60,378 bases of DNA from Candidatus Limnocylindrales bacterium (GCA_046599085.1 JBKJHI010000066.1:1-60378); one strand, 5' to 3'. Shown: positions 1 through 60,378, numbered from the stretch's first letter. The notes: generated by a model not told the origin, from the sequence alone. Numbers and translations: made by a program.

Positions 1-354
1 GCCGCATCGACCGCGGTCTTTCGTGGGGAGCTGTACTGCGGCACCCTGCCGTCCGGTCACGTCCATTCCATGCGGGCAGGGCAGGGGGTCTCGGTGGACC
101 GAGGTCTCGCGGCCGGCTGGCACCACATCGCCGCGGTTCGCTCGAGCGGGAGAATGGCGCTGTTCGTCGACGGTGTTCGCGCCGCAGAGGCAGGCGATCT
201 AGCCGGTCCGCTGGACCTCTCGAGCGAAGCAGGACTGGTTCTCGGGGGCGGTCCCCGTGCGGGGTTCGACGGCGAGCTTGCGATGGTTCGTCTCCATCGG
301 CGTGCGCTGACCGACGACGAGATCCGTGCATCGGCCCGCGAGTCGCTCACCTGA
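1..354 (+). CDS. LamG-like jellyroll (concanavalin A-like) domain protein, 5' partial
   Basis: Frame is open from base 1. WHHIAAVRSSGRMALFVDG...LVLGG...FDGELAMVRLHRRALTDDEI is the typical LamG C-terminal signature. Confidence 0.8.
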   Translation, partial: AASTAVFRGELYCGTLPSGHVHSMRAGQGVSVDRGLAAGWHHIAAVRSSGRMALFVDGVRAAEAGDLAGPLDLSSEAGLVLGGGPRAGFDGELAMVRLHRRALTDDEIRASARESLT

Positions 355-388
355 TCGTGCCGCGCGTCGCGTCGGATCGGGCGGTCGG

Positions 389-1315
389 GTGAACTCGGGA
401 TCGAGCGTCCCCGGCTGGGTTCGTTCGGCAACCGGAGGCGACGCGATCTCGGCGGAGCCCCTCCTTTGGGGATTCCGCAACGAGACGTGGCTGGTGGGTT
501 TGCCGGGCGGCCGCCGCGTCGTGGCGACCCGCTATGTGGACCCGACGGTTGGCCTGAGGCTGCGGACGGTGCTCCCCGCGATGGGTCCGCGGATGGCGGC
601 CGCGGGGCTCCCGATCCCCGCCGTGATCGACGATGCCGCGGGCACGGGACTGCCGCGCTCTGAACTGACCGAGGGCATCATCGTGACCGAGTATCTCGAT
701 GGCGTCGCGGCCGCCGGACTGCTCGGGCAGCCAGGTGGCCCCGCGCTGATCGGTTCGCTGGCGGGAGCGGCCTGGCGTCGTCTCTCGATGGTCAGCGCGG
801 ACGGTCTTGGTTTGCCCGACCTCTGGGCGTCGCCGGATCGACTCGCCACAGCCGTGCGCCAGTGGACGGACCATCTTGGCTCGACGGTCTCCCGCGCCGA
901 TCATGTCCGGCTCGCCACGCGATCGGAGCCGCTCGCCGAACTGCTGCGTGGGCGGTCATCGACGGTGGTCCACGGCGACTTCGTCCCGGTCAACATCCTC
1001 GTTCGCGGCGGCACGTTCGTCGGGCTCGTCGACCTCGAGTCCGTTCGACTGGGCGATCCCCTCATCGATGCGGCCTGGTTCGACTGGATCGTCTACTACC
1101 ACCATCGAGCCGAGGAACGAGCGGTTTGGAGTGCGTTCGAGGTGGCTTCCGGCGTGGATGCGCAGGACCCCACGACGGCAAGTCTCCTGAAGCTCCTGCC
1201 GCTCGTCCAGATCCTCGAGATCCTGAACAACGAGGAACTGACCAAGTCGGGTCGAGAACGCTGGCTGGAACACCTGACGGCGTGTCTCGATCGAAGCGCA
1301 GGGACGGACGCCTAG
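389..1315 (+). CDS. Aminoglycoside phosphotransferase (APH)/choline kinase-like family protein
   Basis: Brenner motif VVHGDFVPVNILV and GLVDLESVRLGDPLIDAA. GTG start at 389 is approximate. Confidence 0.8.
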   Translation: MNSGSSVPGWVRSATGGDAISAEPLLWGFRNETWLVGLPGGRRVVATRYVDPTVGLRLRTVLPAMGPRMAAAGLPIPAVIDDAAGTGLPRSELTEGIIVTEYLDGVAAAGLLGQPGGPALIGSLAGAAWRRLSMVSADGLGLPDLWASPDRLATAVRQWTDHLGSTVSRADHVRLATRSEPLAELLRGRSSTVVHGDFVPVNILVRGGTFVGLVDLESVRLGDPLIDAAWFDWIVYYHHRAEERAVWSAFEVASGVDAQDPTTASLLKLLPLVQILEILNNEELTKSGRERWLEHLTACLDRSAGTDA

Positions 1316-1328
1316 ATCGCTCGGGCAA

Positions 1329-1361
1329 TACTTTCCGTATGGAACGTAGTTCGCCTATGAT
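1329..1361 (+). promoter_or_regulatory. Putative MarR operator palindrome plus -10 box
   Basis: TACTTTCC-GTAT-GGAACGTA (1329-1348, 1 mismatch). TATGAT at 1356-1361 lies 7 nt before ATG 1369. Confidence 0.55.
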
Positions 1362-1368
1362 GGTCGCG

Positions 1369-1791
1369 ATGTCGGATGAACTCGTCGATGCTCTGGACCA
1401 GGTCGTCATCGGATCGGTCGCGATCACGGCCCGCGCGTTGCTTGATGCTGGTGCCGACGTGACGGTCCTCCAGTGGCGGGCGCTGTTGGTCATCGGCGGA
1501 GCGGAGCACATCAGCGTCTCCGGCCTGGCCCAGCGGATCGGCGCGAATCTCTCACCGACGAGCCGGCTCGTCAGCCGCCTCGTCAGTCGAGGACTGGCCC
1601 GCGTGGCCAAGGACCCAGCGGATCGCCGCACGACCGTCGTGTCGCTCACCATCGACGGGCGCCGCCTCCGTGACGCGGTGATCGAGCAGCGTCGTAGCTA
1701 CATCAGGTCAGCCATCGCGACGAGGATGTTGAGCAACGGCGATCTTGGCGCCATCCGCCGGCTGGGCCGCGCGCTTGGCGGGTTCGCATGA
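1369..1791 (+). CDS. MarR family transcriptional regulator
   Basis: VTVLQWRALLVI...SVSGLAQRIGANLSPTSRLVSRLVSRGLA..DPADRR.TVVSLT winged-helix pattern. ATGA overlap with the next gene. Confidence 0.85.
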   Translation: MSDELVDALDQVVIGSVAITARALLDAGADVTVLQWRALLVIGGAEHISVSGLAQRIGANLSPTSRLVSRLVSRGLARVAKDPADRRTTVVSLTIDGRRLRDAVIEQRRSYIRSAIATRMLSNGDLGAIRRLGRALGGFA

Positions 1792-3833
1792 AGCGAACTG
1801 CGTTACTGGTCGACCTTCGTCGCCGCACACGATCGGCGGCATACCTTCGGAAGTGGGTCATCCTTGGCGCGCTGATCGGGTTGATCAGCGGACTCGGGGC
1901 GGTGCTGTTCTTCCTTGCACTCGAGTTCGCGACGCAGGTCCTTCTTGGCGGGATCGCTGGCTACGTGCCCGCATCGCCGATCGGCGAAGGGGGCGCCCCG
2001 ATCACTGACGCCACGCGCCCGTGGGCCATTCCGCTCGTCGTCGCCCTCGGCGCGTTCATCGCCGGTGTCATCGTCGTGCGCTTTGCGCCCGAAGCGGAGG
2101 GCCACGGGACGGACGCGGCCATCGAGGCGTTCCACCACGGTGCGCGGCGGATCCGGGGACGGATCCCGGCGGTCAAGCTCGTCGCCTCGGCGATCACCAT
2201 CGGCTCCGGTGGGTCAGGCGGTCGTGAGGGCCCGACGGCCCAGATCGGCGCCGGGTTCGGCTCGTTTCTGGCTCGACTGCTCGACCTTGACGCTCGTGAT
2301 GCCCGGATCGCTGTCAGCTCGGGTATGGGCGCGGGAATCGGCGCCATCTTCCGGGCACCGCTTGGTGGTGCGGTTCTGGCCGCGGAGATCCCGTACCACG
2401 AGGATGTGGAGTCTGATGCGCTCGTCCCCGCGTTCGTCGCCTCGATCGTCGCCTTCTCCGTCTTTGGCATCTTCATCGGCTTCAGCCCGATCTTCGGGCA
2501 CGTCCCGGTGGAGGGGTTCACCGACCCGCGGCAGCTCGTCTACTACGCTTTCATCGGCCTGGTCACGGGCCTGGTCGGGCGCCTCTATATCTCGACGTTC
2601 TACGGGTTCACGGCCCGTTTCTCCGCTTGGCGCGTGCCGCGGATCCTGCGGATCACGCTCGGTGGGCTAGCGGTCGGATTGATCGCACTGGTCGTTCCGG
2701 GCGTGCTTGGAACGGGCTATGGCTGGGTCGCCGCCGGGCTCGATCGCGAGACGCTGCTCGCGCTGCCGATGTGGACGATCCTGGTCCTGCCGTTCGCGAA
2801 GATCCTGGCGACGTCTTTGTCGATCGGCTCGGGCGGTTCAGGAGGGATCTTCGGACCCGGGATGGTCGTCGGTGGGCTGCTCGGCGCCGGCATGTGGCGA
2901 CTGCTCGAGCCCATCGCGCCGGCGATGCCCATCGACCCCGCGCCGTTCGTCATCGTTTCGATGATGGCACTGTTCGGCAGCGTGGCTCACGCCCCGCTTG
3001 CTGTGATGCTGATGGTCGCCGAGATGACGGGCGACCTCTCGATGCTGGCACCGGCGATGCTGTCGATCGGAGTCGCGACCCTTATCGTCGGTGACCGCTC
3101 GATCTACACCTCGCAGATCCGGAGCCGCGCGGACTCGCCCGCGCACCGATTCCGGTTCGCGCTGCCCCTGATGGCGGCGATCCCGGCCGGCGACGCGGCA
3201 CGGATGCCTCGAGTCGTGCTCACGGCCGAGCAGACGGCGAGCCACGCCGCCGAAGCACTCGGCAACGTGCACCTGCGCGGGGCGCCAGTGGTCGATCGAT
3301 CGGGAGTCCTGCTCGGCTCGATCGAGTTGGCCGACCTGGTCGACGGTGATGGCGCGATGCCTGTCGGAACACTTGATCTCCACGAACGATCGATCCAGGC
3401 TGACGAGACACTCGATGAGGCCCTCGCTGTCCTCGCCGATGGGCATCACCGATGGGCGCCGGTCGTGGCCGACGAGCGTCTCATCGGGATCCTCTCGTCG
3501 CGCGACATCTTGGCCGCCTATCGGCGCGGCCTGGCCGGCAATGTCCGACAGATCAGGAATGTCGGCGAGCATGGAGCGCTGATCGATGCCGAGATCCCGG
3601 CCGCGTCCGGACTGGCGGGGGTCACGGTCGCCCAGGTCCCGTGGCCGCGCGATGCCATCCTTGTCTCGATCACCCGCGGCGACCGAGTCGTCATCCCGCG
3701 CGGTGACGTGACACTCGAGGTCGGCGACCGATTATCGGTGTTCGCCGCATCGGACGGGCGTGCGCCCCTTGACGACCTCCTGGCTGGGTATCGTCCGGCC
3801 GTTTCTGCGGAACCTCGGCTCGACGGAACCTGA
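1788..3833 (+). CDS. ClC chloride channel/transporter with C-terminal CBS pair and TrkA_C (RCK_C) domain
   Basis: GSGGREGP, FRAPLGG, GGIFGP and HAPL motifs, many TM helices, CBS-like APVVD/APVVAD segments, C-terminal SITRGDRVVIPRGDVTLEVGDRL. Confidence 0.9.
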   Translation: MKRTALLVDLRRRTRSAAYLRKWVILGALIGLISGLGAVLFFLALEFATQVLLGGIAGYVPASPIGEGGAPITDATRPWAIPLVVALGAFIAGVIVVRFAPEAEGHGTDAAIEAFHHGARRIRGRIPAVKLVASAITIGSGGSGGREGPTAQIGAGFGSFLARLLDLDARDARIAVSSGMGAGIGAIFRAPLGGAVLAAEIPYHEDVESDALVPAFVASIVAFSVFGIFIGFSPIFGHVPVEGFTDPRQLVYYAFIGLVTGLVGRLYISTFYGFTARFSAWRVPRILRITLGGLAVGLIALVVPGVLGTGYGWVAAGLDRETLLALPMWTILVLPFAKILATSLSIGSGGSGGIFGPGMVVGGLLGAGMWRLLEPIAPAMPIDPAPFVIVSMMALFGSVAHAPLAVMLMVAEMTGDLSMLAPAMLSIGVATLIVGDRSIYTSQIRSRADSPAHRFRFALPLMAAIPAGDAARMPRVVLTAEQTASHAAEALGNVHLRGAPVVDRSGVLLGSIELADLVDGDGAMPVGTLDLHERSIQADETLDEALAVLADGHHRWAPVVADERLIGILSSRDILAAYRRGLAGNVRQIRNVGEHGALIDAEIPAASGLAGVTVAQVPWPRDAILVSITRGDRVVIPRGDVTLEVGDRLSVFAASDGRAPLDDLLAGYRPAVSAEPRLDGT

Positions 3834-3841
3834 CCACAGGT

Positions 3842-3897
3842 GCGCGGCGACGCCGCGCCCGGCCTCGGCCCTCCGCCGGGCGCCCGGAAGCCGGGCT
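3842..3897. terminator. GC-rich hairpin cluster between convergent ClC gene and ssrA
   Basis: Inverted repeats such as GCGCCCGGC...GCCGGGCGC and GCCCGG-AAG-CCGGGC. No U-tract. Confidence 0.4.
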
Positions 3898-3911
3898 GCG
3901 GATGTTGGAAG

Positions 3912-4287
3912 TGGTGGAGATGGGGGAGAGTCGAACTCCCCGTCCAAGACCCTTCGTCGGAGACCACTACGAGCGTGTCCGATGCTTTGTCGTCGACCGT
4001 CCGGACGAACATCGGCACCCTGCCGGACGGTCCAGTCGCGTGTCCCTAGATCGGGCTTGACTCCGGATTACGCGTCGCTCGTCCGGATCGCAGCCTCACT
4101 TGATGACGCTTCCACTACCCGCAAGGCGGAGGTAGCTTCCACGCTCACTCTACCGCCTAAGCGGCGAGAGCGAGAGTCGGCTGGCGGTTGCCAGGTACTT
4201 CGTTTTGCTGCCTGATTAACGAGGCCTGAGCAGCATCCTCGGCTCGCGCTCCCCGACAACCAAGCCCTGTCGAAACCACGCATCCCC
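3912..4287 (-). ncRNA. ssrA: tmRNA; tag peptide (A)GNRQPTLALAA encoded at 4192-4157
   Basis: 5' GGGGATGCGTGGTTTCGAC, 3' GGGAGTTCGACTCTCCCCCATCTCCACCA tRNA-like end, internal ORF ending LALAA-TAG, smpB nearby. Confidence 0.96.
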
Positions 4288-4316
4288 ACAGGACCGAACG
4301 TCGGTTCGGAATGGAC

Positions 4317-4345
4317 ATCCTACCATCGACCCGGTTCGAGGCCAA
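4317..4345 (-). promoter_or_regulatory. sigma70-type promoter of ssrA
   Basis: TTGGCC-17 nt-TAGGAT with extended TG, ~30 nt upstream of the mature 5' end. Confidence 0.6.
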
Positions 4346-4442
4346 GACCTCGACTGGCGGAGCCTGGGGGATCGAACGACCGTCCTCCCGGCGCCCGGAC
4401 CTTCGGCGCGCGTCCCGAGGTGCCGCCGACTGGTATCGTTCT

Positions 4443-4564
4443 CCCTGGCCGAACCTCCTCGCGGAGGACGGGGGACCCACCATCCCTTTCGGGGCAAACC
4501 GCGGACCGTCCGCGGCGGCGATCCCAACGCCGAGCCCGTCAGCTCACCTCGCAGGCCTGCAGGG
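4443..4564 (+). ncRNA. Cyclic di-AMP (ydaO/yuaA) riboswitch
   Basis: Conserved blocks in the correct order: GCCGAA...ACGGGGGACCCA...TTTCGGGGCAAA...CCGAGCCCGTCAGCTCACCTCGCAGGC. Closing stem CCCTGGCC/GGCCTGCAGGG. Upstream TGGTATCGT -10-like box. Confidence 0.88.
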
Positions 4565-4582
4565 CTGCTCGAGGTACCCGTC

Positions 4583-5836
4583 GTGATCCGGCCCCCATTC
4601 CATCCCACGCCCCAGCAGCGCGCCGTCGGGCGCAATCTCGGGTTCGATCTGTTCGCCGCCGTCGGCATCGGCGTGACGACCGCCGTGGTCACGGCGCTCC
4701 TTCCGACGATCGCTCGCCGTGGCGGCCTGGAGCCGATCGGTATCGCTGCCCTCGTGGCCGCGCCGTTCGTCGGTAACCTGCTCGGCGCGTTCGCCGGTCG
4801 GTTCGGGCCGCGGACCACCGGCCAGCTCGCCCTCCTGCGCGGCGTCGGTGCGGTCGCTCTGCTGACCCTCCTGCTCGTGCCGACCCCGCCCGTGATGATC
4901 CTCGCCTCGCTCGTGTTCTGGATCAGCCTGTCGTTCGGCTCGCCGTTCCACCTCCGGCTGTGGACCGTCATGTATCCCGCGCGCCTCGTCGGGCGGATGG
5001 TCGGCATCATCGGGATGGGCCGGGCAGCCGCCAGCGGCCTCGCCGCCTTCGGTGGCGGCGTGCTGGCTGATCGATTGGGCGGTCCGAATGCCGTTGCCGC
5101 CGCCGGCGTGGTCGGCCTGCTTGCCGCCGCCGGCTATGTCGGCCTTCGCGCGCGGACCGCCGAACGGCCGCCCACGTTCTCCGCGCGCGAGTCGATCGCT
5201 GTCCTGCGCGGTCTGCCCGTCCTCGGGCGCATCACCCTGGCCCAGGCGTTCTACGGCGGCGGTCTCATCGCGGCCTCCCCGTTGTTCGCACTGGTCCATG
5301 TCGACCGCCTCGACCTGACCCTGTCCGACGTCGGGATCATCGGCGTCCTGGCCGCGATGTCCACGACGGCGTCCTTCCTGGTCTGGGGCTCGGTGGCAGA
5401 CCGTTTCGGGTCGCTGGTCGTGATCCGGCTTGGGAGCGTGGCCGGGCTGGTGTCCCTGCTCCTCTACGCCGTTGCGCCAAATGTCGCGTTCTTGTGGGGT
5501 GCGGCGCTCTTCACCGGCATCGCCACGGCGGCGATCGACCTCGGTTTCGCCTCGGCGATGAGCGAGTTCGCCCCGCTCGCCGCGCGCGCCCCCGCGAGTG
5601 CTGGCCTCAATGCCGTGACCGGCGCGCGCGGCATCTTCGCCGCCTTCCTGATGAGCGCGCTGCTCCAGGTCGGGCTCGTCAATGTCACGACGGGCCTCCT
5701 GCTCTGCGCGGCCACGACTGCGCTCGGCGTGGTGATGTACACGCGACTGCGGCCTGATCCCGTGGTCCAGATCGAAACGGCTCTGGAACAGGTCGCGGTC
5801 CCGGCCGGCGCGCTGGTGGCGTCGGAGGCCGTCTAG
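4583..5836 (+). CDS. Major facilitator superfamily transporter
   Basis: About 12 hydrophobic segments, motif-A-like WGSVADRFGSLVV and GGVLADRLGG. SD GAGGT 7 nt before the GTG. Confidence 0.85.
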   Translation: MIRPPFHPTPQQRAVGRNLGFDLFAAVGIGVTTAVVTALLPTIARRGGLEPIGIAALVAAPFVGNLLGAFAGRFGPRTTGQLALLRGVGAVALLTLLLVPTPPVMILASLVFWISLSFGSPFHLRLWTVMYPARLVGRMVGIIGMGRAAASGLAAFGGGVLADRLGGPNAVAAAGVVGLLAAAGYVGLRARTAERPPTFSARESIAVLRGLPVLGRITLAQAFYGGGLIAASPLFALVHVDRLDLTLSDVGIIGVLAAMSTTASFLVWGSVADRFGSLVVIRLGSVAGLVSLLLYAVAPNVAFLWGAALFTGIATAAIDLGFASAMSEFAPLAARAPASAGLNAVTGARGIFAAFLMSALLQVGLVNVTTGLLLCAATTALGVVMYTRLRPDPVVQIETALEQVAVPAGALVASEAV

Positions 5837-5860
5837 GCCCGACGCGACCGCGCGTCCCGG

Positions 5861-6325
5861 TCAGCGGCCGCGCTGGATGTCGGCGAGCTGTCGCGCGATG
5901 TCGCGCTTCGAGTCGCGGTCGGCGATATCGCGCCGGCGATCATGCAGCTGCTTGCCGCGGGCGAGGCCGAGTTCCAGCTTGGCCTTGCCGCGCGTGATGT
6001 ACAGGCGCAGCGGGACGATGGTCTGGCCCTTGGCCTTGGCCTTGCCCATCAGCTCGTCGATCTGGCGGCGATGGAGCAGCAGCTTGCGCGTGCGCTTGGG
6101 ATCGTGGTTGTTGCGGTTGCCCTGCTCGAACGGCGCGATGTCGGCGCCGATCAGCCAGGCCTCACCCTTCTCGACGCGCGCATAGGCATTGGCGATGTTC
6201 GCCTTGCCGGCACGAATCGACTTGATCTCCGTGCCGGTCAGCACGAGCCCAGCCTCGAACGTGTCGTCGATGGTGAACTCGTGGCGCGCTTTTCGGTTGA
6301 GGGCGACGGTCGAGTCGTCGCGCAT
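5861..6325 (-). CDS. smpB: SsrA-binding protein SmpB
   Basis: NRKARHEF, EAGLVLTGTEIKSIRAGK, RTRKLLLH, GKQLHDRR. Confidence 0.97.
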   Translation of the reverse strand: MRDDSTVALNRKARHEFTIDDTFEAGLVLTGTEIKSIRAGKANIANAYARVEKGEAWLIGADIAPFEQGNRNNHDPKRTRKLLLHRRQIDELMGKAKAKGQTIVPLRLYITRGKAKLELGLARGKQLHDRRRDIADRDSKRDIARQLADIQRGR

Positions 6326-6389
6326 GGGATGGCTCCGATCGGATGGGGTGTGGGTGAGGAGGATAGCCCGCGCTCGGGGTCCGGGCGCA

Positions 6390-6420
6390 CGAACGCCGGC
6401 CCATGCGGGGCCGGCGTTCG
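6390..6420 (-). terminator. Perfect 13-bp hairpin (putative terminator of small transcript)
   Basis: CGAACGCCGGCCC-5 nt loop-GGGCCGGCGTTCG. Confidence 0.65.
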
Positions 6421-6521
6421 GTTGCGTACCACCCACAGGGTGTCCGACTAAACGGCCATCTCCTGTGAGGTGGTGCAGCTACACGTACTGTCGATCACTG
6501 CACATCACCTCCTTTCGTTCG
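6390..6521 (-). ncRNA. Putative small structured RNA / micro-ORF transcript (GTG 6498-TAG 6448, MIDSTCSCTTSQEMAV)
   Basis: Upstream promoter TTGCGC-17-TACGGT, AAAGGAGGTGAT near the 5' end, internal alternative stems, terminal hairpin. Confidence 0.55.
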
Positions 6522-6526
6522 GGCGA

Positions 6527-6555
6527 ACCGTACCCGATGCGTCGGGGACGCGCAA
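6527..6555 (-). promoter_or_regulatory. sigma70-type promoter of the small transcript
   Basis: TTGCGC (6555-6550), 17-nt spacer, TACGGT (6532-6527). Confidence 0.55.
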
Positions 6556-6575
6556 GACCTGTGTCGATCGGATGA

Positions 6576-7877
6576 TCAGGCGGCGATCCGACCGGTACGT
6601 GCGCCGACCGGCACCGCGGCACCAAGCACCTCGAGCCCGGCATCGAGCACGGGGTCCTCGCCGGGGCCCACGTCGGTGGGGACCGTGACCTGCACATCGG
6701 GCACGATGCCGTCGTCGTGGATCCAGCGCTTGTCGGGCGTGAGCCAGCGGGCGATCGTCAGGCGGAATGCGCCACCCTCTCCCGTCAACTCCTGCCATTG
6801 CTGCACGGTGCCCTTGCCATACGTCGTCTCGCCGACGAGCGTCGCGCGGCCGGTGTCCTGCAACGCCCCGGCGACGATCTCCGATGCCGAGGCGCTCCCG
6901 CCGTCGACCAGGCAGACGACCTGGATCGCGGGGTCCGTGGCGGCACCACCGGCGACCGCGTCGGTCGGCTCCTGCGTGCCGGACGCATCCTGCTCGTAGA
7001 AGATCACGCCGGAGGCGATGAACTGCGACGCCACGTCCCGTGCTGCCGTGACGTAGCCCCCGGGATTGCCGCGCAGGTCGAGGATGAGCTTCGTGCGTCC
7101 CGCTTCTATGTGGGCCTGGAGGGCCGCTTTGACCTCATTCGCGCCGCGATCGGAGAACCCATTCAGCCTGACGTAGCCCACGGTCCCGCCGGCGAGGTCC
7201 CTCGACTCGACCTCCTCCTCCTGGACGACGTCGCGGGTGACCTCGATCGGGAAGGGATCGGTGCCGGATCCGCGCTGGACGGACAGCACGACGACGCTGC
7301 CTTTCGGGCCACGGATACGGTCGCGAGCGCCATCGACCGACAAGCCGTCGAGCGAGACGCCGTCCGTGGCGAGCACGACGTCGTCCGCGAGCAGGCCTGC
7401 CCGTTCGGCGGGTGAACCCACGAGCGGTGCCACGATCACGAGGCGGCACTCCGGTCCGAGCGTGACGCACCCCTGCGTCCCGTCCGGGGCCTCCGTGGCG
7501 ATCCGGGCGCCGATGCCCTCGAACTCGCCGCTGATCCCTTCGAGGCTGCGGCGATACTCCTCCGACGTGAGGTAGGACGAGTACGGGTCGCCGAGGCTGT
7601 CGATCATCCCGCGGATCGCGCCCTGGATCAGGGCTTCGCGGTCGACCGCTCCTCCGGCGTATCGCTCATCGATGGTGTGGAAGGTGTCCCAGAACGGTCG
7701 GAACGCTTCGTCCTGGCCGATCGGCGTCCCGGGCTCGACGGCGCCATGGCGGCCCATCGAGTAGCCGGACATGAACAGCGCGCCGCCGGCCATGAGGGCA
7801 ACGAGCGCGATCGCGAGCTGGAGGATCGGCAGACGGCGAGCCGGCCGGTCACCGACCGGCGGCGCGACGGGTGTCAT
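6576..7877 (-). CDS. ctpA: Carboxyl-terminal processing protease, S41 family (PDZ + protease)
   Basis: LGDPYSSY, FEGIGA, LILDLRGNPGG, SASASEIVAGALQD, TYGKGTVQ, N-terminal TM anchor. Confidence 0.92.
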   Translation of the reverse strand: MTPVAPPVGDRPARRLPILQLAIALVALMAGGALFMSGYSMGRHGAVEPGTPIGQDEAFRPFWDTFHTIDERYAGGAVDREALIQGAIRGMIDSLGDPYSSYLTSEEYRRSLEGISGEFEGIGARIATEAPDGTQGCVTLGPECRLVIVAPLVGSPAERAGLLADDVVLATDGVSLDGLSVDGARDRIRGPKGSVVVLSVQRGSGTDPFPIEVTRDVVQEEEVESRDLAGGTVGYVRLNGFSDRGANEVKAALQAHIEAGRTKLILDLRGNPGGYVTAARDVASQFIASGVIFYEQDASGTQEPTDAVAGGAATDPAIQVVCLVDGGSASASEIVAGALQDTGRATLVGETTYGKGTVQQWQELTGEGGAFRLTIARWLTPDKRWIHDDGIVPDVQVTVPTDVGPGEDPVLDAGLEVLGAAVPVGARTGRIAA

Positions 7878-8025
7878 GGGGACCTCGAGCGAGGTCGGGA
7901 GCGGCGGCTCGGCGGGAGTCATCTCGTGCGGGAACCTCGTGGCCCGCAGGTTTGGCCGCGGGGTGCGCAAGCGTACATCGGGCCTCGCTGCGAGCCCTTC
8001 GCATGAGGGGTGCGTCCGGCGTCGG

Positions 8026-8910
8026 TCAGCGGATGAGGTACGTCCGCACTGACAGCCACGATCCCAGGATCCCGAGGCCGACGCCCGCGCCCATCACGAG
8101 CGTGACGAGGTCCCGGGCCAGCGACCCCACCTCGAGCGGAAGGACGCGGAAGAATTCGACCATGAATCCGCTGATCGGATCGGCGGCCGCCGCCAGGACG
8201 CCGAGCGTGATGGCCGCGCCAAGGAACCCCACGAAGGCGCCCTCGAACACGAACGGCCAGCGGATGAATGCATCTGACGCTCCGACGAGCCGCATGATCT
8301 CGATCTCCTCGGCGCGCGCGACGACCGCCAGGCGGATCGTGTTGACGATGATGAACAGCACGATGATCCCGACGACGATGAGCAGGACCGTGCCGCCGGT
8401 CCGCAGGATGCTGGTGATCGTCAGGACCCGTTCCACCAGGTCCTCGATGTTGATGACGTTGCGGACCGCGACGTCCTGACGCAACGCGTCCCCCACGACC
8501 CGGATGGCGGTCGGATCGATGAGGGTGATCTCGACGCTGGCGAACAGCGGGTTACTGGCGAGGTACTGGGTCAGGTCCTCGCGGCCCTGCTCCTCCATCG
8601 ACGTCCGGAATCGCTCGAGCGCCTCCGCGCGTGAGACGTAGGTGACGGTGTCGACCTGGGGGATCGCGTCGATGCGCTCGGTCAGGCTTGCGACCTGCGA
8701 GTCCGTGGCGTTCGGCTGGAGGTAGGCGACCACTTCGACCTTCTGCTCGGTGAACGCGAGACCGGCGAGCAACCCGGTCTGGATGATCCAGAAGCCCGCC
8801 AGCAGCAGGAGCATCAGGACCATCGTGGCGGTCGCCGCGAAGCTCATCAGCGCATTGCGCCAGAAGCCCTGCCACGCCCGCCGGATGCTGAAGAGGAGGA
8901 AGGTGATCAC
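8026..8910 (-). CDS. ftsX: Cell division permease FtsX
   Basis: IVNTIRLAVVARAEEIEIMRLVGASDAFIRWPFVFEG. Directly downstream of ftsE. Confidence 0.93.
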   Translation of the reverse strand: MITFLLFSIRRAWQGFWRNALMSFAATATMVLMLLLLAGFWIIQTGLLAGLAFTEQKVEVVAYLQPNATDSQVASLTERIDAIPQVDTVTYVSRAEALERFRTSMEEQGREDLTQYLASNPLFASVEITLIDPTAIRVVGDALRQDVAVRNVINIEDLVERVLTITSILRTGGTVLLIVVGIIVLFIIVNTIRLAVVARAEEIEIMRLVGASDAFIRWPFVFEGAFVGFLGAAITLGVLAAAADPISGFMVEFFRVLPLEVGSLARDLVTLVMGAGVGLGILGSWLSVRTYLIR

Positions 8911-8916
8911 GGGCGG

Positions 8917-9741
8917 TCAGTCCTCGCGGTGGTAGGCGCCACCGACCTCGTCGCGGATGATGCGACCTTCCTCGAGCGCGACGACGCGCTTGCGCAGGGC
9001 GGTCACGACCTCCGCGTTGTGGGTCGCCATCAGGACCGTGACCCCGAGCTCATTGATGCGCAGGAGCAGCTGCAGGATCTCCCAGCTGATCAGCGGGTCC
9101 AGGTTTCCGGTGGGCTCGTCGGCGATGATCAGGCGCGGGTCGTGGACGAGCGCCCGGGCGATGGCCGTGCGCTGCTGCTCGCCGCCGGACAGCTGTGCCG
9201 GGGTCTGCTTCGACTGGTCGGTCAGGCCGACGATCGACAGCACCCGCTCCACGGCGGGCCGGATCTGTCGGCGAGGGGTGCCGGTGACATCGAGGGCGAA
9301 GGCGACATTCTCGAAGACCGACTTGGTCGGCATCAGCTTGAAGTCCTGGAAGATGATCCCGATCTTGCGGCGCATCCTGGGAATGGCCCGGCGTCCCAGC
9401 CGCGCGAGATCCTGGCCATCGAGCACGACCTCGCCACGCGTGGCGACCTCGTCGCGGATCAACAACTTGATGAGCGTCGACTTCCCGGCTCCCGATGGGC
9501 CGACCAGGAACACGAAGTCGCCCTCGGGGATGACCAGGTCCACGTCACGAAGCGCGAGCTTGCCGTTGGGATACTGCTTCGTGACGTCGTGCAGGACGAG
9601 GACCGCGCGCTCGCGCCCGGCTTGATCACGGTGCCGGCCGCGGTCGGTCAGGCGGCTTCGCAGGGATCGGCCCGGTCTGGGAGCAGGGGGAGCGGTCACG
9701 AGTGTCTCCGCGGTCGAGTGCAGTGGGGACGCTGCCGCCAC
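8917..9741 (-). CDS. ftsE: Cell division ATP-binding protein FtsE
   Basis: GPSGAGKSTLIKL, IGIIFQDFKL, LSGGEQQR, IADEPTGNLDP. Start uncertain. Confidence 0.93.
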   Translation of the reverse strand: MAAASPLHSTAETLVTAPPAPRPGRSLRSRLTDRGRHRDQAGRERAVLVLHDVTKQYPNGKLALRDVDLVIPEGDFVFLVGPSGAGKSTLIKLLIRDEVATRGEVVLDGQDLARLGRRAIPRMRRKIGIIFQDFKLMPTKSVFENVAFALDVTGTPRRQIRPAVERVLSIVGLTDQSKQTPAQLSGGEQQRTAIARALVHDPRLIIADEPTGNLDPLISWEILQLLLRINELGVTVLMATHNAEVVTALRKRVVALEEGRIIRDEVGGAYHRED

Positions 9742-9844
9742 CGAACCTGGTTGGGTTCGACTCCGTCCGCGGGCACGGCAAGGGGAGCCACGTCGAGCCC
9801 GAGGCTACCATCCGCCCCGGGCTGGGGCAAACGAGGTGCCGCGG

Positions 9845-10819
9845 TCAGAGCAGGCCCGGCGAGATCGGTACATAGCGGGACCAGTCGCCGAACGGTCTGT
9901 CCCAGCACAGGAGCAGCGGGAACGCCTCCAGGCGCAGGCCGGTGGCGAGCGCCGCCACGACGGCCCGGTCGGCGCTGCCCGGCAGCCAGATCGCATGAGC
10001 GCCGCGGGGCTGGAGCGCGCCCAGGAGGTGACCGATGACCGGCGCCTGCAGGTCCGCATCCCGGACCGCGACCGGCCCGACGCGACCGAGCTCGCTGGCG
10101 TAGCCATAGCCCAGCACGTGCCCATCGGGCCCGATGTACAACCAGCCGCGCCGGCTCTCCGTGCGCAGCCAGCGGTGGTCGATCGGGTGTGCGGCACCGA
10201 GCAGCTCGCGATCCAGGTCGTCAACGGCCTCGGCGAGGCGGCGATGGCCGTCCCCACCCGGAGGACCGGCGGCCAGCTCGTCGAAGGGGATGGCCTGGAC
10301 GCCGGCCGGCAGCTCCCCGAAGGCATCGAGGCTCGACGGCGTCCCGATGAGGTTGAGGAGGGGGATCCGCGGCACGATCCCGAGCGAGGCATACAGGGCG
10401 TTGCTGATCGGCTGCGCGCTGTCCGTGGCGGTCCCGCGGAACGTGATCCCATCCGCGTCCCGTGGCCCGATGTGATCGAGGAGGGCACGACCGATGCCGG
10501 CACCCTGCATCTTCGGCAGCACGAACAACATCGACAGATACCAGAGCGATTCCCGAACCACGGCCGCACCGAAGCCCACGATCTCGTTTCCGTCCGACGT
10601 CTCCCGGACGGCCGCCACGAACCGGTCCGGGTCCGTCGACTGGAGGTGCCGGTAGAGCCGGACGAGTGGGCCGACCTCTTCCGGGAGGGCCGGCTGGCCG
10701 ATGCGCACGATGTAGTCGTCGATGGCGCGGCGCCAGACGTGGGCGCACGTCTCGAGCTCGTCCGGCGTCACGTGTCGATAGCGCAGCCCGCTGCCGACAT
10801 CCGCCTCGACGGCGCTCAC
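9845..10819 (-). CDS. GNAT family N-acetyltransferase (two-domain)
   Basis: LSMLFVLPKMQGAGIGRALL acetyl-CoA motif, ALYASLG, second-domain VGPVAV. GTGA overlap with prfB stop. Confidence 0.85.
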   Translation of the reverse strand: MSAVEADVGSGLRYRHVTPDELETCAHVWRRAIDDYIVRIGQPALPEEVGPLVRLYRHLQSTDPDRFVAAVRETSDGNEIVGFGAAVVRESLWYLSMLFVLPKMQGAGIGRALLDHIGPRDADGITFRGTATDSAQPISNALYASLGIVPRIPLLNLIGTPSSLDAFGELPAGVQAIPFDELAAGPPGGDGHRRLAEAVDDLDRELLGAAHPIDHRWLRTESRRGWLYIGPDGHVLGYGYASELGRVGPVAVRDADLQAPVIGHLLGALQPRGAHAIWLPGSADRAVVAALATGLRLEAFPLLLCWDRPFGDWSRYVPISPGLL

Positions 10820-11947
10820 GAGACGGCGACCTCGGCGCTGTCGCCGGCCATCGCGCCCCCGGTCGCCAATCGCTCGAGCTCAGCCTGCATGAACGCGTCG
10901 AGATCGCCGTCCAGGACGGCCGAGGTATTGCCCGTCTCGTGGCCGCTGCGCAGGTCCTTGACCATCTGGTACGGGTGCAGGACGTAGCTCCGGATCTGGT
11001 TGCCCCAGCCGGCCTCGACATGCTCCCCGCGGAGCTCGCGCATCTCCGCTTCCTTCTCCTCCAGGGCGCGCTCCAGCAGCCGGGCCTTGAGGACGCGGAT
11101 CGCGCTCTCCTTGTTCTGGGTCTGGGATCGCTCGTTCTGGCTCTGGACCACCAGACCGGTGGGGCCGTGGGTCAGGCGCACCGCCGAGTCGGTCTTGTTG
11201 ACGTGCTGGCCACCCGCGCCCTGGGCGCGATAGGTGTCCACCCGGATGACGTCCCAGTCAAGTTCGATCTCGATGTCGTCGTCCACCTCGGGCAGCACCT
11301 CGACCAGGGCGAACGTGGTCTGGCGGCGCTTCTGCGAATCGAACGGACTGATCCGGACGAGGCGGTGGACACCGCGTTCGGCGCGCAGCCAGCCGTAGGC
11401 GCGCCGCCCGTTGACCTCGACCGTGACGCTCTTGAGGCCGGCCTGCTCCCCCTCCTGGGAGTCGATGATCTCCGTATGGAACCGATGGCGTTCCGCCCAG
11501 CGCAGGTACATGCGCAGGAGCATCTCCGCCCAATCGGTCGCTTCGGTCCCGCCGGCGCCGGCACTGATGGTCATGATCGCGGCGCGCTCGTCGTGCTCGC
11601 CGGAAAACAGCAGCGCCGTGCGCTCCATGAGGAAGTCGCTCTCAAGCGTCGTCGCGTCCCGGTCGAGCTCGGCCTCGAGTTCGGCGTCGGGCATCTCGGA
11701 GAGGAGCTCCACGGCGGCTTCCAGGTCGGCGGTCCGCGCCAGGAGCGCATCCCACAGGTCGATCTCCGTGCGCAGGCCGTCAGCCTCGCGAAGGACCTTC
11801 TGGGCGCCGCGCTGGTCGTCCCAGAATCCAGGCTCCTGGGTCAGCGTCTCGAGGGTCGAGACTCGGGTGCGCTTGGTCTCGAGGTCAAAGATGCCCCGAG
11901 GTCGACCGGATCCGTTCAGCCAGGTCGCGGATGGCGGACGCGTCCAC
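10816..11947 (-). CDS. prfB: Peptide chain release factor 2, with programmed +1 frameshift at CTT-TGA-C (11890-11884)
   Basis: SPF and GAGGQHVN motifs. 20-codon first ORF MDASAIRDLAERIRSTSGHL ends GGGG-CAT-CTT-TGA-C and continues +1 as DLETKR...QEPGFWDD. Confidence 0.95.
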
Positions 11948-12172
11948 CTAGTTCCGGGCCTGGAGATCCTGGAGCAGGATCGGGCGCAGCTCGATGAGCC
12001 GCAGCGCCGTCTTGCTTCTGGCGCCGACGGGGTTCACGCACGGGCAATAGCTGTTGTGTGGGCACACGCCGCAGTTGCCATCGCAGTCGAGGGCGGCGGC
12101 GTAACTGCAGTTCCGGCAGTCCCGTTCGCAGGCGATCAGATCGACGAATGCGGCGTCTTCGGCCTGCTTCAA
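11948..12172 (-). CDS. Small Cys-rich hypothetical protein (2x CxxxCxxC + CPC)
   Basis: TTG start with AGAGAGGGAG SD, high-GC3 codon use, own promoter, TAG directly abuts the prfB GTG. Confidence 0.75.
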   Translation of the reverse strand: MKQAEDAAFVDLIACERDCRNCSYAAALDCDGNCGVCPHNSYCPCVNPVGARSKTALRLIELRPILLQDLQARN

Positions 12173-12266
12173 TGGACTCCCTCTCTCTACGACGCTGGGC
12201 AGGGGCGTGGGCTGGGAGCGACCCGACGTTGGGGTTCAAGCGACCCCGGGCGCCGGGTTTTGGCAC

Positions 12267-12295
12267 AGTATACGGGGCCGATCCCCCACCGCCAA
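12267..12295 (-). promoter_or_regulatory. sigma70-type promoter of the Cys-ORF/prfB operon
   Basis: TTGGCG-17 nt-TATACT. Confidence 0.65.
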
Positions 12296-12340
12296 GAGGG
12301 TACTTTTCAGGGCCGGCCGGGCGTCCTCAGGCTGCCCTGG

Positions 12341-12946
12341 TCACGGGCTGGTCGACGAGCTCCCACCGACCGTGTACAGGGCAAGTGCACCGAGCTCATG
12401 GATGGCCGCGTCGGCGACCGCGACCGGGTCGCGCCTGATCGGGCTGGTCTGGGTCGGTGACCCCGTCGCGGTGATGCCCGCGTCCGTGGCCAGGCGCAGG
12501 ACCCGATACATGTGGGTCGGGTCGGACACGAACACCGCGCTGCCGATGGCTGCATCGCGCATCAGGACGGCGACAGCCCGGATGGAGCTCAGGGTCGAGC
12601 GGCTCTGATCCTCGCCGATGATCGCGTCGGGAGGGACGCCGTGCTCGATGGCGTAGGCGCGAGCTGTGGCCGCTTCGGTCGTGCGGTCGTCGGCGAGCTT
12701 GCCGCCGGTCACGATGAGGAGCGGTGCCACCCCGTCGCGGTACAGCTCGATGGCGTGATCAAGCCGCGCCGCGAAGACGGGCGAGGGTCGACCGTCGTAC
12801 TGCGCGGCGCCCATGACGACGATCGCATCGGCACCGGTCCGATCATCGCGGACCGCGGCATCCCAGATGCGATAGGTCGTGTACGCCACGAACCCGATGC
12901 CGACGAGCCCGACGAGCAGGATCAGGCGACGAACCAGGCAAATCAC
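12341..12946 (-). CDS. YdcF/SanA (DUF218) family protein
   Basis: N-terminal TM, ADAIVVMGAAQYDGRPSPVFAARLDHA, LIVTGGK, EDQSRST, VSDPTHMYR. Confidence 0.88.
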   Translation of the reverse strand: MICLVRRLILLVGLVGIGFVAYTTYRIWDAAVRDDRTGADAIVVMGAAQYDGRPSPVFAARLDHAIELYRDGVAPLLIVTGGKLADDRTTEAATARAYAIEHGVPPDAIIGEDQSRSTLSSIRAVAVLMRDAAIGSAVFVSDPTHMYRVLRLATDAGITATGSPTQTSPIRRDPVAVADAAIHELGALALYTVGGSSSTSP

Positions 12947-12971
12947 CGGGATCGAACGGCGATCGGCGGGC

Positions 12972-15986
<3,015 letters not shown>

Positions 15987-16081
15987 GGGACGGTGAGTAT
16001 ACGGTCAGACAGGTTCGCGCCCGGTCGGCGGCTCATGCGCGACGGATGGGCGGTGCCGTCGCCTCCGCGCGGGTCGCCCGG

Positions 16082-16342
16082 TCAGCCCTGCAGCGACCAG
16101 AACCCCGAGCCGTAGCCGACCACGATGACGCCGAACGTGGCCGCCCCAAGGGCCAGCCAGAAGAGCGCGGACCGAAGCCGCGACGTCGGGTTCATCTCCG
16201 GATTCTTGTGCTCGGGCAGCCGGCCACCCTTGAGCTCGCTCCCCCAGCGCGGCGAACGCAGCTGGTCGCGCCAGTCCTTGGGCGTGACGGGCCGCGGCTC
16301 GAGGCCGCCTTCGCCATCCGGTCGGTGCAGCTTGAGGGTCAT
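16082..16342 (-). CDS. Hypothetical small membrane protein
   Basis: ATGA overlap with the prs stop, SD AGGAG, C-terminal TM helix LFWLALGAATFGVIVVGYG. Confidence 0.7.
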   Translation of the reverse strand: MTLKLHRPDGEGGLEPRPVTPKDWRDQLRSPRWGSELKGGRLPEHKNPEMNPTSRLRSALFWLALGAATFGVIVVGYGSGFWSLQG

Positions 16343-17406
16343 CGGTCTCCTGTCGCGGCGCTGCTGTCGGTCGTCGGACCGAGGTCGCTGCCATCCTCCC
16401 ACAGGAGCATCTCCTGGGTGAAGGACACTTCGCTGCTGAACAGGGCGCCGACCGACTCGCCGCGATGGATCCGTCGGATGGCCTCGCCGATGAGCGGCGC
16501 AACGGACAGCACGGTCAGCTTGGGCGACCGCTTGGACGCCGGCAGCGGGATCGAGTCCGTGATGACGACCTCGCGCAGGATGCTGTCGCGGATCCGCTCC
16601 AGCGCCGGATCGGACAACACGCCGTGGGTCGCCGTCGCGTACATCTCCGTGACGCCCTCGCGCTCCAGCGCGCGGACCACCTCGATGAGCGTGCCGCCGG
16701 TGTCGATCTCGTCGTCGACGATGATCGCCCGCTTGCCCTTGACATCGCCGATGACGTTCATCAACTCCGCGCGATCGAGGTTCCCGACCCGTCGCTTCTC
16801 GATGATGGCCAGCGGCGCGTCGACCAGCTCGGCGAACGTCCGCGCACGCTTGGCGAAGCCAAGATCGGTCACGACGACGCAGTCCTCCAGGTGCTTGTCG
16901 ATGAAGTAGCGTGACAGCAGATGGACGGCTGTCAACTCATCGACAGGGATGTTGAAGAAGCCCTGGATCTGGCCCTGGTGCAGGTCCATCGTCAGGACCC
17001 GGTCGGCGCCGGCGACGGTGATCATGTCGGCGATCAGGCGGGCCGTGATGGGCACGCGCGGCTGGTCCTTCTTGTCCGAGCGCCCGTACGCGTAGAACGG
17101 GATGACCGCCGTGATCCGGCCCGCGGAGGCCCGCTTGAAGGCGTCGATCATGATTAGCAGTTCCATGATCGACTGGTTGACCGGATGGGACGTCGGCTGG
17201 ACCAGGAAGACGTCCTTCTCGCGGACGTTGTCGAGGATCTTGACGAAGATGTTCTCGTTCGCGAACTGGAACACCTCGGCCTTGCCGGTCTCTGCGCCCA
17301 GATAGCGCGCGATCTTTGCGGCCAGCAGCGGGTTGGCGTTGCCGTGGTAGATCTCGAACTGGTCCGCGTACAAGGCGCCCTTCTCCCGCTGGCCGAAGCC
17401 CGTCAT
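16339..17406 (-). CDS. prs: Ribose-phosphate pyrophosphokinase
   Basis: YAYGRSDKKDQPRVPITA, MDLHQGQIQGFFNIPVD, IIVDDEIDTGGT, ATHGVLS. Confidence 0.96.
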   Translation of the reverse strand: MTGFGQREKGALYADQFEIYHGNANPLLAAKIARYLGAETGKAEVFQFANENIFVKILDNVREKDVFLVQPTSHPVNQSIMELLIMIDAFKRASAGRITAVIPFYAYGRSDKKDQPRVPITARLIADMITVAGADRVLTMDLHQGQIQGFFNIPVDELTAVHLLSRYFIDKHLEDCVVVTDLGFAKRARTFAELVDAPLAIIEKRRVGNLDRAELMNVIGDVKGKRAIIVDDEIDTGGTLIEVVRALEREGVTEMYATATHGVLSDPALERIRDSILREVVITDSIPLPASKRSPKLTVLSVAPLIGEAIRRIHRGESVGALFSSEVSFTQEMLLWEDGSDLGPTTDSSAATGDR

Positions 17407-17422
17407 CGATGGACCGTCCGGA

Positions 17423-19990
17423 TCACGCGCCGCCGCTCGGGCTCGTCGTGCCGGGACCGTCTGTGGCGGGGGCGCCATCGTCGCCGATGGGGTCCTGCTC
17501 CGCAAGCCCGGCGCGGAACGCGGCGATGGCCACGACGCGATCGCCCTCGGCCAGCCGCATCACGATGACGCCGCGAGCCGACGACGAGTAGCGGTTGATC
17601 GAGTTGGTCTCGGTCCGGATGACCTGGCCGCCGGCGCTGATGAGGAGCAGCTCCTCGTCCTCGTCGGTGACCTGCTGGACGGCCGCGACGTCGCCGGTCT
17701 TCTTGCCCTCAAGGGAGATGAGACCGACACCCTGGCCGCCGCGATGCTTGATCCGGAACTCGGTCAGGGGGACGCGTTTGCCGTAGCCGGTATCGGTCAG
17801 GACGAGCAGGTCCGCGTCCGGCTCCACGACGCTCATGCCCACGACCGCGTCGTTCTGACGGGCCAGCCGGATGCCGATGACGCCGGCCGCATCGCGACCC
17901 ATCGGTCGGACCTCGCCCTCGGCGAACCGGGCGAGCTTGCCCTTGGCGGTCGCGATGATGACGTCGTCGGCGCCGGTCGAGACGTCGACCCAGGCGAGCT
18001 CGTCGTTCTCGGCGATGGTGATCGCCCGGATACCCGACGAGCGGACTCGCTCGAACTGCTCGAGCGGCGTCTTCTTGACGATGCCCTTGCGGGTCGCCAG
18101 GACGAGGTACGAACCGGGCGTGAAGTCCTTGAGCATGATCGTCGCGAGCGGGACTTCGCCGGATTCCACCTGGACGCCGGGGAGATTGATGATCGGGATG
18201 CCCTTGGCCTGACGACTCGCGTCCGGGATGGCATGGACCTTGGCACTGAACACGCGGCCGCGGTTGGTGAAGAACAGCGCCCAATGGTGCGTGTTCGCCA
18301 CGAGCAGGTGCTCGACTGCGTCCTCCTCGCGGGTGACGTGGCCGATGATGCCCTTGCCGCCGCGATGCTGGCGGCGGTACGTGTCGACCGGCTGGCGCTT
18401 GATGTAGCCGCGGCCGGAGATGGTCACGACGACATCCTCGTCGGCGATGAGGTCCTCGTCGGTCATCTCGCGGCTGGCGTCGTCGGCGACGCGCGTCCGG
18501 CGCTCGCCGGCGTACTTGCGCTTCAGCTCGGCCAGCTCCTCCTTGATGATCGACAGCACGCGGCTGGCGTTCGCGAGGATGTCCTCGAGCTCGGCGATGA
18601 CCTGGATGATGGCGAGGTACTCGTCCTCGATCTTCTTGCGCTCGAGGGCGGCCAGCCGGGCGAGTCGCATGTCGAGGATGGCCTGGGCCTGGATCTCGGT
18701 CAGGTCGAACCGGTTCATGAGGTTCGTGCGCGCGAGGTCCACGTCGTTCGACTCGCGGATCGTCTGGATGACCGCGTCCAGGTTGTCGAGGGCGATCTTC
18801 AGGCCCTCGAGGATATGCGCCCGCGCTCGCGCCTTCTCGAGGTCGTACTCGGTCCGGCGGCGGATGATCTCGCGCCGGTGCTCGATGTAGTGCTCGAGCA
18901 CGCTCTTGAGCGGCAGCGTCTGCGGCTGGCCATCAACGAGCGCGAGCATGTTCATGTTGAACGTGAGCTGCATCGACGTGTGCTTGAACAGGTTGTTCAG
19001 CACCTTGTGCGGGTTGGCGTCGCGCTTGATCTCGATGTAGATGCGCATGCCATCGCGGTCGGACTCGTCGCGAAGATCGCTGATGCCGTCGATCTTCTTG
19101 TCCTTGACCAGGTCGGCCATCTTCTCGAGCAGGCTGGCCTTGTTCACCTGGTACGGCAGCTCGCTGACGATGATCGCCGTCCGATCGCCGCGTGCCGACT
19201 CCTCGAAGGCGACCTGCGCGCGCATGACGACCCGGCCGCGACCGTGGGCGTACATCTGGCGGATCGCGTCGACGGTCTCCCACTCGCCGCTGATCACGTT
19301 GCGTTGCTTCTCGAAGCGGAAGATCGTCCCGCCGGTCGGGAAATCGGGGCCCTGGACGAACTTGCACAGGTCGTCGGTGGTGAGCTCCGGGTCGTCGATG
19401 AGGGCGACCGCCGCGTCGCAGATCTCGCCGAGGTGATGGGGCGGGATGTTCGTCGCCATGCCGACGGCGATGCCACTGGACCCGTTGATGAGCAGGTTCG
19501 GGAGCTTGGCCGGGAGGACCGTCGGCTGCTTCTGCGTGCCGTCGTAGTTGTCGACGTAATCGACGGTGTCCTTGTCGATGTCGGCCAGCATCTCGGCCGA
19601 GATGCCGGTCAGGCGCGCCTCCGTGTAGCGCATCGCCGCGGCGGAGTCGCCATCGACGGACCCGAAGTTGCCCTGCCCATCGACCAGCGGGTAGCGCATC
19701 GAGAAGTCCTGGGCGAGGCGCACGAGGGCGTCGTACAGGGCCACATCGCCGTGCGGGTGGTACTTGCCCATCACCTCGCCGACGATCGCCGCGCACTTGC
19801 GGTACGAGCTCGTGGCGGACAGGCCCATCTCGCCCATCGTGTACAGGATGCGGCGATGGACCGGCTTGAGGCCGTCGCGGACGTCGGGCAGGGCGCGCGA
19901 CACGATGACGCTCATCGCGTAATCGAGGTACGAGACGCGCATCTCGTCCTCGATCCGGATGGCTCGGACGTCGCCCAGGTTGTCGGTCAC
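17423..19990 (-). CDS. gyrA: DNA gyrase subunit A
   Basis: [31 protein letters not shown], GyrA-box QHRGGKG. Confidence 0.98.
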
Positions 19991-20015
19991 GATCGGCTAC
20001 TCCTGCGGGGTCGGT

Positions 20016-20972
20016 TCACAGCGGCGGTTCGGGGTGGATGGACGGATCGGGCATGCCACCGAACGCCGCGGCGGTCGAGGCCGCAGCCGAGGTGGCGGGA
20101 GCATCTGCACGGCGCCGGATGCCGGATAGGGCCGTGCGAAGCGCGTCGGCTTCGGCGGGGTCGAGTTTGGCCAGGCTATCCCGGATCACCCAGGCACGGT
20201 GGCCATCGTCGGCCCGGGCGGCCACATCGGTCTCGCGACGCAGCGCGGCTGTGACGGCGTCGCGATCGAGCGCGGCGAGCGACCGGTACGCCCACGCGAG
20301 CGCCTTCTGGACGTCTGGCTCGGCATCACCGAGGAGCTGTTCGAGGATGGGCATGGCCCGCGCCACGATGTTCGCGCCGTTCACCCGGCCCTCGCCATGG
20401 GTCATCGTGGCGATGGTCGAACCGACGAGCCGGCGCTCCCAGCGCGACGGGGAATAGATGAGTTGCTCGAGTTCCGACCAGCGATACGATTCGAGTGCGA
20501 TACCCGCTGCGTACGGGGCAGCGAGGGAATCGACCGTGATCCAGTCATCGGCTGAGCGGGCGGCACGCCGCATGAGCTGCCAGGTCCGCTCCGCTTCCCC
20601 CGGGAGTGTCCGCTGGAGGATGTCGAAGGCCAGCCAGTGCGCCTCAAGATGCTCCTCGCGGAGCAGGCGGTCCGCGACGAATAGCAGGGTCGTCGCGCGG
20701 TCCTCGAGGGTCGCGGCGCGGAATGCCGTCGTGACGGCTGCGAGCAGCGGGCGCCGAACACCGTGGATCGTGCCGATCCCCGGGGCGACGCGCCGCTGGC
20801 CAGCCAGGTAGGTCGGGTCGCTCAATCCGGCCAGGCCGCGGTGCATCGCAGCGGCGAGGGTGTCGGCGTTCTGGACGTCGTCCGCGAGCGCCGTGCCGAG
20901 TGCCGTGGCTCTCTCGAGGTTCGCGGTCACGAACGCATCGGCCGTGGCAGTCGTGGGGCTCTCGGCGATCAT
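20016..20972 (-). CDS. DNA alkylation repair protein (AlkD-like HEAT repeat)
   Basis: IHGVRRP, DDWITVDSLA, SRWERR, DAEPDVQKALAWAYR motifs. Confidence 0.8.
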   Translation of the reverse strand: MIAESPTTATADAFVTANLERATALGTALADDVQNADTLAAAMHRGLAGLSDPTYLAGQRRVAPGIGTIHGVRRPLLAAVTTAFRAATLEDRATTLLFVADRLLREEHLEAHWLAFDILQRTLPGEAERTWQLMRRAARSADDWITVDSLAAPYAAGIALESYRWSELEQLIYSPSRWERRLVGSTIATMTHGEGRVNGANIVARAMPILEQLLGDAEPDVQKALAWAYRSLAALDRDAVTAALRRETDVAARADDGHRAWVIRDSLAKLDPAEADALRTALSGIRRRADAPATSAAASTAAAFGGMPDPSIHPEPPL

Positions 20973-21466
20973 CGTGCGGCGTCCACCGGTTCGGGCGTCT
21001 CGACCGAGCGGGGTCCATAGCGAGCCTGCAGTTCGGCCTTTCGGGTCGTGTCGGCAGCGACGTAGGTCCCGGTCGCGGTGGCGAGCAGCTCGCCGCTGGC
21101 CGCGGCCACGAGGCGCGCACTCGTCTCGATCAACCGGCGTCGGGCCCGCGTCACGATCCCGTCCGCGCGCAACGGGACGCCGATCGGCACCGGGCGTCGG
21201 AACTCGAGCGCCATGCGCGCCGTGACGCCCCACTCGTCGGCACCGGCGAGGGACCAGGCCATCACCTCGTCGAGGACCGTGGCGATGATGCCGCCGTGAG
21301 CGATGCCGTCCCAGCCCTGGAAGTCGCGCTGGAGCTCGAACGTCGTCCACGCCGACCGCGGTTCGACGTGGAGCTGGAGCCCGAGCCCGCGCACGTTCGT
21401 CGTGCCGCAGGCGAAGCAGTGGTGCGGCTCGATCTCGAACCGCCGACCGCCTGGAACATCGAACAC
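20969..21466 (-). CDS. PaaI family (hotdog) thioesterase
   Basis: CFACGTTN..GL, FQGWDGIAHGGIIATVLDEVM, FRRPVP. Start could be TTG 21484. Confidence 0.88.
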   Translation of the reverse strand: MFDVPGGRRFEIEPHHCFACGTTNVRGLGLQLHVEPRSAWTTFELQRDFQGWDGIAHGGIIATVLDEVMAWSLAGADEWGVTARMALEFRRPVPIGVPLRADGIVTRARRRLIETSARLVAAASGELLATATGTYVAADTTRKAELQARYGPRSVETPEPVDAAR

Positions 21467-21473
21467 CCGCGGC

Positions 21474-24294
<2,821 letters not shown>

Positions 24295-24295
<1 letters not shown>

Positions 24296-25089
24296 CAGGC
24301 GACGGCCTCCGGGATCGCGAGGTGCAGCCCGTTGCGGGCCGTGAACTCCCTCGCGAGTGCGGTATAGGCCTCCGCGCCACGAGAGGTGGGTGCGTAGGAC
24401 GTGATCGGGAGGCCGTGGCTGGGTGCCTCGGACAGGCGCACGGACCGCGGGATGACGGTCTGATAGACGGCGCCGCCGAGATGTCGTCGCGCCTCGGCTT
24501 CGACGTCGGCCGACAGCCGCGTGCGCCCGTCGAACATCGTCAGGACGACGCCGTCCAGTTCGAGCGCAGGATGCAGGTGGTCGCGGACGAGATCGATGGT
24601 GGCCAAGAGCTGTGTCGACCCCTCCAGGGCGTAGTACTCGCATTGCAGCGGGACGAGGACCGCATCGGCGGCAGTCAGCGCGTTGACGGTCAGCAGGCCC
24701 AATGACGGCGGGCAGTCCACGAAGATGATGTCGAACCGATCCTTGATCGGCGCCAGGAGTTTCTGGAGCCGCCGTTCGCGCGCATCCAGGCTTGCAAGTT
24801 CCACCTCAGCGCCTGCGAGCGCGATCGCTGCCGGGATCAGTGCGACCCCGGCCGACGGTTCGGTCAGGATCATCGCGACCGCCGGTGCGTCGCCGACGAT
24901 GGCGTCGTAGATGGAACCGTCAACCTCGTTGCGATCGATGCCAAAGCCGCTCGTTGCGTTCCCCTGGGGGTCCAGATCGACGACGAGCGTTCGAATCCCG
25001 CCGAGCGACAGGACGCTGGCGAGGTTCACGACGGTCGTGGTCTTGCCGACGCCACCCTTCTGGTTTGCGCAGGCGATCGTTCGACCCAC
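24295..25089 (-). CDS. parA: Chromosome partitioning ATPase ParA/Soj
   Basis: NQKGGVGKTTT, DLDPQGNATSG, DCPPSLGLLT, QCEYYALEG, IPRSVRLSEAPSHG. Confidence 0.96.
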
Positions 25090-25247
25090 TCAGCGGCCTG
25101 TTCGGAAGGCATTCACGGAACGAGATTCTATCATCGACGCCTCGGGGACTGGGGATTTGAGTGGTTGGGCGATCGGGTCCACAAGCCTGACACAGGACGC
25201 TCATCGCCGGATCATCACGGCGCACCCGCGGACCGATCATGCGGTCG

Positions 25248-25263
25248 TGTTGCACGTGAAACA
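25248..25263. promoter_or_regulatory. parS: parS centromere site
   Basis: TGTTGCACGTGAAACA, 1 mismatch to TGTTTCACGTGAAACA, upstream of parAB. Confidence 0.85.
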
Positions 25264-25315
25264 GGCAGCTCGGTGGACCTCGCTGCCTGGCGGGTTTCAT
25301 GTAGAGGCTTGGCCG

Positions 25316-25331
25316 CGTTTCACGTGAAGCA
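25316..25331. promoter_or_regulatory. parS: parS centromere site
   Basis: CGTTTCACGTGAAGCA, 2 mismatches to consensus. A more degenerate copy (GGTTTCATGTAGAGGC) lies at ~25293-25308. Confidence 0.75.
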
Positions 25332-25499
25332 TGTGGCTCGTAGCTCGGGGCGCAGTCCGTGCCGGCGAGTTTGGCCGGTCATTGCCCGGATCGCGAGGCC
25401 GTGGGATACTCCACCGACGTCGCCACCGCCTCCCGAACGAGGGGTGCACGGGCCACGGGCCGCGGACCAAAGGCCCACCGCCGAGGGATCCTGCAGTCC

Positions 25500-26000
25500 A
25501 TGACCCTGCTCCTTGCCGCGGTCGGTGCGGTGCTGACGGCGCTCCTCGAATTGTCGGTGGGCCCATATCTCCGAATTGGCGACGCGAGCCTGCACCCGGT
25601 GCTCATCCTCGCGGTGGTCGTGACGATCGCCATCGGCCTCGAGGCGGGCCTCGTCTGGGCCTTCGTCGGGGGACTTGCTCTTGATGTCCTGGCGCAACGT
25701 CCGCTCGGTTCCACCACCTTCGCGCTCCTGTTGTGCGTCGGCAGCGCGTCCGTGTTGGCGCGCTCCTTCGCCAGGCTCCGACCGGTCGTGCCGGTCGTCG
25801 CCGTCTTCGTCCTCAGCCTCGGGTACTCAATGATCCTCTTCGTCGTCCTGGGAGCGCTGTCTGCTCCGATCCCCATCGCCGATCCGGTCGCCGCCCTCTT
25901 CCCGGGCGCGGTGTATGACGCTGTCGTCGGTGCGGTGGTCGGGCCTCTGACCGTCGCCGTCCACGATCGTCGTGCCGCAGAGGACCGGGTGGACTGGTGA
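25500..26000 (+). CDS. mreD: Rod shape-determining protein MreD
   Basis: Hydrophobic ~166 aa with GLVWAFVGGLALDVL..RPLG. Overlaps the PBP2 start. Confidence 0.85.
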   Translation: MTLLLAAVGAVLTALLELSVGPYLRIGDASLHPVLILAVVVTIAIGLEAGLVWAFVGGLALDVLAQRPLGSTTFALLLCVGSASVLARSFARLRPVVPVVAVFVLSLGYSMILFVVLGALSAPIPIADPVAALFPGAVYDAVVGAVVGPLTVAVHDRRAAEDRVDW

Positions 26001-27898
26001 TCGACCAGCACCTTGACGGTCGGCCGCTTCCGGAGCGACGCCTCGCGCGCTTCATCGTCTTCGCGCTGGTCGTCGTCCTCGCGGTGGGCACGTTGACGGC
26101 TCGGCTCTTCTACCTGCAGGTCGTCGAGGGCCGCGACTTCGCGGCGATCGCCACCCGCCAGCGGACCGTCCTCGAGGCGATCGTGGCGCCCCGCGGCCTC
26201 ATCTATGACCGCAACGGCCGGCTGCTGGTCTCGAACGTACCCACGTACGCCGTCAAGGTCCGCCCGGCCGACCTGCCGAATGAGCGTCGGGACGAGATCG
26301 TTTCCAGGCTGGCGGCGCTGATCGGGATGGATGCCGCCGAGATCAACACGGCCATCGACGGCAATCCAGGGTCCGCGTTCGACCTCGTGCGGGTCGCTCG
26401 CGACGTGGACAAGGACACCGCGAACCTCATCGCCGAGTCTCGACCGGATCTCCCCGGGGTGGAGGTCACGATCGAGGCGCGCCGGCAGTACACCGACGGA
26501 CCGCTGATGTCCCAGCTCATCGGCTACACCGGACCCGTGTCCCCGGATGCCCTCGCCGAGCTCCGCTCTGTGGGCTATCTGCCCGACGATCTGATCGGCA
26601 AGGCCGGAGTCGAGGCGACCTACGAGACGGAGCTGCGCGGGACCTACGGCTCCGAGCGCGTCCAGCGCGATGCGACCGGTCGCAAGACCCAGGTCCTGCA
26701 GACCGTGTCGGATCCGGTCCCAGGGTCGTCGATCACGCTCACGATCGATACGAAGGCGCAGCGAGACGCCCAGAAGGCCCTGACCTGGGCGATGGACCTC
26801 GTCGGGCTCAAGCGCGGCGTCGTCATCGCGATGAACCCGCAGACGGGGGAGATCCTCGCGATGGTCAGCCTCCCGACGTACGACAACAACCTGTTCGCTC
26901 GGGGAATCAGCAGCGACGACTACACCGCGCTCCTGGAGAACCCCGATCAGCCCCTGTTGAACCACGCCGTGCAGGCGCACTACCCACCCGGATCCACCTA
27001 CAAGCTCGTGACCGGCACCGGTGGCCTTGCGGACAAGAAGATCAGTTCTTCGACGCAACTGACGACGAAGGCCTACCTGACCCTGGGTTCGACGAAGTTC
27101 TACGAGTGGAACCGCCGAGGTTGGGGCGCCTGCAACATCTACTGCGGGTTCGGGCACTCGAGCGACACATTCTTCTACCAGGTGGCGGGCAAGCTCGGGA
27201 TCGACCGACTCGGATATTGGGCCAACCAGTACGGGTTCGGCGAGCCGACCGGCGTGGAACTGCCCGGCGAGGTGTCCGGTATCGTCCCGACGAACGCATG
27301 GAAGCAGCAGCTGCTCGGTGAGGACATCTTCCCTGGTGAGACGTACCAGGCGGGCATCGGGCAGGGCTACGACGTCGTGACGCCGATCCAGCTCATCAAC
27401 GCATTCGGGGCCCTCGCCAACGGCGGCACGCTCTATCAACCGGCCATCGTGCGTGATGTCATCGGACCGGACGGCACCGTCATCAAGCCGTTCGAGCCGA
27501 CCGTGCTGCACGAGATGGACGTGCCGGCGAACGTCCTCAAGGTGATGCGCAACGCCGCGCGCGAGACCGTGACGCTGCGCCACACCTACAATCTCGTCGA
27601 CCTGCCGATCAAGGTCGCCGGAAAGTCGGGGACGGCCGAGTTCGGCAAGCGCGACAGCAAAGGTCGCCTGCCATTCCACTCGTGGTTCATCGGGTTCGTT
27701 CCCAAGGATCCGGCCAAGGGTTCGTTCGATGCTGAGAGTTCAGAACTCGTGGTGCTCGCGTTCGCGTACGATTCCCGCACCAAGGGCAACGCGGCCACCG
27801 AGATCGTGAAGTACTTCCTGCAGCTGCACTACGGCATCAAGCAGGACTACCGCAACTTCGACCTCCTCGAGCGCGGCAACTTCTACCAGAGCAACTGA
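25997..27898 (+). CDS. mrdA: Penicillin-binding protein 2 (class B transpeptidase)
   Basis: APRGLIYDRNG, YPPGSTYK (SxxK), SSD (SxD), KSGTAE (KSG). Confidence 0.95.
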   Translation: MIDQHLDGRPLPERRLARFIVFALVVVLAVGTLTARLFYLQVVEGRDFAAIATRQRTVLEAIVAPRGLIYDRNGRLLVSNVPTYAVKVRPADLPNERRDEIVSRLAALIGMDAAEINTAIDGNPGSAFDLVRVARDVDKDTANLIAESRPDLPGVEVTIEARRQYTDGPLMSQLIGYTGPVSPDALAELRSVGYLPDDLIGKAGVEATYETELRGTYGSERVQRDATGRKTQVLQTVSDPVPGSSITLTIDTKAQRDAQKALTWAMDLVGLKRGVVIAMNPQTGEILAMVSLPTYDNNLFARGISSDDYTALLENPDQPLLNHAVQAHYPPGSTYKLVTGTGGLADKKISSSTQLTTKAYLTLGSTKFYEWNRRGWGACNIYCGFGHSSDTFFYQVAGKLGIDRLGYWANQYGFGEPTGVELPGEVSGIVPTNAWKQQLLGEDIFPGETYQAGIGQGYDVVTPIQLINAFGALANGGTLYQPAIVRDVIGPDGTVIKPFEPTVLHEMDVPANVLKVMRNAARETVTLRHTYNLVDLPIKVAGKSGTAEFGKRDSKGRLPFHSWFIGFVPKDPAKGSFDAESSELVVLAFAYDSRTKGNAATEIVKYFLQLHYGIKQDYRNFDLLERGNFYQSN

Positions 27899-27932
27899 TG
27901 ACCACGATGATCGACCCGTCAGCGACGCGACC

Positions 27933-29093
27933 GTGGGCGTGATCCGCGCCCAGCCGTTCCGCGCGTCCGACTGGGCCGCGCGCGCCGCCGGCACCGTCTG
28001 GCGAGCGTTCGACCTGCAGCTCGCGACCTACGCCGGGCTCCTCGTGGCGGTCGGGCTCGTGATGGCGTACACGAACAGCGTCGAAGCCGGATCCTCGCCG
28101 CTCGACGGGACGACGACCTTCACGCGCGGCCTGATGTGGGCGGTCATCGCGACCGTCGCCTTCTTCCTCGCGACCGCGTTCGACTACCGCTGGCTCAAGA
28201 CGTTGGCGTGGCCGATCTACGGCCTGCAGCTGGGCCTGCTGATCCTCACCCTCGCGATCGGCGACGGTGTCGGCGGCAGCGCCCGATGGGTGAGCCTGGG
28301 CCCACTCACATTCCAGTTCAGCGAGCTGGCCAAGATCTTGATGATCATCGTGCTCGCCTACTACCTGGCAGGTCGCGAGGGCAAGCTTGACTCCCTATCC
28401 GCGATCCTGGGGGCGTGCCTTCTGGTCGGACCGCCGTGGGTCCTCGTGATGCTCCAGCCAGACCTGGGGACGTCCTTGGTGTTCGCCGCGATCCTCGCCG
28501 GGATGCTCTGGATGTCGGGCGCGAGCCTGAAGTGGCTCGGCGGTCTCGCGGCCATCGTCGTGGCGATGGTCCCGATCGCGTGGACGTACGTCCTGCGCGA
28601 TTACCAAAAGGAGCGCCTGACGTCGTTCCTCAACCCGACGCCGGACATCAGCGGCGCCGGCTACCAGCTGTTCCAGTCGCAGATCGCGGTCGGCTCTGGC
28701 GGCCTCATGGGCAAGGGCCTGACCAACGGCACGCAGGCCCAGGGCGATTTCCTGCCGGTGCAGACGACGGACTTCGTGTTCTCGGTCCTGGCCGAGGAAC
28801 TTGGCTTCATCGGTGGGGTGGTGATGTTCACCCTCTTCATGCTGCTCATCTGGCGGATCCTCGTTTCCGGTTGGCGCTCGCGCGACCCGTTCGGCATGCT
28901 CTTTGCCTCGGGCGTCGCCGCGATGCTCGTCTTCCAGTTGTTCGTGAACGTGGGGATGGTCATCGGGATCATGCCGATCACCGGGATCCCGCTGCCGTTC
29001 GTCACGCACGGTGGAGCCTCATTGGTCAGCATCGCCGTCGGTCTGGGCATCCTCCAGAGCGTGAACATCCGGCAGACAAGGGCGGAATGGTGA
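27933..29093 (+). CDS. rodA: Rod shape-determining SEDS protein RodA
   Basis: GSARW, FQFSELAK, LQPDLGT, TDFVFSVLAEELGF, PITGIPLPFVTHGG. Start is 27933 or 27939. Confidence 0.94.
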   Translation: MGVIRAQPFRASDWAARAAGTVWRAFDLQLATYAGLLVAVGLVMAYTNSVEAGSSPLDGTTTFTRGLMWAVIATVAFFLATAFDYRWLKTLAWPIYGLQLGLLILTLAIGDGVGGSARWVSLGPLTFQFSELAKILMIIVLAYYLAGREGKLDSLSAILGACLLVGPPWVLVMLQPDLGTSLVFAAILAGMLWMSGASLKWLGGLAAIVVAMVPIAWTYVLRDYQKERLTSFLNPTPDISGAGYQLFQSQIAVGSGGLMGKGLTNGTQAQGDFLPVQTTDFVFSVLAEELGFIGGVVMFTLFMLLIWRILVSGWRSRDPFGMLFASGVAAMLVFQLFVNVGMVIGIMPITGIPLPFVTHGGASLVSIAVGLGILQSVNIRQTRAEW

Positions 29094-29172
29094 TTCACGG
29101 GGGCACGTATTCTGATGCTCCCGGCTCCGTGGACTCGATCCAGCCCGGGTGGCCGCTCATGGGGATGACCAC

Positions 29173-29676
29173 GTGAGCGGCCGTGCCCGTGAGGTCCGCC
29201 ACATGCTCGTGTCGGCCTGCGTTTCGCTCCTCGACATCGAGCCGCTCCTGGTGCACCCGGAGGACGACCCGCTGACCGTCATGCACGTGGCGGCCGCGCG
29301 GCCACAGACGCGCGTGCTCGGCGTCGTCGACGATTCGGGTGTCCTGGTCGGTATCCTGCCGATCGTCCGCCTCGCTGAAGCGGTCATCGTGCGCGTGGCG
29401 CCGGAGACCCTGCTGGCCGACATCATCGACGCGGACGGCGCGGCGCGATTCGGCCATGCCGTGAACGCACGCTCCGTGAGCGACGTGATGCTGCCGCCCG
29501 CGGTCGTGCGCGCCGACGACACCATCGATGAAGCGTTCCGTCGGATGCACAGCCGGCGCCTGTCGGGCCTGTACGTGGTCGATGACGCCGGTCGCCCGAC
29601 CGGCTACCTCGACCTGACCGAACTCACGATGTACTTCGTCGAAGCGCTCGAAGCAGATCGACCGGACGCGGTCTGA
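29173..29676 (+). CDS. CBS domain-containing protein
   Basis: Two CBS repeats (VLGVVDDSGVLVGIL; LYVVDDAGRPTGYL). Start uncertain (29149/29173/29203). Confidence 0.85.
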   Translation: MSGRAREVRHMLVSACVSLLDIEPLLVHPEDDPLTVMHVAAARPQTRVLGVVDDSGVLVGILPIVRLAEAVIVRVAPETLLADIIDADGAARFGHAVNARSVSDVMLPPAVVRADDTIDEAFRRMHSRRLSGLYVVDDAGRPTGYLDLTELTMYFVEALEADRPDAV

Positions 29677-29678
29677 CC

Positions 29679-30944
29679 ATGGACGTCGCCATCGCGGGGC
29701 TGATCTTCCTCGCCACCTATGCCGTCATCGCCACCGACCGCGTCGACAAGACCGTCGCGGCCCTGTTCGGTGGCTCGCTCGTCGTGGTCCTCGGCATCGT
29801 CGGCCAGGAGGAAGCGTTCGGCGCGATCGACCTCAACGTCATCTTCCTGCTGACCGGGATGATGATCATGGCCGGGATCCTGCGACGGACGGGCTTCTTC
29901 CAGTGGGTGGCCATCAAGTCCGTGAAGGTCGCCGGCGGCGAGCCGTACCGCCTGCTCCTCGTGCTGAGCGTGGTCAGCGCCTTCCTGTCCGCGTTCCTGG
30001 ACAACGTCACGACCGTGGTCCTGATCGCGCCCGTCACGCTGTACATCGCGTCGGTCCTGCGCGTCTCGCCGCTGCCGTTCCTCATCAGCGAGATCCTGGC
30101 CAGCAACATCGGTGGCTCCGCGACGCTGATCGGCGACCCCCCGAACATCCTCATCGGTTCCGCAGCGGACCTCGGATTCGACGATTTCCTCATCAACATG
30201 GGCCCGCCGGCGATCATGGTCTTCCTCGTTTACCTGGTCATGACCCGGCTGTTCTGGCGGAACGATCTGTCGGTCCACGCCGACGTCCGCGAGGCCGTGC
30301 TGTCCCTCGACGAGACCGAGGTCCTGACCGATCGACGCCTGCTGCGGATCAGCCTCGGCGTCATCGGGATGACGATGCTGGGCTTCCTGTTCGCGCGTCC
30401 GCTCGGTCTGGAGCCCGGGTCCATCGCGCTGCTCGGTGCGGCCGTCCTGGCCCTGCTGGCGCGGCTCGATGCCGAGACGATCCTGCACGAGGTCGAATGG
30501 GCCACGTTGTTCTTCTTCGTCGGCCTGTTCATGCTGGTCGAATCCGTCGTCCACGTCGGGATCGTCGCGGCCGTCGCCGACGCGCTCATCGAGATCACGG
30601 GCGGTGACGCAACGATCACCACCCTGGGTCTCATCTGGCTCAGCGGGATCGCGTCCGCGATCATCGACAACATCCCGTACACCGCGACGATGATCGAAGT
30701 CGTCCGCGACCTCGGCAAGGCCGGCATCCCGATCGAACCGCTGTGGTGGTCGCTCGCGCTCGGCGCGTGTCTTGGCGGGAACGCCACGATCGTCGGTGCG
30801 TCGGCGAACGTCGTCGTCGCAAACCTCGCCGGCCGAGCCGGCCATCCGATCACCTTCGGTGCGTTCCTTCGCTACGGCGTGCCGGTCACCGCGATGTCGC
30901 TGCTCGTCTCGACGGTGTACGTCTACGTTCGCTACCTGATCTAG
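29679..30944 (+). CDS. ArsB/NhaD (SLC13-like, ion transporter superfamily) permease
   Basis: SAFLDNVTT, SNIGGSATLIGDPPN, SAIIDNIP, LGGNATIVGASAN. Confidence 0.92.
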   Translation: MDVAIAGLIFLATYAVIATDRVDKTVAALFGGSLVVVLGIVGQEEAFGAIDLNVIFLLTGMMIMAGILRRTGFFQWVAIKSVKVAGGEPYRLLLVLSVVSAFLSAFLDNVTTVVLIAPVTLYIASVLRVSPLPFLISEILASNIGGSATLIGDPPNILIGSAADLGFDDFLINMGPPAIMVFLVYLVMTRLFWRNDLSVHADVREAVLSLDETEVLTDRRLLRISLGVIGMTMLGFLFARPLGLEPGSIALLGAAVLALLARLDAETILHEVEWATLFFFVGLFMLVESVVHVGIVAAVADALIEITGGDATITTLGLIWLSGIASAIIDNIPYTATMIEVVRDLGKAGIPIEPLWWSLALGACLGGNATIVGASANVVVANLAGRAGHPITFGAFLRYGVPVTAMSLLVSTVYVYVRYLI

Positions 30945-30968
30945 TCGGCGAGCGATGAGGACCTGCCG

Positions 30969-32222
30969 TTGATCCCTGCCATCGCGCCGCCGCCCGAGAT
31001 CGTCGACGCGGTCGCCGGAGCCTCCGCGGCCCCATTCGACGTCATGCTGTCGATCTTCCTGCTGTTCGTGGCGGCGAAGGCGGGCGAGGAGATCGCCCGT
31101 CGTCTCGGTCAGCCGGCGGTGGTCGGCGAGCTGCTCGGTGGCTTCCTTGTGGGCCCCGGCGTCCTTGCGCTGGCGATCCCGGGTGAGACGGCCTTCGTCC
31201 TGGCCGAGATCGGCGTGGTCATCCTGCTCTTCTCCGTCGGCCTCGAGGTGCGCCTTGACGACCTGCTCGCGGTCGGCAAGCCCGCGGTCCTTGCGGCGCT
31301 CGTGGCGATGGTCCTGCCGATCGGTGCGGGCCTGGGCATCGGGCTGCTGCTCGGGGAGCCGCTCGGGACCGCTGCGTTCGTCGGTCTGGCGCTGTCTGCG
31401 ACGAGCATCGGGATCACGAGTCGCGTGCTGGCGGAACTCGGGGTCCTGTCGCGGACCTTCTCGCGGGTCGTGCTCGGCGCGGCCGTCATCGACGACGTAC
31501 TCGCCCTGATCCTCATCGGCGTCGTGTCGGGGGCCGCCACCGGCGACCTGTCCGAGTCGACCTTCCTGATCGTGGTCGCGGCGTTCGGCCTGGTCGGCCT
31601 CGGGTTCGCGGCCGCACGACGGGCCCGCGGGCTCAAGCGCGAGGTCTTCACCTGGCCGTTGTTCGCGGACACGCCCCTGGTGCCGGCGTTCATCGTCATG
31701 TTCGCGGTCGCGCTCGTGTCCGCAGCCATCGGTCTCGCGGCCATCATCGGCGCTTTCGTGGCCGGTCTGATCGTGGCCGAGACCGAGGCGCAGGATGAGC
31801 TCGAGCACGAAATGCGCCCGCTCGGCTCGATCTTCACGCCGTTCTTCTTCGCCGTGACCGGGTCCCAGCTCGACCTGGCCTCGCTGCTCGATCCGAGCAT
31901 CGCGGGCCTCGCCATCGTGCTCGCCCTGGTAGGCGTCCTGACCAAGGTCGTCGGCGGCTACGTCGGGGCCCGATCGATCGGCCACTGGAGCGCGGTCACG
32001 GTGGGCTTCGGGATGGTCCCGCGAGGCGAGGTCGGGATCGTCGTGGCGAACCTGGGCCTGGCCGCGGGCCTGCTGACGTCCGGACTGTTCAGCGCGGTGG
32101 TCATCGCCGTGGTGCTGACGACGATCGTGGCGCCATACCTCCTGGCCTGGTCGATCCCGCGGGCGACCGCGGAGGCCGGGGAGACCCCCGACGACCGGAC
32201 CGTGCGCGGCGCCCCCGTCTGA
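30969..32222 (+). CDS. Cation:proton antiporter (CPA2 family)
   Basis: GQPAVVGELLGGFLVGP, ATSIGIT, GAAVIDD, GMVPRGEVG. Confidence 0.92.
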   Translation: MIPAIAPPPEIVDAVAGASAAPFDVMLSIFLLFVAAKAGEEIARRLGQPAVVGELLGGFLVGPGVLALAIPGETAFVLAEIGVVILLFSVGLEVRLDDLLAVGKPAVLAALVAMVLPIGAGLGIGLLLGEPLGTAAFVGLALSATSIGITSRVLAELGVLSRTFSRVVLGAAVIDDVLALILIGVVSGAATGDLSESTFLIVVAAFGLVGLGFAAARRARGLKREVFTWPLFADTPLVPAFIVMFAVALVSAAIGLAAIIGAFVAGLIVAETEAQDELEHEMRPLGSIFTPFFFAVTGSQLDLASLLDPSIAGLAIVLALVGVLTKVVGGYVGARSIGHWSAVTVGFGMVPRGEVGIVVANLGLAAGLLTSGLFSAVVIAVVLTTIVAPYLLAWSIPRATAEAGETPDDRTVRGAPV

Positions 32223-32290
32223 GCGTCCAGCGGCGAGCGTCCAGCGGCGGCGAGCGGTCAGGGGCGGCGGCGAGCGTTCAGCGGCGGCGG
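32221..32290. repeat. Degenerate tandem repeat in a convergent intergenic gap
   Basis: Four GAGCG(T/G)(C/T)CAG(CGG)n-type units (14, 17, 20, ~19 nt). Confidence 0.7.
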
Positions 32291-32934
32291 AACAGCCCGC
32301 GACGGTCGCTCGACTCCGCCTCCGCGGAGCGCCGCCGACCGACCCGCCGCAGGATCCCGTCGATCTCGTCACGGAATGGGCGCCCGATCGGCGTGCGGTC
32401 GAGCCACTCGATGTAGTCGATGTCGTTCCTCGCGATCTCGCCGAGCGACCAGCCCACATACCGGCCGAAATTGAGGACGCTGCCCGATGGCCGGCCTGGA
32501 GGTGCCCCCGCCGCACCCGTTCCGTCCGCCTGGCGCATCGACGCGTCGTAGCCGCCCCCGACCGAGGAGCGTCCGCTGCTCCAGTCGCGCGACACGGTCT
32601 CGGGCTCCCGCGCTGGCCCGGGCGCGCTGGCGGATCGGCCCGCTGTCGGTGAAGGCGGAGCGGCCGGCGTCGAGGCCGCCGGCGCAGCCTCCGCTTTTGC
32701 CGCCGCCACCTCGCGCCGGGCACGGTCGTCGTCGAACGCCCGGCGCTTCCCGGGCTCGCCGATCACCTCGAAGGCGGCGTTGATCGCCGCCATCCGCGTC
32801 GCGGATTCCGGGTCCGGCGCGACATCCGGGTGGTATTTGCGCGCAAGCCGGCGGTAGGCCGCGGTGATCACTTCGTCCTCCGCCTCGGGATCCACCTGCA
32901 GGATCTTGTACGGGTCGGTTGTGGCGGATGTCAC
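32278..32934 (-). CDS. J-domain (DnaJ-like) protein with C-terminal FGRY/FGKY-type small domain
   Basis: DPYKILQV...AAYRRLARKYHPD...INAAFEVI...RRAFD. C-terminal LNFGRYVGWSLGEIARNDIDYIEWL. Confidence 0.88.
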   Translation of the reverse strand: MTSATTDPYKILQVDPEAEDEVITAAYRRLARKYHPDVAPDPESATRMAAINAAFEVIGEPGKRRAFDDDRARREVAAAKAEAAPAASTPAAPPSPTAGRSASAPGPAREPETVSRDWSSGRSSVGGGYDASMRQADGTGAAGAPPGRPSGSVLNFGRYVGWSLGEIARNDIDYIEWLDRTPIGRPFRDEIDGILRRVGRRRSAEAESSDRRGLFRRR

Positions 32935-34169
32935 GTGTCGTGATCGATCGGCGCGCCCAGACGGGTCTCCAGCCCGAGGCTCGCCACCGTGCCCGCGACC
33001 AGCGCGCTGGAATCCGGGGTGAGGCGTCGGAACAGGTAGCGCACGACGTCCCGGATGGCGGCCGCGATGGGGAGCGCCAGGATCGCTCCGAGGAGGCCGG
33101 CCAGGGCGCCGCCCACGATGATCGCGAAGATCACGGCAGCCGGATGCAGCTCGACCGCGTCGCCCTGGATCTTGGGCACGAGGACGTTGTTCTCCACCTG
33201 CTGGACGAGCGTGTACAGCACGAGCGCGGCGACGACTGCCTCGACGCCGGCGGTGGCCGCCAGGAGCACGGCCGGGACCGCGGCGATGATCGGGCCGATG
33301 ATCGGCACGAGTTCGAGGATGCCGGCGATGACGGACAGCAGGATCGCGTAGCGCCCGAACACCGGATCGATGGTCACGCTGAGGATCGACAGCCCGATGA
33401 ACGTGAACACCCCGACGGTGAGCCCGAGGATGAGCTGGCCGCGGACCCATTGGCCGAAGACGCGCTCGACAAGCCGGACGATGGCCCACGTATCGAAGCG
33501 CCACGTGGCCGGGAGCGCTGCGTCGAAGCGGTCCGTCAGGGTCACCCGGTCCTTGAGCAGGTAGAAGACCCACACCGGGAGCAGCAGATAGCCGAAGAGG
33601 GCACCGATGAGCCCGCCCGCACCGGTCAGGACAGGCAGCAGGAGTCCGATGTCGATGTTCGGGACGACGCCACCACCGTCCGTGCCGAGGGCCAGCAGGA
33701 ACGCGTCGATGCGCTCCCGGACGACGTCCGGCAGCTGGAGCCGCGCGTAGACCTCGCCGAGACGCTCGAACTGCGATTGGAGCTGCACGGCCAGGCCCGG
33801 CAGGTCCTCGATGAACCGTGCGATCTCGTCGATCAGCGGTGTCAGCGTGAGGTTGAGGAACTCCACGAAAAGGACGAACGAGGCGACATAGACCGCGATG
33901 ATCGCCAGCGTGCGTCGGAGGCCGCGCCGGACGAGCCAGCGCACGGGCGGATCGAGCAGGTAGACGAAGAGCAGGCCGACGACGAACGGCCGCACGCTGT
34001 CGCGGGCCATCCATAGCAGCAGGCCGATGCCGATGACCGCCACCAGGAGCACGGCCACGCGCGGCGACAGCGCCGCCAGCCGCGGCGCATCCGCAGGGCC
34101 GGCCGGATCGACGAACGGCGGCGGAGGGAGCGAGGGCGTCAGGGCTGCGGCCCGCTCGCTGTCGTGCAT
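32931..34169 (-). CDS. AI-2E family (UPF0118) transporter
   Basis: YLLDPPVRWL, WVRGQL, ELVPIIGP, QQVENNVLVPKIQGDAVELHP, GAILALP. Confidence 0.92.
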   Translation of the reverse strand: MHDSERAAALTPSLPPPPFVDPAGPADAPRLAALSPRVAVLLVAVIGIGLLLWMARDSVRPFVVGLLFVYLLDPPVRWLVRRGLRRTLAIIAVYVASFVLFVEFLNLTLTPLIDEIARFIEDLPGLAVQLQSQFERLGEVYARLQLPDVVRERIDAFLLALGTDGGGVVPNIDIGLLLPVLTGAGGLIGALFGYLLLPVWVFYLLKDRVTLTDRFDAALPATWRFDTWAIVRLVERVFGQWVRGQLILGLTVGVFTFIGLSILSVTIDPVFGRYAILLSVIAGILELVPIIGPIIAAVPAVLLAATAGVEAVVAALVLYTLVQQVENNVLVPKIQGDAVELHPAAVIFAIIVGGALAGLLGAILALPIAAAIRDVVRYLFRRLTPDSSALVAGTVASLGLETRLGAPIDHDT

Positions 34170-34189
34170 CGTGCCGCAGACTACCAGAG

Positions 34190-34933
34190 GTGGACGGCCG
34201 CCCAGACCCTGCATCGGACCCGCTGCCCGCGCCCGCGCCGCCCCCAGCGAGGCAGCGCTGGCGGCTGGTGGTCGGGCGTGCTGCCGACGCACCCCGCCTG
34301 GCCCAGCGCGAGGTGACGGATGCATGGCTGGCCGCGTTCGAGCTGGCGGCGTTGCCCGTCGCCCGGAGCGAGGGGGCGGCGGCGCGGCCGCGGATCTCGT
34401 TCGGGGCCCCGTTGCCACTCGGCATGGCGGCGGAGGGCGAATTGATCGATGTCGTGCTCACGGATCGTTGGCCAGCCTGGCGCCTGCGGGAGGCGCTGGA
34501 GCCCGTCATGCCCGAGGGGTGGCGGCTCGAGCGGCTGGAGGACGTGTGGCTCGGTGGGCAGCCGCTGGCCGGTCGGGTGGCAGCGGCCGACCACCGCATC
34601 ACACTGGCTGCCTCAGGACCGTCCGTCCCGGCCGAAGCGCTGCGCACCGCGTGCGCTCACCTCCTGCAGGCGTCGGCGCTCCCTCGCGAGCGAGCCAAGG
34701 GCGACCGCCTCGTGGCGTACGACCTGCGGCCGCTGCTGCTCGACGTGCAGGTGACGGACGACGGGCCGCCGATCGAGCTCGTCACGCGAACGCGATTCCA
34801 CCCGGAGCTCGGGACCGGGCGACCAGAAGAGGTCGTGGCGGCACTCTCGGATGTGGTCGGCGCGTCACTGCAGGTCGATGCGATCGTTCGCGTGCGCCTG
34901 CTTCTCGCCGACGACCTCGACCCGCTCGATTGA
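34190..34933 (+). CDS. TIGR03936/DUF2344 radical SAM-associated protein
   Basis: LPVARSEG...PRISFGAPLPLGMAAEGE..DV, YDLRP, GRPEEVV. Confidence 0.82.
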   Translation: MDGRPDPASDPLPAPAPPPARQRWRLVVGRAADAPRLAQREVTDAWLAAFELAALPVARSEGAAARPRISFGAPLPLGMAAEGELIDVVLTDRWPAWRLREALEPVMPEGWRLERLEDVWLGGQPLAGRVAAADHRITLAASGPSVPAEALRTACAHLLQASALPRERAKGDRLVAYDLRPLLLDVQVTDDGPPIELVTRTRFHPELGTGRPEEVVAALSDVVGASLQVDAIVRVRLLLADDLDPLD

Positions 34934-34959
34934 CCGGATCGGCCGTTCGGCCGTACACT
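34930..34959 (+). promoter_or_regulatory. sigma70-type promoter of rplU-rpmA
   Basis: TTGACC-18 nt-TACACT. Confidence 0.6.
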
Positions 34960-35061
34960 CCGTCGTCCGCGTCCCGGCATGCCGGGCGCCATCCCCATGT
35001 CCGACAGCCCGATCGCGACGCGCGTCGCTGAGCCGTCGCCACGAAGAAGTCCTGAGGATCC

Positions 35062-35748
35062 ATGTACGCAGTCATCGAGACCGGCGGGAAACAGTACCGC
35101 GTCGAGGTCGGCACGGAGCTCGAGGTCGAGCTGCTCGACGCAGAGCCCGGCAAGACGATCACGCTCGACCGCGTGCTGCTCGTCGCCGACGGCGACGAGT
35201 CGACCATCGGCCAGCCGCTGGTCGCGGGCGCCGCGGTCAGTGCCGAGGTCCTGCGCCAGGACCGTGGAGAGAAGCTGATCTCCTTCAAGTACCGTCCCAA
35301 GGCGCGCAGCCGCGTGACGAAGGGCCATCGCCAGGACCTGCTCGTCCTGCGCATCAGCGACATCGTGCTCGGCGGCAAGAGTGCAGCCAAGGCCGCCGCG
35401 AAGGCCGAGTCCGACGCCAAGACCGAGCGCCAGCGCCTCGAGGAAGTCGCCACGGCCCAGGCGGCCCGCGACGCCGAGCTCGCGGCCAAGCTGGCCGCGG
35501 CCAACAAGCCGAAGGCGGCCGCCACGGCCTCCTCGACCAAGGCCGACAGCACGGCCAAGGACAGCACCACGACCAAGGCCACCAAGGCTGATGCGCCTGC
35601 CAAGGCGACGAAGGCCAGCGGCAAGGCGACGGCCGCGCCCAAGACGACGACACGCGCCAAGGCTGCCAAGGCCGACGCGCCATCGGCTGATGCCGGCGCG
35701 GCACCCAAGAAGGCCGCCAAGCCGCGCGCCACGAAGAAGGACGAGTAA
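35062..35748 (+). CDS. rplU: 50S ribosomal protein L21 with long Ala/Lys-rich C-terminal extension
   Basis: [14 protein letters not shown]...FKYRPK...GHRQ. Confidence 0.96.
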
Positions 35749-35750
35749 CG

Positions 35751-36026
35751 ATGGCCCACAAGAAGGCAGGCGGCAGCGTCAAGAACGGCCGCGACAGCGC
35801 TGGCCAGCGTCTTGGCGTCAAGTGCGGCGACGGCCAGCTCGTGCCGGCCGGCTCGATCATCGTCCGCCAGCGCGGGATGACGTTCCTGTCAGGACCCGGT
35901 ACGGGCCTTGGCAGGGATTACACCGTGTTCGCGACGGTCACCGGCCGGGTGAAGTTCGAGCACGCGACCAAGAACAAGAAGCGCATCCGGGTCGAGGCGG
36001 CCGAGACCGTCGCGGCGTCGGCCTGA
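35751..36026 (+). CDS. rpmA: 50S ribosomal protein L27
   Basis: [22 protein letters not shown]...GSIIVRQRG. Confidence 0.97.
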
Positions 36027-36108
36027 CGGCCGGACCCCACCGGACATAGCCGGCGATCACCGGCGAGGCGATGGCCTCGCACGGACGACGTCGGAGGAGA
36101 GAGACCCC

Positions 36109-36321
36109 GTGAAGCCGGACATCCATCCCAAGTACTTCGAGTCCAAGGTGCACTGCGGTTCGTGCGGCGCCGACTGGACGGTGGGTTCCACCCGTCCAGA
36201 GCTGCGCGTCGACGTGTGCTCCAACTGCCACCCGTTCTTCACGGGCAAGCAGACCATCATCGACACCGCTGGGCAGGTCGAGCGCTTCCAGAAGCGACTG
36301 GAGCGCACCACCCGCGCCTGA
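36109..36321 (+). CDS. rpmE: 50S ribosomal protein L31 (zinc-binding type)
   Basis: MKPDIHPKY..CGSCG...VDVCSNCHPFFTGKQ...GQVERF. Confidence 0.96.
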   Translation: MKPDIHPKYFESKVHCGSCGADWTVGSTRPELRVDVCSNCHPFFTGKQTIIDTAGQVERFQKRLERTTRA

Positions 36322-36427
36322 GCGATCAGGCGCCGCGTGGCGAACCAACGGGCGGGCCTCGACGGGCCGGCCGTCGGGATTCCCGGAGGCCGGGCCGGAT
36401 GGGTCCGGCCGAGTAGACTTCCCTGCG

Positions 36428-37408
36428 ATGCCCAACTACGCATACGGGGGCCAGGCCCTCATGGAAGGTGTGCTCATGCGCGGTCGCGATGCGATCGCCG
36501 TGGCGCTGCGCCATCCGGATGGGCGGATCGTGGTCGCCACGGAGCGCCTGGAGTCGGGCATCCACGGCAAGCCGTATGCGAAGTGGCCCCTCGTCCGCGG
36601 CCTCGTCGTGCTGTACGAGACCCTCGTCATCGGGACGCGCTGGCTCGTCCGCAGCGCGAACGTGCAGGCCGAGGAGGACGACGTCGAGCTCGGCAAGGGC
36701 TCCATCGCGGTGATGCTGCTCGTGACCTTCGCGGTCGCCATCGCGGTCTTCAGCCTCCTGCCGTTGTTCATCTCGAGCGTCGCGACCCAGGGCGTGGAGG
36801 CAGGTTGGGCCCAGCCGGCCCTTGAGGGCGTCATCCAGGTCGGGATCTTCCTGGCTTACCTGACCCTCGTCTCGCGGACCCCCGACATCCGCCGCGTCTT
36901 CCAGTACCACGGCGCCGAACACATGACGATCCACGCACTTGAGGCCGGCGATCCGCTGACGGTCGATGCGGTGCGCAAGTACCCCACCGCGCACCATCGC
37001 TGTGGCACGGAATTCCTCGTGGTGCTCGTGATGCTCTCGATCTTCACGTTCTCGCTGGTCGGCCGGCAGGAGCCGCTCGTGATGATCGCCAGCCGCCTCA
37101 TCGGTATCCCGGTCCTCGCAGCGGTCGGGTACGAGGTCCTGCGCTTCGGGGCTCGCCACCGCCACAACCCGCTGGTGCGGGTGATCATGTACCCGGGGAT
37201 CCTCGTCCAGATGATCACGACCAAGCGGCCGAGCGACGACATGATCGAGGTCGCGATCACGAGCATGGAGGAGGCCCTCGTCGCGGACGGGAACGCCATC
37301 CCCGCCGGGTCTGAAGCGTTCGACCGGGCGCCGATGCGCCTCGGGCCGAAACCGGCCAGCACGGGCGAGCCGCCGATCGAAGCGAGCGAGCCGCCGATCG
37401 AGCCATGA
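36428..37408 (+). CDS. DUF1385 family membrane protein
   Basis: GGQALMEGVLMR, VFQYHGAEH, HHRCGTEF, ITTKRP. Usual position between rpmE and prfA. Confidence 0.92.
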   Translation: MPNYAYGGQALMEGVLMRGRDAIAVALRHPDGRIVVATERLESGIHGKPYAKWPLVRGLVVLYETLVIGTRWLVRSANVQAEEDDVELGKGSIAVMLLVTFAVAIAVFSLLPLFISSVATQGVEAGWAQPALEGVIQVGIFLAYLTLVSRTPDIRRVFQYHGAEHMTIHALEAGDPLTVDAVRKYPTAHHRCGTEFLVVLVMLSIFTFSLVGRQEPLVMIASRLIGIPVLAAVGYEVLRFGARHRHNPLVRVIMYPGILVQMITTKRPSDDMIEVAITSMEEALVADGNAIPAGSEAFDRAPMRLGPKPASTGEPPIEASEPPIEP

Positions 37409-38505
37409 GCGACCTCGACGCCAAGCTCGCCGAGATCGCGCTCCAATACGATCAGGTGCAGGTCGATCTCGGGCGACCGGAGGTCACCTCCGACCCGAAC
37501 GAGATCCGACGCCTCGGGCGCGAACTGGCCCGCCTCGAACCCGTGGTCGAGGCCTATCGACGCCTGCTTGCCACCCGCGAGGAGCTTGCCGGAGCCCGCG
37601 AGCTGCGCGACCAGGCCGAGGCTGACGACGAGATGAAGGCCATGGCGCGCGATGAGATCGACCGGCTGGAGGCCGATGAGACGCGACTCGTCGAGGAACT
37701 CAAGGTCCTGCTGCTGCCGCGCGACCCCAACGACGACCGGGACGTCATCCTCGAGGTGCGTGCCGGTGCCGGCGGCGACGAGGCCGCCCTGTTCGCCGCG
37801 GAGCTGCTGCGCATGTACACCCGCTACGCCCAGCGCCACCGGTTCGCGCCGGAGGTCCTGAGTGTCAGTGAGACTGGCATCGACGGTATCAAGGAGGCCA
37901 TCGTCAACGTTCGCGGCGATGGCGCGTACAGCCGGCTCAAGTTCGAGGGCGGGGTCCACCGCGTCCAGCGCATCCCGGCGACCGAGTCCAGTGGCCGGAT
38001 CCATACCAGTACCGTGACGGTCGTGGTCATGCCCGAGGCCGACGAGGTCGAGATCACGATCGATGAGGAGCGCGACCTGCGCATCGAGGTCAAGCGCGCG
38101 TCCGGGCCGGGAGGCCAGTCCGTCAACACGACCGACTCAGCCGTGCGCATCACCCATTTCCCGTCGGGCCTCGTGGTCGAGATCCAGGACGAGAAGAGCC
38201 AGCACAAGAACAAGGCCAAGGCGATGTCCGTGCTGCGGTCGCGCCTGCTCGACCTGCAGATCCAGGAGCAGCGGGCGGCGGACTCGGCGGCCCGCAAGTC
38301 GATGGTCGGGGGCGGTGACCGGAGCGACAAGGTGCGGACCTACAACTTCCCGCAGGACCGCGTGACCGACCATCGGATCGGCAAGACCGTCCACAACATC
38401 CCGAGCATCATGGCCGGCGAGATCGACGATCTCATCGACGCCCTGATCATGGCGGACCAGGCCGAGCGCCTGTCGTCAGTGACCGGTATCGATGACGACG
38501 CTTGA
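37405..38505 (+). CDS. prfA: Peptide chain release factor 1
   Basis: RAGAGGDEAALF, HRVQRIPATES (PAT), SGPGGQSVN, RTYNFPQDRVTDHR. Confidence 0.97.
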   Translation: MSDLDAKLAEIALQYDQVQVDLGRPEVTSDPNEIRRLGRELARLEPVVEAYRRLLATREELAGARELRDQAEADDEMKAMARDEIDRLEADETRLVEELKVLLLPRDPNDDRDVILEVRAGAGGDEAALFAAELLRMYTRYAQRHRFAPEVLSVSETGIDGIKEAIVNVRGDGAYSRLKFEGGVHRVQRIPATESSGRIHTSTVTVVVMPEADEVEITIDEERDLRIEVKRASGPGGQSVNTTDSAVRITHFPSGLVVEIQDEKSQHKNKAKAMSVLRSRLLDLQIQEQRAADSAARKSMVGGGDRSDKVRTYNFPQDRVTDHRIGKTVHNIPSIMAGEIDDLIDALIMADQAERLSSVTGIDDDA

Positions 38506-40807
38506 CGCGACCGATGTCACGTTCCTGCCACCCGGCTCCTCGTCGATCGTGCGCGCCACCGACCTCGGCTCGGTCCAGGTGCTCAAGCACGGCAACCTGT
38601 ACCTCCTGACCGACCCGTTCGGTGACATCCACCCCGATTCGCGTGGCCTTGGCCTGTACCGCGGCGACACACGGATCCTGTCGTCGTCGGTCCTGCGGGT
38701 CGGTGGCGAGCGTCCCGTCCTGCTCGCGAACTCGGTCGCGGCGAACTACCGCGGCACGACCCAGCTGACCAACCCAAGCGCCGATCGCAACCCGGCCTCG
38801 AAGACCGAAACGACCGCGGAATCGGAAGCGAGCCCGCTTGACGAACTCGTGGGACGGACGATCGGGATCACCCGCGAACGCCTGATCGGCGACGGTGGTG
38901 TCGAGGAGCGAGTGCGCGTCGTCAATCACGGCGCCCAGCCCCGGCGCGTGCCGATCGAGCTCGTCCTTGGCGCCGACGCGGCCGACATCTTCGAAGTGCG
39001 CGGGTACCCGAGGGACGGCAGGGGGGTGCAGCGCCCCGTGGCCGTCGAGGGGACTCGCCTGACGTTCCGCTATGACGGTCTTGACGGCACGGAGCGACTC
39101 ACCCACATCGCCTGCCTGGAGGCGCCGGCGTCGATCGCACCGGAGCCGCCGGATTCGCCGAGCGGCGGGGCCGTCCGCCTGACCTGGTCGGTCGTCCTGG
39201 AGCCCGGTGCCACGGTCGAGCGCAGGTGGACCGTGTGGGCCACGGACCGACCGATCCCGGCCGCAGCTGCCGCCGACGAGGCCACCGCGACGGCGGCGCA
39301 GCCATCGAAGCGGGAACGCGAGGCCCTGTTCCCGCCGGTGCCCAGCATCAGCGCCGACGATGGCGCGCGGGCGTACGAGGCGTGGGCCAGCGGCACGACG
39401 ACCATCAGCAGCGATCACGAGCTGTTCAACCTCGTGCTGCGCCGATCTGCAGCCGACCTCCGGCTGCTCATCAACGAGGGCCCGGGCCCCGACGAGCGCT
39501 ACATCGCGGCCGGCGTCCCGTGGTTCGCGACGCTGTTCGGGCGGGACTCGCTGATCGCCGCGTACCAGGCGCTGGCGTTCCGGCCGCAGCTCGCCGTCGA
39601 GACGCTGACCGTGCTGGCGGCCTACCAGGCGACGGAGGTGGACGACTGGCGCGACGCCGAGCCGGGCAAGATCCTGCATGAGCTGCGGACCGGCGAGATG
39701 GCCGGGGCCGGGGAGCTGCCGCATACGCCCTACTACGGCTCGGTGGACTCGACGCCGCTGTGGCTCGTCGTGCTGGCGGCGACCTACGACTGGACCGGTG
39801 ATCGCGCGCTCGTCGATCGCCTGTGGCCGAATGCCCTGGCCGCCCTCGACTGGATCGACCGCTACGGCGATCGCGACGGTGATGGGTTCATCGAGTACGA
39901 ACGTCGCTCCGAGCGCGGGCTGCTCAACCAGGGCTGGAAGGATTCCAGCGATGCGATCCGCGATCGCCACGGCGTCGAGGCGGCACCGCCGATCGCCCTC
40001 GCCGAGGTCCAGGGCTACGTGTACGACGCATGGCGGCGGATGGCCCCGCTGGCGCGCCTGCGCGGCGAGGACGAGCTTGCCGCCCGGCTGGAAGCGCAGG
40101 CCGAGGCGCTGCGCGAGCGATTCGAGGCGACGTTCTGGATCGAGGACCAGCGTTACTACGCCATGGCCCTCGATGCGGACAAGCGACCGGCCGACGCGAT
40201 CGGCAGCAACGCCGGTCAATGCCTGTGGTCCGGCATCGTCGCGCCGGACCGGGCACGCGACGTGGCCGACCGGCTGCTGGGGCCCGCGATGTTCTCCGGC
40301 TGGGGGATCCGCACGTACGCGGCCGACCAGGCCGGCTACAACCCCATCGGCTACCACACGGGCACGGTCTGGCCGCACGACACGTCGCTCATCGCGGCCG
40401 GGCTCAAGCGGTACGGCTTCGATGACGCCTCTAACACCCTGGTCGGACGCGTGCTGCAGGCGGCCCAGCGATTCGACGACGACCGGCTCCCGGAGTTGTT
40501 CTGCGGGTTCGAGCGCGACGAGGCGACGGCGCCCGTGCCGTATCCGGTCGCGTGCTCGCCGCAGGCCTGGGCCGCCGCTGCCCCGTTCCTGTTCGTGACG
40601 ACCATGCTCGGCCTGCACCCTCACGCCGACCGGGGGGAGATGGAGCTGATCCATCCGAACCTGCCCGACTGGCTGAACAAGGTGACGCTGCACGACCTGC
40701 GCATCGGCGATGCATCGGTCGACCTGCTGTTCCATCGCTGGCGCGGAACGACCAGCGCCGAGGTCCTGCGCAAGAGCGGCGACGTCGCCGTCACGATCCG
40801 GCTCTGA
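38492..40807 (+). CDS. Amylo-alpha-1,6-glucosidase / glycogen debranching-type glycoside hydrolase
   Basis: AGVPWFATLFGRDSLI, EPGKILHELR, YYGSVDSTPL, NQGWKDS, YHTGTVWPHD, RLPELFCG, CSPQAW. Confidence 0.9.
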   Translation: MTTLDATDVTFLPPGSSSIVRATDLGSVQVLKHGNLYLLTDPFGDIHPDSRGLGLYRGDTRILSSSVLRVGGERPVLLANSVAANYRGTTQLTNPSADRNPASKTETTAESEASPLDELVGRTIGITRERLIGDGGVEERVRVVNHGAQPRRVPIELVLGADAADIFEVRGYPRDGRGVQRPVAVEGTRLTFRYDGLDGTERLTHIACLEAPASIAPEPPDSPSGGAVRLTWSVVLEPGATVERRWTVWATDRPIPAAAAADEATATAAQPSKREREALFPPVPSISADDGARAYEAWASGTTTISSDHELFNLVLRRSAADLRLLINEGPGPDERYIAAGVPWFATLFGRDSLIAAYQALAFRPQLAVETLTVLAAYQATEVDDWRDAEPGKILHELRTGEMAGAGELPHTPYYGSVDSTPLWLVVLAATYDWTGDRALVDRLWPNALAALDWIDRYGDRDGDGFIEYERRSERGLLNQGWKDSSDAIRDRHGVEAAPPIALAEVQGYVYDAWRRMAPLARLRGEDELAARLEAQAEALRERFEATFWIEDQRYYAMALDADKRPADAIGSNAGQCLWSGIVAPDRARDVADRLLGPAMFSGWGIRTYAADQAGYNPIGYHTGTVWPHDTSLIAAGLKRYGFDDASNTLVGRVLQAAQRFDDDRLPELFCGFERDEATAPVPYPVACSPQAWAAAAPFLFVTTMLGLHPHADRGEMELIHPNLPDWLNKVTLHDLRIGDASVDLLFHRWRGTTSAEVLRKSGDVAVTIRL

Positions 40808-40824
40808 CGACAGCGATCGGCCTG

Positions 40825-41751
40825 ATGCCCACGACCCGAGAACTGATCGATGACGCCGCCGGCGCCCTGCGCGCCGTGGGTATCGAGACCCCACGGCTGG
40901 ATGCCGAGCTGCTGCTGGCGATGGCCATCGGCGTGGATCGAACCGCGGTCGTGGCCCACGGCGATGCACGGGTAGGGGCCGATGCCGAGCGCACGTTCCG
41001 TGCCGCGGTGGAGCGCCGGGTCGGCGGCGAGCCGATCGCCTACATCCGCGGCCTGCGCGAATTCCACGGCGTCGCCCTCGTCGCCGACGCGCGGGCGCTC
41101 ATCCCTCGACCGGAGACAGAGGCCCTGGTGGACATGGCCGTGACCGAGGTCATGGCCCGCCTTGGCCGCGCGTCGACCGCGGTTTCCACCCGGGATCCAG
41201 GCCTGGCCGATGACGCGGCGCCGATCCGCGTCGCCGACGTCGGCACCGGCAACGGTGCCATCGCCATCGCCCTGGCCATCGCGATCCGTGCCCGCCGGGT
41301 ACCGCTCGACGCGGTCGAGATCCTCGCGACGGACATCTCGCCCGATGCGCTGGACCTCGCCCGCGAGAACGCCGTCGCGCACGGCGTGGGTGACCGCGTC
41401 CGCTTCACCGCAGCGGACCTGCTGCCCCCAGACGCGGGACCGTTCGACGTCGTGATCGCGAACCTGCCGTACATCGCCACCGGCGCCCTCGCCGATCTGC
41501 CCGCGCCGGTCCAGCACGAACCTCGGATCGCTCTCGATGGCGGTGCGGACGGCCTCGACCTGATCGATGCCATGCTGCAGCGCCTGCCTGATGTACTCCG
41601 CCCCGGCGGTGTCGCGCTGTTCGAGATCGGGGCCGACCAGGGCGAGACCGCCGCATCGCGCATCGCAGAACGGCTGGCCTCCTGGCCGGCCCGCGTCGAA
41701 CGTGATCTCGCCGGGCTGCCGCGCATCGCCGTCGTCGAGCGAGCCGCCTGA
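40825..41751 (+). CDS. prmC: Release factor glutamine methyltransferase PrmC/HemK
   Basis: PRLDAELLL, GEPIAYI, ALIPRPETE, DVGTGNG, ANLPYI, ALDGGADGL, FEIG. Confidence 0.94.
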   Translation: MPTTRELIDDAAGALRAVGIETPRLDAELLLAMAIGVDRTAVVAHGDARVGADAERTFRAAVERRVGGEPIAYIRGLREFHGVALVADARALIPRPETEALVDMAVTEVMARLGRASTAVSTRDPGLADDAAPIRVADVGTGNGAIAIALAIAIRARRVPLDAVEILATDISPDALDLARENAVAHGVGDRVRFTAADLLPPDAGPFDVVIANLPYIATGALADLPAPVQHEPRIALDGGADGLDLIDAMLQRLPDVLRPGGVALFEIGADQGETAASRIAERLASWPARVERDLAGLPRIAVVERAA

Positions 41752-42659
41752 TGCCCTCCCCCGAGCCGCTGCTCCCGATCCGCCTCATCGCCCTCGATAT
41801 CGATGGGACGCTCATCGGTGATGACCTCGCCCTGGGACCGCGGACCCGCGCGGCGATCCGGGCCGCGCTCGACCGGGATGTCGCGGTCTCCCTGGCCACC
41901 GGCCGGATGGTGTCCAGCGCCATGCGCTTCGCCAGTGAACTCGGCTTGACCGGCCCTATCGTCGGGTACCAGGGCGGCCTGATCCGATCCATGCCCCTGC
42001 CGGGTTCCCGACGGCTCGGCAAGCTCCTCGTCCACACGCCGCTGCCGGCGACCGTGGCGCAGGCGATCATCGGCTGGGCGCGCGAGCACGACCTGGACCC
42101 GCACGCGAACCACCTGGAGCGGTTCATCCTCCGTGCCGATGATCCCCGCGCGGACGACTACTCCCAGTTCATGGGAGCGAAGGCCGAACTCGTCGACGAC
42201 CTCGTCGCGGCGATCGACCACCCGGTCACGAAGATCATCGCTGTCGCCGAGCCGCCGCTGCCCGATCGCATGGCTCCGCTCGCGCGCGCCGCCTTCCTGG
42301 GCGTGGCCGACGTGACCATCTCCCACCCGCGGTTCCTCGAGTTCGTCGCGCCCGGGACGTCCAAGGGTCGGGCGGTCCGTTGGCTGGCCCGCCGGCTGCG
42401 CGTGCCGCTGGGTGCCACGCTCGCCATCGGCGACCAGTGGAACGACCTGGAGATGCTGAGCGAGGTGGGCCATGGCGCGGCGATGCCGACCGCACCGGCC
42501 GGGGTCCAGGCCGTGGCCCGCTATATCGCCGAGCCCCTGGGGGACGAGGGCGCGGCTCAGCTCATCGAGGCGCTCGTGCTGGCCGATCCGGATGACGCCG
42601 TCGTGCACGCGCGGCGGCTCGCTGGCGAGGCCGTGGAACGCCGAGGATCCGTGGCATGA
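41751..42659 (+). CDS. Cof-type HAD-IIB hydrolase
   Basis: IALDIDGTL, LATGR, SKGRA, AIGDQWNDLEML. Confidence 0.92.
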   Translation: MPSPEPLLPIRLIALDIDGTLIGDDLALGPRTRAAIRAALDRDVAVSLATGRMVSSAMRFASELGLTGPIVGYQGGLIRSMPLPGSRRLGKLLVHTPLPATVAQAIIGWAREHDLDPHANHLERFILRADDPRADDYSQFMGAKAELVDDLVAAIDHPVTKIIAVAEPPLPDRMAPLARAAFLGVADVTISHPRFLEFVAPGTSKGRAVRWLARRLRVPLGATLAIGDQWNDLEMLSEVGHGAAMPTAPAGVQAVARYIAEPLGDEGAAQLIEALVLADPDDAVVHARRLAGEAVERRGSVA

Positions 42660-43309
42660 CGTCCGACGCGCCCATCGTCCTCGACGACGACGCTGGACGA
42701 ACCCGGGCGATCGATGTCCTGCGCTCGGGTGGCGTCGTCGCCCTGCCGACCGACACGGTCTACGGGATCGCCGTCGCGCTCGACACGCCCGGCGGCATCG
42801 AGCGCCTGTTCGAGATCAAGCGACGTTCGCCGGACAAGGCCATCGCCCTGCTCATCGATGACGTCGAGCAAGCAGCCGAGCTCGCCACCGTGCCCCCCGC
42901 GGCACACGTGCTCGCCGCCGCCCATTGGCCCGGCGGGATGACCCTCGTCCTGCGTCAGCGCGGCGACGTGCCGTTCCCCAGCGTCCTGACCAGCGGCACC
43001 GCGACGATCGGCCTGCGGGTGCCCGCGCACGACGGTCCGCGCGCCCTGGCTCGCGGCGTCGGGCCGCTGCCGACGACCTCGGCCAATGTGTCCGGTCTGC
43101 CGGAAGCGCCGGATGCCGGTGCGATCCGCGACCAGCTGGGGGACCGCATCGAGCTCATCCTCGACGGCGGGCTGGCCCGCTCGGCCGTCGCCTCGACCGT
43201 CGTCGACGTCAGCGTCGAGCGGCCGCGCATCCTGCGCGTCGGCGCGATCGATCCGGCGGCCATCGCGGCCGTTCTCGACGCGGCCGGCATCGAGCACGAC
43301 GTCCGCTAG
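42656..43309 (+). CDS. tsaC: L-threonylcarbamoyladenylate synthase (Sua5/YrdC)
   Basis: VALPTDTVYG, IKRR, WPGGMTLVL, TTSANVSG, ASTVVD. Confidence 0.93.
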   Translation: MTSDAPIVLDDDAGRTRAIDVLRSGGVVALPTDTVYGIAVALDTPGGIERLFEIKRRSPDKAIALLIDDVEQAAELATVPPAAHVLAAAHWPGGMTLVLRQRGDVPFPSVLTSGTATIGLRVPAHDGPRALARGVGPLPTTSANVSGLPEAPDAGAIRDQLGDRIELILDGGLARSAVASTVVDVSVERPRILRVGAIDPAAIAAVLDAAGIEHDVR

Positions 43310-43418
43310 GAGCGCGCGGCGCGGGCCATCGTTCGTGGGAAGATAGGGACCGAGCGCACCGGCGGCCGACGGGGATGGGTCGCCAGCCGCGCGGCCCTGC
43401 GTCACAAGGAGCCAGTCG

Positions 43419-44753
43419 ATGACGATCTCGAACGCGCGCGGCCTCGCGATGGAGTCGATCGCCGAGCTTGACCCGGTGCTGTGGGAGGCGATGGAGGGCG
43501 AGCGCCGACGGCAGCACGACAACATCGAGCTGATCGCCAGCGAGAACTACGTGTCCGCCGCCGTCATGGAGGCGCAGGGCAGCTGGCTGACCAACAAGTA
43601 CGCGGAAGGCCTGCCGGGCAAGCGCTACTACGGCGGCTGCGAGTTCGTCGACGTGGCCGAGACCCTGGCCCAGGAACGGGCACTCGCGCTGTACCCGGGG
43701 GCCGAGCACGTCAATGTCCAGCCCCACTCCGGTGCGCAGGCCAACATGGCGGCCTACTTCTCCGTGCTCAAGCCCGGCGACCGGATCCTGGGCATGAACC
43801 TCGCCCACGGCGGCCACCTGACCCACGGCATGGCCTTGAACTTCAGCGGCAAGCTCTACGAGGTCCACGCCTACGGCGTGCGCCAGGATACGGAGCGGAT
43901 CGACTACGACGCGATGGAGGCGCAGGCTGCGGAGGTCCGCCCCAAGCTCATCGTGGGCGGCGCGAGTGCGTATCCGCGGACCTGGGACTTCGAGCGGATG
44001 GCGGCCATCGCCCACGGCGTCGGAGCGCTGCTGTTCGTCGACATGGCCCACGTCGCCGGGCTCGTGGCGGCGGGCGTGCACCCGAGCCCGTTCCCCCACG
44101 CCGACATCGTCACGACGACGACCCATAAGACCCTGCGCGGGCCGCGCGGCGGGATGATCTTCGCCCGGCGCGAACTCCCCGAGGGGATCGATGCCGCCGA
44201 TTTCCCCGCGCTCAAGGGCTCGCTCGGCGCAGCCATCGACAAGACGGTCTTCCCGGGCGTCCAGGGTGGGCCGCTCATGCAGGTCATCGCCGGCAAGGCC
44301 GTCGCGTTCAAGCTCGCGGCCGAGGAGCCGTTCCGCGAGGATCAGCGACGGACCGTGGAGAACGCGCAGGAACTTGCCAGGACTCTCGCCGACCTCGGGG
44401 CGCGGGTCGTGTCGGGCGGCACGGACAACCACCTGATGCTCGTGGACGTCACGCCGCTCGGGGTCACGGGCAAGGAGGCGGAGCACCTGCTTGACGAGAT
44501 CGGCATCACCGTCAACAAGAACGGGATCCCGTTCGATCAGCACCCGCCCAATACCGCCAGCGGCATCCGCCTGGGCACGCCGGCCACCACGTCCCGTGGC
44601 TTCGGCACGGAGGAGATGCGGTCCATCGGACGGATCATCATCGAGGCCATCCGCGACCGGGATGACGCCGCCGCCCAGCGCCGGCTCGCGGCTGAGGTCC
44701 GCGAGATCGTCGGGCGGTTCCCGGTGCCGGGCCTCGCCACTCGGGAGGCATGA
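43419..44753 (+). CDS. glyA: Serine hydroxymethyltransferase
   Basis: [44 protein letters not shown]. Confidence 0.98.
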
Positions 44754-44760
44754 ACACGGC

Positions 44761-45873
44761 GTGAACTTCATCGAGGGGGTCGGATCGAGCATCGGCCCCA
44801 TCGTCGTCGCCTTCCTCGCGGCGGCGGCGATCGCGTTCCTGCTGACGCCAGTCGTCCGGCGCCTCGTCCTGCGCCACGACGTCGTCGATCGACCCGACGC
44901 CCGCCGCGTTAACGTGACCCCGATCCCCCGCGCCGGCGGCATCGCCGTCGCCGCCGCGTTCCTCTCGGTCGCTGCCGTGTTCGTCTATCTCAACGGGATG
45001 GCCGAGTGGGTGCCCGTTCCACTCACGCTGACGGGCAACGACCTCATCGCCCTGTTCGTCGGCGGCGGGCTGGCGGCGGGGCTCGGCGCGATCGATGACC
45101 TGCTCGACCTGCGCGCCCGCTGGCAGCTCGCCGGGCAGGTCGTGCTGGCGCTGCTGGCCGTCTTCCTGGGCGTCGTGATCGAGTTCATCGCGAACCCGTT
45201 CGGCGACGGGGTCATCCGGTTCGACGGCGCGTTCGCGGCCGGATTCTCGATCTTCTGGATCGTGGGCATGATCAACAGCATCAACTGGATCGACGGCCTG
45301 GACGGCCTGTCGAGCGGCGTCGCGCTCGTCGCGTGCGTGACGCTGGGGCTGATCAGCCTCACGACGCAGGTCGGCCAGCCGCTCATCGCCGTGCTGTGCT
45401 TCGCCCTCGCGGGCGCGCTGCTCGGGTTCCTGCGCTGGAACTTCCACCCGGCGACGATCTTCACCGGGACCAGCGGGGTCCAGTTCGTGGGCTACACCCT
45501 CGCCGTGCTGTCGATCCTGGGGTCCGCCAAGGTCGCCGTCGCGCTGCTCGTCCTGGGCGTGCCGATCCTCGATACCTTCTGGATCATCGTCCGGCGCGCC
45601 AGCGAGGGTCGCTCGCCGTTCAGCCCGGACCGGTCGCACATCCACCACCGATTGCTGGATCTGGGCCTGTCCCATCGCTCGACCGTGGTGGTCATCTACG
45701 TCATCTGCGCGTCGCTGGGCCTGATCGCCCTGCTGCTGTCCCAGGTGACACAGCTGTACGCGTTCCTGGGTGTGTTCGTCCTGTCGGGGTTGGTGCTGTT
45801 CGTGCCGACGCGCGGGGCCTTCCGCCGGCCCGCGGAACTGGAAGCAGAGGCGTACGAGCCGGACCCGGGCTGA
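44761..45873 (+). CDS. MraY/WecA/TagO family undecaprenyl-phosphate GlcNAc-1-P transferase
   Basis: PIPRAGG, GAIDD, NWIDGLDGL, GFLRWNFHPATIF, DRSHIHHRL. Confidence 0.9.
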   Translation: MNFIEGVGSSIGPIVVAFLAAAAIAFLLTPVVRRLVLRHDVVDRPDARRVNVTPIPRAGGIAVAAAFLSVAAVFVYLNGMAEWVPVPLTLTGNDLIALFVGGGLAAGLGAIDDLLDLRARWQLAGQVVLALLAVFLGVVIEFIANPFGDGVIRFDGAFAAGFSIFWIVGMINSINWIDGLDGLSSGVALVACVTLGLISLTTQVGQPLIAVLCFALAGALLGFLRWNFHPATIFTGTSGVQFVGYTLAVLSILGSAKVAVALLVLGVPILDTFWIIVRRASEGRSPFSPDRSHIHHRLLDLGLSHRSTVVVIYVICASLGLIALLLSQVTQLYAFLGVFVLSGLVLFVPTRGAFRRPAELEAEAYEPDPG

Positions 45874-45982
45874 GCGGCCACGCACCCTCGCCACGCACCG
45901 GCGCCGCACGAGACGTGCTCGCTGGAGGTTGCCGGACGGTCGCGGTCACCTGCTACACTACGGGCGCCTTGACAGGTCGCCC

Positions 45983-46204
45983 ATGAACGAGCCTGGCCGA
46001 GGGCTTGCCTACGCAGCCCTCTTCTCTGAGATCGGGATCACCCTTCTGGTGACGACGCTCGCCGGAACGCTCGGTGGCTACCTGCTCGATCAGCGGCTCG
46101 GGACCATCCCGATCTTCGCCATCACCGGCTTTCTGGCCGGCGGCGGGATAGGGGCCTGGGCGATCTACAAGCTTGTGAGTCGCTTTCTCGCGACGATCGA
46201 ATGA
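45983..46204 (+). CDS. AtpZ/AtpI family (ATPase gene 1) protein
   Basis: Two TM helices with GYLLDQRLGT.P, first gene of the atp operon. TGCTACACT extended -10 at 45951-45959. Confidence 0.82.
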   Translation: MNEPGRGLAYAALFSEIGITLLVTTLAGTLGGYLLDQRLGTIPIFAITGFLAGGGIGAWAIYKLVSRFLATIE

Positions 46205-46285
46205 CGAACGGCCGGTCAGCTACCGACCGGCCCCGGGACAAGACCGAGCGCGGCGAGATGCCGCGCTCCTGTGTGTGGAGCGAGC

Positions 46286-47302
46286 GTGACGAGCGACCAG
46301 ACCGCCGCGATGGAGGCACCCGCCCCGACGGGTGGCAGCCGCAGGAACAAGGTCCTGCTGGCCATCGTGCTCGTGATCGCAGCGAACGTGGCGGCCTTCG
46401 TCTTCTTTCCGCCGTTCAACAAGGAAGCCCCGACCGAGGCATGCAACTACCCGGTCTGCTTCATCAACGGGACCCTGGAACTGCCCGCCCCGCACGTCGT
46501 GTGGCCGGCCGGACACAGCGCCCCCGCTGACCTCGTGACATGGGACATCAGCATCTCGAGCTCGATCTTCACGATGTGGATCATCACGATCGTCCTCATC
46601 GTGGTCGTGATCGGCATGACCCGCGGCCGTGCCATGGTCCCGGGACGGATGCAGAACGCGATCGAGGCCCTGTACGAGGGCCTGCAGAGCTTCGCGATGT
46701 CGCTCGGCGGTCCGGCGGCGAAGCCGTACATCCCTCTCTTCGTGACGTTGTTCATCTACATCCTGGCCAGCAACTGGAGCGGCCTGCTGCCGTTCGTCGG
46801 TCGCATCGAGCTGTTCCGGGCGCCGACGAGCGACGTGAACATCACGGTCGGCCTCGCCCTGGTCAGCTTCGTGATCTTCCACATCGAGGGCTTCCGCGTC
46901 CTCGGATTCAGCGGCTACCTCAGCAAGTTCTTCCCGGTGCGCGAGTTCAAGAACGGCGTCGGCGCCGGGGTCATCGCGATGTTCGTCGGCCTGGTCGAGC
47001 TCATGCTCGAGTTCGTCAAGCCCCTGACCCTGTCGATGCGCCTCTTCGGCAACATCTATGGCGGCGAGGTCGCCCTTGGTGTCATCCTCGCCCTGACCAT
47101 CACGGTCATCCCCCTCGCGATCTATGGCCTGGAGTTGATGCTCAACCTGGTCCAGGCCCTCATCTTCAGCGTCCTCACCCTCATGTTCATCCTCGCCGCC
47201 ATCGAAGGGCATCACGCGGATGACGAGCACCACAAGGGCGAGCCGGTCGCCACGCCGGTCGGAGTCGACGAGCTCGACGAGCTCTTCGCCCCGGCCCACT
47301 GA
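46286..47302 (+). CDS. atpB: ATP synthase F0 subunit a
   Basis: PGRMQNAIE, NWSGLLP, APTSDVN, KPLTLSMRLFGNIYGGE, VQALIFSVLT. Confidence 0.95.
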   Translation: MTSDQTAAMEAPAPTGGSRRNKVLLAIVLVIAANVAAFVFFPPFNKEAPTEACNYPVCFINGTLELPAPHVVWPAGHSAPADLVTWDISISSSIFTMWIITIVLIVVVIGMTRGRAMVPGRMQNAIEALYEGLQSFAMSLGGPAAKPYIPLFVTLFIYILASNWSGLLPFVGRIELFRAPTSDVNITVGLALVSFVIFHIEGFRVLGFSGYLSKFFPVREFKNGVGAGVIAMFVGLVELMLEFVKPLTLSMRLFGNIYGGEVALGVILALTITVIPLAIYGLELMLNLVQALIFSVLTLMFILAAIEGHHADDEHHKGEPVATPVGVDELDELFAPAH

Positions 47303-47368
47303 CCGACCACCGACCACGGTCCCAATGATCCCGGGCCCAACCCCCGGGGAGTAGGAGGAACACCTCGA

Positions 47369-47593
47369 ATGGAACTCATCGGCGCAGGTCTGGCCGCTCT
47401 CGGCGTCATCGGCCCCGGCATCGGCATCGGCATCCTGGGCGGCATGTCGTCCAGCGCCATCGGGCGCAATCCTGACGCGGCGGGCCAGATCCGCGGCCTC
47501 GCGATCATCCTCGCGGCCTTCGCAGAAGGCCTCGGCGTCCTCGCGGTCGTCGTCGGTCTGCTGATCGTCTTCCTGAACCCGGCCGCCGCCTAG
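47369..47593 (+). CDS. atpE: ATP synthase F0 subunit c
   Basis: GPGIGIG, RNP loop, FAEGL (H+-type; no Na+ ES/T motif). Confidence 0.95.
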   Translation: MELIGAGLAALGVIGPGIGIGILGGMSSSAIGRNPDAAGQIRGLAIILAAFAEGLGVLAVVVGLLIVFLNPAAA

Positions 47594-47614
47594 GCCCCGG
47601 GGGAGGAGCACATC

Positions 47615-48193
47615 GTGGAGATCCTGGCTGTCGCCGCCGGCGCGGTCGGTGGCAGCATCGCCCTGACTGCCGAGGGAGGGGCCGAAGCGGCTGGTCTGTC
47701 GATCAACCTGTTCTGGGTTCTCGTCAGTGCCATCAACTTCCTCGTCCTCCTGGCGATCCTGTGGGCGTTCGCGTTCAAGCCGCTGGCCAAGACGCTGGAC
47801 GACCGCAAGGCCGCCATCGAACAGGGCCTGAAGGACGCCGAGCAGGCTCGTCGCGACCGCGAAAGCGCCGAATCAGAGCGTGTCGCCACGCTCGCCGAGG
47901 CGCGCAAGGAAGCGAGCGCGATCCTGGCCCGTGCCCAGAAGGTCGCCCAGGAAAGTCGCGACATGGACATCGCCGCGACCCGCGAGGAGCTCGAGCGCAT
48001 GCGCGTTCGCGCGACTGCGGAGATCGAGGCGGAGAAGACACGCGCCATCGGTGAGCTTCGTGGCGAGGTCGCTGACCTTGCCCTGGCGGCCGCCGGTCGC
48101 GTCGTCGGCGAGACGATGAACGATGACCGCCAGCGGCGGCTCGTCCAGGACTTCCTTGCCGACGCGGACCTCAGCGGCGACCGGAGCAACTGA
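47615..48193 (+). CDS. atpF: ATP synthase F0 subunit b
   Basis: INFLVLLAILWAFAFKPL..LDDRK followed by a coiled coil. Confidence 0.94.
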   Translation: MEILAVAAGAVGGSIALTAEGGAEAAGLSINLFWVLVSAINFLVLLAILWAFAFKPLAKTLDDRKAAIEQGLKDAEQARRDRESAESERVATLAEARKEASAILARAQKVAQESRDMDIAATREELERMRVRATAEIEAEKTRAIGELRGEVADLALAAAGRVVGETMNDDRQRRLVQDFLADADLSGDRSN

Positions 48194-48738
48194 TGGCCCG
48201 TCGAGAATCGGCCGCACGACGCTACGCGGAGGCGGCCTTCGAGGTCGCCACGCGTGACAACGCCATCGAGGCGTGGCGGTCCGGACTCGACGCGGTCGCG
48301 GCGCGGATCGGCGAGGACCGCGTCACGCGCGTCCTCCGAAATCCGGCCATCCCACTCGATCAACGGTCGGTCGCGCTGGCTGGCCTGCTCGACGGCTTCG
48401 CCGACGCTGGCCTGAGCAACATGATCCAGCTGCTGCTCAAGCGTGGCCGGATCGACGAACTCACCCGCGTCGCTTCGGAGTTCCGACGGCTCGACGATCG
48501 CCGGCAGGGCCTCACCCATGCCACGGTCACGAGTGCCACGCCACTCACCCCGGACGAGATCCGGGCCCTCACCGCCAGACTCGAACAGCCCACCGGCGGC
48601 CAGATCGCCCTCGAAACCGCCGTTGACGAAGGCCTCCTCGGTGGCCTCGTCGTGCGGGTCGGCGATCGGCTGATCGACGGGAGCGTCCGAGGTCGCCTGG
48701 AGCGACTGCGGAACCAGCTCACTTCGGGCGCCCTCTAG
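48193..48738 (+). CDS. atpH: ATP synthase F1 subunit delta
   Basis: ARRYAEA, TSATPL, VDEGLLGGLVVRVGDRLIDGSVRGRL. Confidence 0.95.
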   Translation: MARRESAARRYAEAAFEVATRDNAIEAWRSGLDAVAARIGEDRVTRVLRNPAIPLDQRSVALAGLLDGFADAGLSNMIQLLLKRGRIDELTRVASEFRRLDDRRQGLTHATVTSATPLTPDEIRALTARLEQPTGGQIALETAVDEGLLGGLVVRVGDRLIDGSVRGRLERLRNQLTSGAL

Positions 48739-48750
48739 GAGATCCGATCC

Positions 48751-50574
<1,824 letters not shown>

Positions 50575-50576
50575 TC

Positions 50577-52864
<2,288 letters not shown>

Positions 52865-52867
52865 GCG

Positions 52868-53296
52868 ATGGCCCTCACGCTCGAGATCGTCACGCCGGAG
52901 CGGCTTGCCTACTCGGAGGAGGTCGATTCGGTCGTGCTGCCCGGCGTCGAGGGTGAGATCGGCGTGCTGCCGCATCACGCGCCGCTCGTGTCGATGCTCG
53001 GCGTCGGCGAACTGCGCATCCGCAAGGGCGGTCAGGAGGAGTCGTTCGCCATCGTGGGCGGGTTCCTCCAGGTTCGGCCGGACAAGGTCGTGGTCATGGC
53101 CGAGACCGCGGACCTCGCCAGCGAGATCGACCTCGAGCGTGCCCAGGAAGCTCGCCGGGACGCGGAGCGTGCGCTGGAGTCCGGATACTCGGAGGGCGTG
53201 GACCTGTCCGCAGCGCGGGCCCAGCTCCAGCAGGCCCTGATGCGGATCCGAGTCGCCGAGCGGCGTCACCGTGAGGGTCCGCGGCGCCGCGGATAG
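52868..53296 (+). CDS. atpC: ATP synthase F1 subunit epsilon
   Basis: LEIVTPER, GEIGVLPHHAP, GGFLQV, IDLERA. Confidence 0.96.
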   Translation: MALTLEIVTPERLAYSEEVDSVVLPGVEGEIGVLPHHAPLVSMLGVGELRIRKGGQEESFAIVGGFLQVRPDKVVVMAETADLASEIDLERAQEARRDAERALESGYSEGVDLSAARAQLQQALMRIRVAERRHREGPRRRG

Positions 53297-53302
53297 TGCT
53301 GC

Positions 53303-54649
53303 GTGGCTGACGCCCGACCGTTCCACTGGGAGTACACGCCGGAGCCCGTCGCCCAGGAGGTGTTCCGGGTGGAGGGCGGCCGGCCGCTGTCCGGGTCCGT
53401 CCGGATCAGTGGCGCCAAGAACGCCGCGCTCAAGCTCCTGGCGGCGGCCGTCCTGACCGGTGAGCGCTGCCGCCTGACCAACGTCCCCGAGATCGAGGAC
53501 GTGCGGGTCATGGCCCAGACCCTGACCGAACTCGGGGTCGTGGTCGACCATCCGGAACCGAACGTCTACGAGGTCGCCGCAGGCGACGTCGACTGGCTGT
53601 TCGTACCGCTCGAGGCGGCCGCACGGATGCGCGCAAGCTTCATGCTCCTGGGGCCGCTCCTCACGCGATTCGGGCGAGTGATCATCAGCAACCCCGGCGG
53701 CGACCGGATCGGCCGGCGGCCGGTCAATCTGCACGTTGAGGCGATGCGCGCGCTCGGAGCGGAGATCGAGTACCGCAACGGCTACTACTACGCGGTCGCC
53801 CAGGGTCGGCTGCGCGGGGCCGAGATCACCTTCCCGTTCGTGTCCGTGATGGGCACGGAGAACGCGATCCTGGCCGCGACCCTGGCCGAGGGCAAGACGA
53901 CGATCCGCCCCGCCGCTAAGGAGCCGGAGGTCGACGACCTCATCGCGTTCCTCGTGGACATGGGTGCGGCCGTGCGACGCACGGGTGACGACACGGTCGA
54001 GGTCGTCGGGCGGAAACGCCTCCGAGGCGCCGAGCACCGGGTCGTCCCCGACCGGATCGAGGCGGGCACATTCGTCATCGCGGCGGCCGCGACCGGAGGC
54101 CGGATCACCCTTGAGGGCGCCCCATGCGACCACCTCGGCGCCTTCATCGAGACGCTGGAACGAGCCGGCGTCGGCCTCTCATGCACGGCGGACACGATCG
54201 AGGTGGACGGCACGGCGCTGCACGGGCGGGGCTTCACCGCCTGCGATATCCAGACCGCGCCGTACCCGGGACTCGCCACCGACCTCCAGCCCCCGATGTC
54301 CGTGCTGCTCACGCAGGCCGAAGGGACCTCCCACATCCACGAGACGATCTTCGAGGACCGCCTGGAGTGGCTGTCCGAGGTCGGCCGGATGGGTGCCGAT
54401 GTGACCCTCACCGATCCGCACCACGCCACGATCCGGGGCCGCACCCCGTTGCGTGGCGCGGAGGTGGAGATCGGTGACCTGCGGGCCGGAGCCTCCCTCA
54501 TCCTTGCGGCGCTGGCCGCGGAGGGCACCACGACGATCCACGGTGCGCACCACGTTCACCGGGGCTATGAGAACATCGACGGTAAGTTCCTGGGTCTCGG
54601 CGCCAGGATCGAACGCCGCGCAGAAGGGAATGACGCGAGCAGCTCATGA
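53303..54649 (+). CDS. murA: UDP-N-acetylglucosamine 1-carboxyvinyltransferase (Asp-type active site)
   Basis: [55 protein letters not shown]. Confidence 0.96.
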
Positions 54650-55644
54650 AGATCGGAATCGACCTCGGGACGGCCAATGTCCTGGTCTACGTCAAGGGCA
54701 AGGGCATCGTGATCACGGAACCGTCCGTCGTCGCGGTCAGCGACGACAACCGGATCGTGGCCGTCGGCGAGGAAGCGCGCGAGATGATCGGGCGCACCCC
54801 CGGCAACATCCAGGCCATCCGCCCGATGAAGGACGGCGTCATCGCCGACTACGTCATCACGGAGGCGATGCTGCGCTTCTTCATCCGCAAGGCGACCAAG
54901 GGGAGCATCGGCTTCAGCCGGCCGGAGGTGATGATCTCCGTCCCCGCCGGCGTGACCTCGGTCGAGAAGCGGGCCGTGCGTGACGCCGCGCTCAAGGCCG
55001 GGGCCAAGGAAGCGTTCCTGATCGAGGAGCCGCTCGCGGCCGCGATCGGGGCGAACGTGCCCATCAGCGGCCCCTCCGGGAACATGATCATCGACATCGG
55101 GGGCGGGACCTCGGAGATCGCCGTCATCGCCCTGGGCGGGATCGTCGTCTCGCACTCCCTGCGCGTCGGCGGCAACAAGTTCGACGACTCCATCGCCACG
55201 TACATCCGCAAGAAGTACAACCTCATGGTCGGCGAGCGGACGGCCGAAGAGGTCAAGATCCAGATCGGGACGGCGTTGCCGCTCGAGCGCGAGCTGACCA
55301 TGGAGGTCCGCGGCCGAGATCTCATCGCCGGTTTGCCCCGGACGATCCCGATCACCTCGTCGGAGGTCATGGAGGCTATCGAGGCCCCGCTCCAGCAGCT
55401 CGTGGCGGCCGTCCGGTCCGTCCTCGAGCAGACGCCCCCGGAGCTGTCGAGCGACATCATCGACAAGGGCATGGTCATGTCGGGTGGCGGCGCGATGCTG
55501 CGCAACGTCGACAAGCTGCTCACCCAGGTCACCGGTGTCCCGTGCCACGTCGCGGAGAACCCGCTCGACTGCGTGGCGCTGGGGACCGGCATCGCGCTCG
55601 AGCACTTCGACTTCTTCAAGAAGTCCCTCGTCCAGTCGATCTAG
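54646..55644 (+). CDS. mreB: Rod shape-determining actin MreB/Mbl
   Basis: [48 protein letters not shown]. Confidence 0.95.
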
Positions 55645-55655
55645 GTCGACGGCGC

Positions 55656-56351
55656 GTGCCGGACCGGGCGTTCATCGATCTGCATTGCCATACGAGTGCG
55701 AGCTTCGACTGCCTGTCACGACCGCGCGACGTCGTCCGCGCTGCCGCGGACCGGGGCCTGACTCACCTCGTCATCACCGACCACGACCGCATCGACGGTG
55801 CGCTGGAGGCCCGGGCGGCGGCTCCGGCGTCGCTGACCGTGATCGTCGGCGAGGAAGTCCGCACGTCCGACGGGGATCTCATCTGCGTCTTCCTCGAGCG
55901 TGCGATCGCCCCGGGGATGTCCGCGACGGAGACGGTCGCCGCGGTCCGCGAGCAGGGCGGGCTCGTGGGCATCCCGCACCCGTTCGATCGCACGCGCGGC
56001 TCCATGCTGCTCGACCCGCGGATGGTCGCGGTCGCCGCCGAGGTGGACTGGGTCGAGATCCACAACGCGCGGCTCGTCGGTGGCGGCAACGAGCGAGCCG
56101 CAGCCTTCGCCCGGGAGCACGGTCTGGCCGGGGTGGCCGTGTCGGACGCGCATTCCGTGCTCGAGGTGGGCGTCGCCTACACCTCGCTCGATGGTGACCC
56201 GTCCACGCCTGCCGGGCTGCTCGCGGCGTTGCCCGATGCGACCATCGTGGCCGGGCGCGCGACGTACGCGGTCCGCCTGTGGACGCCCGTGGCCAAGGTC
56301 GTCCAGGCGCTGCGCGGGCACGGTCGCATCCGGCCGACGAAGCCGTCGTGA
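55656..56351 (+). CDS. PHP domain metal-dependent phosphoesterase
   Basis: IDLHCHT..S.D, ITDHD, GEEV, PHPFD, SDAH. Confidence 0.9.
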   Translation: MPDRAFIDLHCHTSASFDCLSRPRDVVRAAADRGLTHLVITDHDRIDGALEARAAAPASLTVIVGEEVRTSDGDLICVFLERAIAPGMSATETVAAVREQGGLVGIPHPFDRTRGSMLLDPRMVAVAAEVDWVEIHNARLVGGGNERAAAFAREHGLAGVAVSDAHSVLEVGVAYTSLDGDPSTPAGLLAALPDATIVAGRATYAVRLWTPVAKVVQALRGHGRIRPTKPS

Positions 56352-57484
56352 GCGGTCCGACGGACGGGCAGGACCTTCGGCCCGTGGGCGACGCGGGGGC
56401 TGAGGCGGTATCGTCGGCCGCGATGGACACCATGCAGGACGCTGAGGCCGGGCAGATGTCGCTGGCCGCGCGTCTGCGACAGCCGCGGACGATCATCTCG
56501 ATCGCGATCCCGCTGATCATCATCGGGTTCTTCGTCGCGCTCAACGGCGACCAACTCTCGAAGGTGCCGGGCCTCGTGCTGAACGCGAACCCGCTGCTCA
56601 TCCTGGCGGCCTTTGCGGTGTTCTATGCCGGTTTCCCGTTGCGTGGCCTGCGCTGGGCCAGCCTGTTGCGCGGCACGGGGATGCGCATCCCCGTCAAGGA
56701 CTCGACTGAGATCATCCTGCTGTCCTGGCTCGTGAACTGCGTCGTGCCGGCGAAGCTCGGCGACGTCTATCGGGCCTACCTTCTGAAGATCAACTCGACG
56801 GCCTCCCTGTCGCGTACGTTCGGGACCGTGTTCATCGAGCGGGTCCTGGACCTGTTCGCGATCGCGGTCCTCGGGCTCGCCGCTGGATATTGGTCGTTCC
56901 GCGACGGGCTGCCGCCGGCGATCCAGGTCGTGTTCGGCATCGGCGTGGTCGTGGTCGTCCTGCTGGCCGCCGGCCTGCTCACGATGCGCAACTTCGGTCG
57001 CCGGATCATCACCGCGCTGCCGTTCCTCCCGCACAGGGTCCGGGAACTGTATGACCGCTTCGAGGAGGGCGTGTTCGGTGCGCTGCGCGTCCGACAGGTG
57101 CCCGGGTTGAGCCTGCTGACGGGGACCATCTGGATGACCGAGGCGCTGCGGCTGTACCTGGTCGTGCAGGCCCTCGGCTTCGCGGACGTGTCGCTCGGCC
57201 TGTCGGGGGCGGTCTTTGTCGCCCTCATCGGCTCGCTGCTCACAGCCGTGCCGCTCAGCCCAGCCGGGCTCGGCATCGTCGAAGCCGGCGTCGTCGGCGT
57301 GCTCACGGTCGCCTATGGCGTGCCACTGCCGGAGGCGACCGCGATCGCCCTTTTGGACCGGGTGATCAGCGTCTTCTCGGTCATCGTCGTGGGCTCGATC
57401 GCGTATCTGCTGTCGCGCAAGCCCAGCGGCCTAGGCCGCATCCCCGATGGGTCCGATCCGGTCGCGGCGGCCTCCCCGGTCTGA
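56348..57484 (+). CDS. Lysylphosphatidylglycerol synthase TM-region (flippase-like, UPF0104) protein
   Basis: LRGLRW, VNCVVPAKLGDVYR, IERVLD, PAGLGIVE, LDR. Confidence 0.88.
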   Translation: MSGPTDGQDLRPVGDAGAEAVSSAAMDTMQDAEAGQMSLAARLRQPRTIISIAIPLIIIGFFVALNGDQLSKVPGLVLNANPLLILAAFAVFYAGFPLRGLRWASLLRGTGMRIPVKDSTEIILLSWLVNCVVPAKLGDVYRAYLLKINSTASLSRTFGTVFIERVLDLFAIAVLGLAAGYWSFRDGLPPAIQVVFGIGVVVVVLLAAGLLTMRNFGRRIITALPFLPHRVRELYDRFEEGVFGALRVRQVPGLSLLTGTIWMTEALRLYLVVQALGFADVSLGLSGAVFVALIGSLLTAVPLSPAGLGIVEAGVVGVLTVAYGVPLPEATAIALLDRVISVFSVIVVGSIAYLLSRKPSGLGRIPDGSDPVAAASPV

Positions 57485-57773
57485 GAACGCCCCGGTGCCC
57501 GTGCCGGGCACCGCTCGCGCCCATCGCGACCAGCCAGGGTCCGGGGTCGCGGCGTACCGACGTCCTACGTGTCATCCCGTTCGACCGTCGCTGACTGCCC
57601 GGCACCCCACCGCACCGGTCCACGTGCTTGTCCGACCGTTCCACGGGTCCCCGGTGCGCGCCGGTACGAACGGGTGATATAGGCGCCACCTGCCCCAGAC
57701 CATCATCGGGGCAACGAGGCACCACCGCGCGGCACCGGCCGAACGGACCAGCCCAGGGGAGCGCCCAGGCAAC

Positions 57774-58406
57774 ATGACCACCCAAAACGGCCGAGCGTTC
57801 AACGAATGGCTTCGAACGCAGCTGAAGGCCAAGAAGATGTCGCAGCGGCAGCTGGCGCAGCAGTCAGGCGTGGATCACTCCACGATCTCCCGGCTGATCC
57901 GCGGCGATCGCATGCCGTCACTCGGCACCGCCACCAAACTGGCCCGCGGCCTGCGCGAGCTGCGTGACGATGCGGACACACCGCAGTACCTCGGACTTGT
58001 CGCCTCCGGTTCCACCAATCCGACTGCCAGGGTCGAGTACGCGCTGCGGTCCGACGAGCTCCTCTCGGAGCCACAGGTCCGCCAGATCATGGAGTACTAC
58101 CTGGCGGTCAGGATGCGCCGCTACGGGCGCACCTTCCCGTCGGATCCGGTCGGCTCCGGCGAGCGCTCGACAGAACGCGGCATGACCTCCGCCCAGGGCC
58201 GGGTCAGCGGCACGACTGCGCCGTCCGGGCCCGGTGGCACGACGCCGCGCACCAGCGCATCGAATGGGACGGCCATGGTGCCGAGCTCGGTCCGATCGCT
58301 CGGGGTCCGTCGCGTCTCCGAATCGAATGGCCCATCGGGCTACGGCGCGGCCGTCAGCACCGTCCGCACGGTCTCACGAAGCACCGGCCGAGAAGGCCGC
58401 TACTAG
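57774..58406 (+). CDS. XRE-family helix-turn-helix protein with low-complexity C-terminal tail
   Basis: MSQRQLAQQSGVDHSTISRLIRGDRMPSLGTATKL. Confidence 0.88.
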   Translation: MTTQNGRAFNEWLRTQLKAKKMSQRQLAQQSGVDHSTISRLIRGDRMPSLGTATKLARGLRELRDDADTPQYLGLVASGSTNPTARVEYALRSDELLSEPQVRQIMEYYLAVRMRRYGRTFPSDPVGSGERSTERGMTSAQGRVSGTTAPSGPGGTTPRTSASNGTAMVPSSVRSLGVRRVSESNGPSGYGAAVSTVRTVSRSTGREGRY

Positions 58407-58460
58407 CACATCTCAGGGGCACGACCCGGATAGCCCTCCACCGTCCGGGTCTCGGGGACT

Positions 58461-58493
58461 GCGAACGCCGGCGTCTGGGGCGCCGGCGTTCGC
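58461..58493. terminator. 13-bp GC hairpin after the XRE gene
   Basis: GCGAACGCCGGCG-TCTGGGG-CGCCGGCGTTCGC. Confidence 0.6.
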
Positions 58494-58560
58494 GATTCCC
58501 TCACGGGCATCCGAACGCACGTCAGCCGGGTGCTCGACGTGCGGAACCGCGACGTGCGGA

Positions 58561-58640
58561 GCCCGTCAGCCGCGGCGCCCGTCAGCCGCGGCGCCAGTCA
58601 GCTGCGGCGCGCGGGCCGTCCAGCCGCGGCGCCCGTCAGG
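58561..58640. repeat. 16-bp tandem repeat GCCCGTCAGCCGCGGC (~4.5 degenerate copies)
   Basis: Exact copies at 58561 and 58577, variants at 58593 and 58615, partial copy at 58631. Confidence 0.8.
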
Positions 58641-60378
58641 ACGGGCCGTACACCGACACCCAGCGCCCTGGCGCCGTCTCGAATCGATCCAGCAGCCGAT
58701 CGATAGCGACGCCGGTCCGGGCCATCGCCTCGGCCTCACCGCCGCACGGGGCTTCGATCGCTGCCTCGAACAGTGAATCGCACAGCAGGACGACTGCTCC
58801 CGATGGCGGCGTGGCGGTGCCGGCGCCATCCGATCCCGGCGGCGTGCTTCCCGGCGACAGCCCCCGCGGTGTCATCGCCGCCACGGCACGGCCGAGTCGA
58901 ACGAGCGGATAGGCCATCGACTCCGGCGACTTGAAGTCCGGCAGCGACTGGATCGCCACGACCGATTCGCGCTCGACACCGGCGGCGGACAGGACCGCGT
59001 CAACGCGCGCCGCCGCCCGTTCGGCGACCGGGAAGCCGCCATCCGGGTGGACCGCGGGCGGAAGGTGGCTCAGGTTCCAGCCAAGGAGGGCCGTGAGCGC
59101 CACGACCGCCAGGATGCGTCCGGGCACGGAACGGGCGAGCGCCGCCGCCCCGAGCCCGACGAGGCTGAACACCATCGGATCGGCAAAGGCGTGGTAGTGA
59201 TCATTCGGCAGGCCCGGCTGGACGACGGCGAGGCTCGGCGCCGCGACGGCGAGGAACAGCGTCGACCAGACGAGGCCCAGACCAAGCCAGCGCACCGCGG
59301 TCTGTCGCGGTCCACCGGCGCGCCACAGCACCGCGACGATGGCCACGACCGCGGACGTCGCTGCGAATGCGGCCGTGACTCCGGCCGTGATGAGCCCGGT
59401 CAGCGGCCACGACACCACCCGCAACCCGGTGATGGCGATCCGCCCCGGGAGGGCGACATCGGGCGCATCGCGCGGACCTGACAGGTAGGCGAGGGCCGCC
59501 CGAACCTCGGAGAAGCCCGACGTCAGCTCGTTCGCGACGAGCGGCACGACACTCGCCGCGAAGACCGCGACGATGCCAAGGCCGACGCGCCGATCGATGC
59601 GACGGTCCGCGCCGCGGCGGCGGACATCGGCGACGAGCAGGGCGGCGACGACGGGGAGCAGCGCGACCCCCAGGACGTGGCACTGCACCGTGATCGCGGT
59701 GCCGACGGCGGCCAGCAACCACCACCTCGGCCGTTCAGATGACCACGCTCGCCAGGCTCCGGCCAGCGCGACCGAGCTCGACAGGGCGATGAGGTTCGGG
59801 TTCCAGATGAACGTCGATTCGTCCACGGCGGCGGCGGATACCGCCATGACCAGTCCCGCGACGAGACCAGCGACGGGCCCCCCGATGGACCGCGCCAGCC
59901 ACCACGTGACACCGACCGCGGCGACACCACTCAACGCGATGAGGCCGACCACGGCCAGCGGGGAGTCCCCGCCGGTCAACTCCGCCGCCGGCGCGAGCAG
60001 GAGGTAGTACCACGCACCATGGTGGACGTCGCCGATCGAGGTCGGTGGCCCGAGAAGGGGGATCACCCCGTCGCGGATGAACGAGCGCAGCACGAGCATG
60101 TCGTGGCCCTGGTCACTGTCCCAGGTCCCCCGTGTGGCGAGGTCAGGGAGTCGCAGGAGGGCCGCCAGCAGCAACAGGCTCAGCAGCGCGAGCGCATCGT
60201 GCCCGGGGAGCCCTCGGTCCGGCGACCCCCGCCCTCGCCCGGCGAGCCAGCCCCGCCCGGCAAATGAACCCCGCCCGGTGAGCCCTCGGTCCGGCGACCC
60301 CCGCCCTCGCCCGGCGAGCCAGCCCCGCCCCGCGAGCCAACCCCGCCCGGTGAGCCCTCGGTCCGGCGACCCCCGTCC
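58636..60378 (-). CDS. Glycosyltransferase family 39 (ArnT/PMT-like GT-C) membrane protein; frame open to window end
   Basis: LLRL...WDSDQGHD, PLLGPPTSIG..HHGAWYY, STFIWNPN, VQCH, many TM helices. Confidence 0.82.
   Translation of the reverse strand, partial: GRGSPDRGLTGRGWLAGRGWLAGRGRGSPDRGLTGRGSFAGRGWLAGRGRGSPDRGLPGHDALALLSLLLLAALLRLPDLATRGTWDSDQGHDMLVLRSFIRDGVIPLLGPPTSIGDVHHGAWYYLLLAPAAELTGGDSPLAVVGLIALSGVAAVGVTWWLARSIGGPVAGLVAGLVMAVSAAAVDESTFIWNPNLIALSSSVALAGAWRAWSSERPRWWLLAAVGTAITVQCHVLGVALLPVVAALLVADVRRRGADRRIDRRVGLGIVAVFAASVVPLVANELTSGFSEVRAALAYLSGPRDAPDVALPGRIAITGLRVVSWPLTGLITAGVTAAFAATSAVVAIVAVLWRAGGPRQTAVRWLGLGLVWSTLFLAVAAPSLAVVQPGLPNDHYHAFADPMVFSLVGLGAAALARSVPGRILAVVALTALLGWNLSHLPPAVHPDGGFPVAERAAARVDAVLSAAGVERESVVAIQSLPDFKSPESMAYPLVRLGRAVAAMTPRGLSPGSTPPGSDGAGTATPPSGAVVLLCDSLFEAAIEAPCGGEAEAMARTGVAIDRLLDRFETAPGRWVSVYGPS
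60203..60378 (-). repeat. 72-bp tandem repeat (about 2.4 copies visible) with 18-bp sub-repeats
   Basis: GAGCCCTCGGTCCGGCGACCCCCG starts at 60208, 60280 and 60352. Reads in frame as GRGSPDRGLTGRGWLAGRGWLAGR. Confidence 0.85.

Follow-up and report, generated by a model that had tools for sequence, protein, structure and literature searches.

A small RNA module lies in the 250-nt gap between ctpA and smpB on the - strand of a Limnocylindria-type Chloroflexota genome. Comparative evidence gives good support to its belonging to a new, lineage-specific but class-wide RNA family that would be expressed, ribosome-interacting, bistable and linked to smpB. What we observe is the conservation of the module, of its promoter pattern, pairing potential and reading frame, its linkage to smpB and its inversion in a single genome. 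The reading that we prefer, and hold tentatively, is that of a lineage-specific, self-gated micro-mRNA or sRNA gene of Limnocylindria-type Chloroflexota that is coupled to smpB. If real, this undescribed family spans a class-level lineage of soil and freshwater Chloroflexota. Moreover, to our knowledge little is known outside model bacteria of how trans-translation capacity is set, and the ~90-nt core of the module would offer a compact, natural two-state arrangement of Shine-Dalgarno (SD), anti-SD and anti-anti-SD strands that is easy to test in vitro.

Occurrence and boundaries of the module

The whole stretch of DNA analysed (the window, 60,378 bases) contains one full copy of the module (model R1, 154.7 bits), the remaining R1 matches being to its closing hairpin alone. 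Its features are collected in Table 1, and all of the elements named in an earlier note on this DNA were found in place when the - strand was read directly. An MFS gene in the opposite orientation, preceded by a c-di-AMP riboswitch identified with Rfam, separates smpB from the tmRNA gene. The 141-nt stretch of the module folds with -73 kcal/mol, compared with -52 +/- 3.6 kcal/mol for shuffled sequences (z -5.8), and 0/200 shuffles were as stable.

Table 1. Features of the ctpA-smpB region, with positions counted from the first base of the window
Feature	Position	Strand	Basis or remark
ftsE	9741-8917	-	
ftsX	8910-8026	-	
ctpA-like S41 peptidase gene with PDZ domain, upstream neighbour of the module	6576..7970	-	Pfam Peptidase_S41, E 5e-50, plus PDZ
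-35-like hexamer TTGCGC	6550..6555	-	TTGCnn in 60/60 aligned units
-10-like hexamer TACGGT, 17 nt after the -35	6527..6532	-	TAnnnT at the same place in 60/60
Inferred transcription start (GAACGAAAGG), ~7 nt past the -10	6519..6521	-	Inferred from the onset of conservation
SD block AAAGGAGGTGAT, 12-nt complement of the canonical 16S 3′ end	6504..6515	-	Sequence read and window search
Stem A (P1) 5′ strand: GAGGTG, AT bulge, GTGCAGT; contains the SD core and both GTG codons	6497..6511	-	13 pairs with 6479-6467, among them GAGGTG(AT)GTGCAG (6511-6498) with CTGCAC/CACCTC (6478-6467)
Two-codon frame GTG-CAG-TGA; TGA overlaps the next GTG	6495..6503	-	59/60; L059 reads on
Micro-ORF, GTG + 15 codons + TAG (MIDSTCSCTTSQEMAV, 16 aa); TAG at 6450-6448	6448..6498	-	Frame kept in 59/60
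Stem A 3′ strand GCTGCAC-CACCTC (internal anti-SD); also codons 7-11 (S-C-T-T-S)	6467..6479	-	Pairing and alignment
Stem B: ACCACC(T)CACAGG with CCTGTGGGTGGT	6474-6462 with 6439-6428	-	
P2 5′ strand ACAGG, common to both folds	6462..6466	-	Pairs with 6439-6435
CCTGTG (P2 3′ strand), then GGGTGGT (anti-anti-SD)	6428..6439	-	GGGTGGT pairs with ACCACC, freeing the SD (stem B)
GC-rich closing hairpin: 13 perfect pairs (6420-6390), extended by GCA/UGC; no U-run after it	6386..6425	-	Sequence and fold
C-rich spacer from hairpin to smpB; holds TATCCT (6365-6360) and the smpB SD GGAG	6326..6385	-	
smpB	5861..6325	-	Pfam SmpB, E 8e-59
tmRNA, past the MFS gene as seen from smpB	4287-3912		Rfam

Relatives were collected by scanning species-representative genomes with the SmpB of the window, and the best 80 of 229 confirmed loci were kept. 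Sixty-one of the 80 (L001-L059, L070 and L075) are Chloroflexota MAGs labelled Limnocylindria, Limnocylindrales or 'Chloroflexia', with SmpB 66-96% identical to that of the window; the other 19 are outgroups (Bacillota, Caldilineae and others). One Chloroflexota locus without upstream DNA (L011) was excluded, and another with just 166 nt upstream (L021) holds the 3′ 108 nt of the module, cut at the contig end (113.9 bits, model R1). The module is kept in relatives: within the best 80 of 229, a full copy was found in 59/59 loci with enough upstream DNA, and its 5′ half is nearly letter for letter the same in all of them. These 59 copies and that of the window make up the 60 aligned sequences used below. 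The 19 outgroup loci gave no module match at E up to 10 (model R1), and in one of the Caldilineae (L067) ctpA adjoins smpB directly, with no module between them. A blastn search of plasmid and phage collections gave no match to the module and a mobile-element origin was therefore rejected.

The setting of the module is almost constant. Upstream lies ctpA in 58/59 loci, the exception (L029) having ddl, an ftsQ-type POTRA gene and then tandem repeats, with the module still adjoining smpB. Likewise, the module has the orientation of smpB in 58/59 full loci. In the remaining one (L032), a single case on a short-read MAG contig, the module lies in reverse between ctpA and smpB over its whole length, promoter through hairpin, facing ctpA and with its sequence intact; since the whole was inverted as one piece and stayed intact, the module appears to be autonomous and to need no cis position relative to smpB.

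The pattern TTGCnn-17-TAnnnT is present in 60/60 sequences. The first hexamer is TTGCGC in 43, TTGCAC in 13 and another variant in 4, and the spacer is always 17 nt long in spite of 56 distinct spacer sequences. Because the hexamers and their spacing are fixed while the spacer sequence is free, we take the pattern to be a promoter, as had been proposed from the window's TTGCGC-17-TACGGT. A scan with the sigma-70 consensus called no promoter at the module, where TACGGT matches TATAAT at 3/6 positions; the promoter call therefore rests on comparative evidence. Conservation of the putative RNA sets in ~7 nt after the -10, at (G)AACGAAAGGAGG, and the invariant alignment columns begin at the AACGAAAGG block. 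The end of the -10 is separated from GGAGG by 14 nt in 53/60 sequences. This onset of conservation would place the SD block ~5 nt from the 5′ end of the RNA.

At the other end, the perfect 13-bp hairpin noted earlier covaries in relatives: its 13/13 pairs are paired in 100% of alignment cells, with compensatory changes at 4 of them. A terminator scan found 0 U-tailed terminators at the module. At 58462-58492, between two convergent ORFs, the window has another, near-identical hairpin that also lacks a U-run, which shows that such hairpins occur in this genome where terminators are expected, and the closing hairpin is probably a U-less terminator or 3′-end structure. Taken together, the promoter pattern, the covarying hairpin and the inversion in one piece bear out the description of the module as self-contained, and on this comparative evidence it is probably a transcription unit with its own promoter and 3′-end structure.

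The Shine-Dalgarno block and its predicted competing folds

The exact 12-mer AAAGGAGGTGAT occurs once in the window. With up to 2 mismatches there are 3 matches in the window against 1.35 expected, the two extra ones being poorer, so that the reported 12-nt match to the 16S 3′ end, here assumed to have the canonical sequence, is unique and has no equal in the window. In the alignment the 12-mer is invariant save for one A-to-G change in L015. We compared the 14 loci with the smpB coding DNA most distant from that of the window (73-77% identical). In these the 5′ block (columns 2-26, comprising leader, SD and both GTGs) is 96-100% identical, the anti-SD block 83-94% and the P1 loop 25-94%. The 5′ block is thus kept better than the coding DNA of the neighbouring essential gene, which suggests that it contacts universal machinery, the ribosome being the simplest candidate.

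Two mutually exclusive stems had been described around this block, stem A burying the SD and stem B freeing it, and both are conserved. The 13 pairs of stem A are all invariant in 51 distinct rows of the alignment; as these pairs never vary, the stem is supported by the preservation of both strands around a variable loop and not by covariation. The ACCACC:GGUGG pairs of stem B never vary either, and covariation support is absent in both places; the GGTGG core is kept in 59/60 sequences, with GGTGA in L024. P2, in contrast, covaries across four sequence types (CACAGG/CCUGUG, CGCAGG/CCUGCG, CGCGGG/CCCGC and CGCUCGG/CCGGCG). When the alignment was set against the structure, 99.3% of cells were paired, compared with 34-43% in slid controls. 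Moreover, 5 pairs were changed on both sides, a number reached by 1/500 shuffles.

The stability of the two folds was compared in the 60 sequences by folding the RNA from its inferred 5′ end with either the SD:CACCUC or the CCACC:GGUGG pairs forced. The energy of the locked fold minus that of the open fold was +0.34 +/- 1.34 kcal/mol (range -3.3 to +4.8), with 45 sequences favouring the open fold and 15 the locked fold; since the sequences are related, these figures do not represent 60 independent tests. In the divergent types L041, L042, L050 and L059 the two folds all lie within 3 kcal/mol of each other, and the ensemble probability of an unpaired GGAGG is ~0.5. In these models, two competing SD/anti-SD folds are conserved and nearly isoenergetic.

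In the model that we infer from these sequences, which extends to transcript ends, translation, switching, read-through and regulatory output, a sigma-A-type promoter of its own would start the RNA ~5 nt before the 12-nt SD block, and the RNA would end ~135 nt later at the GC-rich U-less hairpin. The locked fold would have codons 7-11 of the RNA's own frame (GCUGCAC-CACCUC) paired with the SD and start codon; in the open fold, the downstream GGGUGG would capture the anti-SD strand and so free the SD. With so little between the two folds in stability, a bound 30S subunit, or a ribosome passing through the anti-SD codons in translation, would tip the RNA open, and without ribosomes it would relax. 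Read-through of the hairpin would yield smpB mRNA, tying the unit to ribosome rescue. The output could be RNA stability, with ribosomes protecting the 5′ end, a 3′ strand made available to act in trans, or the ratio of short RNA to read-through smpB message.

Micro-ORF, smpB and alternative readings

The earlier note had offered two coding possibilities, a 16-codon frame starting at GTG 6498 and a GTG-CAG-TGA minigene. The first is present and kept: 50 sequences carry it with 16 codons and another 9 with 15, and in 59/60 it closes with an aligned UAG or UAA. Counted from GTG to UAR, 50 sequences have 48 nt, 9 have 45 nt and one has 49 nt; in L007 a 1-nt insertion breaks the frame. These frame data stem from few independent events. 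The minigene was not upheld, having support no better than that of the longer frame and lacking its TGA in L059. Outside the stems the peptide is variable, with IDSTRS, IDPTPS, IERSS, TDHSS or SDQPMR at one end and QEMAV, REAAA or LGADL at the other; residue 3 is always D or E (codons GAC, GAA and GAT). The constant SCTTS is explained by the RNA, since it is encoded by the invariant anti-SD strand, which has zero synonymous changes across the 60 sequences. Because the peptide varies wherever the RNA is unpaired, ribosome binding and translation would seem to matter and the peptide would not. We judge from the alignment that the micro-ORF is translated with somewhat better than even confidence, and a function of its peptide is unlikely.

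This dominance of RNA-level constraint, with no synonymous change in the stems and a free loop peptide, bears on an alternative that we regard as unlikely but as deserving serious weight. The unit could encode a purely non-coding, trans-acting sRNA, in which the SD block recruits 30S subunits or ribosomes only for 5′ protection, in the manner of a STAB-SD, or for 30S sequestration. The short frames would then be by-products of sequence conservation, and GGGUGG/CCUGUG or another stretch would pair with mRNAs. The other two frames indeed also hold 'conserved' short ORFs (an MCSDRQYA-type ORF in 58/60 sequences and VQ in 59/60), kept because the sequence itself is conserved. The autonomy of the unit, inverted in L032, and the position of the SD ~5 nt from the inferred 5′ end agree with a non-coding role as well. 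In addition, initiating ribosomes at a strong SD block RNase J1 on the hbs mRNA of Bacillus, according to excerpts of the report (PMC5737220).

Four observations speak against a purely non-coding RNA. Firstly, UA[G/A] is kept in frame among variable neighbours in three divergent types with differing local structure, lying in a hairpin loop in most sequences and on the flank of another small hairpin in the L041 type, and its distance from CACCUC is 16 nt in 60/60 although the intervening stretch is rewritten in the L041 and L059 types. Secondly, length is strict up to the stop, the only clade-shared indel within the frame being a 3-nt deletion, whereas the two ~15-nt segments directly after the stop fall into 5 and 4 length classes with single-base differences. 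Thirdly, the start codons lie 4 and 9 nt past GGAGG, a functional spacing. Lastly, no target emerged from the two tried, the smpB leader being negative and tmRNA uninformative. As a seed for the smpB leader, GGGUGG gave duplex energies no better than those of shuffled spacers (mean z -0.33; z < -2 in 7/59), the shuffles having kept base content only and not dinucleotides, and this pairing was rejected. Complementarity to tmRNA was dropped as uninformative, the whole-length duplex energy being weaker than that of 199/200 shuffles. Most indels after the stop fall in runs of C or G, where indels arise readily.

The preferred reading, a self-gated gene coupled to smpB, also has to be set against a role of the module as a cis-acting leader or attenuator of smpB, in which translation of the leader ORF, and hence ribosome availability, would set the number of polymerases that get past the hairpin, or evade Rho along the C-rich spacer, and reach smpB. 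We consider this doubtful. Much of the smpB context suits it: the module lies upstream in the same orientation in nearly all full loci, and stays with smpB where ctpA is missing. The spacer between hairpin and smpB is 29-180 nt long in the 59 relatives (median 54), with 5 spacers of 29-36 nt, and 43/59 spacers contain no TAnnnT at all. The TATCCT that the earlier note had read as smpB's own -10 is present in the window, but occurs in only 13/59 spacers and was rejected as a conserved element. The module promoter is thus the only conserved promoter-like signal before smpB in most of these genomes, which suggests that at least part of smpB transcription runs through the hairpin. In the preferred reading as well, smpB is probably read through the U-less hairpin, with the module as its probable main promoter region in these genomes. 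The spacer is moreover C-rich (C 45% vs G 25%; C > G in 57/59), and such a C-rich, G-poor spacer would be rut-like. Classical leader peptides of the trpL type have a short ORF of ~15 codons between promoter and hairpin, and the module likewise has one of 15-16 codons before a gene that probably needs read-through.

The likeness to trpL-type attenuators ends there, and the classical attenuator reading among those first suggested was not sustained. The hairpin has no U-run, there is no antiterminator and no evident regulatory codon run, and the module is inverted in one genome. Whether the fold is locked, open or constrained to keep the SD free, the same hairpin forms, so that no structure competes with it and the predicted switch would act on the SD and not on termination. 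Pairing of the 5′-end GAACG as an antiterminator with CGUUC of the hairpin was tried and rejected, as the two do not covary when the alignment is inspected by eye and the L041 type has a hairpin base of CAUUCG with an unchanged 5′ end. The stop codon of the micro-ORF precedes the base of the hairpin by 27 nt, and at this distance a ribosome that terminates there would not mask the hairpin. Furthermore, the module of L032 is intact though it faces ctpA, and the clade of L032 and L044 carries TAGGAT a few bases before the smpB ATG.

Very unlikely, in our estimate, is a micro-protein gene whose product is the 15-16 residue peptide (M-[IST]-[DE]-x2-3-[SR]-C-T-T-S-...), with the folds only tuning its synthesis: the conserved frame and stop, the constant acidic residue 3 and the precedent of Spot 42 RNA, which encodes the functional 15-residue protein SpfP (excerpts of PMC8916003), are offset by poor peptide conservation outside the stems, by an SCTTS for which the anti-SD strand accounts, and by the lack of partner genes nearby, the neighbours being ftsE, ftsX, ctpA, smpB and the MFS gene.

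A further reading, to which we attach little credence, would make the RNA a sensor of free ribosomes wired to ribosome rescue. The near-perfect SD would capture idle 30S subunits, capture and translation would hold the open fold, and scarcity would lead to the locked fold. The balance of folds would then set the yield of short RNA versus read-through smpB, or expose GGGUGG for action in trans. Were this true, the supply of SmpB would follow the cell's stock of stalled versus free ribosomes.

Known families and comparable systems

With Rfam 15 at gathering thresholds, the whole window yields only the tmRNA and the c-di-AMP riboswitch, and nothing at the module. When positions 6250-6650 were searched at E up to 10, the best match was RF01867 (CC2171), at 17.4 bits against a gathering threshold of 75 (E 0.13). 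No family therefore reaches its threshold, in keeping with the first impression of an unrecognised family. Membership of CC2171 was rejected, as only the SD block and the terminal hairpin align to the 159-position model. Between them the middle is unaligned: where the module has 65 nt the model has 1, and where the module has 7 nt the model has 95. We know of no link between CC2171 and smpB. The resemblance is in layout: the consensus of this alphaproteobacterial RNA, from a different phylum, opens with the same CGAAAGGAGGUGA block near its 5′ end and closes with a GC-rich hairpin. Northern blots have shown CC2171 in Caulobacter and Methylorubrum, and its function is given as unknown in the excerpted text of bioRxiv 10.1101/2022.01.24.477521. 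We found no paper on small RNAs in Limnocylindria, and judged by titles and the opening of abstracts, none of the papers found on smpB and leader-peptide attenuation concerns such an upstream element.

By analogy, the module's mode of action would come closest to that of a dual-function or leader-type small RNA that carries an SD-sequestering switch. Its likeness to Spot 42/SpfP and to STAB-SD elements is at most one of analogy. Spot 42, according to the excerpts, and the putative RNA of the module share the form of an independently transcribed RNA of ~100-140 nt with a frame of 15-16 codons; unlike in Spot 42, this frame lies within an SD/anti-SD switch and its peptide is variable. STAB-SD elements were reportedly described in Bacillus by Agaisse and Lereclus in 1996. 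What the module shares with them is an SD-type sequence, a few nt from the 5′ end (here an inferred one), that is complementary over its full length to the 3′ end of 16S rRNA, but start codons follow closely and an internal strand can hide the SD.

RNA thermometers such as ROSE and fourU bury the SD and start codon in a hairpin that is able to open, and the module resembles these and other SD-sequestering switches in this respect. An RNA thermometer is nonetheless not favoured, as the predicted effect of temperature on SD opening is weak, the probability of an unpaired GGAGG being 0.42 at 10 C and 0.59 at 45 C. Unlike a thermometer, the module would be opened by a competing third strand, GGGUGG, and the gene so gated is only 15-16 codons long.

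The hairpin and the spacer leading to smpB

The module, a putative RNA unit 5′ of smpB, ends in a GC hairpin, and the spacer between this hairpin and smpB is strongly enriched in C (45%) and poor in G (25%). C outnumbers G in 57/59 of these spacers, counting the window and 58 related SmpB loci, and CCACCC-like or CTATCCTTCC tracts are frequent in them. The spacer is a candidate Rho loading site. A U-less GC hairpin closely resembling the module's own lies elsewhere in the window (Table), flanked by convergent ORFs at 57774-58406 (+) and 58636-60174 (-). Hairpins of this U-less GC kind may be the usual terminator type in the source genome.

Features of the window
Feature	Position	Strand	Remarks
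tmRNA, full-length	3912-4287	-	Rfam, 122 bits
c-di-AMP riboswitch	4437-4572	+	Rfam match, 58.9 bits
MFS-type transporter ORF	4583-5836	+	417 aa
Hairpin-smpB spacer	6326-6385	-	counterpart in 58 loci
U-less GC hairpin	58462-58492		CGAACGCCGGCG...CGCCGGCGTTCG

Variant arrangements among related loci

Among the related loci, the module of L032 is inverted, at 2390-2570. In both L032 and L044, TAGGAT is found 6 nt 5′ of the smpB ATG, a placement which suggests that the smpB message is nearly leaderless in this clade. L029 is without ctpA, the usual upstream neighbour, and here a non-coding stretch of ~480 nt, bounded by an ftsQ-type gene on one side and the module on the other, contains a tandem array (about 2600-2680) of about four copies of a unit of roughly 19 nt. 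Lastly, the micro-ORF frame within the module is broken in L007 (2808-2946) by one extra C in the loop of P1, the SD/anti-SD stem; this was seen in this MAG only, and may reflect either a genuine change or an indel introduced during sequencing or assembly.

Neighbouring RNA features

Contrary to the Rfam match to tmRNA, ARAGORN called neither a tRNA nor a tmRNA gene within 3500-7000 of the window. Between tmRNA and smpB, and on the strand opposite to both, lies the c-di-AMP riboswitch with the MFS-type transporter ORF directly 3′ of it.
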